From Adineta vaga (Eukaryota; Animalia; Rotifera): a stretch of DNA of 64,000 bases. The notes beneath the pieces were generated by a model. It was not told the origin of the DNA. It did no database searches and worked only from the letters and a program-made list of their open reading frames with translations. The position numbers and the translations under genes are program-made. The stretch lies in the NCBI GenBank assembly GCA_021613535.1, contig CP075496.1:10168001-10232000 (forward strand), written 5' to 3'. Of this stretch, positions 1 to 64,000 are shown piece by piece. The stretch's first letter is position 1. Each line of letters starts with the position of its first letter.

Positions 1-353
1 GACGTTTGTACTTTATTGTTTTTCATCGAACTATTTCGAAAATTATTCAAAACAAAATAGTATTCTGCTCGAATGTCTTACAAATTTTTCTGTTACACAT
101 TGTCGATTCTATAGATACTCAAGAAGGATACAATAATGAAGTCAACCTATCAAACATCGTCTCTAGCAAGAAGTAAAAAAACGTGTCATGCATTACATTT
201 CACATGGTACCATGGATAACTGAAACGTTTTTATTTCACTGATGTACAATTATATAATCAGAACTCTTCTTTCATTCATAACTTTTATCAAGCAAAATTG
301 TAAAAAAAAAAGGAAAAACTAATTTCAATAAAAATCATGCAGCAAAAACGAAA

Positions 354-2049
354 TTAGTCCGATTCTGTATGGTGTAGTTCATCTCTTGCTTCTTCACGTT
401 CTCGTGGTGGCCATGTGCATAAAGCTCGAACGAATTCTGTTGTTCCACAATTGCCCCAACAGATCCAACCCCATCCAGTCTTTTCATCTATCATTGCTCG
501 ACGTACACGACAACGAAACTCTTTTGCTTCATTTGCATTATCCCATGCAGATGAGATATTTAGTAACTTCAAAATATTACTTAATACAACATCAGGTAGA
601 CGTCCATCATTCCATGCTTGAAGTGTTCCAATTATGACATCTTTCGGTGCACGAATGATAGCATCTGATTTCAATTCAATAGGCTGTTCAGGATCAACAA
701 TGAAAAAATTAAGAAAAGTTCGACGACGACCATTATCATGAGTTAAATTTCTAATCTGTTGAAATCGATGTGGAATAGAATTGGAGAAAACAACTCCTGC
801 ACCTGTTTTTACACACGATATGAAATGATCTGTTTCAATCTCGTCATAATACTTTTGACATGCATATTTTGGACGAAATTTCAGTGCACCACCTTCAAGT
901 TCATCGTCCACATGAAGATAATAGACACCTACTGCAACAATATTTTCTGTATGACCTTCTGTATGCCATCGTCCTGAATATTTCATACCTAACAAGTAAA
1001 TCTATTTGTTATGGATATGTACGAAGTGTGATTATTATTTGCTTACCAGCTTTAAGATTATAACTTTGAGCTTTGACAATCACTTGTAATCGTTGTTGTT
1101 CCTTTGCATTATTTAAATTCACGATTTTAAGTTGTTCAAACATAGGTAACATTGCGTGAAAGATATGTGCAATATCACTATATGCTTTTTTAAATTCAGG
1201 TGAAACGGGAAGATGTTGAATTGGTGTTCGAATATCAACTTTACCGTCTGTATCAATGACAAATTCAGATGGTATCCATTGATATGTATCACGTATCTGT
1301 TCATGTTCAGAGAGATTATTATAATCTCCTTGATTTAAATCTCGTTTAAAGCGTGATAGTTTTCTATCAACGCCTTTTAACTCTTTCTTTCGTCGTTCAA
1401 TCCATTCATTTCGATTAAATGTTGTTTCAGGCTTATATGGTAATAGATCTGGATCAATGATATCTTCTACAGGTGATGGCGATGGATGAAAATCTTGCCG
1501 TTGATTATTTAATTCATAGAGAGTATTTAATAAACGTTGTCGATGTTTTTCAACATCTGGAATTTGTTCATGAATCCATACGGGATAAGCAAGAAATGCT
1601 TCACCACCATCTCCAAACTCTGCTAATCGATCACCATGTAAACGATAGAAATCAGGTTTTTGAATTGTTGTTTCATCAATTGTTTCATTTGGATCAATCA
1701 TCCAGTTGTCATCTACATCAAGCCACTTACATACCCAACATGATTGCATTCGCTTTGGATCATATGTATCATACATATAATCAGAACATGTATTAATCTG
1801 TACCTCTTGTTCTTTGAGCCAGACTCGAATACGTAAATCATCATCGTGATCGATCATTAAGATACGGCATGGATAATCTTCAATTTGAGGAGTATGACGA
1901 TATCGACGATTTGAACGAAGTCCTTCCAATACTTTTGCATCGATTACATGAAGTGTAATCCATTTAAACAGAAATTCAGACGGATAAAAGTACTTGAATG
2001 ATATTAACTTGTCCGACTTATCATCATTAGCAGCTGTCTCTGTAGCCAT
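354..2049 (-). CDS. DUF4246-like protein with C-terminal 2OG-Fe(II) dioxygenase-like fold, 2 exons (2049-1047, 988-354)
   Basis: ORFs 1009-2085 and 354-995 join through GT-AG intron 1046-989 (58 nt). Motifs YQWIPSEF, LQVIVK, WHTEG..ENIVAVGVYY, FSNSIPHR and FFIVDP resemble DUF4246 proteins. HxE...H is a plausible metal triad. Confidence 0.7.
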
Positions 2050-2563
2050 GAAAGAAGAAGAAATGGACAGATATTTTTCATGCAATTCAAATAACGCTTA
2101 TATTTATTTCAATCAATTGCACAATTACATGATTGAAAGACCAATGAATCAGTTATGGTCATCACATGTGAGGTGGCGCCATGATGGTTTGTGATACTAA
2201 AAAAAAATATAAGAAGAAACAAACAAAACATGGTTTTAATCTCTATTTCTATATTTATGTAGTGTTACTAAAATCAATATCTTCACTTTATTCAATAATT
2301 TTACATTAGAATCTCGTCATAACTATCTCACAATAAAATAGATTTTCATAACAAATAAAAACATACCTTTGAAAAGAATTGTGTTAGATATACATCATTC
2401 ATGTCGGTCGTAAACGAATATACAAGAAGTTTTCTAATTGAAATTAAATTATAATAAATTTGGATAGTGAAACTCGGTTCCTTTTTTGCTTAATACCAAA
2501 AAATTCGGTTTTTTGACAAGAAAAGATAAGATCAACAAGGTTTTTTTAACTCTATTACACAAC

Positions 2564-2636
2564 GGTCGCATGGCCCAATGGTTAAGGCACCCGCCTACGG
2601 AGCGGGGGATTCCAGGTTCGAATCCTGGTGTGATCG
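2564..2636 (+). tRNA. tRNA-Arg(ACG)
   Basis: Cloverleaf: acceptor GGTCGCA/TGTGATC, anticodon arm CCCGC-CTACGGA-GCGGG, T arm CCAGG-TTCGAAT-CCTGG. Oligo-T Pol III terminator just downstream. Confidence 0.97.
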
Positions 2637-3378
2637 AGTTAATATTTTTTTTCTTTCTGTTCTCTTTCTCTTACCATATTACAGATAGAAGAAAAACAAG
2701 AAAACATATTACTATAGGGTGTAGAAGATAAACAATGAATATATTTTTTTTAATTTTTATTTCTAGCTTTTAAAGATATTTCTTCGTTAAATACGATAAG
2801 TTTTCAATAGAAAAAAGAACCATTTTTTATGAATTTAGTTCATCATATTTTCTGTTTGTAATGAAATATTCTTCTTATTTTTCTACAGAAAAAGAATTGT
2901 TGCTTGATGTATTATTATGACAATAATAAACTTAAAATTGGCTGAAATATTTTTTGGAAAAGTATACTATCATCTTGACTATTTGGAGAAGTTGAAAAAA
3001 AGTTTTATTGAATTTTCCCCTTCATTATGAAACCAAATTGATTCTTATATTGAGCGTAAATAAGAAAATATATTTTTATTTTTCGTCAATCTTAACTAGA
3101 AAACCTCAATCATAGATAATCAATGTTTATTAAAGCAGAATAATCACAAATAGAATGAAAACTCGATCATTCTTCTAATTATTTCGAACATAAATTACAT
3201 TGTTATTTATTCAACTATTGATTTCTTTGGTAAAAAAATCTGTTTTTCAATTTTCAATTAATCATAAAGAATTTTTACAGAGTAAATTAAAAAAATTTCT
3301 ACTTTTTCCGAAGATTTTTTTCCTTTAAGAAAACATAGTTTTCTGAATCATGTTAGATAATTATCATCTTTCGACAAC

Positions 3379-3451
3379 GGTCGCATGGCCCAATGGTTAA
3401 GGCACCCGCCTACGGAGCGGGGGATTCCAGGTTCGAATCCTGGTGTGATCG
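3379..3451 (+). tRNA. tRNA-Arg(ACG), second identical copy
   Basis: Identical to 2564-2636, with the same ACAAC leader and AGTTAATAT(T)n trailer. Confidence 0.97.
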
Positions 3452-4458
3452 AGTTAATATTTTTTTCGTTCAATTCTTATAATATCAGAAGAAATTCTCT
3501 TTCAATAATTCTCTCGATAAAATCATTTTATTTTTTGACTTTCGATAATTTTTCTTCCGTCCATCTTATTGTTGATTAGAAGTTTTTATTTTGAGCCGAT
3601 GTAAACAAATATATCTTTTTAAAATCTTGTGTAACGGTTTGGACTAAAATTCATTCAAAGTATATTATTTTGATATCGAATATTCATTTGATAGGTTACT
3701 CTATGTGTATTATTAGATATTTCTGAATGTAAATTATTTTTAAAATGAGAATAAATAAACTCGAAAGATGGAATAGACTTATTGCACTACATGTACTTTT
3801 TTTAAAAAGGTTCAATGAGAGATATGTTTAATTAAGTTGCATGAATATATATAAAACCTTTAATTTGGAATATTTTAACATTTATGCCGAAATAGTGTCA
3901 TAAAAAAACCAATAAATGAATTGCGTGATTGTGAATAAAGAGAACATTTCGCTGTTGTAAATATTCAGGTAAAGCTCTGAATTATTTTAAGTGATTTATT
4001 GCTTAGCAACATAGTTTTCAATAGGAACTAGAAAGTAATGTAGAATATTAGTTTCAAATTTATGTGTTTAAAATGAGTAAATTTATAAGTTTATGACTAT
4101 ATATAATTATTAACAATTAAAGATGACGCTAATGACTAAACAACGATAAACAATACATCAAGGTTATATTTCTTCAAATGTTTCATTTCATCTATTACAA
4201 AATTTGATATATTAATCATCTTGAAATGAACGACGATCTGAAGTAGAATTCAACCTTGAATGAACTTGCTGCACATTTCTAAGATACTACAAAAAGAAAT
4301 CAATCGATAAAGTGAATATATATCTTTCTTTCTATTTCTTCTTTTCACCTTCAGTTCATATGTAAAAGAATAAACATTTGATTCTTCATTTTCTTTCTAT
4401 TCGAAGGTCAAAATACATACAACTGGTAGATGTTATATTCTTGATAAAATCAACAAGA

Positions 4459-5220
4459 ATGTTATTTTACACGACGTTAATCGTATATTTTCTCTTGTTT
4501 ACAACAATTATTCGATGTTCATCCTTTCTGAACATTTCTCAAGCTATTCTTAATACTCAAACAGTTATCGCATGTGGATTATCAATTGATATTTATGAAT
4601 CATTTAATCAAACTCAAGTTACAACTTGTCCATATGTTTCTATTGATAATAATATTCAATTAATCAGTATCAATATATGTATGAGTTTTATTCTTCAATT
4701 AATAATCATTCTTTATATTTATATTTCAGCTATTGACGATGATAATCAATTAGTAATACAATCAGATCCTCCAATAATTCAACCACCTACAATTTTTATC
4801 AAACATAATCGTAATAATTCATTGATTCCTCCAATATATATTACAAGAAATTCAACATATTATCTTTCATTTTCTTCTCAATTAACTTGCAGATATTCAT
4901 CATCACCACAAACTAATGAAACAATTTGTTTTTATTATCTAATATCATCGAATTTTATTTCTCTTGAATATGATTATGATGAAATTCAAAATGATAGTTT
5001 TATTTCAATAGAAACAACAAGAATTAATATTCAGAAGGTTTTTCTTCTTATTGGAATTTCTTTTATTATTATCTGTTTAATTTTGGTGTGCATGATCTGT
5101 GCAAGTAGAATCTCATTTCGTTATCTCAGTCGATCTGATGATATTTTTCAATCACATTTGAACAATCAAGAGACAGAAAAACAATCAAGAGATATTTCGC
5201 AAAATAATATTGTTACATAA
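4459..5220 (+). CDS. Uncharacterised type I single-pass membrane protein
   Basis: ATG at 4459 starts a signal-peptide-like stretch (MLFYTTLIVYFLLFTTIIRC). Cys and N-glycan sequons in the ectodomain; TM VFLLIGISFIIICLILVCMICA. Probable in-frame intron 4679-4729 (51 nt). Confidence 0.7.
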   Translation: MLFYTTLIVYFLLFTTIIRCSSFLNISQAILNTQTVIACGLSIDIYESFNQTQVTTCPYVSIDNNIQLISINICMSFILQLIIILYIYISAIDDDNQLVIQSDPPIIQPPTIFIKHNRNNSLIPPIYITRNSTYYLSFSSQLTCRYSSSPQTNETICFYYLISSNFISLEYDYDEIQNDSFISIETTRINIQKVFLLIGISFIIICLILVCMICASRISFRYLSRSDDIFQSHLNNQETEKQSRDISQNNIVT

Positions 5221-6101
5221 ACAATTCTAAATGAATATATGTGAGATGCATGAAGTAGAAAATAGAAATAAATGTTTTTATCGGTTGTTTGTTGGCGAAC
5301 TTTGTGAAATAAATACAGTGATTCTATCGTTTCGAATAAAGTTCTTGTGTTCTTTCTAACAAAACGCGTTATTGTATGGAAAATTTTGATGTAAGTGACT
5401 TAATTTTGTTGGTATTGAGAAACATATGTAAATCGTCGAATCGTATACAAGAAAACTTGAAAAATTCAATATTTGAGCGATACATAGAAATATGAATTCA
5501 TACAATTGATGAATTAGTTTTACAAACATCAACTTTGTAGAAAAGATTCATTTTGATAAGTTCGAACATTTGCGTACAATCGTTCATACATTCATAAGTT
5601 TTTCTTTCTTCTTCGTTATTCTAAAAATAGTCGAGTAAAGTAATCAATATCTTTTATATATTAGACATTAACGTCAATATTCTTTGTTTTCTTTTGGATT
5701 ATTATTTCTTTCTCTAGATTTCTTTTCTTTCGTTATTTACTTGAAATATCAATGACAAATTGTTCGTAGTATTAAGAGCAAAATCGATGACAAATGAAAG
5801 ATTCAATATCTTCTATTTCTTTTCACAATTGCTTTGCGTTGAAGAAAAAAATGAATAGAAATCATGTTTTCATATAGAATAATTTTCTTGGAACAAAAAA
5901 AAAAGAAGAAAGAGAGCAAAGGCCAAAATTCCATTTTTACACAAAACAAGAAAAAACGGAGAACATAAAGCAAAAAGAAAAATTAAACAGATGGAATGTA
6001 TTAGATAGAACAGATAGAGATTAAACCGGGTTTTTCAATTGTTTTCATTTCGGTTGTATCTCTATCGATTTCTTTGATTGAGTTAGAAAAAGAAAATTTC
6101 A

Positions 6102-7122
6102 TTATCGATGATCATCTGATGAACCATTCTTAGCGGCAGCAGCTGCAGCAGCAGCAGCAAGATGTAAATAATATCGATCAGAAATTGATGAACGAGGAGT
6201 TGAAGATTGTGAAAGATATTGATAATGTTGATTATTATTATCCCACGAATGTTCGTCATCATTTTTATTAGTTATATCAGATGTATCCGATTGATTTTGT
6301 TGATTTGGATCGTGTTCAATCGATTCGTCTTGTTGTTCATCATCATCATCATCGTTAATATCATTTGAACTATTATTTCCATCTTCAGATTTCAATCGTT
6401 TATGTTTTGTACGACGATTTTGATACCATACTTTAACCTAAATGATATAAATTGATTTTGTCGGAGTTTCATCAATCAATTTGAAGTTGTTATTTTTACT
6501 AATCTATCAGTTTTTATTCTCTTTAACCGCAAGGAACCGTCATCATTTAGTGTATTTCCTTAAGCAAATACCGGAATTTCTTTACTTTAACATTTCCGTC
6601 TTTCTAATTGATGACTACACTTACTTGAGTTTCAGTTAAATTTAAATGGCGTGCTAATTCTTTACGTTCTTGTCCAACAACATAATGATTTTTTTCAAAT
6701 GCATTTTCAAGTTTGAGTAATTGAGCTGGTGTAAATGCTGTACGTACACGTTTGGGTTTACGAAATGAATGAAGAATAAGAGCTGCAGCTGCTTCTGGAC
6801 CTACAACAAAAAGAGATAAACGAATTGAAAATAAGATTTCATATGAAATGTGAATTATTGTCTTCTTACTAGCAAATCTTCCATCAAATAATCGACCACT
6901 ATGTCGAAGATATTGAAGTTGATATTGTACAATTGGATCTAAACTTGTTGGAGGTGGTATCCATGATGCTGCAGGTAAATAGGATGGCATCGGTGGAGGA
7001 TTATCACGAACAGAAATCTTTGCGGAATCATCATTTTTAATAATATCATTTATAGAAAATCCCATTGATTTTCGAGAATTGGATGTTGTTGCAATTGGTC
7101 GAGATGGACGATGAACTGGCAT
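6102..7122 (-). CDS. Emx: Emx/empty spiracles homeobox transcription factor, 3 exons (7122-6870, 6800-6625, 6437-6102)
   Basis: Spliced homeodomain [46 protein letters not shown]|[14 protein letters not shown], with FEKNHYVVG diagnostic of Emx. eh1-like FSINDII near the N-terminus; intron at the common Q|V position. Confidence 0.92.
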
Positions 7123-7315
7123 AATAAGTTTTTATTATATTATTAAGTCGATGTAGAGAGAAGGAGAGAGACTCACATACACTCTCTTATACTTTAATTC
7201 AATTATGTTCGATCTTCCGTTAGAATGTTTTATCAATTTCTTTTCTCTCGTCTAATATTGACTCGCTGATTTAGTAGAATAACAACAGCAAAAGCAATAG
7301 AAAAATATCTTTTCT

Positions 7316-7350
7316 TCTCTCTCTTCTCTCTCTCTCTCTCTCTCTTTCTC
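7316..7350. repeat. (CT)n/(GA)n microsatellite upstream of Emx
   Basis: Run of CT dinucleotides seen directly; an AG run follows near 7385. Confidence 0.8.
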
Positions 7351-10125
7351 TTCCATTTCTATCTGGTGCACATAAATATATCTAGAGAGAGAGAGATGGA
7401 GAGAAAGAGAAGAATATATATGAATTAATTTGTGCTGAATTACCTTCTTCTTCTTCGTCCTATCAAATGACACCTGAGGCAATAGACAATGTATCAAGCT
7501 GTACAATGATTGGATATGTAGGCAAAAGAGACATAGAAACGATTTAAAGGCAATTATAGTGCTCTCTTTCTCTTCGTGAACGATTATGATTATAGTCGAA
7601 AAAGAAACATGATCTATCATCAATTGGGTAGTTGCCCTATCTTATCGACCAATAATAATTCATTCAATGAAATATATGTTTCAATGCAGTAAAATCGGAT
7701 ATATGATGAACTAAAAATTTAAAAAAAAACGAGAGCGAGTCTTGTTTAGTAATGAATTTCTCCAATTGATTGGCGTCAGTTTTCAAATTAATGATCTCTT
7801 TCATTAGCATATTTCCTTTGCACACACGCGTCTAGATCTAGTGCGTCATGCTGTTTAGAACAAAATGAAAAAATAATTTTCGTGCGCTTATCATCATCAT
7901 CATCATCATTGAGTTGTATTTATTTTCAAACAACATGTGTTGCCCTTTGAAGCAAGTTCTCTTCACTCTTCGTTTTCTTTCTTTTCTTTTTGTCTTGACA
8001 TGTCATCGAAGTCAACAGCTGTATAAGGATGTGAAATAACGAGAAGAATAAAAAAATTATATTTGAAACTATGCAAATGAGAATTCGATTTCTCAGCATC
8101 TTATTCATCCGTAAGAATACATTGATTCGATTAATTTTAATTATGTCATAACACTAAGTGAGAGAATAAGAGGTGTTATTCTTGAAACATCGTTTTCTAA
8201 CCTCTCGACACATGTATCAATGGCCGATGGCAAAGAAGAGCAATAATCACAACAACAACATCGACGACAATTGATGATGTGTCGTCGATCGATGATCAAC
8301 TAGGGCAAACGATAATTGCACGAAAGATTGAAATCAAATTAATCCGATACTGATTTGTCATTTCTCTTTTTTTTGCTTCATAATAAACTTTGGAATAATC
8401 ATTGAAAAATCTCTTTTTCAATAGGGATTATTATTTCATATCTTTCTAAATATCAATTTTTCTCTGTCTGTCTCTCTCTCTCTCTCACTCTTTCTTACAA
8501 AAGAAATGAAGATAGGATATTTGTACATGATTGGTTGTGTATATTTACATAGAGCTTCTGTCCTATGTCACTTCACTTCATCAACACCCTTCGCGCTTGT
8601 CCAGACGTCAATATATATTCCTTCAATCAATTGTTGATTTACTTGCGGGCTAATTCCAATTACAACAAGATATTGTATGGACAAAACGAAAAAAAAACTC
8701 TTCGAAAAAAACATTCAATGTCTAGATGATTGTATATTTTATGAATGAAATAAATGAATTTATACTTGAATTGATTTGAGTTTTTATCGTTGTTATCTCA
8801 ATTGCACATCATGTTCGATTGATTAACTTGCTTGATGTTTAAGAAGGAGGGGGAGGAAACGATTCAATTAATTTTTTGCTTTATTTTGTCTTTGATCTAT
8901 TTTCGAAGAAAAAATCAACATGTGCACAACACTTATCATTATTCACTGGACAAAAAAAAATGATTAACCTTGAATAATAAAGCTCCTATTTGCTCTTGAA
9001 TATAGTCGCTACCTTGATCTTCTCTATACAAGTTTAACATGCGCATTCTGTAATAAAAAGAAAACACATCAGAACTTTTTTGCTCAATCGCAATTCTTCT
9101 TAATCTGTTCGAATAAGTGAAGAGACGTGACTTTCTAATCTCAAAGTATCATCATCGTCTAACACCAAAGAGAACAAAAAAATCGTTTGATCTGAATATG
9201 ATATGCGCCATATAAACATCATGTTTGATTAAAGATCATCGACTATTAACAATCAATCGAACGAATTTCTTATTTCAAACAATAAAATACAATAAGAAGA
9301 ATTTTAACTATAAGGACTACTGTTTATGTCTCTCTTCATATATATATATATATATATATATGGTTATTTTAAAAGATTATTATTTGAAATTCGATCGTGC
9401 CTTCCCTTCATTCAACTTACCAATTAGAAGGATGAGTCTAATCACTATATTCTTTTCGATCGATAAATGAATGACAAGATAGATCTATATGGGGGATTAG
9501 TCAGGTGCATAGAATTGTACGCGTGTGTATATTTTTCAACACTAAGGTGCGAGAAAAATCTTGTTCAATCAGATAATAAGAAAAAAAAACTTCATTATTA
9601 AACAATAGAATGAATCGATTTCATTGATTATTGACAAGAACGAACGAATAGAGATTTACAAATGATTGAAGAGGAAAAGAACCAATCATTCTTAATTCTA
9701 TACTAAAATCATCATTTCATGATGGCATGGCATCATTTCATAAGATTTGTTCATTACTTTTCGAAAATAAGGACATGTAAACAGATTATATTTCAGCAAA
9801 TATGAAATAGATAAATGTGTTTAGAGCAATCATTTTCTTAATTCAATGGATTTAAATCGTTGATATTCAATGAACTATTAATAAAATCAGTCTAGCTCAA
9901 GGGAATATTGTTTACTGATTGATAAAATATGTAAGTTGAAGAAATTTTTATCGACAATTCTTTCCAATTGTGCAATCTTTGATTAACTTCTTTGAAATCA
10001 ACGATAGGAACATCAAGAGAACAAAATTATAACTGATACTTTTCAAAATTGAATAAAAAGAAATCTTCTAACAAAAAACCATCGTCTTCTTTTTTATTAT
10101 CTCAAACAAAACATAAAACAAGAAT

Positions 10126-11075
10126 TTATTGTTTTAATTTTTGTTCAATTTCCAAACAAATTTGATCGAGTTTATTACTCGGAACAAACATGATTCTTCT
10201 TCGTTGTGTCCATTCTCCAGCACTTGATTGTACTGGATAATAATCAACTGATACTGTCGAATGGCTTTCAAAAACTTCTTCTTCACCATTCATATAGTAA
10301 ATTGTATTTGAATCACTTTTATGTAAACGTAATTTCGCATGAATAATCCAATAATCAATTGGATAGATAATTTCTTCTCGAAGTGTTCGAATAGCTGGTA
10401 AACTAATATCAGCTGGAATATTCATATAACGTTCGTTGATAAATAATCCACATTTCGAAGCTAAACAGAAAATATTCTCTTTAGAACAACGGGCCTGTAA
10501 CTCAGGGGTAGAGTGTTCGCTTTGCATGCGAAAAGTCTTGGGTTCAAATCCCAACTCGTCCAATTCTCTTTTTTTTTCTATTTCAAAACAAAAAAAAAAC
10601 CTTTCATTTACTTACATTGAAGAATATGTTTTGCCTGTTGTTTATCGGAACATTTGTCTAATAACCATGATTGTAATTGTTTATTATGTTGTTGATCAAA
10701 ACGAAGAATTGAACAAATACCTAAGACAGGAGCTTCATCATCTTCATCATCTGTTTCATCCATTGTTGAATCTAATGGTTGATAAAAAACACTACCACAT
10801 GATTGTTGAGTAATCAATTGAGTTGTTAATTGTTTTAAATCAAGAACAGATTTTTTTATTGAATTACCAAATGATTGTTCGAGAAAATAAAGAACAGCAT
10901 CATGATCGGTATCAATCGGTGTACGAGCTTCTAAATCAATTTGAATATTTTCTTGAGGATTACTTTCCATAAGTTCATTTTGATCTTCATCATTGTCGGA
11001 ACCAGATGTTGTAGATGAATTCGATTCTTCAGTTGGTTGATTATTTGGACGACTTTTTTTAGATGAACGAGGCAT
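10126..11075 (-). CDS. BCCIP: BCCIP/Bcp1 homolog, 2 exons (11075-10616, 10460-10126)
   Basis: Acidic N-terminus; motifs IDLEARTPIDTDHDAV, GSVF, GLFINERYMNIPADISLP and YMNGEEEVF match BCCIP. Intron 10615-10461 is GT-AG and keeps the frame. Confidence 0.85.
10491..10562 (+). tRNA. tRNA-Ala(TGC), antisense within the BCCIP intron
   Basis: D stem ACTC/GAGT, anticodon arm TTCGC-TTTGCAT-GCGAA, T arm TTGGG-TTCAAAT-CCCAA, G3:U70 Ala identity pair, A discriminator, oligo-T terminator. Two mismatches in the acceptor stem. Confidence 0.88.
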
Positions 11076-11613
11076 GAATGATAGTTGAAAAAGACTAGAA
11101 ATCTAAAATATAGAGAATACGAACGTTTTGTTTTACAATACTAATAAGTTTCGGTTGTTTTTTTTCTCACAGCACGAGCACGGATCGATATCAAAATCAA
11201 AATCCATACAAACGAGATGAAATGAAAAATCAAACTAGTTTTTGATAGGATAGGATAGGACGGTACGTATAAACTACTCACAGAAAACAATTAGAATTCG
11301 TCAAATAAACTAGAAGATCTGATTTTTGAATTTTTCATTATGAAGTTTCTTCTAATTTTCAATATTAATATCTAGAACTTAGAAAGAAAAAGTATATTGA
11401 AAATTATCTATAGATGTCACTATATACTATTGATTAGTCAATTTCAATCAATATAATTACTGTGTGAAACAATTGATTTGATCGTTATTTAATGTTGAAT
11501 TGCGATTCTTTTTTTTGCATTTTATAAAACGTAATTTTCATGTAAAAAAATATATATATTTCAATTACAAAAATATCTTTCAAAGATTTAAATAACAAGA
11601 AAAATAGTTTTTT

Positions 11614-12615
11614 TTATGTATCGACAGTTAAAATACAATTTGAATCCGAATCAGCTAATATGACTGAAAATGATGAATTCAAAAAACTTTGTTGTTTTTC
11701 TTGCATTTGTTGTGTATGAAAATATTGTATTCTCCATCGTTGAATAAACGCTAATGTATATTTTCGTTCTATTGTTATACAAAGAACTGTTAACGCAATC
11801 ATTATAACTGTTATTGTACTTAATATAATATGTCCATAGATAACAATTTTATTGACAGAGAAATGTGTAATAATTAAAGTGAAACGAACGAAAAATTCTA
11901 ATAGATAACCAATAGACCAAATACTTGTAATTATTTGACTTGAACGACGAAATGATGAGCAATTTGTATAGAGCCATTCATAAACTTGAGCAACTTCTTG
12001 TTTGTGAGATAAATTTTCACCGATTGTTTCTTCATTTAATCTCGAATAGTTTGTATCAAATTTATCTTCTTTAGTAGGAAATATATGATCAGGTAAACCA
12101 ACATCAGCACGTTTTGTTGGTACTAAATCTTGATAGAAATAATATGCCATTGGTCTCCAACGGCAACGATGTTTACAACATTGAAATGGTATTAATGTTA
12201 CACCAAAAATAAATGATAAAACAACGGTAATTAAAGATTTTTCTAATAGCAAAATAATAGGACTACGTGAAATAACTGCAACTAATGCAGTAACAACAAA
12301 TGAAAAGAAAACAAGAAATCCAAGTGCATCAAAGGTACATAACCATACCGCTTTACAAATCATCATTAACAACGGTGGACTACCAGCCGCTAAAAGTGCA
12401 TAAACAGGTTTTATATGTTTTTGTAAATGGACATAGATAATCAAGGGTGCAATAACATCAATAAGTATTGTTAGACAAAATCGTGGTATATGATGTTTGA
12501 ATGTATGCCAAACGGAAAATTTTATATCGACGGGTATTTGATTTCGTTTCACATGTTGTTGTTGTTGAACATCCGTAGTAGTACATATAATAGCAACATC
12601 ATCTGTTGGATACAT
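11614..12615 (-). CDS. VC0807-like multi-pass membrane protein, copy 1 (intronless, likely non-metazoan origin)
   Basis: About 6 TM segments. Pattern DALGFLV..SPIILLLEKSLIT..RPMAYYF..FRR..ITSIWSIGYLLEFFVR resembles bacterial and early-diverging-fungal VC0807-family proteins (recognition, not searched). Confidence 0.7.
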   Translation of the reverse strand: MYPTDDVAIICTTTDVQQQQHVKRNQIPVDIKFSVWHTFKHHIPRFCLTILIDVIAPLIIYVHLQKHIKPVYALLAAGSPPLLMMICKAVWLCTFDALGFLVFFSFVVTALVAVISRSPIILLLEKSLITVVLSFIFGVTLIPFQCCKHRCRWRPMAYYFYQDLVPTKRADVGLPDHIFPTKEDKFDTNYSRLNEETIGENLSHKQEVAQVYEWLYTNCSSFRRSSQIITSIWSIGYLLEFFVRFTLIITHFSVNKIVIYGHIILSTITVIMIALTVLCITIERKYTLAFIQRWRIQYFHTQQMQEKQQSFLNSSFSVILADSDSNCILTVDT

Positions 12616-13430
12616 CAAAGATTCGTTGAAATAGAAAAATATAAAATCTGAATCTAAACAAAATGTGTGTGACTATATATTCTTTGAAAAATAAGTAGGA
12701 GTATGAGGCAATTATCGATGATAGAGATAAATGAAAATGTGTGCGAATAACAACCGAGTTACCTTTACTTATTGAATAGAAAAAAAAGACCTAGGTGCAT
12801 ATTCATGAATACGATTGACCTTGTGTGAGGTCAGCTTAACTAGACGAAGTAAGACAATTTGGTTTAACCAAGTTTAGAATTCACATCGGAACAATGCTTG
12901 TTCTCGTTAAATTATGTTGACATACCTCGATCATTTTGCAGAAAATTTCTTCTATAAAAATATTTTCCTTGATATAAAGTTATGCGGATGTATATATTAT
13001 ATATGAGTACGACTGTCATGCAATTAATTCGTCTATTTCCTCGGTTGTTTTCAATCACGTTTTGTATGTATCGATTTAGGAACGAGAAAAAAAATCATTG
13101 TGATAGTTTAATATAAACTATGCATCGGTTGCTGACGACAACGAATAATGCCGAGTAATTTCGTGTTCATGCGCAATATAAGAGAAATACTTATATAGTT
13201 TGTTTATTCTTTCCTTTTCCTTCGAGTAGATTTTCACATTTTTTTGCATTAAATTATACATATATACCTTGAAAAAATTTTTTTTTCTCTTTGTTTCTCT
13301 TCCTCTCTTTTGTCGTTTCTCGAAGCGACATTAATCAAAACATTTGAAAGCGAATTCAAGCAATCATTATCAATTTTCTGTTATTTTTGTGATGCATTTC
13401 AAATCATGAATTGAAAAACAATTTATTTAT

Positions 13431-14378
13431 TCAAGTTATAATATTTCGATTAAAGTTATGAACAGTTAATGTTGGTTGATGAATAATTAAATGATGTTTT
13501 TTCCATTGATCAATTAATTTTAATGTTTGTTTTCTTTCTTTTGTTATACAAAGAACAGTTAAAAGAATTAAAAGACTTGACATTAAACTTAATATGACAT
13601 GACCATAGATAAAGATCTTTTCAACAGATAAATGAATTAAAATCAAAAATAATCGTGCAAGAAATTCTAATAATAGTCCAATAGCCCATATAATTGTTAT
13701 CATATAACATGAACGACGAAAAGATAAACAATGTGCATAGATCCATTCATAAACTTGAGCAACTTCTTGTTTATGAGTTAATTGAGGTAATATATTCTCT
13801 TCCATCAATTCCATTTGTTGATCATCCATCAATTCTTGTTCACTTTCAAATACAATATCAGGTAAACCAACATCAGCACGTTTTGTTGGTACTAAATCTT
13901 GGTAGAAATAATAAGCAAGAGGACGTATATAACATCGATGATGACAACAATGAAATGGTATTAATGTTATTGCAAAAATAATGGATATAACACCGGTTAC
14001 AAGTGATTTTTCTAATAATAAAATAACAGGATTACGTGTAATGATAGCAGCAATAGCTGATGCAGAAAAAGCAATAAAAACCAGAAAACCAAGTGCATCG
14101 AATGTTCGTGAGATAATACCTTTAATAATAACCATGATTAATGGTGGAATACCAGCAGCTAGAAGTGCATGAACTGGTTTTGTTCGTTTCTGTAGAAGAA
14201 GATAGACGACAAATGGAAAAATAAGATCAACAAGAATTGTTAGGAGAAAACGTGGAATATGTTGTTTAATCGTATTCCAAACAGAAAATCGTGTTTGTTG
14301 TATAGATAGTGCAACATCTTCGTGGGAATCAATGTCCAAATTCAATGATAAACAATCAGAATCGGAATCAGAAGCCAT
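13431..14378 (-). CDS. VC0807-like multi-pass membrane protein, copy 2
   Basis: Paralog of 11614-12615; shares RPLAYYFYQDLVPTKR and KQEVAQVYEW. Intronless. Confidence 0.7.
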   Translation of the reverse strand: MASDSDSDCLSLNLDIDSHEDVALSIQQTRFSVWNTIKQHIPRFLLTILVDLIFPFVVYLLLQKRTKPVHALLAAGIPPLIMVIIKGIISRTFDALGFLVFIAFSASAIAAIITRNPVILLLEKSLVTGVISIIFAITLIPFHCCHHRCYIRPLAYYFYQDLVPTKRADVGLPDIVFESEQELMDDQQMELMEENILPQLTHKQEVAQVYEWIYAHCLSFRRSCYMITIIWAIGLLLEFLARLFLILIHLSVEKIFIYGHVILSLMSSLLILLTVLCITKERKQTLKLIDQWKKHHLIIHQPTLTVHNFNRNIIT

Positions 14379-16207
14379 TGGATTAATTTTCAGTACTTAA
14401 AATCAAATTTTAGAGAGTAAATATTTAAAATATTTCATCTTATTAAATTCAAAATTACACATGACAAATAAAATAACAAAACGGAAATGATTTTTGATAT
14501 TTCGAACGATAAACATCGTCATTTCTTTTATTGAGTACTTCTTATCATATTTTACATGGTCGATCAACGACATACATATTCAAAACTAACGACGTCATTT
14601 TAATAACCTTATCAGAGATATCTATATAAATTTCTCGAGAAATCTAATAGAAATATCTGTATGTCTAATTAACTTGACTATAACATATTTTATCGACATT
14701 ATTTTCCTTCCTCCTACACACTCATAAATTAGACTCGAAGGTTTTTTCTTCAAGTAAATGATTCAGATATAAATCGCATATTTTCTTCAACAATAATGAA
14801 AAACAATCTTCGAAATAATACTCACTTCGAATATTGGATCATCATTGATAATTATCATTACTTTGTTTTTTTTTCTCAAATATTATCGTAATGTTGAATT
14901 AACACAGTGAGAATCATTCAAGCATATAGGCACGTGAAGGAATCTAGTTGCATTAAATGTAGTTTCTTCTCCTCTTTTCTTTTTTTCTCGTATATAAAAA
15001 TAATAACTCTTAGACGGTCGGATTTTTTTTACATATTCAAATGAATATATACAAGACACGTTTTCTTTGCTCTTATAAATATTGTCGATATAGTGTGATT
15101 TTATTTCGTAATAAAAAAAGAAAGCGAAAGAAGCAACATGTTTTTTTTTGTTATGGTCGTTCTCATAAAGTTTGATTTTTATCGTATCTGCAAAAGAAAT
15201 GAATGATGCGCAATCATATGTGATTTTCGATTTCTAAGAAGTCATATTCAATGTCTAGACATGTTAATTGATGACCCTTTTTTTGTCTAGTAATTTAACA
15301 TATCGTTGTTGTCCTCGGTAAGAAATAGATTGTTGAAAAGATGGATAATATCTTTCTGTAATGAAAACAAGTTGATTTTCATTGAACTATTATATTTCAA
15401 TTGATGAAATACAGAACGAAAATTGCATTCCAATGTCTATGAAATATGTTGATATATAAAATTCAAAAGATAATATTACGGGTCAAATTCTAACGTTTTC
15501 TTCATCAAATATTATGTTTGATAACAACTTTATCTTGGGAAAAAAATAAATGAAAACTACATTTTTCGACCGATTATATTCGTTTTACTTCTGACGATAT
15601 GAATTACTTCAATTCTTATTATATTACTCATACTACATTTGTCAGAGAATATCAATCTCGTAATGTTGCATCATCTAACTGATATTTGTCTTGAGAATTA
15701 TGAGTATCCCACACAGTTTGTTTTTAAAAGCATACTTTTTGTTTCTTATCTATAATGAAATAGAGATTTCTCATGTAAATAAATAATCAACATGAATTCA
15801 TTAGTCACATTTTATAAAGGGACAATGAGTCAATGGAAAACTTTAACAATTTCGATAAAATTTCATGTGTTGAAAGTTTGCAAATGTATTAGCCGATGTT
15901 ATCTGAATTATTATCTTAGTAACAGTAAATGTGTAAGTTTTCATTTTATCAGAATTTATTGTTTATGTATTTCGTAGAGAAAGTGAAAAACAAAAATATG
16001 TTGACTCTTACAATATAGTAGATATGACAGAAAGAAGTTACATGATTTTTTTTCTCTCATTTTCTTATCTTTTTTCATAAGATATGTTTGTTTAGGAGGC
16101 GTATAAACTGTTTATATTTAGGTGACTACTGTTGTAACGACGCATACCAAGATATTTTCAGTTTCAAGCAAATCGTATTTCGAATCTTTTTGTAGGAATA
16201 CGTGAAA

Positions 16208-18334
16208 ATGTTAAGATTAGGTATGGGACAAATTTTTTCTATATTTATTTGCTATGAAAAATTCACTTCTATTGCAGCGATTATTCTTATTTTGGGGCTT
16301 ATCACAGTTCCATATATAAGATGTACCGAACCGACTACAATTGCAATTCCAACCACTGATGGTGCTTCCGTCACTGTCCCGTAAGATGAAAGTTCATTAC
16401 GCTTCTTCCGTATTTTATTTATCCTTTCACACAAAGACAGAGCGAGTATTAGATATATAGGAATTTAATTAATCGAGAGAACAGTTAACTTCTTAAAGAT
16501 ATCATCTACAATCTGCATTTCATATAAGCAAGATTACCAACAGGAATGTGTATCGAATATGTCATAATAGGTTATATAGCTCATCTCAAAATTGAGTTAG
16601 TTTAAAGAGTATGCTTTCAAACGAATATCAAGTAAAAGCTGCGTTATTAGTCAGTGATAAAATTATTTGTGAACAATACTATCAAGGAACAAATAAAGAT
16701 TTGAGTTTTTTTAATAACTGACATCAAATATACATATAGTATGTCACATTTATGTATAATCATTGTTTATTCGTAGACCTGCGACTACACAACCACCGCC
16801 AACAACAGCACCACCAACAACCGCACCACCAACAACCGCACCACCACCAACAACCGCACCGCCACCAACAACTGCACCACCACCAACAACTGCGCCGCCA
16901 CCACCAATTACGACTTTCACTTCAGCAATGGTGCCAACGACGATGACAACACCAATCGAACAAACAACAGATCCCTCCTTCACTGATCCTACCATTACTG
17001 ACATAACCACAGAAACAACTACAACTACGACTACAACAACAACAACAACACCTGCAATTTTACCCATCATTGAATGCGATTTCAATGGACCATGTTTTGG
17101 GCCTGGTGCTTTTGAAATCACAAATGGTATCAAATTCGTTACAATTCCTCTCACAAATACAACTGAACCACCTCGAGGACCAACATCAGATGCCATGTCG
17201 ATCAGTAACTATCCTTTTTCATCATCATCATCTCATCATCATCATTCGTATTCATCCGTCTTCTCTAGCTAACCCAACAAGTAACAACGAAGTATGTCAA
17301 CTTCCTTACAAACCAAAACTCGATGGTAGCACAGCAACGACAACTTGGGATGCTTGGTTTTGTTACAATGAAGAATGTCCGACAGCAAGTGGTGGAATAG
17401 GAAAATGTTCATTAGGTAAGCACATTCCACATAGTCCATGCAATTACATCAATGCTACGGAAATACTCTGCTTTGTACGAACTTGACAAGTATATGTTGT
17501 ATGTTCATAGATCAATACGGTCTCATTGCACTTCCTCCAACTGAAAGTTCAAAGACAGTGATTGATTCTTTGACTTCAAAAGCATCACCACGAGATGCAT
17601 CTGGTGATCAATGTCTTCGATTTTATTATTATTTTACTGTTTATGATGGAGCAGATTGGGGTCAACAAATTAAATTATCGATTAGACCTAATAATGCAAC
17701 TAGTGCAGATTCGATTGGAATACTCACTGTCAGCGATATGAAAGAAAATAAATGGAATATTGCTAGAATCCCATTTCGAAGAAACTCATTGAGTGATACT
17801 GTAAGATATTTTATTGAATGAAAATGCTAAGAAGTAGAAGTTGTTGATATCCATAGTTAGAAATCAATTTCATGGTTGTGGACGACAAACGGCCACAAAC
17901 TCCAGCAACAAGTCGAGACATAAACTTTGCAATGGATGTGATGAGATTGTATGATTATAATTGTTCATGTAAGTGAAAATGTTATGAGAAGGAGAGATGA
18001 TTTGGATGGTGGTTTCTTTTAGATGTGGGAGAGGTAATCGATGGAGTCTCTCGTCCCACTGATCCACCTCCACCTGGTGACAGTGAGTAGTTAATGGTGT
18101 GATGATCTGCTAAAATACTTTGTTGTACTTGTAGAAGGACCAAATTTAGGGTTGATTCTTGGTCTTTCTTTGGGTATTGGTATTCCAGTATTGTTGGCAG
18201 CCGTCATTGGTACTGTAATCGTCATAAAAAAGAAGAATAATTCCGGTGATGCAAAAAATAATATACCAATGAATAAGCGTCCAGGAAAGAGCATGTATGA
18301 TGAAGATCCATTCAACGATCCAAATGCATTTTAA
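16208..18334 (+). CDS. Mucin-stalk + MAM-like domain + TM receptor-like protein A (multi-exon)
   Basis: Spliced signal peptide MLRLAIILILGLITVPYIRC, (TTAPPP)n stalk, MAM-like motifs CDF..C, GDQCLRFYYYF, W and FAMD..LY..NC, TM LILGLSLGIGIPVLLAAVIGTVIVI, short tail. Confidence 0.78.
16783..16910 (+). repeat. Coding Pro/Thr tandem repeat (15-18 nt units) in MAM gene A
   Basis: ACAACYGCACCACCA(CCA) units encoding TTAPP(P). Confidence 0.9.
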
Positions 18335-18679
18335 TTGGTCTATTTTGATACTTTTTGTTGTTATTATTTTCTTACCTTTTTTGTACTACTGCATTTATAT
18401 GAAGGATAGGAAGCCTGATAAATCGATCAGTAGATTCTTTTAAACAATGCGAAGAATTGTAAAATTGATAAATTTTCCTGTATTATTCATTAAGATTTAT
18501 ATTGTGTTATAAGAATTTTCTCAACAATTCATTTTTCTAGATCAAATAATGACTCATTTAGGTAACATTATTGAATTCTGTTTTGCTTTGCATACAATTT
18601 CTATTCATATATTCACAGTAGAGAAAATCATTATTGACAATCATACATATAATATAGCCTGCAACTATTCTTATGTTCA

Positions 18680-19546
18680 TTAAATTTCCAAGTGAGTCTT
18701 TTTCCATTGTTGAATAAATCTTAATGTTCGTTTTCTTTCTTTTGCTATACAAAAAATTGTTAATGTAATACATATAATTGTTACAGAAGTTAATATCACA
18801 TGTCCATATATAACAATTTTATCCAATTTTAAATGTATAACAATTAGTATAAGTCGTCCAAGAAATTCTAATAAAAATCCTATGGACCAAATACTTGTTA
18901 TCATATAACATGCTGAACGAAATGATGAACAATGTGCATAAATCCATGCATAGACTTGTGCAACTTCTTGTTTAGGTGTTAATTTTGTTATTGTTAATTC
19001 TCCTTCATGTTGTTCATCAAACATTTCATGTTCATCCTCAAATAAACTATCCGGCAAACCAACTTCTATTCGTTTTGTTGGTACTAAATCTTGATAGAAA
19101 TAATAAGCAAGAGGACGTATATAAAAACGTTGTTGAAAACATCGTAATGGTATTAATGTTAAACCAAATATAATCGATAAAATCCCTGTAATCACAGATT
19201 TTTCTAGGAGAAGAACAATTGGATTATGTGTAATAACAGCAACAATAGCCGAAATGAGAAAAGCAATAAAAACCAGAAAACCAAGTGCATCGAATGTTCG
19301 TGAGATAATACCTTTGATAATAACCATGATTAATGGTGGTGTACCAGCAATTAATAGAGCATACACAGGTTTGATAAGTTTTTGAAGACTAAAATAAATC
19401 ACAAGTGGGAGAAGAAGATCAACAAGAATTGTTATTAGAAAACGTGGAATATGATGTTTGAATGTATCCCAGATAGAAAATTGGATTTGTTCAGATGACA
19501 TAGGTTCTTTTTGTTCATTGATTGGTGGAGACGATTTAGAAGCCAT
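18680..19546 (-). CDS. VC0807-like multi-pass membrane protein, copy 3
   Basis: Paralog of copies 1 and 2; intronless; convergent with MAM gene A. Confidence 0.7.
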   Translation of the reverse strand: MASKSSPPINEQKEPMSSEQIQFSIWDTFKHHIPRFLITILVDLLLPLVIYFSLQKLIKPVYALLIAGTPPLIMVIIKGIISRTFDALGFLVFIAFLISAIVAVITHNPIVLLLEKSVITGILSIIFGLTLIPLRCFQQRFYIRPLAYYFYQDLVPTKRIEVGLPDSLFEDEHEMFDEQHEGELTITKLTPKQEVAQVYAWIYAHCSSFRSACYMITSIWSIGFLLEFLGRLILIVIHLKLDKIVIYGHVILTSVTIICITLTIFCIAKERKRTLRFIQQWKKTHLEI

Positions 19547-20688
19547 TGGAGAATTTTAAATCTTAAATAAAGCATACAAATGAATTCTATCATCTATTCG
19601 ACATTAATCAACTAATATGATTGTTTATTTCATATAATTATTTACGAACTTTTTCTTTATTATATATTTTATGAAATCGATTTTTTGTTTGTAGATGATT
19701 GGTACATATTATTCTGTCTGTACCGATTGATTCATTCTCAGTCAGTAATATTAGTAATACATACGACAACTTGTGTCTCTATTATTTATTTTATATCTTC
19801 CTCTCTTGCGTTCGATAGTATATATATATGATTAGCAACCATGTGTGTACTAGCGATAACTATCGTTGTCGAATCATCCTTATATTTATAAGTTTGTTAT
19901 ATATATATTCTACTTTTCTTTTCTAGATGTATAATACACATATACGTTTGTTTGGTTATAACAAATTAGTTTTACTTACCAATGAAATTTAATATATATA
20001 TGTGTTCAGAATATATTTATCAAGAAGAGAATAAGATTTTTATAAAAGAAACCTGTTCGTATTTTTTTTTTCTTATAAAACGTCGACAGAATGGAAGAGG
20101 CAGTCGTGACGACGATGGCAAAAATGAACAAAAGAATAAGATTCATATGCATCACATTCCGTCAGAAATAAATATGTAGATGTAGTTTGTTGCCGAGCGT
20201 TCTTTTCTTTTTGTTGTAATCCTTTGATCAGATGTCCTTGTTGTTCATTGTTGAAAAGAGGAAAAAAACAATTATGTGATGAATTTTATGAATGATATAA
20301 TTATTTTTTCGTGAACCTGAAAATACATTGAATTTAAAATTGTTTCATGGAAATGTTTGAATGATTTCGATCGACAAAAAAAATGAATTCATTAGTTTTG
20401 ATATATGTTTACAGATCTTGTCATTTTAGAATGAAATTATCTTTGAATGAAAATTGATAGTTTTGATATTATTTTATAATGAAACTATGTTTTTAAAAGA
20501 GATTTCATGGTGATAAGATTTTTAAAATCATAAAAATTATTTTTCTTTTATTCTTATCTTCGTTGAAAAATATCTTTTAATTTACGACGCAATAGAATTA
20601 CTCATATCTACCTGATTCTTAGACTATCTTATTTAGATAAAACGTTAACTATTTTGACAAAAAAAATTCTCTTACATACAGATACACG

Positions 20689-23559
20689 ATGTTCAAATTA
20701 GGTAAAATTCAGATTTGATTTTTTTCATAGTTAGTTAATTTTATAATCGATAGAGGTTATTATCATTGTGAGCATATGGATCATTCCGGTGATTGAAAGT
20801 CAAAAGTATCTAGATTGCACATTTGATCAAGGTGATGTACCATGTAGACTTAATCCAGTTGACACATCTCCAGAATTACAAACTATAAGTTCTATTCCAA
20901 TAGATAATCCATTGACAGCTAACGTGCTGCCATTGTCTGATGTTACATCTATTAGTAAGTAGATACTTCATAATTCGACGTCCACATGTGTAGATGAGTT
21001 TTTGTTATAATGTCTAGCTAGACCAACTATTGGAAATAATCTCCCTTGTCAAATACCTTATAAACATAATAATAGTTCTGAAAATATTTATTTCTGTGCT
21101 CAAATGGAAAGCTCATCAAACTTGTCTTCTTGTATAACAACAGACTTTACGAATCAAGAATGTATGCTTGGTAGGATATTTGTTTTAATCTGTTTTATAT
21201 ATTCATATATTCATACGAATAGGTCAATATGTAATGGCACAACTAGATACAAAAGAAAATTTCACTTATTATATTGAAGTACCAGGTACAACAGGTCCAT
21301 CCTGCTTAACTTTGTATTATTATATAACACGTCCTAATGTTGGTCAAATTGTTGTCTGGTGTACTGATATTGTTGGTGGTACAACTGAACAAATTGGGAT
21401 AATCTCAAGTGTACCATATAATGGATGGCATCAGGCTCATTTTACTTTCGAGCCACGTGTAATGAATTATTATGTAAGTCGATAGAAATGAATTGAGCAT
21501 TATTATACGGTATTGTTTGCATTATATTCCGTATAGATACATTTCGATTTAGTTCGGTTGGAACACGCAGATCAAATAATATTTATTGCTTTCGATGAAA
21601 TCAAAATCGTTATTGGTCATTGTGGTATGAAGTTTTTATTGATTCGTTCTGTGTCGAGTGATATTTTTCATTTTCTTCAGATGGTGATATTGTTGAAACC
21701 ACTACTGTAAGTCTGATTTAGTCTTTCTCTTAGTTCTTCATGGTTTTCATCGGACATTAAGAAAGTCGATCAAACATCACAAACAACTACGCAAGAAGTA
21801 GTTGTTACTACGGTAATAACTCTATGTTGATTAAAAAATTTGATAACATGTTTTGTCAACCACATCTCAATTCATTCTAGAGTACTGCAGTTTCCACACA
21901 AGAAACTATGCCACCATCAACAGAAACATCAAGTACATCAACAATGTAAGATGCTAAACTATTCATTGAAAAAATTTACAATGATTCTCCTATATGATAA
22001 AGTAGTAAAATTATGCACTATTCATTTGATATATATATATATATATCATAGATCGTATCTTTAGCACCTGTTCAATGCTTAAAAATTTATTTTATCAACA
22101 GGAACTATGTTTCATCAATTTCTTTTTCATATATTTACTATCTAGATCAACACCAGTAGAAACAACAGAGTCTTTTTCATCTCAAACTTGGTTCGAAACA
22201 ACTGTTCCAACTACAATTACTCCTATCGTTACTACGGAACAGCCTTTTCATGCAATATTTCAGTGTGATTTTACTACATCATGTTTTGGAAACGATGCTT
22301 TTCGAATTACTAATGGAAATGAATTTAATCCAACGAATCTATCGAATAGTTCTGAACCACCCGAAGCACCTACATCAGATGTGACATCCATTAGTTGATA
22401 TAATTTTTTTAGTTCTTCTATACTAGTGTATAATTTTATTAATATCTTCTAGCTAATCCAACAAGTAACAACGAAGTATGTCAACTTCCTTACAAACCAA
22501 AACACGATGATAGCAACGAAACGACAACTTGGGATATGTGGTTTTGTTACAATGAAGAATGTCCAACAAAAAGTGGTGAGAAAGGAGCATGTGTAGTAGG
22601 TACGTATATTCTCTCCAGATTATGCAATCAAATCCGTGCTACGGACGTTCTCTTTTTGTGTATGAACTTGACAAGTATATGTTGCATATTTATAGATCAA
22701 TACGGTCTCATTTCACTTGTTCCATCGGAAAATGCCAAGATAGTAATCGATTCATTGACTCCAAATGTATCACCACGAGATGTATCGGGTGATCAATGTC
22801 TTCGATTTTATTATTATTTTACAGTTTATGATGGAGCAGATTGGGGTCAACAAATCGAGCTCACAATCAGATATAACAATGGTAGCGTTCAGGCTTCAAT
22901 TGGAACACTCACCATCGATGATATGAGAGAAAATAAATGGAATATTGCTACAATCCCTTTTCAAAGAGAATCATCGAATGATACTGTAAGACATTTTTTC
23001 TTTCAAAGAAAGGTACAGTAAATGCAACATGTCTCAATCTTTCTAGTTGCAAATTGTTTTCCAAGTTTTACTCGATAATCGAGAAGAAAATGCGACAACG
23101 AATCGTACAATAAATTTTGGAATGGATAATATTGAGTTGTATAATTACAACTGTTCCTGTAAGTCGAAAGGAAAAAAATGTTTGAAAAAACGAGAATGGT
23201 AAAGACTAAAGCGGTATGTTCTGTTTTAGATGTGAATGAACAACTGGCTACGACAACAGTTTCTACTCAATCGACTACAATAACAACCACTGAACCAAAA
23301 GCCACCCCTCCAAATAAAAGTAAGTCAATTTTCGAGTGATTACGGGTGGAAATTGTTTTTATTCTAATTTGCAGAAGAGCCAGATTTGGGATTAATTCTC
23401 GGACTTTCATTGGGTATTGGAGGTATTTTTATCATTATTATTACTGGATTTCTAATTCACAAATGCAAGGTGAAAGGACGGGCACGCAAAAAGAGTGCAT
23501 ATGAATACGATAAATATTTTCCATTAGAATCACCTCTTCATAAACGAAACAATAAATAA
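20689..23559 (+). CDS. Two-MAM-like-domain TM receptor-like protein B (multi-exon)
   Basis: ATG 20689 (MFKL exon), then a signal peptide. MAM-like domain 1 (CTFDQG..C, CLTLYYY, GWH, IAFDEI..GHC), Thr-rich linker exons, MAM-like domain 2 homologous to gene A, TM, tail ending ..KRNNK* at 23559. Confidence 0.75.
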
Positions 23560-24415
23560 TAAGCAGAGGTTACCAACTTGTACATTGATTCGTTTAATTT
23601 GATTAATACGTATAATGTTCATCTACTAAAACAGAGCTTATCTATAATAGTTTTTGTCATCAAACTTAAAGATAACATAAGGGTGGAAACAAAAACGTGA
23701 CATATATATTGATTAAAATCGTAATTTTCATGCATGATATGTTCTCGATCTAGTACTTGTATCTCTACTAATAATTGATTGGATCATATTACTAAGTAAT
23801 TATATATTTTATGCCAAGGATTTTTGAAAATAATTTACACAGCAATCATTGTGTTTTTTCATATATAATAATCTTTTAGTTTTAAATTAAAGCAAATTAT
23901 TCATTTGATTAGATACAAGTTTTTCCTTAATGCGATTATTTAACATTGTATTATAAATCTTAGAAATAGAAACATATTACTTTTTTCCCAGTTGTTAAAC
24001 TTTTTATTTATTACCCATGTATAAATTCGTGCTACAGATAAAAATTATGTAAAGGTAAGACATACGTTACTTTACATCCACACCCTGTTATCTTCTTCCA
24101 ACTTAATATTATCAGGGTGCTTCATTCATATTCGACTAGGAGTTTCGTCGTAGGTAACGACGCATGTATTTCATAACTATAACATTGATTGTTGTCCTGA
24201 CAATACGAAGAAATTCTGTTATTTTAACTCTGACGAAATATCAAAGAAAAAGATGAGATATTTAAACTATGAATCATTATCAAAGATCTTTTGTCTACAC
24301 TATAGGCACTATTGTTGTAGCAACCTATACAAAGATATTTATCGGTGACTATAACATAAGATTATATAAAGTGTCCTGAAAGTTGTTTTCTCTTTTTCAC
24401 TCATATATGTTAACA

Positions 24416-26730
24416 ATGAAGCTAAGACTAAGTATGATGTTGATTGCTTTTATAATATCGCGTCTGGAAAAGTTTTATTTTATTCTATTTTATTATAGTT
24501 ATCATCTTTGTTTTTGGATTACTGACAATCCCTCATTTTAAAGCGGATGACTCTTCAACAGAGCCAAGTACTTTTCAATCTGTTACAACATTTGGGTAAG
24601 TCTTCGAATTCAGATAATACCTGATAAATAGTATGCTTCGTTGATTTTTGATCAGAATCATCGTTAGATAAATAGCGGAAAAGAACAGTACGTTTTTAAT
24701 ACAGACGAGAAAGTAAGTCTTCGAGTTTCAGTGAACAATCATCAGCAATTCTAGACGTTTATCAGCTGTAAACTATTGTTGGTGAATAAAATTTAAAAAA
24801 ATGAGCACAAGATTTTTTTTTGATAAAAGACAGAAAAACCTCTCTATGGTATCCTGTATACTTCTAAATAACTGCTCTGAAATAATTATCATCTGTCGTA
24901 TGAATATTTATGTATAATGATTGTTTATTCGTAGATCTGCGACTACACCACCACCAACAACCGCAACACCACCGCTAACAACTGCACCACCACCAACAAC
25001 CGCACCACCACCGCTAACAACTGCACCACCACCAACAACCGCACCACCACCGCTAACAACTGCACCACCACCAACAACCGAACCACTACCGCCAACAACC
25101 GAACCACCATCTCCAACAACTGCACCACCACCAACAACCGAACCACTACCGCCAACAACTGCACCACCACCAACAACCGCACCACCACCGCTAACAACTG
25201 CACCACCACCAACAACCGAACCACTACCGCCAACAACCGAACCACCATCTCCAACAACTGCACCACCATCACCAATTACTATTCTCACTTCAGCAATGGT
25301 GCCAACTACGATGACAACACCAGTCGAACAAACAACAGATCCTTCCTTCACTGATCCTACCATTACTGACATGACCACAGAAACAACTACAACTACAACT
25401 ACAACAACAACAACAACACCTGCAATTTTACCCATCTTTGAATGCAATTTCAATGGACCATGTTTTGGGTCGGGTGCTTTTGAAATCACAAATGGTATCC
25501 AATTCGTTACAATTCCTCTCACAAATACAACTGAACCACCTCGAGGACCAACATCAGATGCCATATCGATCAGTAACTATCATTTCTCATCATCATCATC
25601 ATCATTCGTATTCATCCGTCTTCTCTAGCTAACCCAACAAGTAACAACGAAGTATGTCAACTTCCTTACAAACCAAAACTCGATGATAGCACAGAAACGA
25701 CAACTTGGGATGCTTGGTTTTGTTACAATGAAGAATGTCCAACAGCGAGTGGTGGAATAGGAAAATGTTCATTAGGTAAGCACATTCTACATAGTCTATG
25801 CAATTACATCAATGCTACGCAAATACTCTGCTTTGCACGAACTTGACAAGTATATGTTGTATGTTTATAGATCAATACGGTCTCATTGCACTTCCTCCAA
25901 CTGAAAGTTCAAAGACAGTGATTGATTCTTTGACTCCAAAAGCATCACCACGAGATGCATCTGGTGATCAATGTCTTCGATTTTATTATTATTTCACTGT
26001 TTATGATGGAGCAGATTGGGGTCAACAAATTAAATTATCGATTAGACCTAATAATGCAACTAGTGCAGATTCGATTGGAATACTCACTGTCAGCGATATG
26101 AAAGAAAATAAATGGAATATTGCTAGAATCCCATTTCGAAGAAACTCATTGAGTGATACTGTAAGATATTTTATTGAATGAAAATGCTAAGAAGTAGAAG
26201 TTGTTGATATCCATAGTTAGAAATCAATTTCATGGTTGTGGACGACAAACGGCCACAAACTCCAGCAACAAATCGAGACATAAACTTTGCAATGGATATG
26301 ATGAGATTGTATGATTATAATTGTTCATGTAAGTGAAAATGTTATGAGAAGGAGAGATGATTTGGATGGTGTTTTTTTTTAGATGTGGGAGAGGTAATCG
26401 ATGGAGTCGCTCGTCCCACGAATCCACCTCCACCTGGTGACAGTGAGTAGTTAATAGTGTGATGATCTGTTAAAATACTTTGTTGTACTTGTAGAAGGAC
26501 CAAATTTAGGGTTGATTCTTGGTCTTTCTTTGGGTATTGGTATTCCAGTATTACTATTTCTTATCATTGGTTTGATTTCTTATTTTAAAATATACAAGAA
26601 AAAATCAACAGTCACACCTATTCCTGCAACTAGCAATACAGTAACTACAACTGGTGCTATTGTGAATATCCCTTTAATACCGGTAAAGCAGATAGATGAC
26701 ACGAATGTTATAACAACCGTAGTAGTGTGA
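24416..26730 (+). CDS. Mucin-stalk + MAM-like domain + TM receptor-like protein C (multi-exon)
   Basis: Spliced signal peptide MKLRLIIIFVFGLLTIPHFKA, long P/T repeat, ectodomain nearly identical to gene A, distinct tail ending TTVVV*. Confidence 0.78.
24941..25275 (+). repeat. Coding Pro/Thr tandem repeat with higher-order structure in MAM gene C
   Basis: 18/21-nt units TTAPPP, TTAPPPL, TTEPLPP and TTEPPSP; the block TTAPPPLTTAPPPTTEPLPPTTEPPSPTTAPP occurs twice. Confidence 0.9.
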
Positions 26731-26955
26731 TCGAATGAAAATGTTGTTTTGTTTTTTTTCTCTTATTTTGATTATATTATTGAACTCAGACACACATAAA
26801 ACAGTTTTAATCAAGTTATATTCATCTTTAATATATAACAATTATCTAGATGAAAATTCAGTAGATCCATTGTCTTTGATCTTATAAATGATATTCTACA
26901 GAACACATATCCTGATACTCTGAGATTTGATCTCAATGAAAACATTTCAATAATA

Positions 26956-27290
26956 TCATTTACTTTTCAGTTCTTTTGTTACATAAATAATCGTTAAAAT
27001 AATGTATATAATACTTATGAAAATAAGAATAGCGTTTCCATGGATAGTCGTTTTTTCAGTAGATAAATGAATAAGAACTAATGTAAGTTGACCAATAAAT
27101 TCGAATAGAAATCCTATTAACCAAACAATTGTAATTGCATAACATGAATGACGAAAAGACGGACAGTCTGTATAAATCCATTCATAAACTTCTGATATCT
27201 CTTGTTTATCAAATACTTTTCATGATGGAATACCGTTTTCTGTTTGTGCATCGGTTGAGTTTGATTGATTTTCAATTAATGATTTATAAT
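26956..27290 (-). pseudogene. 3' remnant of a fourth VC0807-like gene
   Basis: Minus-strand translation ..ENGIPS*KVFDKQEISEVYEWIYTDCPSFRHSCYAITIVWLIGFLFEFIGQLTLVLIHLSTEKTTIHGNAIL..YVTKELKSK* aligns to the C-terminal part of copies 1-3. In-frame TGA at 27222-27220; no recognisable 5' part. Not in the ORF track. Confidence 0.85.
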
Positions 27291-28752
27291 CGTAAACTAT
27301 TTACAATGAAACTATTTGTGAAAAAATGCCATATATACACATTTCATAGAATTCTATACATCCGTCTACATTTCTAAAACTGTTGATGCATAATACTATA
27401 TTCTCTCAGGCATGTTTTTCAATATGAATATTTCTGCACTAATTATCCTATATCTTTTTGCAATTAGTAACAAGTTTCGCCTATTTCCTGACTTTCGATC
27501 TTATGTCGCTAACTTATAACCTTTCTCGTGGGTGTATTTATCAACGATCATCACATATTCAACTAAAAGACAATCTTTGATTCATGTGACAATTCGATCA
27601 AAATGGAAAAATATTTGTTTGAAATAGTATATAAATATCAAGATACTCTCTCGATAAGAAACAAGCTACTATCATGTATCTGATTCGATTGTGATGAATA
27701 AAAGCGATTTATGCAAATAATTACATAAGATCTAGTTTGAAGCTGAAAAGAACTTTAGATTCTGCACACCATTCTAAAATTAATAATTAAAACCTTTGAA
27801 AAATGAAATCTATTGTTTGAATTCTTTTTATTTCTTTACAAAGACAGCTGAAACATTTTTTATGCAGGAACTGGAAATAATAGTTTCATTATATTAATAA
27901 GATGCATCTTTCATTTTCAAAAGAAACTCTTTTTCTCATAGATTTTATTAGCATTGTTATATATATATATACTATCGTTCAAGATAGTCGAACTTAAATC
28001 ATAAAAATAAGCAAATTTAGGTAATTTCTTCTAACAATTAAAATATGCTTTTCTTTGATATGTTGACAGTATTCAAAAGAGTTGTTCAAATCTATTAATG
28101 GGACACGAGTTACTTCGGGTCTGACTTTTGGTTTCTTTTTCATCATTTAAAGTAAACAGTTTACTTAAAAACTTCTGATCGAATTGAGCTAATACACTCA
28201 CTTTTTTTGCATAATGTAAAAGAAACACGGTGTATTCATGCAGTATTTTTATAAACGTATTACTTTTGTTACAAGATCTTCGGATTTTCTTAATACTAAT
28301 ACTGCAACAATATTCTGAAAGAATTTTATTTTAGTTTCTATTTCTATCTGTAAGATTTGGAACGTGAAAATACACATCTCAATGTCGTATTTTTGTTATT
28401 GTCTTTGAATAATCAACAATAATTCATTTTAATTTTTTATATTAATCATATATATGTCACTTTTTCTGTCGATCATTGGTTTATTGAGATCATCAGCATC
28501 TTAATTAAGTTCGTAGGACATTTTGACTTTATTTTCTCATTTTCACAACTGAACTTTTTTGTATCTTCGAACTGATTGAAGCGTAAGTTTTGTCTCTAAT
28601 ATAACATATCCGTTGATGCATATAGAAAAAAAGTTTAATTACTTCCGTATACATATAAAACTTACATTTATTTGCGAAAGAACAAGAAAAATCTAAGATC
28701 TATTCGTGTTTTGACAACGATTATTTCATTAGATAAATTTTTTTCAGTCTGG

Positions 28753-29789
28753 ATGTCGACATCAATAATTCAAACACTTACATTTATTGGTCAAGAAATA
28801 ACTATTATCTGTGGAACACTTTTATTTATTGCTGGAATATTTGGTGGAATCTTTCTTACGATTGTTTTACTAAGTTTTCGAACATTTCGACAAAGTTCTT
28901 GTGCATTTTATATAACTATAATGTCAATTGTTAATATTGGTCAATTAATGACTGGTCTACTATCACGTTTAATGATCAGTGGATTTGCTCTTGATTGGAC
29001 TGAAACAACCTTGTTTTATTGTAGAGTCCGAATATATCTTGCGACAGTATGTGCACAAACATCATCGACATGTTTATGTTTAGCTGTTATTGATCAATAT
29101 TTTGCAACTTGTTCTCGTCCACAATGGCAACAATGGAGTAATATTAAAATAGCGCATCGTTTAATCATATGTTTCATTTCTTTTTGGATTCTAATTGATA
29201 TTCCATATATAGTATTTTACAATCAAGTCTATTCTGTTACTGCAAATAAAATGACTTGTATTGTTACAAATCCAATGTTTATCCAATATCGAATTTATTT
29301 TATGGCACCTGTTCTTTTAGGATTTCTTCCCGTTTGTATTGCATCAACTTTTGGTATTATGGCTTATCAAAATGTTCAAAGTTTAACTTATCGTACAGTG
29401 CCACTTGTTCGACGAGAATTAGATAAACAATTAACTAATATTGTTCTTGTACAAATTCCATTTCTTATTCTTTCAATTGTACCCTATACAGTTATGAATA
29501 TTCTTACATCATATCAGAATCTCGCTAGTGATCGAATCTTATGGACATATATACAATTTGCTTCGACAATATCACTTATATTATTTTATGTGTGTTATTG
29601 TGTAAGTATTTCAATAAATAGTAAAGAATAACATATGATATGTGTATCTTTTAGAGTCCATTTTATGTTTGCATTTCCGTATCGGAACGATTTCGTCGAC
29701 AAGTGCTCTTTGTTTTGAGTAATACTTTCTGTATAAAATTATCTCAATTAAATACACAACCTACAAACCAAATCGTACCGAAACCCTAA
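28753..29789 (+). CDS. Rhodopsin-like 7TM GPCR, 2 exons (28753-29601, 29655-29789)
   Basis: 7 hydrophobic segments, LAVIDQY, VRRELDKQLT; last exon SPFYVCISVSERFRRQ. Confidence 0.88.
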
Positions 29790-31409
29790 ATAAATGTCAC
29801 ATGTAACTAGAAAGTGGTGTGTTTTTGTTTTTATTATATAATATATATATTCGACAGAAAGAACTGATTAGGAATAAAGAATTAATGCACGATGAGACGT
29901 CGCCTGTCTATAGATGTGAGTATTGTTACGTGACTTATGTTGCTAAAATCCATACTTTGCCGCTCGTGCCAATTTTTATCATCTCATATAAAAGTACCGA
30001 AAATATCAAAGAACAAAATTATTCATATATGATTTATAATTAATTATTCTATAAATAGTAGTCGATTATTTTTCGACAGAAATGAAAAGTAGGTTGATAG
30101 TATTAAAAGATAAAATCCATACCTATCAATTTTTCCTTCTCTTACTTCGACTAGAAAACAAGTTTTTAGTCGATATAGTATTAGTTATGCTACAATACAA
30201 AGTAATGTATTTACTCGATTACTGGTATAGAAAGAAGGAAATTTCTTTGACAATAAATGTCCGAAAAAAACTTTTTATATAACTTAGAAAATGTTCTTTC
30301 TATTTTTGTACGAAATTATGGATAAATCAATTTATCTTTGCTTGACAGAATATTAAATAAAAATATTAGATTTAATCAGATTTCTATAATAACTAAAGCT
30401 GAAAACAATGAGAGAAAATATGATTATTTACGTTAGATGACGCATGAATATGACATGAAAAGAGAATAATTGCGTTTCTTAAATTGATGATAAAAATAGA
30501 ACATGAAAGTTTTAGGGAATTTTTCGCCTGATTATAAATGTGTCACTACAACAAGATGCACTTGAAATCAAGAACTATATAAAAAGTGGTTCAATAAGTT
30601 CTGGAGATAAGATGATAGTTTGTGATTGATTTTGTTTTGGATAACAATTGTCATTATACATCTAAAATTCGAATACATAATTCGTCCATAGTTTTACTGA
30701 TCAAGAGAAGAATATTCTATGATTTTGACAATACTCTTTGAGATTCAAAGTATGAATGTCCATTTAGCTTTTAACCTAGTTATTTTCCTTGTCGTTATTT
30801 CAAGAAAATCAAAAATGATCCGTGTAATCATTATGGATAATTAAAGTGCCTTGAAATATAATTAAAACATCGCTGATCTACATGATCGAAATTTTCACAG
30901 TCAAAGTTATAAGACTATAATTACATTTGATATATTTATCTAAACATGTGCAGCGCAACCTAGTCTAGCACAATTTTTTCTAGAACAAGTGTCTTGAAAA
31001 ACTGCTCTTGTCATTGTTTTGATGAATATTCAATTATTTAGATGGCCTCACACTTGCTTCAGTCTATTTTTGTTGCATGTGTGAAAATTTGATTAAAGTT
31101 GAACTGACTTCTCATAAATACGCATATTAAATCACAATTAATATAATATGATGTAAATTACCATTGATTTTCTTCTTTCGATTACAGATGAAAACAGTAC
31201 ATTGATATCGTATTTCTAAGTAGTACATTTCAAAAAAGTTCATCATGAATGTACTCATATAATTTATAAATTTCTTCCACGTCTATTATGTATTTTTATC
31301 TGACTTACTATGTCAAAAGATTACAATTTTTTGTGCTAATTAAATACGATAAGAAGTGACATTTTTTAGAACAGATTCTTTCGTTTCTTTTACTTCTCAT
31401 TAAAATCTC

Positions 31410-32393
31410 ATGTCTGCCATCGGTATTTTAACTTCTATGTTAAATGATGCTCAAAGGAATCTATTTCATTTCGGTGGTCTAATATTAATGTTTATTAGTA
31501 CATTTGGTTGTTTATGTAATTTAATCGTTTTTCTTCAACCACATCTTCGTAAAAATCCATGTACAATGTGTTTTATTGCATTGAATGTAATTCATATTCT
31601 GTATACAATCTTCTCTTTAATACCTGCTATACTTCAACTTGGATACCAAATCGATCCAAGTGCATCAAATTTAGTTTTCTGTCGTCTTCGTTATTATTTA
31701 GCTTTTGTACTTTCATCTCTCGAACGATTTTGTTTGATTCTCGCATCGATTGATCGTGCTTTGGCTACTTCATCAACATTCGCTATACGAAAATGGAGTA
31801 ATTCATATACTGTAGGTATTTGTATTATTAGTTTGACTCTATTCTGGTCTTTATTTCATATTCACGCTTTGATTTATACAAATATTCTTCAATATGGATC
31901 CAACATTTTCCTATGTGCTTCCGATCTTGGAATGTATACTGTATTTGTGACTTATTATTCATTAGTATTCAATGGTATGCTACCACCATTGACAATGATT
32001 ATATTTGGAATATTAACAATGAGAAATATTCATCGCGTACGACGATTAGGTATTGTTGTAGATATCACGACAAATGTAAGACGAACGCAGCCACAAGCAA
32101 GAGTTTTTAATAAAAAAGAGCGACAAATGGCAATCATGTTATTATCAGAATTATTCATTTATATTATTTTTAGTTGCATGAGTCCAATAATTCTCTTATA
32201 TCGACTGATCACTCAATATCAACCGAAAAGTCTTGAAATGCAAATGATTGAACAATTTATTTCAAGTATTATTGTCTTTATTCTTTTTATTCCATATTCA
32301 ATCAATTTTTATCTTAATATCATGGCTTCTAAAACATTTCGAAAAGAAATCCTGAAGATTTTCTATTGGATCAAAATAAAAATTCATCATTAA
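31410..32393 (+). CDS. Rhodopsin-like 7TM GPCR, intronless
   Basis: LRKNPC, FCRLRYY, LASIDR, NFYLNIMASKTFR. Confidence 0.88.
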   Translation: MSAIGILTSMLNDAQRNLFHFGGLILMFISTFGCLCNLIVFLQPHLRKNPCTMCFIALNVIHILYTIFSLIPAILQLGYQIDPSASNLVFCRLRYYLAFVLSSLERFCLILASIDRALATSSTFAIRKWSNSYTVGICIISLTLFWSLFHIHALIYTNILQYGSNIFLCASDLGMYTVFVTYYSLVFNGMLPPLTMIIFGILTMRNIHRVRRLGIVVDITTNVRRTQPQARVFNKKERQMAIMLLSELFIYIIFSCMSPIILLYRLITQYQPKSLEMQMIEQFISSIIVFILFIPYSINFYLNIMASKTFRKEILKIFYWIKIKIHH

Positions 32394-33153
32394 CAACGTT
32401 CATTTGTTCTTGATATTTGTAAACGAATAAGAACTTTTTCTTTCAACATTTTCTATGACCTTCTCTCGTCATAAAGCACTCTCACACGAAGATCAAAGAT
32501 AATCGTTTGCTTCTTTAAACAAGTGATCGTTTGGTCAGTTTGTTTATTTAAATATATATATATATATGTATAAAGAGAAAGATTTTACGGCAATAAATGC
32601 CAACAACACGCCTCTTCACTTGTTATTTGTCACATCATCTCATATCTTAGTTTGCTGTTCTTTCTTTTTTTCCTTCGCACGTACAATGAGAAAGAAATAT
32701 GTGTGCGGTTCACATCATCACGTGAAAATCTTTTGATTCACTAGCGGTAAATCGGACAAATATATTTATTTGATCACACTGATCACGACGATGATGATCA
32801 TCATGATGACGATGATGCATCTCAAAACAAATATAAACATAATAAAACAAATGAAGAAAATAATAGATCGAACTGCACCTGTCTTTGACCTTTCTTCACT
32901 TTAGTTCAATGATTGTTAATCTTTACTCGATTGTTATTGTTCTTAATCTCTAATCTTTTGTTTTTCACATCTTCCTATCAAGACACATCTCAAGCTTTTT
33001 GTCAATAGCAAATTACATTGTAATAATAGTAAATACTTTTCACATTTCAATTTTATTTTTCTTGTTAAATAAACACGCACATACGGACGAGTAATGAGAA
33101 AAAACAAAAAAAGAACTTATGAACAAGATAGGAAACGAGGAAAAAAAGAAGTT

Positions 33154-34928
33154 TTAATATTGCCCAACATCCGTTGTTGTTAATAGATTTGCATGTTCTT
33201 TCGGAGGTGATGATGATGATGTTGAATGATTACTTAAATTTGGTAGAATTGCTACCGGTTGTTGTATATGTAGAAAAGATGGACTCAATGGTGATGAAGT
33301 TGTTGTTCCATTATTCAATGGACACGTTAATGGTGCCATGAAAGAATGATGTGATGCTGGTGATGGTGTTGCTGTATATGGGAAATAATATGAAGCAGGA
33401 TTTGAATAATATGTATTAGAATAATAGGCAGCTGCTGCGGCTGTATTTGGTGAGAGTGGTGATGATGATGATGAACATGGAATGCTTGCTGGTGTTGTTG
33501 GCGTATAGAATAATGTTGAATCGAACGGTGATGTTGATGATGATGGATATGGATCAAGTTTTGCGTGAAAAACTAAAAAGAAAAATCAGAAGAGAAGTTT
33601 AATGGTCTGTCTTTTCCGGGTTTTTTTTTGTTAATGTGTCATCATTCCGGAATAGCACATTAGAAGATTGGTGTTAGTTTCTTTGATGACAATTTGTGTG
33701 ATGTTTAAGAACACAGTTGTTGTTTTATCAAAGTAAATACAGGAAATGAAAAAAAAAGAGAAAATCTTACCATCCGTTGGTGAAGATTTTCGTTGTAGTT
33801 GAGAATAAGGATACGGTGATGTACGATATGATTGAAGTTTAAATCTTTCAGGTCCATTTGTATTCATTGGTGATGATTGATGAGAGAAAAACATTGAATG
33901 ATGTGCGAATGGTGAAACATAATTGTTCCCATTTGTAGTTTGTTCTTCTAACATCATCATCTCTCGATCTTCTCTTGAAATAAGAATGAAAAGAAATATT
34001 TATTCTAACATAAAATCATCACCTTATTCTTTCTTCTTACCGTTTATTGTTTCCAGTATCGAGAAATGCCTTAGCAAATGGATTGTATTTAATTTTCAAT
34101 GATGTTACCTGAAACATAAACATTCCTATAAATGATCAAACAAGCGATAAAATATAGAACTCTTTACATCTTCATTTTGATAAGCAGTTACAGCAATGAA
34201 TTCTGTTTCAGCAAAACTTGTTTCATAGATTTTCGTTTTTAACATTACATCAATAATGGAAATTTTCGGTTTATATTTATGAAGTGAATTGAGAACAACC
34301 TAAATGATTTAAGTCATATAGTTTCAAAATCTTTCTTTTTAATATTCAATTTCTTACTTGACATGGACCTGTTTGATTTGTTTTATTTGTCAATTTAACT
34401 TTGGAAAATGAAACTATATCACGCATCCATGTTTCACCATAATTTGGTGAATCAGGATGTTGATAAGGTGCTCGTTGTATAGGTGGATCTGGTTTCGTAC
34501 CTGGTTGCCATTGACCACTGACATAACGCCAACGATGTGAATCAATTTGATCAAATGATAATTCTACCGTATACATTTTTTCTGGTTCTAAACCACGAAT
34601 ACTAATCGCGACGATTGGAAACATTCGACGACCAGCTTTGGTTACACTACAGATGCATTTTTCTTTTAAAAAATCAACGAATTCATACAAAAGGACTTAC
34701 ATCATTTCATTGGTTAAATTATGGAATCGTTTCCATAAATCAATATTCTGTAGTGTTACACTAATGTTTTCTCGGTTATATTCTGGCTTCATAAGGTATT
34801 GAGGGTGTGGATGCTGGTACTATAATCGAGTATGTGCGAAATTTAACAAAGTAAGACATGAGGAAGAAAAAAATCAAAGCTACCTTTCCATGTTGATGAT
34901 GAACTGGATGTTGCTGTGCTTGTTGCAT
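33154..34928 (-). CDS. Bra: Brachyury-like T-box transcription factor, paralog 1 (multi-exon)
   Basis: Spliced T-box [87 protein letters not shown] and KYNPFAKAFLD are Brachyury-type; RTSPYP resembles the Brachyury C-terminal RSSPYP motif. Confidence 0.85.
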
Positions 34929-35099
34929 TGTATGAATCTATTCTTCGATTTTCAAGTCACACAAAAGTGAGAGATTCGAATTCTGACTTCCGACAAATGC
35001 ATGCGACATTTTTTTCTCTCCAACTGATTTTTTTTCTTTCGACCAATAGGATAAGTATTCGCTTCTTTCTCTCTCGTTTAAATGAGAAAAAGAATGCGT

Positions 35100-35111
35100 A
35101 ACCAATCAGAA
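35100..35111. promoter_or_regulatory. CCAAT (NF-Y) box AACCAATCAGAA upstream of T-box paralog 1
   Basis: Matches the NF-Y consensus; the same 12-mer lies upstream of paralog 2. Confidence 0.5.
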
Positions 35112-36293
35112 TTCATTCGAATTGGTACATTTCTCTTCGTTATTCAAACAAAGAATAAAATATATGCCGTATTAGAGAAAAGCAAACTAGTAAGACTCTA
35201 GAAATCTTACATTAATTTCATCTTTTTGAGAATACTTCTCAGACATATTTATGTATATATCATTCTATCAAATAGCATCTTCTTCAACAGTTATCAATTA
35301 TCATTATTCTTCTAACAAATAACACGAAAATGAAATTTGAATACAATTATACACATATTTTAACTTAAACAGTGGTCGATATTGTTATTCGTCACACATA
35401 CTAATTAGACTGTATGTTCGACGTCAAATTTTTATGACTACGATCGAAGGTAGTAAAATAAGAGAAGAACAAAATCAAGCTGAGATTTTCCCGTCTCTCA
35501 TACATATGTCAATTGATCTACTGTATTCATGAGCCTATCATCACTAACAACATTTCAATTAGAATATGAGATATCCTCTCACTTTGATGCTCAATCTTTC
35601 TCGTTTTCTCTTACTGAGAAATGGAGGTGTTACAACGCCTACACACATACACAGATCAAATTCAAGCATCCTTCGTCTTTCTCTTCTCTCTTTTTTTTAC
35701 AACAGCGACTGGTTGAATCAACATTTCATCAAAGTTGTAAATCGATTATTTGCTACCAGTACCTCTCGTTAACCTTTCTTACATCTTCTAATATTTGTTT
35801 TTATTTCCTTTCGTGTATATACACCAGTATTGAAAGATGACACACGCACACACACATCTAGTGCACTTGACTTCAAAAGACGAAAGATGAAGCTTTTCTC
35901 TCGTTCGTTTGCTTCAAAGACTAAGTGGCATCAAGTCACTTATCATAGAAAAAGATGAGAAAAACAAATTCTTCTGTTAATTTAAAGAATTTAGAAAACA
36001 TCCGGAGTTTAATACTCCGGAAAAGCAAGTGATTAATATTGATTGATATTATGACGGAATGTCTATTGATTTTTCTTTTCTTTCACTTCATAATGTTAAA
36101 TAAATACGACGTAAGCTTCTCTTGTATGAAAGAGGATCAGCAATGCTGATGAACTTTTACGAATCATGACAATTTGTCAATAGAAATTGCAAACATTCTT
36201 AGAAACTCAACATAAACTACTGAAATATTTCACACACATAAAATGATATTTATTGGTAAAAATCAAATCGAATAGAAGTAACAAAAGAATGTT

Positions 36294-37760
36294 CTAAATA
36301 TGATGTGGATGATTATTATCAATTGATGTTTGCAATTGAAATGTTGACCAATTAGCCATAGCTGCTGTATGATGGTGGTGATGTGGAAATGTTGTCGCAG
36401 AATTTGCATAATCAAACATATTCGGTGTTGGTTGATCAACGAGAAGTAATGGTGGTGCTAAAGAACACATAAAATACCTCATAAAATGAAAGGAAATTTT
36501 TTTTAGTAACATACAATTCGATGACATTAAGGAATGATTGTGATGATGGTAATAAGGACGTGCACGATGGAAATTAGCTGACGAACGATGTCGAAGAACT
36601 TGTGATGATGATGTTGCCGAATCGTCAGTAGGAAATGGCAACATATCTGTGAAAAAATCAATAAAAAACAAGTTTTCCTTTTTTTCTCGTTCAACTGATG
36701 GAAGATCAAAGATGAAAAAACAAGTAAAGAGAAGGTGTTAGGAAATGTTTAACTTACAATAAGGAATAGATGAAAAATGTTGAGTTCGATAATCTGTTTC
36801 ACTTGTTTGTCCTTCATAATCAGTTCTAAATATGAGAAATGATCAAAAAAAAAGTGATTGGAAAGAAAAGATAATTTTACCGATCTCGTGGTTCCTGAAA
36901 AGCCTTTGCAAATGGATTATGTCGAATTTTTAATGCTGTAATCTGAAAATTGAAGAGAAAATTAGATAGAGAAATGATTCTATCATTGACGTGTTTTACT
37001 TCTTCATTCTGATAAGCCGTAACTGCAATAAATGATGTTAATGGAAATGTAAAAGTTTCCAATAAAATATTTGGTTGTCCATTTGATAAAGATTGTAGAA
37101 TATGTATTCTTGGTTTATATTTATGCAGCGAATTCAAAATAATCTATAAAAATTCGAATAAAATAAATGTTTAAAACGAGGATAAGATACTTACATGATC
37201 GTCTTTAACTGGATTTGGTCGGTTGGTTAATTTAACATTTTTGAATTCGATAACATCAGACATCCAAAATCGACCGTAATTAGGTGATTTAGGATGTGAA
37301 TATGGTTCACCTTTCATTGTTACACCATATCGACGATCTTGATTTAAATTTGTAGTATCTTGTTTACCATTTGTTTGCCATTGTCCCGTCACATATCGCC
37401 AACGAAAATTATCGCATGGAATAAAATCAAGTTTAAAATCATATAAAGTTTCAGGATCTAAACCATGAACAGCAACACGAAGAACAGGAAACATTCGTCG
37501 GCCACCTTTGGTTAAACTAACGAAAAAAGTCACAAAACATGTAAAACTACTCTCACATTCATATGAACCATTTCTATTTCTTACATCATTTCTGTACTTA
37601 GAGATTCGAAACGTGACCATAATTCTGTATCTTGTAATTCTAAATGTATAGGTGATGGTTCCGTTCTTGGATAAACTTTAAAAAAATCGAAATAATAATA
37701 ATTTTCAAGAAAAAAAACAAAGAATAAAGAGCAAGAAAAGAATTTACCTGTTTGAAGCAT
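36294..37760 (-). CDS. Divergent Brachyury-like T-box transcription factor, paralog 2 (multi-exon)
   Basis: MLQT|[95 protein letters not shown]-box intron positions match paralog 1. Confidence 0.82.
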
Positions 37761-37878
37761 TCCCTTCTTTTTTGTAATATATGTAATAGCAACAGATCAC
37801 GCCCAAGTGTGGAAAATGGAATAAACTTGTGAGATGATGAAGAAAAGGAGAAATGAAGAGAAAAAATTCGAAGTCATC

Positions 37879-37890
37879 AACCAATCAGAA
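37879..37890. promoter_or_regulatory. CCAAT (NF-Y) box AACCAATCAGAA upstream of T-box paralog 2
   Basis: Identical 12-mer and orientation to 35100-35111. Confidence 0.5.
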
Positions 37891-38487
37891 AACAATCCGC
37901 GAGGAATGAAAGCGAAAAAAAAACATGATGAAAGAGAGAGAATCAGAGAGTATCGTACTTTTCGTTACGCATCTGGCACAGAGAAAAGTTTATCAATATA
38001 AAACTTGATTAAAAGACAATCATTTGAATGAATTTGACTTTGATCCATTATTCGCCGTTACTAGACTGATTTTTAAATGGTCTTACTCCATGAAATCATT
38101 TTCTCTACACTGAACGGAAAAATTTGTCTTCTCCATGGAAATACTGAAATAGTACAAAATAGTCATACAGTTTGTTTTATCGATTGTAAAATGATTTATA
38201 AATTGTGAAATATGCGATTTTCCGAGATGTCTTGATTTTTCTATCGAATATTTAAAGTCTATCGAAATGTTATATCATCTTACATCAACTTGTTAACTAA
38301 AATTCTTTTGTAAGTAGTTGCGAACGAATGAACGATTCTCAACTTACAAAATAATCATATCGTATTAGTAGGTAGTGATACTTATACTTAGATGGAAATA
38401 TTACATAATAACAAGGAAGATTTCTCATTGACATAAGTTTTGTTTTATTTGTTTAGAAAATTAACAACTTAACATTTAAGAAAGATT

Positions 38488-40462
38488 TCATAGTTTTGAT
38501 GAAATTTGATGTATAAGTTTTTCAATTTGCATTACATCAGAATGTGTTGATGGAAACAATTGACGATAGATCGTTGCTGCCTTTTTTATATGAATCAATG
38601 CTTGTTGATAATCGCCTTTATTTTGATAAATAAATCCAATATTTCGATAAATCATTGCCACATCTGAATAACACGATGGAAGAAACTTTTTGAATATCTC
38701 CATAGATGAATTATAATGTTCCAATGCTAAATCATAATGTTTTAATTGATAATGAACATTTCCAATACACGCAAGTGATTGACCTAAACCTATATGTTCG
38801 GTAGTACAATGTTTCTGACGAATATTCCATGCTTTATGATAACATTCTAATGCGTCTGTATATTGTTTTTCTTCTTGATGAATAATTCCTATATTATTCC
38901 AACACATCGCTATATCAGGATGATCCTCCCCAAGTATTTTCTTCCAAATATCTAATGCTTTATTATAAAATTTCAATGCAAGTTTATAATCCCGTTTTTT
39001 CGAATAAACAACAGCTATACTATTATAACTCATAGCAGTATCTGATTCATTGGATTTTAACATTTGAATATCTAATTGTAAGGCTTTGTTATACCATATT
39101 AAACATAAATCATAATCATCTTTCTTCTGAATTATTTCACCTAGTGCATGATAACAACGTGAAAGATCTTCATGATCTTTAGGTAATTGATCAACTAAAT
39201 GATGATAATATCTTTCGGCAGATTGAAACTTTCCCATATCTTCTAAAAGAAATCCAATAGAAAGAACGTTAGTTTCAATAATATTTAAGTCCGTTTTCTT
39301 TTGTTGAATAGTCGATTCGAATGGATGCTGTTTCGATGAATATAACATTAAATGAATATTCCATATACCATCATTATCACGCTCAATATTAATCAAACGA
39401 AAGATTGAACCAATTCGAAAGAGCATTTCTTCTTTAGATGAAGAACTTACTACAAGATTTACACTATCTGTTTGATGACTAAGATTAATTTCAAAAAAGA
39501 CTTTTTCAATATTATCTTCTATAGTCAATGATACGAGAGACGATCGTGTTTGTTCACGATTTGAATTAGCAGATAGAAATATATTCATTGATAGAAATTC
39601 TCCAGAAGAATTTTTTAATAAGTCTACTTCATTTTTCGACATTAATTGAGCTCTATAGACACGTTGACCATTTAAAAATTTGTTTGATTTTAATTGTTCA
39701 ACAATATCACGAATAAACCATCGAAAAAGTAATAATAATTCGATATTTTGTATACGAATAGCCTTATTCAATATTCGATAAAGAAATGAAAAACGAGTAT
39801 ACCACGATAATGATCGTTCAGATCGATAATCTTTTTCAAATTCTTCGATAATAGCTAATTCAGTTGGATTATTTTGATATTGTTGTTTACAGAGAAGAAC
39901 TAATTCATTTCTATCATTTAAACATGAATCCGTATGAATTAAACAATCAATGAAGATCTGTGAATGAATAAAAGATGTATTTATATCAGGAAATAATTGA
40001 ATAGAATTATTCGTCTTTGTATTGAAAATAGTATATGTAAAAATTTCATCAAGTTTACGAAAACATCGTTGATTATAATCCGTGTGAATTCGTCGAATAA
40101 GTTCATCTCGATGAGAAAAGATTCCTTTAATCTAAACAATTGTAAATAAGAATTAGTTTTTATTCAAAGAATTCTTTTACTTTTTTCGATGGTTTTGTCC
40201 GTTGTTCAGTGGATTTCTTTGTATTGTTGGAATAGATATAAATAGAAGTGATTTGTCGAAAAGAAACATATTGTAAGTTTGAACTATCTTTAATAATTAA
40301 GATGACGCGATCATCTTGAGATAATGATTGAATATATTCAAGACATTGTTCTTCATCATCGAATAATAATAAATAATTAATAATTGTTCGAAGTTGTGCT
40401 TGTAATTCTTGATCAATTAAATTACGAAATGAAATGAGATAGAATGTTTCAAGATTGTCCAT
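38488..40462 (-). CDS. ADP-ribosyltransferase-like (R-S-E clade, degenerate) + TPR repeat protein, 2 exons (40462-40181, 40131-38488)
   Basis: WYT..SFLYRILNKA, VYRAQ, FLSANS, FFEI and KEEMLF..GSIFR, followed by kinesin-light-chain-like TPRs (HPDIAMCWNNIG). This architecture is known to be expanded in bdelloids. Confidence 0.82.
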
Positions 40463-41811
40463 ATCTTCATAGGTATTGTTTTGGTTGTATTCATGATTTT
40501 GAATAAAAAAATAATAGGTTTTTCTTTCTTGTTAGATGTTTTATTTGGTTTGATAATGATGTAGATGGAGAAACGTCATTCGATTGTGTTGTTTCAAGTG
40601 ATTTCTTTTCTTTTCTTACTTCGATCTACATAAAATGTGCGTTGAAGACAAGAATAAAAAAATAGGTGTAAGAAATCGAGTTTTTTGTAGTTAAAGGAAG
40701 AAAAAGAAAAACGAAAAAGAAAGAATCAATGGATAGAAGGATTTATCTTCAGAGGAAATATATATTTATTCGGTTTCGTCGAATGCCGAGTATAAGACTA
40801 TTGTCATTTAGTGTATTTTGACTTTTATTAATGAATCATAAATAAATATTGTCAGAAGATATCAATCAATCGATTGTTTATTAAAATAAAATAAAAATAT
40901 TCTGTTACATGTTCACATTTCTCCGTTATAAATAGTGTTTGCACGGTAGTTAATCAGATGACAAGAAGTGAAGTTCATATTTATTGAAATCTTATCTTAG
41001 TTTTATTCAACTGAAGATCCTCTTGTTATTTCGTTGAAAACATGTAATCATTCTTTTTTCATTTCTATTCTATTATATAGACAGAAAACGTTATCTCTTG
41101 AGAAATGAAAGACAACTGACAGCAGCATTGGAAAATCTCATCATTGAGAGGACACTTTTCGAGTTCATTGTTTTTTTTTGTATGTAATCTTGAAGTACCG
41201 TAGTATATAGTATGATATTTTGAATACTTAAAGTATACGAAGTTCATGATATCTAAGAAGCCAATTGTCACGTATTACGGTACGAAAAACTATTATAAAT
41301 ATATATATATATATTCCTTTGTTGTATTCCGAGTATAAAAGAATAAAAAGCAAACAATGCTAGTCGAAGAACAACGTGTAGTACAAGACGAAATTTGTTC
41401 ATCTCAGTCATTGTAATACTGAGCTTGTCACATGAGATCTCTAGGAGAAAAATTAGTATTTAAACGTATTTTATTCAAGACATCCTGAATTATATTCAAT
41501 TTGTGTTTTAACAAACTAAAGAAATCTTTTAAATCTACGACATTTTTACACCTGATATTCTAAATACGTTCGTTTAATAAGAATAAGTATCTCGATTTCT
41601 CACTGATGAGTAATCTGAGTATACAAACAATAGAAATATTGTATCCGTTCAAGATTTTGTTCAGTCATTTATTTCTTCTTTTTATTTATTTTTTTTCTTT
41701 CTTGTTGTTTTTCTTGTTTCGATAAAAGCTAACAACAAGTTTCAGTTCATCAAGTCAATGATGATAAAAACAAACAAAACGGAAATTATACGAGTAATAC
41801 TCGTTGTTTGT

Positions 41812-43770
41812 TTACGATGATTTTGTTGATACAGTTGTTTTTGTTGTTACTGTTGTAGTTTTCTTGGTAGTAGCATCTTTTTGTGTTTTAGTTTTTTTAA
41901 CTAAATTAACACCTGTTAATCGTTTAGCTCTTACTGATTCATGTGTACGTTCTTTACGAGCAGCAGCCTATAGACAAGAGAAGAAAAGCAAAAATGAATG
42001 AATATAATTGACAAATTAGGTATAGATTACTACCTTTGTTTCAGTTGTTGTGCCTGTTCGTCGTCCTTTGAGTTGTTTCAAAAGAGTTTGACGTTTTTGT
42101 ACAGCTGCATATGGATTAAGTCGTGACATTAAAGCGATATTCTTCAATGGATTCTTCTTAACTTTACGACGAGCTTGACGTTTACTATTGAAAGTTATCA
42201 AATAGAATATAATGAATTTCAACAGAAGAAAATATTTTGACATACATTGGTGGACGAAGTACACTTTGAATTTCAAAAGCTTTGAGTAAACGTCCCAAAT
42301 CGCTGTTAGTCATCATTGGTTGTGGAAGACTAAAAGTAAATGAATGATTAAACACATGTTAAAGAAGTATATTTGATGAATAGTATGGAAAAGAAATTGA
42401 TTCAACCGAGTGTATCTTCTTTGAATTTCTTCCATCGTTAAGAATTATCAAAGAATAACAAACCGTAGATCGAAATGCAAAAATAAAATATAGTGAAAGC
42501 TTTCTCTTCTATAAAACTTCAGAATTTCCTTACTTGAAATCCACTTTTTCTTGTGATTTTTTACTCCATGTTCCATAGATAGCATCGAGTTTTTTGAATG
42601 CTGATTCTGTCCAAATAACAAATCGACCAACATGACCACCCGGTGCCATACGAAGTAAATTGAGTCGTTCAACACTCAATAATGATACACCTAGAAAATA
42701 TTTATGTATAATAATATATTTTTCATATTGTTTTATGAATATTTATGTTTGTTCAAAATGAAGAAGATATGTTTCATAAAGAAATATATCCGAAGACGTA
42801 AACAATTCTTTTTCAATTTTCCTCTCAGTTTTTGGAGATTCATTCTATATAAATCAAGATGATCTCCCAAGATAAGAGGAACAAATATTCTTCTTCCTTT
42901 GTATCGTGAAATAGAAAACTTACCGGGAATGTTACGAAAAGCTTTCTTAACACCATTGTCTTTGTCGTAGATGATGACTGGACCACGTTTCATAACTGTT
43001 CGTCGATTACGCATTTTACCAACACCAGCACGAGTATGTTTTGATGCATAAACTTTAAGAATATCGGACCAAGCACCGACTTTACGTAATACAGCAACTG
43101 CTTCTTTCGTTTTCTTTAAATCTTGTAATTTATCGGACAAAACCAATGGGATTTCTGGTACAGTTTCAATGCTATGACCTAATTGCATTAAAATCGTAAT
43201 GATGGGAAAATTCTAATTGATAAAAAAGTATTACCTTTAGCTAAAACAAGTGATGGAACACCGGAAGCAGCAATGGCACTGATAAGTGCATATCGTCGTT
43301 GTTTTAAATTGATTTTTCGGTGCCATTTACGCCAAACTTTTAATGGTGCATACATTCGACCACCACGACACATATTACCAAAAGCACCTTGACCTGATCG
43401 ATGAGTACCACCACCACGTACACGTGGAATACGTGCTACAGCACGGCCAGTACCCCATGATTGAGCTGAAGTTTGTTCACCTGTAAAGAAACGAAAAGAA
43501 AAGAAAAAGTTTCAATAAAAACAATAAATCAAGTTTTATTATACCAGCTTTGGTGCTGACAGCATGTGCTTGTCGTTTGTTACGTCGCATTTGATCATGA
43601 ACAAAATTGACAATATCAGTTCGAATTGGAGCACGAAAAACGGCAGGTAAGAGAACTGATTTTCCTGTTGATTGACCCTTTTCATCGTAAACAGTAACAA
43701 GAGGTCGCGAGGCGGCCTATAAAGTAATTCAAATGAATTTCAATTCAAATTCAATTAAGATACAAACCAT
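41812..43770 (-). CDS. RPL4: 60S ribosomal protein L4 (uL4), multi-exon
   Basis: M|[72 protein letters not shown]. Confidence 0.97.
42743..42883 (-). ncRNA. Intronic box H/ACA snoRNA candidate in RPL4
   Basis: Hairpin 1 (TTCCTCT/AGAGGAA, GGAGAT/ATCTCC, internal pocket), hinge with ANANNA (AAAAGA), hairpin 2 (TTGTTT/GAACAA, GGATAT/ATATCT, pocket), then ACA+3 nt. About 140 nt, in an intron of about 230 nt. Confidence 0.8.
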
Positions 43771-44196
43771 TTTCCAATAAGTCTTGTTGATTTTAAGTTG
43801 AATTCAAAAGCAAATGGATACAGGAGAATATCATCGACCCCCACAGAAAAAAATGGATTTCTTTCGGTAAACATTGGATCAAATGTTTATTTACTTTTAC
43901 TTGAAAAATTGTTTGAAATTTTTTTCAAATATTTCCAAGAATTAAAGTCTTTCTTTTGTTTTCAATTAGATCAAATATTTCTGATTTATGCATTACTGCT
44001 TTAGATATGGAGGTTAATTTTAAGATGTCAGTAGTTCATAGAATGAACCAATGGCAAAACATATAATCATATAGACACATGCATATGCATTATTGAAGAC
44101 AAGACAATGCGTCAAATAATGTTTGATAAATTCATCCTTTTTTTTTGAATATTATCATCAAATGTAATTGAAATAAAACAATAGTGTCTGTCAGAT

Positions 44197-44625
44197 ATGT
44201 TCAATCAATTTGATGTCAATAGTAATACAACGTAAGTAAAACATAGAATAATAATCAATAGTATTATTGAAAAGACACGTTCTACAACTCTAACTATTTA
44301 CTTTCGTTCAGTTTAACTTCTATATAGTCGTTATCTAGACAATAGTTATGTGTCCATCAGTTTGAGCATAAATTATAAAAGAATTGTCATCGATTTACTA
44401 TCTTTTAGTTTAACGACAACTTCCACATCTTTTACAATTGATTCATCATCACCATCATTCTGGTTAATATTTCGTGTTAAACTATTAATCTTAATTCCAA
44501 CTATACTTGCATGTATTATATTATTTCTTATGATATTTTATTTATTAAAATATTTCATCGATTATTGTCGAAAATCTCGTCGAAAGATCACGATTAATGA
44601 TTGTACAATGTTAGATGAAAAATAA
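44197..44625 (+). CDS. Small single-pass membrane protein, 2 exons (44197-44231, 44409-44625)
   Basis: MFNQFDVNSNT|TLTTTSTSF..; TM LLILIPTILACIILFLMIFYLL followed by basic RKSRRK. The GT-AG intron is phase compatible. Confidence 0.55.
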
Positions 44626-45294
44626 TCTGTTTACTTGTTGTTTCTTTCCGGTGATTTTTTTTTCTTTACATTTTGTGTATATAATTTAAAATAGATGTAG
44701 AATGAGAAAATAATACCAATTTCTTTCATACTCTATCTTTCAAGTCTTATAGTGTTTTCAGAAATCATCGAAAGCAGTTTTTATTATATACGAACAATTA
44801 TCTACAAGAAAGTCCGATATATTCATAAAAAGATCATGTAAATTAATACGAGTTATCAACTAGACAAATATCTTAATCTCTACGATTCTATTTGTATTCG
44901 CAATTATATCATCAGTAAAATAAAGCAGTTCATCCAATAGATAATTATTTCTATTTTCTATTGTTGCACGATGCTCCAAAATTATGTTTTTCGAAAAATA
45001 ATCTATTCATTTCCACTGTTTTGCACTTAAAATGAGTTCATCAGACAATCGAAGACAGTATTTCTTGTTTCACAGCATTATTCGTAGTTATTTCACACCT
45101 ATATTTTCATTTGTGAAAGTAATACGATCTTTTTTCTAATTAAATATCTAAAATAAACTAACGAGAATAAAATAACCGAAGGTGTTAATCCCAAATCTCA
45201 TCCTGTTCCATACCAGACTGAATATATCTGTGATGCTGCTTACTTTTTAAAAATATATATTCTTAATTATTAATCTATTCGAATGTAAGTTAAA

Positions 45295-46404
45295 ATGTCG
45301 TCAAATATTTCAACTACTACTGTATCATCGGATTTAATACAAGCAGGAAGAATTCTTCCAATATGTGAAGAATATCTGATTGTTATGATTTATATATTTG
45401 GTTTCATTGGTTCATTATTAAATATTTTTATTTTTCTTCAAAAACGTCTCCGAATAAAATCTTGTTCAATCTATTTTCTTCTATGTTCATTTGTTGATTT
45501 TTCCTTTCTAAACTCGTTTATGTTAATGCATTTAATAAGTTTATTTAATTTGAAACCTTTTTCTTCAATTAATTCAACGAATTTCTGGTGTAAATTGGGT
45601 AATTATTTCTATTTTCTTTTACCTTGTCTTACATCAACGTATCTTATTCTTACATCAATCGATCGTTTTTGTGCAAGTTCATCGAATAATAAATTACAAA
45701 AACTAAATCAATTAAAAACGACTTATCTTCTTACATTGTTCATCTTTTTTATATGGATTAGTTTTGCTTTACATATTCCAATTGACTATAATCTTATTCA
45801 GTTAAGTCAAACAAATAATACTCAATGTACACCTTCATTAAATAATGTACAATTATTTGTAATTATTGATGGATACTTTTTCGCATTATATAATGGTATT
45901 ATAACTCCTTTTTTCTTAGTTGTTTTTGGTTTATTAATTCTTCGTAATATCAAACTTATTCATCGACGAACAAATCCTCAATTAGCATCAACAATGATCT
46001 TAGAAGTCAATCATCAAATTAATATTCGTTTAACTCGTGGAAATCAACATTTGATTACAATGCTTCTCGTTCAAGTTAGTTTAACTGTTCTTCTAAATAT
46101 TCCATATATTACTTTTTATCTTTATGGAATTTATAACTCTACACCTCGATATTGGTTATCATTATTAATCTATAGAATATGTACATATATTGCACGTTGG
46201 TTTTGGTTTATGAATTTTTCAAAATCTTTTTATGTAAATATCTGTTCTAGTCAAATATTTCGAAATATTCTGAAACGACGAATTATACAATTGTTTTTCT
46301 TCGGTGAATGTCATCGGAATCAAGTACATCAAATAATTTCACAGCAAATTCAACGACAATTAAGTTCGAATTCAGACTATAATTTGGAATTAACACGAAG
46401 ATAG
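45295..46404 (+). CDS. Rhodopsin-like 7TM GPCR, intronless
   Basis: GSLLN, SCSIYF, WCK, LTSIDRF, SFYVNICSSQIFR. Confidence 0.88.
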   Translation: MSSNISTTTVSSDLIQAGRILPICEEYLIVMIYIFGFIGSLLNIFIFLQKRLRIKSCSIYFLLCSFVDFSFLNSFMLMHLISLFNLKPFSSINSTNFWCKLGNYFYFLLPCLTSTYLILTSIDRFCASSSNNKLQKLNQLKTTYLLTLFIFFIWISFALHIPIDYNLIQLSQTNNTQCTPSLNNVQLFVIIDGYFFALYNGIITPFFLVVFGLLILRNIKLIHRRTNPQLASTMILEVNHQINIRLTRGNQHLITMLLVQVSLTVLLNIPYITFYLYGIYNSTPRYWLSLLIYRICTYIARWFWFMNFSKSFYVNICSSQIFRNILKRRIIQLFFFGECHRNQVHQIISQQIQRQLSSNSDYNLELTRR

Positions 46405-46738
46405 TTGTCTATTGCGAAAATTGATATGAATCTTTTGTTTTTTTTTGCAAAATTTATCATAGAAACTAGCAAATTAAAAGAATGCTTATTTTATATTCTT
46501 GTTTCTAATAAGATAAAGTGCACGTATTGAAAGAAAGTTCAAATTATGTAGATTTGTGTCATTCATATCTGTTTGGATGATAATCTACAGAATGAATAAA
46601 GCTTTTAAGATTATATTTTAACACAATTGATTTGAAATATTTATTTCAATGATAAGTGAAAAAGTGTAGGTGGCACAAACATCAATGAGTGCATTAATAG
46701 GTTTCGATACTTTAGTTGTTTTTTTATGAATATACATA

Positions 46739-47796
46739 TTATTCATGTTCAATGCTACTTTTAGCCATTTGTAATTCGATTTGATTAGCAGGTTTTACTG
46801 CTCTTTGCCAACGTTCAAGATGAATTCTGAAGAGAACATAGATCAATTGCCGACGAAATCGTTCAGATGCAAATATATAGACGAAAAAAGGACTCTAGAA
46901 AAGAAGCACTGAGATTTCTTTGCTCAAAATCGTTTCATTAAACTTACCGCAAAATAACTATAGTAAAAGAAAACTGAAATCGACGTAGCAAATCGTACTT
47001 TTGTAGCTAAAGTTGGATCATTTGTCAAACTAGTGTTCAATGAGAGAACATTCATTATTGAAAATGGTAGAACTGTAAAAAAAGTAACAATATCTTGAGT
47101 TAAAACCATTGTTGTTAATTGTTTATCTAATTCTCGACGAACTAATGGAACGGTTCGGTAATTCATTGTACGTACATTATGAAACGCTAAAGTACCAAAT
47201 ATGAGTGTGAAACACACAGGAAAAAAGCCAGTCATTATTAACGATATGAAATAATTTCGATATTGTGTGAATATCGAATTCTGATTGATACACACAAATT
47301 TAGTTGGATCAGAAGATGAAACTTGATAATAAAGAATTAAATAAGGAATTCCATGTAATATCCATAGAATAATGAATAGTGCTGATAAACGTCGTGCTAA
47401 TTTGATATTACTCCATTGTTGCCATCGAGGACGTGAACTCGTTGCAAAATATTGATCAATAGTTGCTAAACATAAGCATGTACATGAAATTAATGAACTT
47501 GCTGGAAACAGAAAATAACGAAGTTTACAAAAGAACAATGATGTTTGTGTCCAATCGATACCGAAACCAGTGATAACAATACGAACTAATAAACCAGTTA
47601 TTAACTGAAAATTATTAACAAATGACATAATGATTAAATAAAATGCACAAGAACTTTCTCGAAAAGTGCGTAAACTAAGAAAGACAATTATATTGAGTAC
47701 ATTACCAATCAAACCACCAATAAGAACTGGTATTCCAAAGTATAATGAAACTGCACGACCAATATAATCTAGTTGTGCGAGAAATTCTGCTGACAT
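46739..47796 (-). CDS. Rhodopsin-like 7TM GPCR, 2 exons
   Basis: Paralog of the 28753 gene: LATIDQY, VRRELDKQLT; last exon SPFFVYIFASERFRRQ starts at 46894. Confidence 0.88.
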
Positions 47797-49147
47797 TGTG
47801 ATTTATAACGATAGAATATAGTTTAATCTCTGTATATCTAGAAAAATAATTTCAGAATCAAAGAACAAACTTTACATATCTTGACGGTGTGTAATTGCTA
47901 TGTAGGAATCAACTATCCACTCTATGAATAAAGACAATAACTCGAGTTGAAAAGTCACTGGTTTTAATAATTCTAATCTGTCATCGTACATAAGATTATA
48001 ATTGTAGCATAATTCTTTTTTAATATTACATTATGTCTTCCATACATAAAACAAACTAGAATTGATGTTGTAGCAAGTAGAATAAGAACCAATGAGAGCC
48101 AAGAAAAATATTCTGTTCTACTTATTATTTTAAGCTTGATGATATGTTTTACTTCTAAACTTTATTTCATTTTATTAGCTTCAACGAACATGACAAATTA
48201 TTTCATATTAATCTGTTTACTCAATAGAATATGAATAGCTCAAAGACGTTAAAAAAATGTTCTGCTTCCGGGTGAGTATAAATTATGCTCATAAGATTTC
48301 AATGACATCTTTTCTCAAACCTGATGCCTCATATTCGTGAATCAATGGAAAGATTTGACTGATGAACAAAATTGAATGTATTTCAGATGTCTTTTATTTC
48401 TATCGTTTAGATATTTAATACAGGTGCATTCTTTCCAACAATTTATATGTCAGAGTATAGAAGCAGATGTCCTCAATTAATTATAATTGTTCTCATCGAA
48501 GATATCTTACATTGAGCTTATTCATTGAATAAAAAGGCGAAGCCATTTTATTGGCCATTGTTACTCTGAGTATAGAAATTTTATTAACAATAATTTAAAT
48601 ATCTTGTTTATGCCTAAAACTCTATCGAAGGCATTATAAAATTCTGCAAACAAAAATAACAGATTTTTTTTACTTTCAAGACTACCTGAATTTCAGATGC
48701 ATAAAAGTACAATGAGATTCGTGAATGTTCATGGAGTGCGGTAGAATCAATGAAGTACTATGAAAATTCCCTAAAACTCTGGAAATTTTCAGCAACACAA
48801 AATAAAGTTTATTTGGAATTTAAATTGATTTGCAAACCATTGCTACAATCACTGTTCTAAACATTCGATAGAACCGAGAAAGAAAAACAAGACAATCATA
48901 GATAAATTACAAGGAATTGAAATTTCGTTCATTAAACGGGACACAAAAACGAACAAAAGAAGAATAACATTCATATAAATATAATATACTTACGTCGATA
49001 AAAGTAATTCGTCAAACACCCTCTCTGCACTAAGATAAATATGAGACAGAAATATTTGTAGATTCCTTTTCAGTTAATTACGAATCCTTCAAAATTTTTC
49101 TATCTACAATATTGAATAATAGTTTTACTCGTTGCTAATTTAGGTTG

Positions 49148-50168
49148 TTAATTCTTTGGTACTACTTGATTAATAATAATCTGTTGGCGTCGGCATCTAT
49201 TAAGATGTATTTCATATATCACATGGATGAGTTGTCGACGGAATCTTTCAGATACGCACATGTATATGTAAAATGGACTCTACAAAAAAAGATCCAATTC
49301 ATATTATTAACTAATTGTAATCATCATCACTCACTGTAAAATTCAAATAATACCATAAGATTGTTAATACACTTGCAAACTGAATTTTTGCTGCTATAAC
49401 TGGATCGCTTCTCGATACAATATTTCTTTGAATTGCAAGTATAATATTATTAGGTAATAATAGCACTGCATTCACAGCAACTTGGACTAAAACCATCGTA
49501 GTTAGTTGTTTGTCGAGTTCTCGACGAATGACTGGGATATTTTGATGATGTGATCGTCGAATATTGTAAAATGACATTGATGCAAACATAATTGTTACAC
49601 AGATAGGTAAGAAACCGGTCAGAATGAGAAAATATCCATATGCATGATATAGTACTAATGTGTTGTCGAGAATGATACAAGTTGTTGTATTTGTCAATGG
49701 AGAATAAATATTATCAACATATACCAAATATAAAACTCCATGCAAACTCCAAATGATGCTAAATAGAATTATTAAACGTTGTGCTACTTTGAAATTGCTC
49801 CATCGTTGAAAACGAGGATTTGAACTTGTGGCTAAATATTGATCAATTGTTGCCAGTGAGATACATGTCAATGAAAGGAGTGTACATGTTTGAAGAAGAA
49901 AATACCGAAATTTACAATAGAATGATGACAAATTCGCCCAGTCAACATTATATCCGGTGATCATGATCCGTGATAATAAACCTGTCATAAGTTGGCCAAT
50001 ATTAACAATGGACATAATTGTTAAATAGAATGCACAAGAACTTTCTCGAAACGTTCTAAGACTAAGAAAAACAATAGTACTGAGCACACCACCGAGTAAG
50101 CCAGCAACGAAAACAGGAATGCCATAGTAAATACTGATTTGTTGTAAAATATATGTGAATGATGACAT
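49148..50168 (-). CDS. Rhodopsin-like 7TM GPCR, 2 exons
   Basis: LATIDQY, IRRELDKQLT; last exon SPFYIYMCVSERFRRQ; same intron position as its paralogs. Confidence 0.88.
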
Positions 50169-51279
50169 AATTGCTTTTAATACTAACGTTTCCTTGGCTG
50201 ACTAAAAAAAGTAAATTTCTTCTTTTATATCTATAATGAAGATGTCATTCAAGTACAATTGATAGATATAAAAATTACGAATACGAGAGAAGTAGGACAT
50301 ATTGCTGAGTTCAACAAAAGTTTATTCTCATATTTGTATGTCGAGATAATCAAAGTAAAACATGTTACAGGGTTATAATTTGGCTAATTCATAGTCATAG
50401 GAATCGTTTTCTTTCGTGGTTAATTTAATTGAGAGACCTATCGTCTTCTAAACATACTTCATGCAACGTACACTGCTTTGAAAAGTAGAATCGATAGAAA
50501 TCATATCTCTTCACGAAAATGTTCAGTAAGAACATTCTCTCTTCTCAACGACTTTTTTTTAAGATTCTTTTAGTTATTGATTCGCATAGAGACGTCAATT
50601 GAACATGACACAAAATATTTCTTTACATTCAAGAAAGATTAAAAGTATTATGACTTTAGCGAACTTCTAAAATCTTCAAAAGAACATTTCGTGATAAGAA
50701 AAAAAAAATTTATCATCTGTATTAAGAAAATATCTCATTACTGTAATTACAATTAAAATAAAAACTTACTTGTCAGAATTATAATTTATCTATTCCGCCG
50801 ATTATCACGTCTAGAGAAAATCTTGAAAGTCTCTCTTATGTTTCAATAGAATGCAGTTGTTAGAACTTGATAAACGACGCCTATTCGAGTTCATCTTCAT
50901 GTCACGATGTCACAGTTTTTAAAAATTTCTAACTATATCTCCGAAATAAGAAACTAAACAACATATATGTAGCGATAATAAAAATATTCCTTCGACCATT
51001 TAAGTCCATAATTAATTCGTTGCTGTCACTTACAACTGACATATCCAAAGTATGAGAAACTGTTACATAGGATAAATCATAGAGTAATTGAGGTGATAAA
51101 GTAATAAATGGGGTAATTGCAAGCTATAAGGCATATTAATAACAAAAAAAATTCAGAGAAAAATTTTCAATTTAAATCAACTGTCTTCAAAAATAGATGC
51201 TATGAATAAAAAAGTCATGCTTTTTCCAAGACATTCTTTTATATATAAATAGTAATATTTATTAGTAGAGATTGTTTAA

Positions 51280-51590
51280 GGCGGAGCTTATTTCCCTGGA
51301 CCCCTAATTTGTATATGCACTTAATCAGAAAATCAGATTTTTCTCAAAAACCACTTATCCGATCTATAGGAAAATTTAAGTACATATACAAATCAGGTCA
51401 AAGCTTCGAGTTTAAAATAATTTTCTAATAGAACATACTCCTGGGGTCCATTTGAACCATGTTACTTGTGAAACTTGTAACTCTGTCAAAACTCATGCAG
51501 ACTCAAAATTAATTTGAGGATATATGCAGTTTTAATTCTCTACAAATTGGCCGAAAAAAATCAGGGGTCCAGGGAAGTATAAGCTCCCCC
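51280..51590. mobile_element. Non-autonomous DNA transposon (MITE), 311 bp, TTAA target duplication, GG..CC termini (Kolobok-like)
   Basis: TTAA|GGCGGAGCTTATTTCCCTGGACCCCT ... AGGGGTCCAGGGAAGTATAAGCTCCCCC|TTAA; no ORF. Confidence 0.85.
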
Positions 51591-52402
51591 TTAAGGTAAA
51601 ATAATTCGAGAAGTTTTTAAAATATTTTATTACACTGCAATCAATAATTAAAATACGTATTTATTTAGACAGCTGGGGAAATACTATAATAAAAAATAGC
51701 AATCCTGATCATAGATGTTTTCTACTTCGAAACAAAGTTCACAAGTCTAAATCTTGTTTCATCGATACATTCCTTCGCTAGATAACATAGATTTTGCAGA
51801 AAAAAGAAGAATTGTACAATTCATGCGATTGATAGTCGATTGTGTACTTTGAAATTATTTATAATTCTTTTATTTCAGCAATTCATTATAAATACATATA
51901 ACCTACAGTTCAAAGCAAGCAACTGTTCTTTAAATAACAAATCTAATCAGAAAATAGAATCGTAGTAATTACAAATCAATTGCCTGAAGCATAAAAACAT
52001 TCAAAAAGTATCAAAATGTCCGACGAGCACTTTCTTTGACTAGCATCTAATTATAGACACCTCGCGAATGTTAATATTAAAAGATAAGTATCATAAGGAC
52101 ATGCGAAGATTATTGCTAATTAATCGCTGCCAGCTATAAGAATAAGATGTTTTATTAGAGTTAACAAAATATAGTCTATAATTTCTAGGATGAAAATTTT
52201 CTTATTTCACTCGTTATCAACTTGATCAACTGAAACTGTGTATATAGAAACTTGACAATATATATCTCATTAAGTATCCAGTGACATCTATAAGTATGTG
52301 TTTAGTTTTTGTTTTTCTGTCAAACCATTCAGTTAAGTTTGACGACATAGAAATAATATAATAATCATTTCTACTAATATTTTCTGTCTCTATATAAATA
52401 GA

Positions 52403-52924
52403 ATGAACAGACGCTCATTAAGTGCCGAAGCTTTAAATTCATCCGAAGAATCTAGTTCAACTCCCAAACATATTGCAACAAAATCTAAAACTTACACGTA
52501 TGATCGATGGACAATTATATGTTTAATTTTTGGATCGATTAGCATTCTCAATGCTATATGGATGTTAATTGCACCTGAACATTGGTATTATAATTTACCA
52601 GCGGGTGTCCCTGAATATGGTCCATTTAATGTTCATTTTGTTCGTGATATCGGTTGCATATTTTTACTCGTAGGCAGTGCACTCGTTGTTGCTGGATTTT
52701 ATCTTCCATATCGTGTCCCATTATTTACAATGCATACCGCTTTTTATTTATTACATATGTTCGTACATATACATGAAGTTATTGGCGGAAGAATACGATT
52801 AAGTATGTTTTGGACAGATTTACCTGGTGTTTATATTCCAGCTGTGATCCTTTTCATATTGAATATTTTTCTGATCAAACAAGTTCGAAAACCAGATACG
52901 GTTCAATATCGTTTTCGACGATGA
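52403..52924 (+). CDS. Small 4-TM protein resembling bacterial hypothetical membrane proteins (HGT candidate)
   Basis: Intronless; NAIWMLIAPEHWY..GVPEYGPFNVHFVRDIG and LHMFVHIHE resemble a bacterial family by recognition. Confidence 0.65.
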   Translation: MNRRSLSAEALNSSEESSSTPKHIATKSKTYTYDRWTIICLIFGSISILNAIWMLIAPEHWYYNLPAGVPEYGPFNVHFVRDIGCIFLLVGSALVVAGFYLPYRVPLFTMHTAFYLLHMFVHIHEVIGGRIRLSMFWTDLPGVYIPAVILFILNIFLIKQVRKPDTVQYRFRR

Positions 52925-53156
52925 CAAATGAAAGATTACGAAATGTAAAACATTCATTTATTTGAATAGACTGATATTTTGCTTATCATTTTTCATTAGT
53001 TGTAGTATTTCGTGTATTTTAAAGAAAGAACTAATTTGCTTATCTCAACTTTTTCTATTAGATCTAACAACGAATCGGTATTTTATTTTTTCTTAAAGAT
53101 TTATGAATTTATTTTGCTGTTTTGTTATCAGTAAACTTTCATATCGAATTTAAAAT

Positions 53157-54985
53157 ATGTCTACACATTTCGATCATCTACCAGTAGAAATCCTTCATAT
53201 GGTCTTTCAATACATGTCAAATAACGACGTAATCCGATCATTTTATAATTTAAGTTCATATTTAAATGCTGTTCTAAATCAATATTGTTTACATACATTA
53301 AATTTTCAATCTACATCAAAATCTTGTTTTGATTTCCTTTGTGATCATTTAGAATTATCAAGAATTCTATCATTAACTTTATCAGATGATATTCATACAC
53401 CTTATCAAGTGCAATTGTTTTTCAATCGATTTAAACTTCGAGATTTCATTAATCTTCAATCTCTTAGACTTTTATCAATTACTAATGAAGATATATATCT
53501 TATTCGATCTGATCTATCAGAATTGAGATATCTTACATCGTTATTTACGTCATCTCGATTATCTCAAACTTTATTACTCGGAAAAATATTGAATCAAATG
53601 AAAGTTTTGAATAATCTTTCGATATCCTATGGAGATATATTTGATCATAGTGTTACATTTCCATTACATAATTTGAAAATATTAGATGCTGGTATTTGCA
53701 ATTTCTTAGAATTACGTCGACTAAAACGTATTGTACCTTCATTAATTTCATTAAAAATTATTCTTCAAGCAAATCATCAGTTAAATTTAGTATCCGACAT
53801 AAATATTTGGACACAATTAGAACGATTAGATCTGACTTTAAAGGGTAAGTAATTTTAAAATTGATGCTAAAAAAGTTGTTCGTTTCTTTTTTGAAAAATA
53901 GATGAAGCACTAACAACGTTTGACGAAATCGAACAACTTCTTAGTCATTTTCATAATTTAACATCTTTAACTTTGAATATTCGTGGATCAGTGAATCAAT
54001 TAGCAAATGGAAAACGTTGGGAAACATGTTCAACAATTATTTCATTGAAAAACTTCAATTTTATCTTCGAATTCGAACATCCATTGCTTGATACATCTCC
54101 AGAACTTCATGACATTTTGCAAAGTTTTTCAACTTCTTTTTGGCTTGATTTAAAAAAATGGTTTGTCATTATTACTAACAATAGAGTTTATACGATAACC
54201 TGTTTTGATAATCAATTATTTCATTCATCAACACATCCACCTTTATCAACATCGCCCGATGATCAATGGTTTTATTCAAAAGTGAAACGAATCAATATCG
54301 ATAAGAATACATCATTCAATAATTTACATCGTTTTCATAAAGTTGAAAAACTTGATCTTATTGAAGAATCTATATTTTTTTTATCTATTCCAAATATCAA
54401 TCAATTTGTTTATCTTCATTATTTAATATTGCATCAATCAATTTCTAGTGCAATTATTAGTAGAATTTTAAGAACAAGTTCACATATTAATCATTTAACA
54501 CTGTCAGAATTTGATTACGATGAAAGATTTCGTTTTCAAACAATTCATAATTTACATCTACAAGAATCAATTCGAATTCTAAATCGAACACAAATTAAAC
54601 TTCTTTCACGAATATTTCCATCAATTAAGCATCTATCTATTTATATAAATTCTATTCAATTGATCTATTCAATCATCGATCATTTTCATCATCTTGAAAA
54701 TGTAATTTTTCGTTTTCAAAAATTCATCAAACCAATCTTACAAGAATTGCTTAAAGATCATACACATCTTGGTAATAATACATCTTCATTTACATGTCGA
54801 ACTGAAGAGAATATATTTTCAGTTTGGATTAGTAATTTAGTAAGTAGAAACACGATTATTATTGATTGATCTGTTTCTTTTTGGTCTATATGTAGAATTT
54901 ACCGGCAGTTCATGTAAAAATGAAATCTGTTGAGACATTGAATATGGTTCACGAAACCCGATCAAAAAAATGTTTAATACAATAA
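53157..54985 (+). CDS. F-box protein with LRR-like repeats and C-terminal CaaX, 3 exons
   Basis: N-terminal FDHLPVEILHMVFQY (F-box), LxxLxL repeats, SFSTSFWL..KKWFV. Last exon 54896-54985 ends RSKKCLIQ*. Confidence 0.8.
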
Positions 54986-55658
54986 AAATTAAAATAAATT
55001 TTATTACTAATAATGATATGGTACATTTGTTGTCGTAAAGATGCCGTTTTGACACGGTTTACATTTCGAAAGCGCATTGTAAACGGCTCCATTTTCATCG
55101 ATCTAGGTTACTTATGAGTTTCGCCATGAATTAGGAATTGAATATGGTAGAGACAATGTTTAAATTTTTTTAGAATGAGTCATTGAATAATTTTTTATTT
55201 CAAAATACATCATTTTAAATGAAAGGAATATTTTTGTTGAATAATAATTGTTTAACAAATTAATCATATGTTTTAACAGCATCAGTAATTCAGAAAAGAT
55301 AAGAAATTATTTAAATTGTGCGAAAGGATGATGATGATTTGTTTATCAATTAATCGAACTGGATCGTCTAATAAAAGAGAAGATTATCGAAAAAATTATC
55401 TGAGACATATTTTTTATCAAGATCGATACAGGAAAGATTTTCAGCCTACTGATTAGAGATAAGATAAAGTTCATCTTCTCAACATGTGGATAGACATCAC
55501 TATTATTATGAAAGAAATATTATTCTCAAAAAAGATCTTCATAATAACAATTGTCGTTTAGATCCGAATTATACTAGTGGGGAAATGAATGACAATTTCG
55601 AAATCAAATTATTTCAACGCATATGTAAATATGACTCTTCTTCGTTTTTGTTTGTTCG

Positions 55659-56672
55659 TCAAAAACCGAAAATAATGTAGTCGATTTTCGTTCTCTTCTC
55701 TCCCCTTCTTTTGATCACGTTGTTAATCGAACCATCCCTTGTTCGATCTTGATATGTTCTTCCAAATACGCACGATGTTGCACCTGCTAATCCATCAGCT
55801 AATGTACCTATTTCTTCTTTTAGATATTCACCATCTTTGATGGGTGTTAGACGCATCAAAGAATTATGTACATGTGTAGTTGCATAAATTGTTCCCATAC
55901 AATCAATAGTAAAATCATCACAAACAATATTTCGTACAATTGTTTCTAATTGTCCACGAGGACGATAATCAAATGGATCAACAGCAAGACGAAATATTAA
56001 GGCACGATCTGTATTTGTTAGATAGAGATAACCATCAACGGAACATCGACGTATACCGTTTATACCAGGCATCAGTATATCATGTGAACGATTTTTTAAT
56101 AAATCATTTTTATACCATAATTCTACTTTTTTTGTATGAGTATTGATTTTAAAGATATGTCCAAGCATTGAATCAACAGAAAGAAGTGTACCATGTTCAT
56201 ACGATAATACACAAAGACCATTTAAACATTGAGCAGAATCAACATTAACAATTTCTTTAAATGATGTAGTTGGTGTTAGTCCACGATGAATGGTAAGACT
56301 ATAAATACTCCAGCTATTATGTTGACCAATGGTACCAACATTCACATAGAAATGATTAAAACTAAGTTCAGTAATACCTGTTGGACCTGCTGGAAGTGTT
56401 GCTATTAAAGTTCGATTTGCTTTCGAAAGATTTGGATTGACTTCATAGATTTCATTGGATGAATGAACTGTAACTAAGAGATGACCATCATGTTTTGCAG
56501 CAAGATTTTCTACAAATGATCCTTGAGGCCATTCCGCAATTAATGTCATACCAGGTAAACGATGAAGAACACCACGTTCATGTTCGCCACTAGTTTCAGA
56601 AAGTTCAACAGTATCACCTGTTGAATGTAAAGCAGTTCCAAGAGTAGAAAGTGTAATACCCGACGATAGCAT
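55659..56672 (-). CDS. SMP-30/gluconolactonase-like six-bladed beta-propeller lacking its last strands (5' half of a permuted fusion gene; homologous part 56672-55740)
   Basis: ENLA, LNGL, GINGIR, DDFTID and GATSCVFGRT motifs of fungal/bacterial-type propellers. Homology stops after QDRT and the ORF reads on into the inverted repeat. Confidence 0.75.
   Translation of the reverse strand: MLSSGITLSTLGTALHSTGDTVELSETSGEHERGVLHRLPGMTLIAEWPQGSFVENLAAKHDGHLLVTVHSSNEIYEVNPNLSKANRTLIATLPAGPTGITELSFNHFYVNVGTIGQHNSWSIYSLTIHRGLTPTTSFKEIVNVDSAQCLNGLCVLSYEHGTLLSVDSMLGHIFKINTHTKKVELWYKNDLLKNRSHDILMPGINGIRRCSVDGYLYLTNTDRALIFRLAVDPFDYRPRGQLETIVRNIVCDDFTIDCMGTIYATTHVHNSLMRLTPIKDGEYLKEEIGTLADGLAGATSCVFGRTYQDRTRDGSINNVIKRRGEKRTKIDYIIFGF
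55702..55739. repeat. Left arm of a 38-bp imperfect inverted repeat bracketing the permuted gene
   Basis: CCCCTTCTTTTGATCACGTTGTTAATCGAACCATCCCT is complementary to 58280-58317. Confidence 0.8.
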
Positions 56673-56935
56673 TTTATTTCTCAAATCGATATAAACGAAA
56701 ACATGTCATATTTATTGTTGAATTGTATATGAAGAACGTCATAATGATACACTTGAATAAATCTACCTTGAATACTTTGTGAAATACACTTTTTTTGTAT
56801 AAAAAAAAACAAAGACGTCGATGAGTACTTATGAAAAAAGAACAAAAACAAAGCTTTATTTAACTCAAATATAAAGAGAGAGAAAAAAGAACAATGCTAG
56901 ATTAAAAACAAAGTAAATGATATATTTTTCAACTT

Positions 56936-58277
56936 TTAATGGTGTTCATGACGTGAAAGGTGTTGATGTGTTTTAAATAATTCTTGTTTAACATGATAAT
57001 TTAATAGATATTGATTATTTGCACTTGGTAATAACGATTTGAAAGGTTTTATATGCGTGACATCAAATACTTGTTTCGATGCAGTATACGGTTCATGTTC
57101 AATAAAATGTTGAGCTTGACGAAGATCATTTGTTGCTAATAGAATAATCATTGTTGATGAATCTTGTTGAGTTAAATTCGATGAATCAGTAAATAATGTC
57201 GATCCACTGAAGACAATGAGATGTTGATGTCGTTGAATGTATTCTAGATGAGCTAATTTTAAACGAGATAACAATTGTGGATTGTTATTCGTTAATGCGA
57301 CATGACATGTTATAAGAGTTTTGGGTAAAGATGATGTTAAATTGACTTGTTGATAGTTTTGAGAAGCACATTGATCAATTAACTCACTAAAACGATGAGC
57401 TAATTGTTTCGCACTCGCTGGATTTTGTCCTGTCAATAGAACTCCATCTTGTATGACATGTTCTTTGCCAGGACTTGCTTTAATATAGATTGCTCCATGA
57501 TCTTTAAGTTTAGTTTCAAGAATAAATGGATTTTTTTCGACAAGATTTTCATCTTCACCAATTGATAATAATTCTTCTTCTAATGAAAATCCTGTTATAA
57601 CTCTTCCATGAATAAATGAATGTGTATCATTTGCTCGACGAACATTGACTAGAGCAACAACACCATGACAAATAGCAGCTATAGGTTTCATTTGTGTATC
57701 AAAATCAATTAATAATTGTTTCAAATGAGGATGATCAACAAGATCAAACATTGGAGCATATCCCCCAGGTAAATAAATAGCATCATAATCCTGAGCATGT
57801 TGATCATCTAAAATTTGATGTGTTGGTTGAGAAAGAAGACGTATCGCTGATGACCATTCTTCACGTTGAATATCCGTTCGTGGATGTGATGTAGAATCGA
57901 TTGGAATCTAAATAAATAACAACAGTCAATGTTCTTCAAGACAATAAAACTTGAAAGAAAATACTTACTGATCCACCTTTTGGCGATACGATAACAAATT
58001 CAATACCTTCTTTTCCTTGAAATTTTTTTCGTAAAATATTATATGGTTCAGCAAATTCACTTAAATATAAACCTCTTGAATGACTTGAACAAACCATAAG
58101 TATTCGTTTAGGTGGTTCGTATAGACCTGTTGTAAAACCAACATCAAGTCTTAGCAATTTACCAGTAGATGGTGTCATCGAATTATGTCGTCTACTCGCC
58201 GTTAGCAATCCCGTCAATACTTGTGGTTGATCATGTTGAGTATGAACAATACCGCCGGTCGTTGTTATATATATAGA
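56936..58277 (-). CDS. Propeller C-terminal strands + DJ-1/PfpI (Hsp31-like) + YciI fusion (3' half of permuted gene), exons 58277-57969 and 57907-56936
   Basis: Open frame begins right after a TAA with SIYITTTGG..GKLLRLDVG. Then ILMVCSS..SEFAEPY..SPKGG..YDAIYLPGGY.PMFD..AAICHG..TGQNPASA (DJ-1/PfpI), and AHLEYI..G..EPY...VF..IKPF (YciI). First in-frame ATG at 58178; 61-nt GT-AG intron. Confidence 0.8.
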
Positions 58278-58279
58278 TT

Positions 58280-58317
58280 AGGTAGGTTCGCATATGAACG
58301 AGATCAGTTGAGAGGGG
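58280..58317. repeat. Right arm of the 38-bp imperfect inverted repeat
   Basis: AGGTAGGTTCGCATATGAACGAGATCAGTTGAGAGGGG versus the reverse complement of the left arm, AGGGATGGTTCGATTAACAACGTGATCAAAAGAAGGGG. Confidence 0.8.
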
Positions 58318-58504
58318 TTTGCAAATACCTTAACTGACGACATTATTGGCAAATGAAATATGCAATATATTGATATATTTAAGCTCTATGCACAAAAGTA
58401 CAAAAAAAAATCTTGTAGAGAAATTGAATATAAACAACAACAACAAAAACAGAGATTATTATGCAGAAAGACACGAAAAGAGAAAAACAGAAAATTTTTC
58501 ATGA

Positions 58505-60634
58505 TTATTTTTGCGGAGATGAAGGTACAAGTAAAAAATTCATATCATCAAAAGCTGATGTATAACTATTCATTGTTGCTAAAGATGGTGATGGAAGAAT
58601 TGTATTTGAATTTGGGATAATATTCTTGTCATTTTTATATTCAACCATATCTTCATGTTCAATCATATCTTTAATTAAATTTTTCAATTCAAATAAGATA
58701 CTTATTAGACAACCACTTTGTAGACGATCATAAACTTTATCCACAGTATCACTGATTGAAGATGATGTTGTCGATATATCATTCGAATATGTATGAGTAT
58801 GAATATAAATTAATTCCAAACAAAGAGAACGTAATTGTTTATAGACAAGAACAATTTCACGTTTGAACTAAAAAGATAAATCAAATCAACTTTGATATTC
58901 GTATTCATTTTACTGATTGGAAACATCCTTGATGTTACATACTACATGACCTTTTCTCTGTGCATTAAGCAGGAAATTCAAGTTAAAGAATTACTAGAGA
59001 TAATTTCCTTTCTTACCTCTTCTGTTTGAAGAAGTTCGTCTAGCAGACATTTTTCATTAATGCATGAATTAGGTTGTGTTTGTGATATTTCCACACCATC
59101 ATTATCTTCGTCTTCCATATGACAATCTTCAATGACATTATCATCTTCATCGATAATTGTCGAATTGAACCGAGTAGTTCTATGTGAATAGAGACCAAAA
59201 TCATCTTGTAATTCTTGCATGAAAGATGTTGGTACACGATTTTCTGAACTATATTGTGATAAACGATGAATTAATTCGTGGGCATCATTTAATTCTTTTT
59301 CATTTTGAAATTTCTAAGAGAAAAAATCTGAATGAAAAGTACGAGATGTTTGTCGAATAGTTACTGTTGCTTGCAAAGATCGATATTCATCTTCGAAGGA
59401 AATATATTTTCGTTGACATTCATCAAGTTTATGTGCTAATGTATCACGTTCGTCGATTACTAAATGATAGTCTAATTCAAGTTGAAGATGTTGACAATGA
59501 AGATTATTGAACTAGAATTAAAAACAAGTTTTTATTTTTCTATTGATATTAAAGATTGTTTCGATATTTAACTTGAAAGTCGATATGAGATTTGCCTTCT
59601 TGCATGTTCTAATCCTTTTTGAAAAGAAGAAAAAAGAGGGTCTACTCATCGAATTAAAAAGCGTTTCTTATTGTAATCGATCTATTGAAGATAATTTCAT
59701 TGTATGTAGTTCAATAAGAAAACAAAAATAACTCAAATCGAACTCAATTTATAGGCGACAAAACAGGATGTACTTCAAGCTATATGTTACTTTATAGAAA
59801 GTTAATTCAGTGCAAATCTTAATAGAAAAAACGCGTATTTTTATGCCCTTCGAGAAGTAAATTAGTTACCTGTTGTTTTACTATAGACAATTCGTGTGTT
59901 TGCTGTGTGTTTGTTTGACATACGGTATCAGATTGTTGCCGTAATATTCTCAATTGTTCTTGTAATCTTGATTCGCTTGTACGACTCTATTTGTGATAAG
60001 AGAATTTCGTTTGACTTGAAATTTATCAATTAGAAGAAAAATTTGTCTATATACGTACAATTTGTAATTCTTGAGTAAGTTTATAATTGATATCAGTTAT
60101 TTCTTGAATCGTTTGAATTTGTTGTTCATCATGAATTCGTTGTTCACGACGGAAATCTTCTATTTGACGTTTTAGTTCATATTTATCTTCGTTTAAATCA
60201 ATTGTTTTCGTTTCACATTCACTTTGAACTTGTTCAACAAGTAAACGTAATTCATATCGTTCTTGTTCAAGTGCCTAGAGAAAGAAAGACAAAAAGAAGT
60301 GCTACATTTTTTTCTTCTTCTAAATCTAAATTCAGTACATCAATTCTTTGTTGATAATCTCCATTGATTATTTCAATTTGTCGTTCAAGTTCTTCTTTTT
60401 GTTCCAATAAAACTTTACCACATTTTGCTGCTAATATCAATTGACGATCTTTAATTGCTAATTGATTTATTAACGAATTATCCTAAATAACATAGTAAAA
60501 TATCTTATGACAAATGTTTATACAAATAAACTTACTTGATCATCTTGATTACAACAATTATCATTATTTGTCATATCATCAAGGTATTTAATGGATGTAA
60601 AATTTTCGATTTCATTTAATAAATTTTCTTCCAT
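58505..60634 (-). CDS. Bicaudal-D-related coiled-coil dynein adaptor (BICDR-like), multi-exon
   Basis: CC1-box LILAAKCGKVLLEQKEEL followed by LEQERYELR and long heptad repeats across several short-intron exons; ATG at 60634. Confidence 0.7.
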
Positions 60635-62698
60635 AGATAGATATTTCTATCTGAAGTAGACCAAGACCTATTGACGTCTGTTCTTACTCTCACACTTTTA
60701 TTTTGTAGTTGTATTACTAACACACTGAATATTACTATCAACAAAAGTAGACAGTAGAGAAGAAAAAGAAAAGAGGAAAAAAATGAACGGCACACATGCG
60801 CAGTAGTTTGCTTTCTTTTTTTTTCTTTCTTTCTTTCTTCTTTTCTCTATTTCATTCCATCATCACCTTCGTTATGCTATACATACATATGTATTGGTTT
60901 GTTCGAAGGAGAGAATAAGAGAGAAGCGTCGCTAAATTAATTACCTACGAAACAGAAATGGCAGCAGACTACAAGAGAGGAGAGAGAGAGGAAAAGAAAG
61001 AGAAAAACTTTTTTTTTTCTTCTTCTACTTTGTATAGGTAAAATAGCACAATGGGTGGTAGTTCGGTATAAACTTCTTTACGTGAGTGGAATAATTATTG
61101 CCAGAAGGAAAAAAAGAAACCTGAAGAAAAGCTCATCAAAAGCTAGTCAGACGAGACGTTTTGGATTTGTGTCCAATAGCATCAAACAATAGAAACAATC
61201 ACATCTAACCTTGGCAACGATTGACATACGGAAATGAAAAGAGAAAAATTCTATTGTGACTAACTCAGTTGCCGTTATCAAAGTTATGATGCAATCGAAC
61301 AATAAGATCGTTGCTTAACTATTACCTACTGCTGTGATCAAACGACAAAGGTCGAAAAAAAACGATTGTGTAATTGAAAGACACTGATTTTGTTTTGTCA
61401 AAAATTGAATCATATGAGAATTTTCTTCTTTTTAATCATATGAAATCAAAATGACCTTGTCTAGAAAAGTAATTTCGAGTCTATCATACATGAAACGTTT
61501 ATAAAACGATTATATAGGTCTTAGAAATAGAAATTCCAATAAGAATATCAAAATGATTTATTGATGATAAAGAAAAGAAATGGCGCAATTTATTCATTCG
61601 AATGTTGAATATTTTCTTGTTTCATCTTGTTGATTACATGACAACGAAGATGATATATCAATCATCAAATCTCATTAATACTATTCTTATCATGTTAGGA
61701 TAATGACATGCAAGGTAATACTAAGAAAAAAGATGTTAATATTGAATAAGTAAATATTAAAAATCGATTCTAGTCAATTGACAAAAAGAAAATCAAATTG
61801 ATTCTTTTTCGATAAGTCAATTTTGATATTTCGACAATCATCATTGTTGTTATGTCAATTGTATACTTGAATATTTTTTAACTTAGAAAACATCGTCATT
61901 ATTCTCTCGTCGAGACACATTAATATTAACGATATGTATGCAAATAGTGATGTTATTTTTTCCAGTTTAATAGGAACTTATTTTTTTAACGGAACGATGT
62001 CAATAAATGTTCTTTGAGAAATTCAATTATTTTAAACCGAGATAATTAAATTTGTATGAAATAAAATGAAGAATAAAAAAAAACGTTCTTTTTTGCTTTT
62101 GAAAATAATAAAAATTCGTTTATTCAATTCTTATCTAGAAAATAATAAATGCTTCATTGAATTCATCAGAAAAACTTTGATATTAATATTTCAAAAGTTC
62201 AAGTACATTCATTTCTAACTTTGAACTAATTATAGATTGATAAACCTTTTTCTAGCTAGAATACAATAACTATGTATTTTTTGGTCACTACCTTTTCGTT
62301 CGTTCGAAAACTAATAATATACGATTGGATTGTTCACATAACTTTCATTGGTATTTTCATGCACCTATCAAATACTTTCTGCTCCATTGAACAGACAGTA
62401 ACATGTAACAATCAATCGACCGTACGAAAACTTTCGTTTTCCGTTCGACAAATAGGTATACATTTGGATGTTCGTATCATGAAAGTGAATATTCGTACTT
62501 GAACTTGATCGTACTCTTTTTAAATTCAAATTAATTTATATTCAAAAAAAGAAACCAAATAATTTATTCAGTTCAATATATTTAAATATGTTCTTTCATC
62601 AGCACCTACTTCTATACACAATGATTAACATTCTTTTTTTCTTCTATTCCATTAAATTTCTTAAGATTTCTTTTTATAGTTCATGAAAATTTGAAAAA

Positions 62699-64000
62699 AT
62701 GGAAACTAAAAATAAAACAATTGCAGAACAATACAAGGTGGAGACAATGAATCTATTGTTTATCATTTATTCTTTCGTAATTTTCTTGTAGGAAACAATT
62801 TTAACATTAAATTCTTTACAAAAAAATCACTCAGCAATTATAACAGATAGTCAATGGGAAAAGCCGATGATGGATATACGTCGTTATTTATCATGTCTTA
62901 ATATTCAGGTATATGCACTAATTCTGTGATCAGTTCTAATTGACAATTCTAGTTAGATTATATCGATCGATTGAATGTAATTCATGTTGCTGGTACAAAA
63001 GGTAAAGGATCAACGTGTGCATTTACAGAATCAATATTACGACAATATGGATATAAAACTGGTTTTTACAGGTAGGAAATGAATTCCTAATTGTTATTTT
63101 TATTGAAAATCAATCTTTAGTTCACCACATCTAGTAGAAGTTCGAGAACGTATTCGAATTAACGGTCTATTGTTATCGAAAGAAAAATTCATTCATTATT
63201 TTTGGCAATGTTACAATTCTATTGATGAAGCTGTACAACAACGATCAAATGATGAAGTAAAACAATATTAAATAGTCCTAGAACGAAGATATCATTTTTA
63301 TTTTTCTATTTCAGGATCCACTTTGTATGCCATTTTATTTTTCTTTTCTAACAACAATGATGTTTTATGTTTTTGTTCATGAACAAGTTTGAAAAAGAAT
63401 CTTTTTTTTGTATTTCTTTATTCTTATTCGAATATGTTCATAGATTGATGTTGCTATCATCGAAGTTGGTTTCGGTGGTGAATATGATTGTACAAATATT
63501 ATCAAGTTCGTATTTTCTTATCTTTTAATTCAAAGAATCCTTTAATTATTATATAGAAATCCAATTGTATGTGGAATAACATCTTTAGGTTTAGATCATG
63601 TCAAATTATTAGGTAATACAATCGATAAAATAGCTTGGCATAAAGCAGGAATATTCAAAAAACATATCCCAGCTGTAACAGTTCTTCAAATGCCAAAGGC
63701 AATGCATGTTCTATATGAACGAGCAGAAGAAAAACAAGTATGAAAAAGAAATGATTGAAATTTGAATAAAAGAAATTTATTTCAGTGTACATTAACAGTT
63801 GCACCCACATTAAATCAATATTCGAATTATCCATTTCGACTTGCACTCGATGGAGATATACAAGAAGTAAATGCATCATTAGCTGTACAATTAGTATTCC
63901 GTTGGTTAGATAATCGAAAAGGTTAATCAACATTATGTCTATATCTTCATTTTTGACCTCATTCTATTTATATTTAATTCAGTATACTCTTATGATGAAT
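62699..64000 (+). CDS. FPGS: Folylpolyglutamate synthase, 5' part (runs off the window)
   Basis: [85 protein letters not shown]. Confidence 0.95.

What the first reader, a model, noticed from the sequence alone, without database searches (positions are those of the whole stretch)
55702..58317. Circularly permuted gene whose two outer ends rejoin in frame, bracketed by inverted repeats
Seen: on the minus strand the downstream ORF (ATG 56672) is a beta-propeller whose homology ends at ..GATSCVFGRTYQDRT (55740). The upstream ORF has no natural start and begins right after a stop with SIYITTTGG..GKLLRLDVG (58277), then DJ-1/PfpI and YciI. Knowledge: this propeller family ends FGR-x-x-x-D-x-x-x-LY(V/I)TT-x-GG...GK-h-h-x-h-D. 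Joining 55740 to 58277 gives FGRTYQDRT|SIYITTTGG with no missing or extra codon (at most one shared A), a single protein of about 737 aa. The gene is therefore stored 3'-half first. Both halves lack stops and frameshifts, and 38-bp inverted repeats begin within 1-2 nt of each breakpoint. There is no GT/AG at the junction, so ordinary back-splicing does not explain it. The retained 61-nt intron argues against a retrocopy of spliced mRNA. Inference, alternatives: (a) a 2.54-kb DNA circle carrying the intact gene integrated at the centre of a palindrome or abutted transposon ends; (b) the intact gene is regenerated by precise excision and circularisation; (c) the two halves are joined as RNA, guided by pairing of the complementary arms.
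Basis: partly seen in the sequence, partly recalled or inferred. Interest (0 to 1): 0.95.

Follow-up and report, generated by a model that had tools for sequence, protein, structure and literature searches.

The report
Permuted rotifer gene rejoined at junction
A fungal-type enzyme gene in a bdelloid rotifer chromosome is stored back half first, selection has kept both halves intact across rotifer genera, and molecules joined at exactly the predicted point exist, so the animal must rebuild the gene by a route not yet identified.

Summary
On the minus strand the locus reads: arm A, C-half (last two propeller strands, DJ-1/PfpI, YciI; one 61-nt intron), a 263-nt spacer, N-half (propeller), arm B. 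A fungal homolog carries the same three domains in normal order, with ...FGR..DRT directly followed by .LY.TTTGG.

The permuted order sits at the same syntenic place in A. ricciae and A. steineri, and is also found in Didymodactylos carnosus. Both halves are under purifying selection (dN/dS 0.08-0.34). The C-half has no usable start codon, and often has a stop one codon upstream.

The predicted junction 55740|58277 is present, with no mismatch, in a contig of one public run (X17, probably RNA). It is also present in 8 short contigs from relatives, one of which closes on itself at unit length. DNA contigs of the laboratory clone cross both breakpoints unbranched.

The arms are unique in the genome, conserved, and pair from the breakpoints outward (z -4 to -7). 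Strand-specific covariation was not shown, and D. carnosus has no arms. The junction is not GT-AG.

My best reading is arm-guided, non-spliceosomal joining of RNA (0.45). The main rival is a precisely formed DNA circle (0.28). Reads-level tests are needed to decide.

The parts
58278..58322 (-). Arm A: the 45 nt just upstream of the C-half. It ends ...GCGAACCTACCTAA, and its last three bases are an in-frame TAA stop.
   Evidence: Pairs with arm B. Unique in the genome. 73-84% identical among Adineta species, where synonymous sites differ by 34-55%.
57969..58277 (-). C-half exon 1 (103 codons). It encodes the last two beta-strands of the propeller (SIYITTTGG, GKLLRLDVG) and then the start of the DJ-1 domain. 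It has no start codon of its own.
57908..57968 (-). Spliceosomal intron, 61 nt, GT..AG.
   Evidence: Removing it restores SPKGGS|IPIDS, matching fungal SPKGSAVPIDP. It is spliced out in the NCBI gene model P0193. D. carnosus has no intron here.
56936..57907 (-). C-half exon 2 (323 codons plus TAA): the rest of DJ-1/PfpI, then the YciI-like domain.
   Evidence: Pfam. dN/dS 0.075-0.21.
56673..56935 (-). 263-nt spacer between the C-half stop and the N-half ATG. AATAAA lies at 56860-56855. A motif conserved across species lies at 56771-56730 and is probably the core promoter or 5'UTR of the N-half.
   Evidence: An RNA contig of X18 ends at 56818.
55740..56672 (-). N-half (311 codons): a beta-propeller lacking its last two strands.
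   Evidence: dN/dS 0.09-0.34. The last 9 nt, GATCGAACA, are invariant in all 19 loci.
55640..55739 (-). Arm B (55739-55695) plus a conserved flank. Conservation stops about 90-100 nt after the breakpoint.
   Evidence: Unique in the genome.
55725..55748 (-). Local hairpin GATCGAAC / GTTCGATT, with the N-half breakpoint in its 8-nt loop. It competes with the arm A-arm B duplex.
   Evidence: RNAalifold on 9 species: 8 pairs, almost unchanged across species.
57402..57402 (-). Site of a second intervening sequence, at codon 168 of exon 2 (KQL|AHR). It is absent from this haplotype and about 1.13 kb long in the other haplotype of the clone.
   Evidence: X8 records 20 and 21, X1 loose end. Orthologous inserts of 866 nt in L018 and 923 nt in L021.

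Best explanation
A gene of fungal type was acquired horizontally. It encodes a six-bladed propeller fused to DJ-1/PfpI and YciI domains. In the common ancestor of Adineta and Didymodactylos it became circularly permuted in the chromosome, probably when a circular copy reintegrated after being opened between codons T311 and S312.

The locus still works because the two halves are joined again after transcription. Arm A lies just upstream of the C-half and arm B just downstream of the N-half. They pair and set the two breakpoints side by side at the foot of one helix. The RNA is cut there and the N-half 3' end is ligated to the C-half 5' end. This is not done by the GT-AG spliceosome. The product would be either a linear mRNA from two transcripts (cap-N-C-polyA) or a 2.5-kb circle, encoding one 737-aa protein.

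Shown here: the permuted DNA order, its age, selection on both halves, the lack of a start codon for the C-half, conserved complementary arms, and the exact junction in nucleic acid of the same clone.

Inferred, not shown: that the joined molecule is RNA, which enzymes act, and whether the product is linear or circular.
For: 1. Run X17 holds an 819-nt contig with 0 mismatches to the window that joins 55740 to 58277. It has no coverage of either arm. Its whole assembly is only 17.8 Mb, the size of a transcriptome.
2. DNA runs X1 and X8 of the same species cross both breakpoints in single unbranched contigs, so the chromosome has one permuted unit and no colinear copy. The gene is single-copy in the 100.8-Mb assembly.
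3. The same order occurs in A. ricciae, A. steineri and D. carnosus, with the same neighbouring genes in A. ricciae and A. steineri.
4. dN/dS is 0.08-0.34 at dS 0.45-1.0 in N, C1 and C2.
5. The first C-half codons, S(I/L)YITTTGG, change only synonymously between species. Yet TAA stands at codon -1 in four species, and no in-frame ATG follows in exon 1 in A. ricciae, A. steineri or D. carnosus.
6. The arm duplex has z -4.2 to -6.9 in four Adineta lineages and always starts at the breakpoints.
7. The arms and about 90 nt of flank are conserved while DNA beyond them cannot be aligned.
8. GATCGAACA is invariant at three synonymous sites in 19 of 19 loci.
9. An AlphaFold2 model of the colinear fungal homolog puts the breakpoint between two strands of the propeller, so the N-half alone is incomplete.
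Against: 1. All 8 colinear contigs from relatives retain the short spliceosomal intron. Two also retain the spacer, and one of these carries a transposon insertion in it. This looks more like DNA than mature mRNA.
2. No full-length spliced 737-aa product is in the protein collections.
3. That X17 is RNA is the tool's guess. In the 4.5 kb laid it shows no intron skip or spliced leader, and it has no coverage of the well-expressed upstream gene.
4. Cognate arm pairs are no more stable than arms swapped between species (p 0.28).
5. G.U oppositions (8) do not outnumber A.C oppositions (10) on the sense strand.
6. D. carnosus has the permuted gene but no complementary arms.
7. No known ribozyme or RNA family matches the flanks.
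8. No bulge-helix-bulge (BHB) motif or IRE1-type loop fits the cut sites.
Confidence: 0.45

Rival explanations
1. Joining at the DNA level. The 2.54-kb unit is copied or excised precisely at the two arm boundaries into an extrachromosomal circle. On the circle, promoter, N-half, C-half and poly(A) signal form an ordinary colinear gene. The circle is rare in bulk DNA but is the template of the functional mRNA.
For: The colinear contigs keep the intron (8 of 8). L009 and L010 also keep the spacer. L010 has identical first and last 31 nt, a closed unit of 2575 nt. L009 wraps from N192-311 through C and the spacer to N1-162. Colinear forms were seen only on contigs of 3 kb or less, while split forms reach 1.1 Mb. 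The spacer holds both a poly(A) signal and a conserved promoter-like motif. The symmetric G.U and A.C counts fit a DNA repeat as well as an RNA helix. Other first-stage notes on this genome report footprints of reintegrated circles; these are unchecked.
Against: DNA contigs of the clone (X1, X8) show no branch at either breakpoint, no back joint and no empty-site joint; contigs can drop rare forms. No recombinase-type core is evident: only 1 nt is shared at the crossover, there is no target duplication, and the arms are single-copy. A gene-specific excision system kept since the Adineta-Didymodactylos split has no precedent in animals outside programmed genome rearrangement. No relative was found in IMG/VR viral contigs.
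Confidence: 0.28
2. Lineages differ in DNA arrangement. Some Adineta lineages carry tandem arrays (A-C-(N-C)n-N-B) that include whole colinear copies. The colinear contigs come from those lineages, and the X17 junction comes from a variant line or a library artefact. In A. vaga itself the halves are not joined.
For: Apart from X17, no colinear contig is more than 96% identical to any split contig. Each colinear contig is a lineage of its own. Tandem arrays collapse into circular unitigs in short-read assemblies.
Against: X17 matches this haplotype without a mismatch, whereas the clone's own DNA contigs differ from the window at about 0.6-1.3% of sites. Single-unit lineages (A. vaga, A. ricciae, A. 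steineri, D. carnosus) keep both halves under purifying selection although the C-half cannot start translation. Colinear lineages are interleaved with split ones (92%, 90% and 96% nt identity to the nearest split relative), so many exact conversions would be needed. No long contig holds an array.
Confidence: 0.1
3. There is no joining. Two separate polypeptides are made and assemble non-covalently, the C-half supplying the two missing propeller strands. Junction contigs are template-switch artefacts at the foot of the arm helix.
For: NCBI annotates two genes, P0151 (314 aa) and P0193 (393 aa). A polymerase could jump across the foot of a helix exactly at these positions.
Against: There is no conserved start codon for the C-half, and a stop stands at codon -1. 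The codons upstream of any ATG evolve as coding sequence. The joined form is the only form assembled in X17 and in 8 other contigs, whereas artefacts are minor species. D. carnosus has no helix to jump across.
Confidence: 0.07
4. A dead relic: a DNA circle integrated once into a palindrome, and the halves are decaying pseudogenes.
For: The geometry fits: a single shared breakpoint flanked by inverted repeats.
Against: The arrangement is conserved across two bdelloid orders, with dN/dS 0.08-0.34 and no stops in any half in more than 15 lineages. Only the L008 and L017 copies are degenerate.
Confidence: 0.03

Closest known systems
Circularly permuted tRNA genes of the red alga Cyanidioschyzon merolae, and split tRNA genes of Nanoarchaeum (from my own knowledge; not read here)
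   Same: The 3' half is encoded upstream of the 5' half on the same strand. Leader and trailer sequences pair to bring the true ends together. The functional order is restored by cutting and ligating, not by the spliceosome.
   Different: Those are 70-90-nt tRNAs cut at a bulge-helix-bulge (BHB) motif by the tRNA splicing endonuclease. This is a 2.2-kb protein-coding frame in an animal. Both cut sites lie at the same end of the helix and no BHB can be drawn. The RNA nature of the product has not been shown.
Back-spliced circular RNAs promoted by flanking inverted repeats (mouse Sry, Alu-flanked exons; from my own knowledge)
   Same: Complementary sequences bracket the segment that is closed head to tail. 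One contig closes at unit length (L010).
   Different: Those use GT-AG sites and come from genes that are colinear anyway. Here the junction is AG..AA or AA..TA, and it is needed to create the reading frame.
Trans-spliced split genes: Giardia Hsp90 and dynein, C. elegans eri-6/7 (from my own knowledge)
   Same: Separately placed gene pieces are joined into one mRNA with the help of complementary flanking sequences.
   Different: Those have canonical splice signals, and the pieces are not a circular permutation of one unit. Separate transcripts were not shown here.
Reintegrated extrachromosomal DNA circles, which give circularly permuted duplicates
   Same: A single shared breakpoint and an exact head-to-tail relation. 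This is the probable origin of the arrangement.
   Different: Such footprints are normally neutral duplicates. This one is the only copy, is old, is under selection, and its rejoined form is observed.
Scrambled genes of ciliates (Oxytricha), reordered in DNA
   Same: The stored order differs from the expressed order.
   Different: There are no pointer repeats (only 1 nt is shared). Bulk animal DNA shows only the stored order.
Natural circularly permuted group II introns that release RNA circles (PMC8637638; only the abstract was seen)
   Same: A permuted arrangement yields circles of the enclosed RNA.
   Different: No group II or other Rfam family matches the flanks. That system is bacterial.

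Membership tests
Permuted or split tRNA-type processing (BHB endonuclease plus ligase) | 3' half encoded upstream of the 5' half on one strand | tested here: met
Permuted or split tRNA-type processing (BHB endonuclease plus ligase) | Bulge-helix-bulge: two 3-nt bulges carrying the cut sites, separated by a 4-bp helix | tested here: not met
   In the cofolds, both cut sites sit at the same end of helix 1 (arm B base 1; arm A 2 nt past its last pair). The exons do not pair with each other.
Permuted or split tRNA-type processing (BHB endonuclease plus ligase) | Circular or trans-ligated RNA product | tested here: inconclusive
   The junction is seen and there is a closed unitig, L010, but RNA or DNA was not established.
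Spliceosomal back-splicing or trans-splicing | GT..AG (or AT..AC) at the joined boundaries | tested here: not met
   In the window the removed sequence reads AGGGAT...CCTAA, or AAGGGA...ACCTA when shifted by the shared A. Most relatives have GT 2 nt after the breakpoint, but none has an AG at the C-half start. Only in D. carnosus would GG|GT and AG|T splice in frame.
Spliceosomal back-splicing or trans-splicing | Complementary flanks | tested here: met
   z -4.2 to -6.9 in four Adineta lineages. Absent in D. carnosus.
TIR DNA transposon (the arms as terminal inverted repeats) | Multi-copy family with the same ends, and a target-site duplication | tested here: not met
   The arms and their flanks are single-copy in 100.8 Mb. 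Only one A is shared at the two boundaries.
Site-specific (tyrosine or serine) recombination cassette | Identical core of 2-8 nt at both junctions | tested here: not met
   The identity at the crossover is 1 nt.
Extrachromosomal circle derived from the locus | Head-to-tail junction in DNA reads, and/or an empty site | tested here: inconclusive
   Neither appears in the contigs of DNA runs X1 and X8, but contigs drop rare forms. The colinear contigs that keep the intron and spacer are of unknown nucleic-acid type.
DJ-1/PfpI (PF01965) | Pfam score above the gathering cut-off | tested here: met
   47.2 bits against a cut-off of 26.6.
YCII (PF03795) | Pfam score above the gathering cut-off | tested here: inconclusive
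   22.7 bits against a cut-off of 24. The fungal colinear homolog ends with the same EPYTAS motif.
Six-bladed beta-propeller of the lactonase / calcium-dependent phosphotriesterase kind | Homology and fold | tested here: met
   617 phmmer hits at E<=1e-10. Names given by sources include 'sugar lactone lactonase YvrE' and 'calcium-dependent phosphotriesterase'. The AlphaFold2 model of P0008 is all-beta with pLDDT above 90 over residues 10-310. Pfam itself gives only a faint hit to Vgb_lyase.

The most novel reading that the evidence does not exclude
An animal nuclear protein-coding gene is kept in circularly permuted order for tens of millions of years and its reading frame is rebuilt each time at the RNA level by a cut-and-ligate reaction that does not use the spliceosome, guided by pairing of the flanks. 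This would be an mRNA counterpart of permuted and split tRNA genes, possibly passing through a translatable 2.5-kb RNA circle.
Probability: 0.35. Interest if true: 0.95.

Novelty: new variant of a known kind. Interest (0 to 1): 0.85.

Why it matters
If the joining is at the RNA level, this would be the first animal protein-coding gene known to me whose frame depends on non-spliceosomal rejoining of permuted halves. It would offer a natural system for finding the nuclease and ligase involved, and for studying how circular or trans-ligated mRNAs are translated.

If the joining is at the DNA level, it would be a gene-specific, precise and conserved formation of a circle in an animal. That would bear on how bdelloids capture, circularise and reintegrate foreign DNA.

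Either way it is a warning for annotation. Three genome projects split this gene into unrelated models or fused one half to its neighbour.

Tried and rejected
- Arms as a transposon family: rejected. They are single-copy in the genome.
- Known ribozymes or RNA families in the flanks or in the colinear contigs: none found, even at permissive E-values.
- BHB motif, IRE1-type 7-nt loops, RNase III-type geometry, Helitron ends (5'-TC..CTRR-3') and a recombinase core: checked by eye. None fits.
- Strand-specific wobble signal: G.U 8 against A.C 10 on the sense strand, so no signal.
- Co-evolution of the arms: cognate against swapped arm pairs gives p 0.28. A few compensatory pairs exist (GGTTCG/CGAACC to GATTCG/CGAATC in L008), but they are not significant as a set.
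- A full-length spliced colinear protein: not found with the N-half, exon 2 or the 423-aa P0157 as query, nor in the length-unrestricted search.
- Papers on the run or sample accessions, and on bdelloid circles or circular RNA: nothing relevant.
- IMG/VR viral contigs: no relative.
- Flanking inverted repeats in D. carnosus: none.
- The 11 loose letters of X17 at 57854: no source found in the window.
- Complex prediction was not used, because strand complementation of a split domain would not separate the rival explanations.
- All searches were done exon by exon, by reference.
Full report
**What is in the window.** The window is G000:C4:10168001-10232000 of a 100.8-Mb, six-contig assembly. The genome carries 42 copies of the bdelloid spliced-leader sequence. 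NCBI names the encoded proteins as Adineta vaga.

On the minus strand the locus reads, from upstream to downstream:
- arm A, 58322-58278, ending in an in-frame TAA;
- C-half exon 1, 58277-57969, beginning SIYITTTGG;
- a 61-nt GT..AG intron, 57968-57908;
- C-half exon 2, 57907-56939, followed by TAA;
- a 263-nt spacer;
- the N-half, from ATG 56672 to 55740, ending D-R-T;
- arm B, from 55739.

Exon 2 holds DJ-1/PfpI and a YciI-like domain. The three coding pieces add up to 737 codons without any stop. I did not build, search or fold the joined or spliced sequence. Every search used the pieces by reference.

**Is the join real biology?** A length-unrestricted phmmer search with the N-half gave 1427 relatives. 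One-domain members extend about 25-40 residues past the point where the N-half stops. The 654-aa protein P0008 of the ascomycete Trizodia has all three domains in normal order and reads FGRSASDRT|TLYTTTTGG...RLLRIDVG. An AlphaFold2 model of P0008 has pLDDT above 90 across the propeller. It places the breakpoint (after T280) between strands 267-272 and 281-286, with strand 302-307 still to come. The N-half therefore lacks the last two propeller strands, and these are the first things the C-half encodes. The gene's nearest non-rotifer relatives are fungal, which fits horizontal acquisition.

**Age and selection.**
- The gene is single-copy in this genome.
- The same C-then-N order lies behind the same upstream gene (Pfam Spindly hit) in A. 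ricciae and A. steineri, with a convergent gene downstream.
- The same order occurs in many metagenomic relatives.
- It also occurs in Didymodactylos carnosus, a different bdelloid order. There the intron is absent, so the intron was gained after the permutation.
- Against A. ricciae, A. steineri and other relatives, dN/dS is 0.08-0.34 at dS 0.45-1.0 in all three coding pieces.
- The first C-half codons stay S(I/L)YITTTGG through synonymous changes (TCT, TCC, AGT; ACG, ACA, ACC, ACT). Yet TAA stands one codon upstream in four species, and exon 1 has no in-frame ATG in A. ricciae, A. steineri or D. carnosus.

Those codons must be translated as the continuation of another frame. The only frame that fits is the N-half.

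**The junction is observed.** Reads were laid on 54800-59300.
- Run X17 is dated 2013 and labelled a different organism name. The tool guesses RNA, and the whole assembly is 17.8 Mb.
- X17 holds an 819-nt contig that matches 56499-55740 and then 58277-58218 with no mismatch. The tool reports it as 'goes back 2538', with one ambiguous base.
- X17 has no coverage of either arm.
- DNA runs X1 and X8 cross N|arm B and arm A|C in single contigs without a branch (records 7, 8, 17 and 22). Two alleles run through the arm B flank.
- The clone's chromosomes therefore carry one permuted unit and no colinear copy. Contigs cannot exclude a rare form.

**The junction in relatives.**
- Eight database contigs from relatives show the same N-to-C1 junction: L009-L012, P0173, P0174, P0185 and P0186.
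- They are interleaved with split lineages. Their nt identity to the nearest split relative is 92%, 90% and 96%.
- All are 3 kb or shorter, while split forms sit on contigs of up to 1.1 Mb.
- L010 (Logan) has identical first and last 31 nt, which makes a closed unit of 2575 nt.
- L009 runs N192-311, C1, intron, C2, spacer (with a 530-nt MITE) and N1-162.
- All eight keep the spliceosomal intron.

This is the main unresolved point. Retention of the intron and spacer is natural for DNA (a circle or tandem array). For RNA it is expected only of an unspliced circle or a precursor. No full-length spliced product is in the protein collections.

**The arms.**
- Without gaps the repeat is unimpressive: 22 nt at 77%.
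- With bulges, arm A and arm B form about 27 pairs. The energy is -33.9 kcal/mol against -19.1 +/- 3.4 for shuffles.
- The same holds in three other Adineta lineages (z -4.2 to -6.9), and more weakly in L018 and L008.
- Pairing always starts at arm B base 1 and leaves two unpaired bases at the end of arm A.
- The arms are unique in the genome, so they are not transposon ends.
- Arm identity is 73-84% among Adineta species, where synonymous sites differ by 34-55%.
- Conservation ends abruptly about 90-100 nt past the N-half. Upstream of arm A it continues through the whole 3'UTR of the neighbouring gene.
- The last nine N-half bases, GATCGAACA, are invariant in 19 of 19 loci while the preceding 12 nt vary. 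They form a local hairpin with GTTCGATT of arm B, with the breakpoint in its loop.

**Limits of the arm evidence.** Swapping arms between species does not weaken the duplex significantly (p 0.28). G.U and A.C oppositions are equally common. D. carnosus has no complementary arms at all. The arms are constrained and complementary, but RNA-specific covariation is not shown, and they cannot be the universal requirement.

**What the joining is not.**
- The boundaries are not GT-AG or AT-AC.
- Most relatives have AG|GT two bases after the breakpoint, but none has a matching acceptor.
- Only in D. carnosus would GG|GT and AG|T splice in frame, and there the AG comes from an AGT serine codon.
- No BHB motif can be drawn, no Rfam family matches, no recombinase core or target duplication exists, and Helitron ends do not fit.

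**Weighing the explanations.**
- The A. vaga data favour joining after transcription: DNA permuted and unbranched, X17 joined and without arms, and X17's assembly far too small for genomic DNA at that depth.
- The contigs from relatives favour a DNA circle or array.
- I put RNA-level, arm-guided, non-spliceosomal joining at 0.45.
- A precise DNA circle serving as the transcription template gets 0.28.
- Lineage-specific tandem arrays with no joining in A. vaga get 0.10.
- Separate polypeptides with artefactual junctions get 0.07.
- A dead relic gets 0.03.
- The remainder is for something not considered.

**Novelty.** I found no paper describing this. Its nearest analogues are permuted and split tRNA genes, repeat-driven back-splicing, trans-spliced split genes and ciliate scrambled genes. 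It differs from each of them in at least one defining feature.

Noticed in passing
window 57402 (minus-strand gene); L018:4501-5367; L021:193-1116: A second intervening sequence lies at codon 168 of exon 2 (KQL|AHR). It is absent from this haplotype. In the other haplotype of the clone it is about 1.13 kb (X8 record 21 at depth 13, against the uninterrupted allele at depth 20). It is 866 nt in L018 and 923 nt in L021. Its ends are not GT-AG. It carries a conserved small membrane-protein ORF on the opposite strand. That ORF was not found in the haploid assembly.
   Followed up: partly
window 55805-55840, plus strand: RNA run X18 has a contig whose end carries CTTACCAAG, the end of the bdelloid spliced leader. 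It is joined at the acceptor TTTTAG|A at 55822-55824 on the plus strand. This is an SL-trans-spliced transcript antisense to the last part of the N-half.
   Followed up: partly
window 58323-58505 (minus strand); L005, L013, L015, L018, L025: The roughly 180-nt 3'UTR of the upstream Spindly-like gene, directly before arm A, is conserved almost base for base across Adineta species, more than the coding sequence. It holds a TATA-like TAAATATAT about 95 nt before the C-half.
   Followed up: no
L013:2148-5764; L015:2000-5721: The NCBI models of A. ricciae and A. steineri fuse the upstream Spindly-like gene with the C-half (860 and 841 aa). The A. vaga record instead calls two separate genes of 314 and 393 aa. 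None of the three shows the real gene.
   Followed up: partly
L008:4848-7177; L017:6466-7032; L007:471-1082: A divergent clade (62-65% aa identity) holds fragment copies consisting of N105-311 plus arm B. In L008 this is followed, 1.2 kb later, by arm A, C1 with two in-frame stops, and C2 codons 1-70. This could be a piece of a duplicated permuted locus or of a colinear gene with an insert. In P0177 and P0002 the N fragment reads on into a new tail with a membrane segment.
   Followed up: partly
L009:1862-2394: A 530-nt MITE with ends CAGTGATGGGCAACTCC...GGAGTTGCCCATCACTG, full of GGAGTTGGAGTTG repeats, is inserted in the spacer of a colinear, wrapping contig.
   Followed up: no
window 54898 and 59145: DNA run X1 reports one contig joint that skips 4246 nt (54898 to 59145, TT..AT). 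Only 22 letters lie on the shorter side, so it may be a repeat artefact. If real, it would remove the whole locus and part of the upstream gene.
   Followed up: no
L012:1687-1805: The colinear contig L012 leaves the gene after C2 codon 108 and continues in unrelated sequence. This is either a chimera or another interruption.
   Followed up: no
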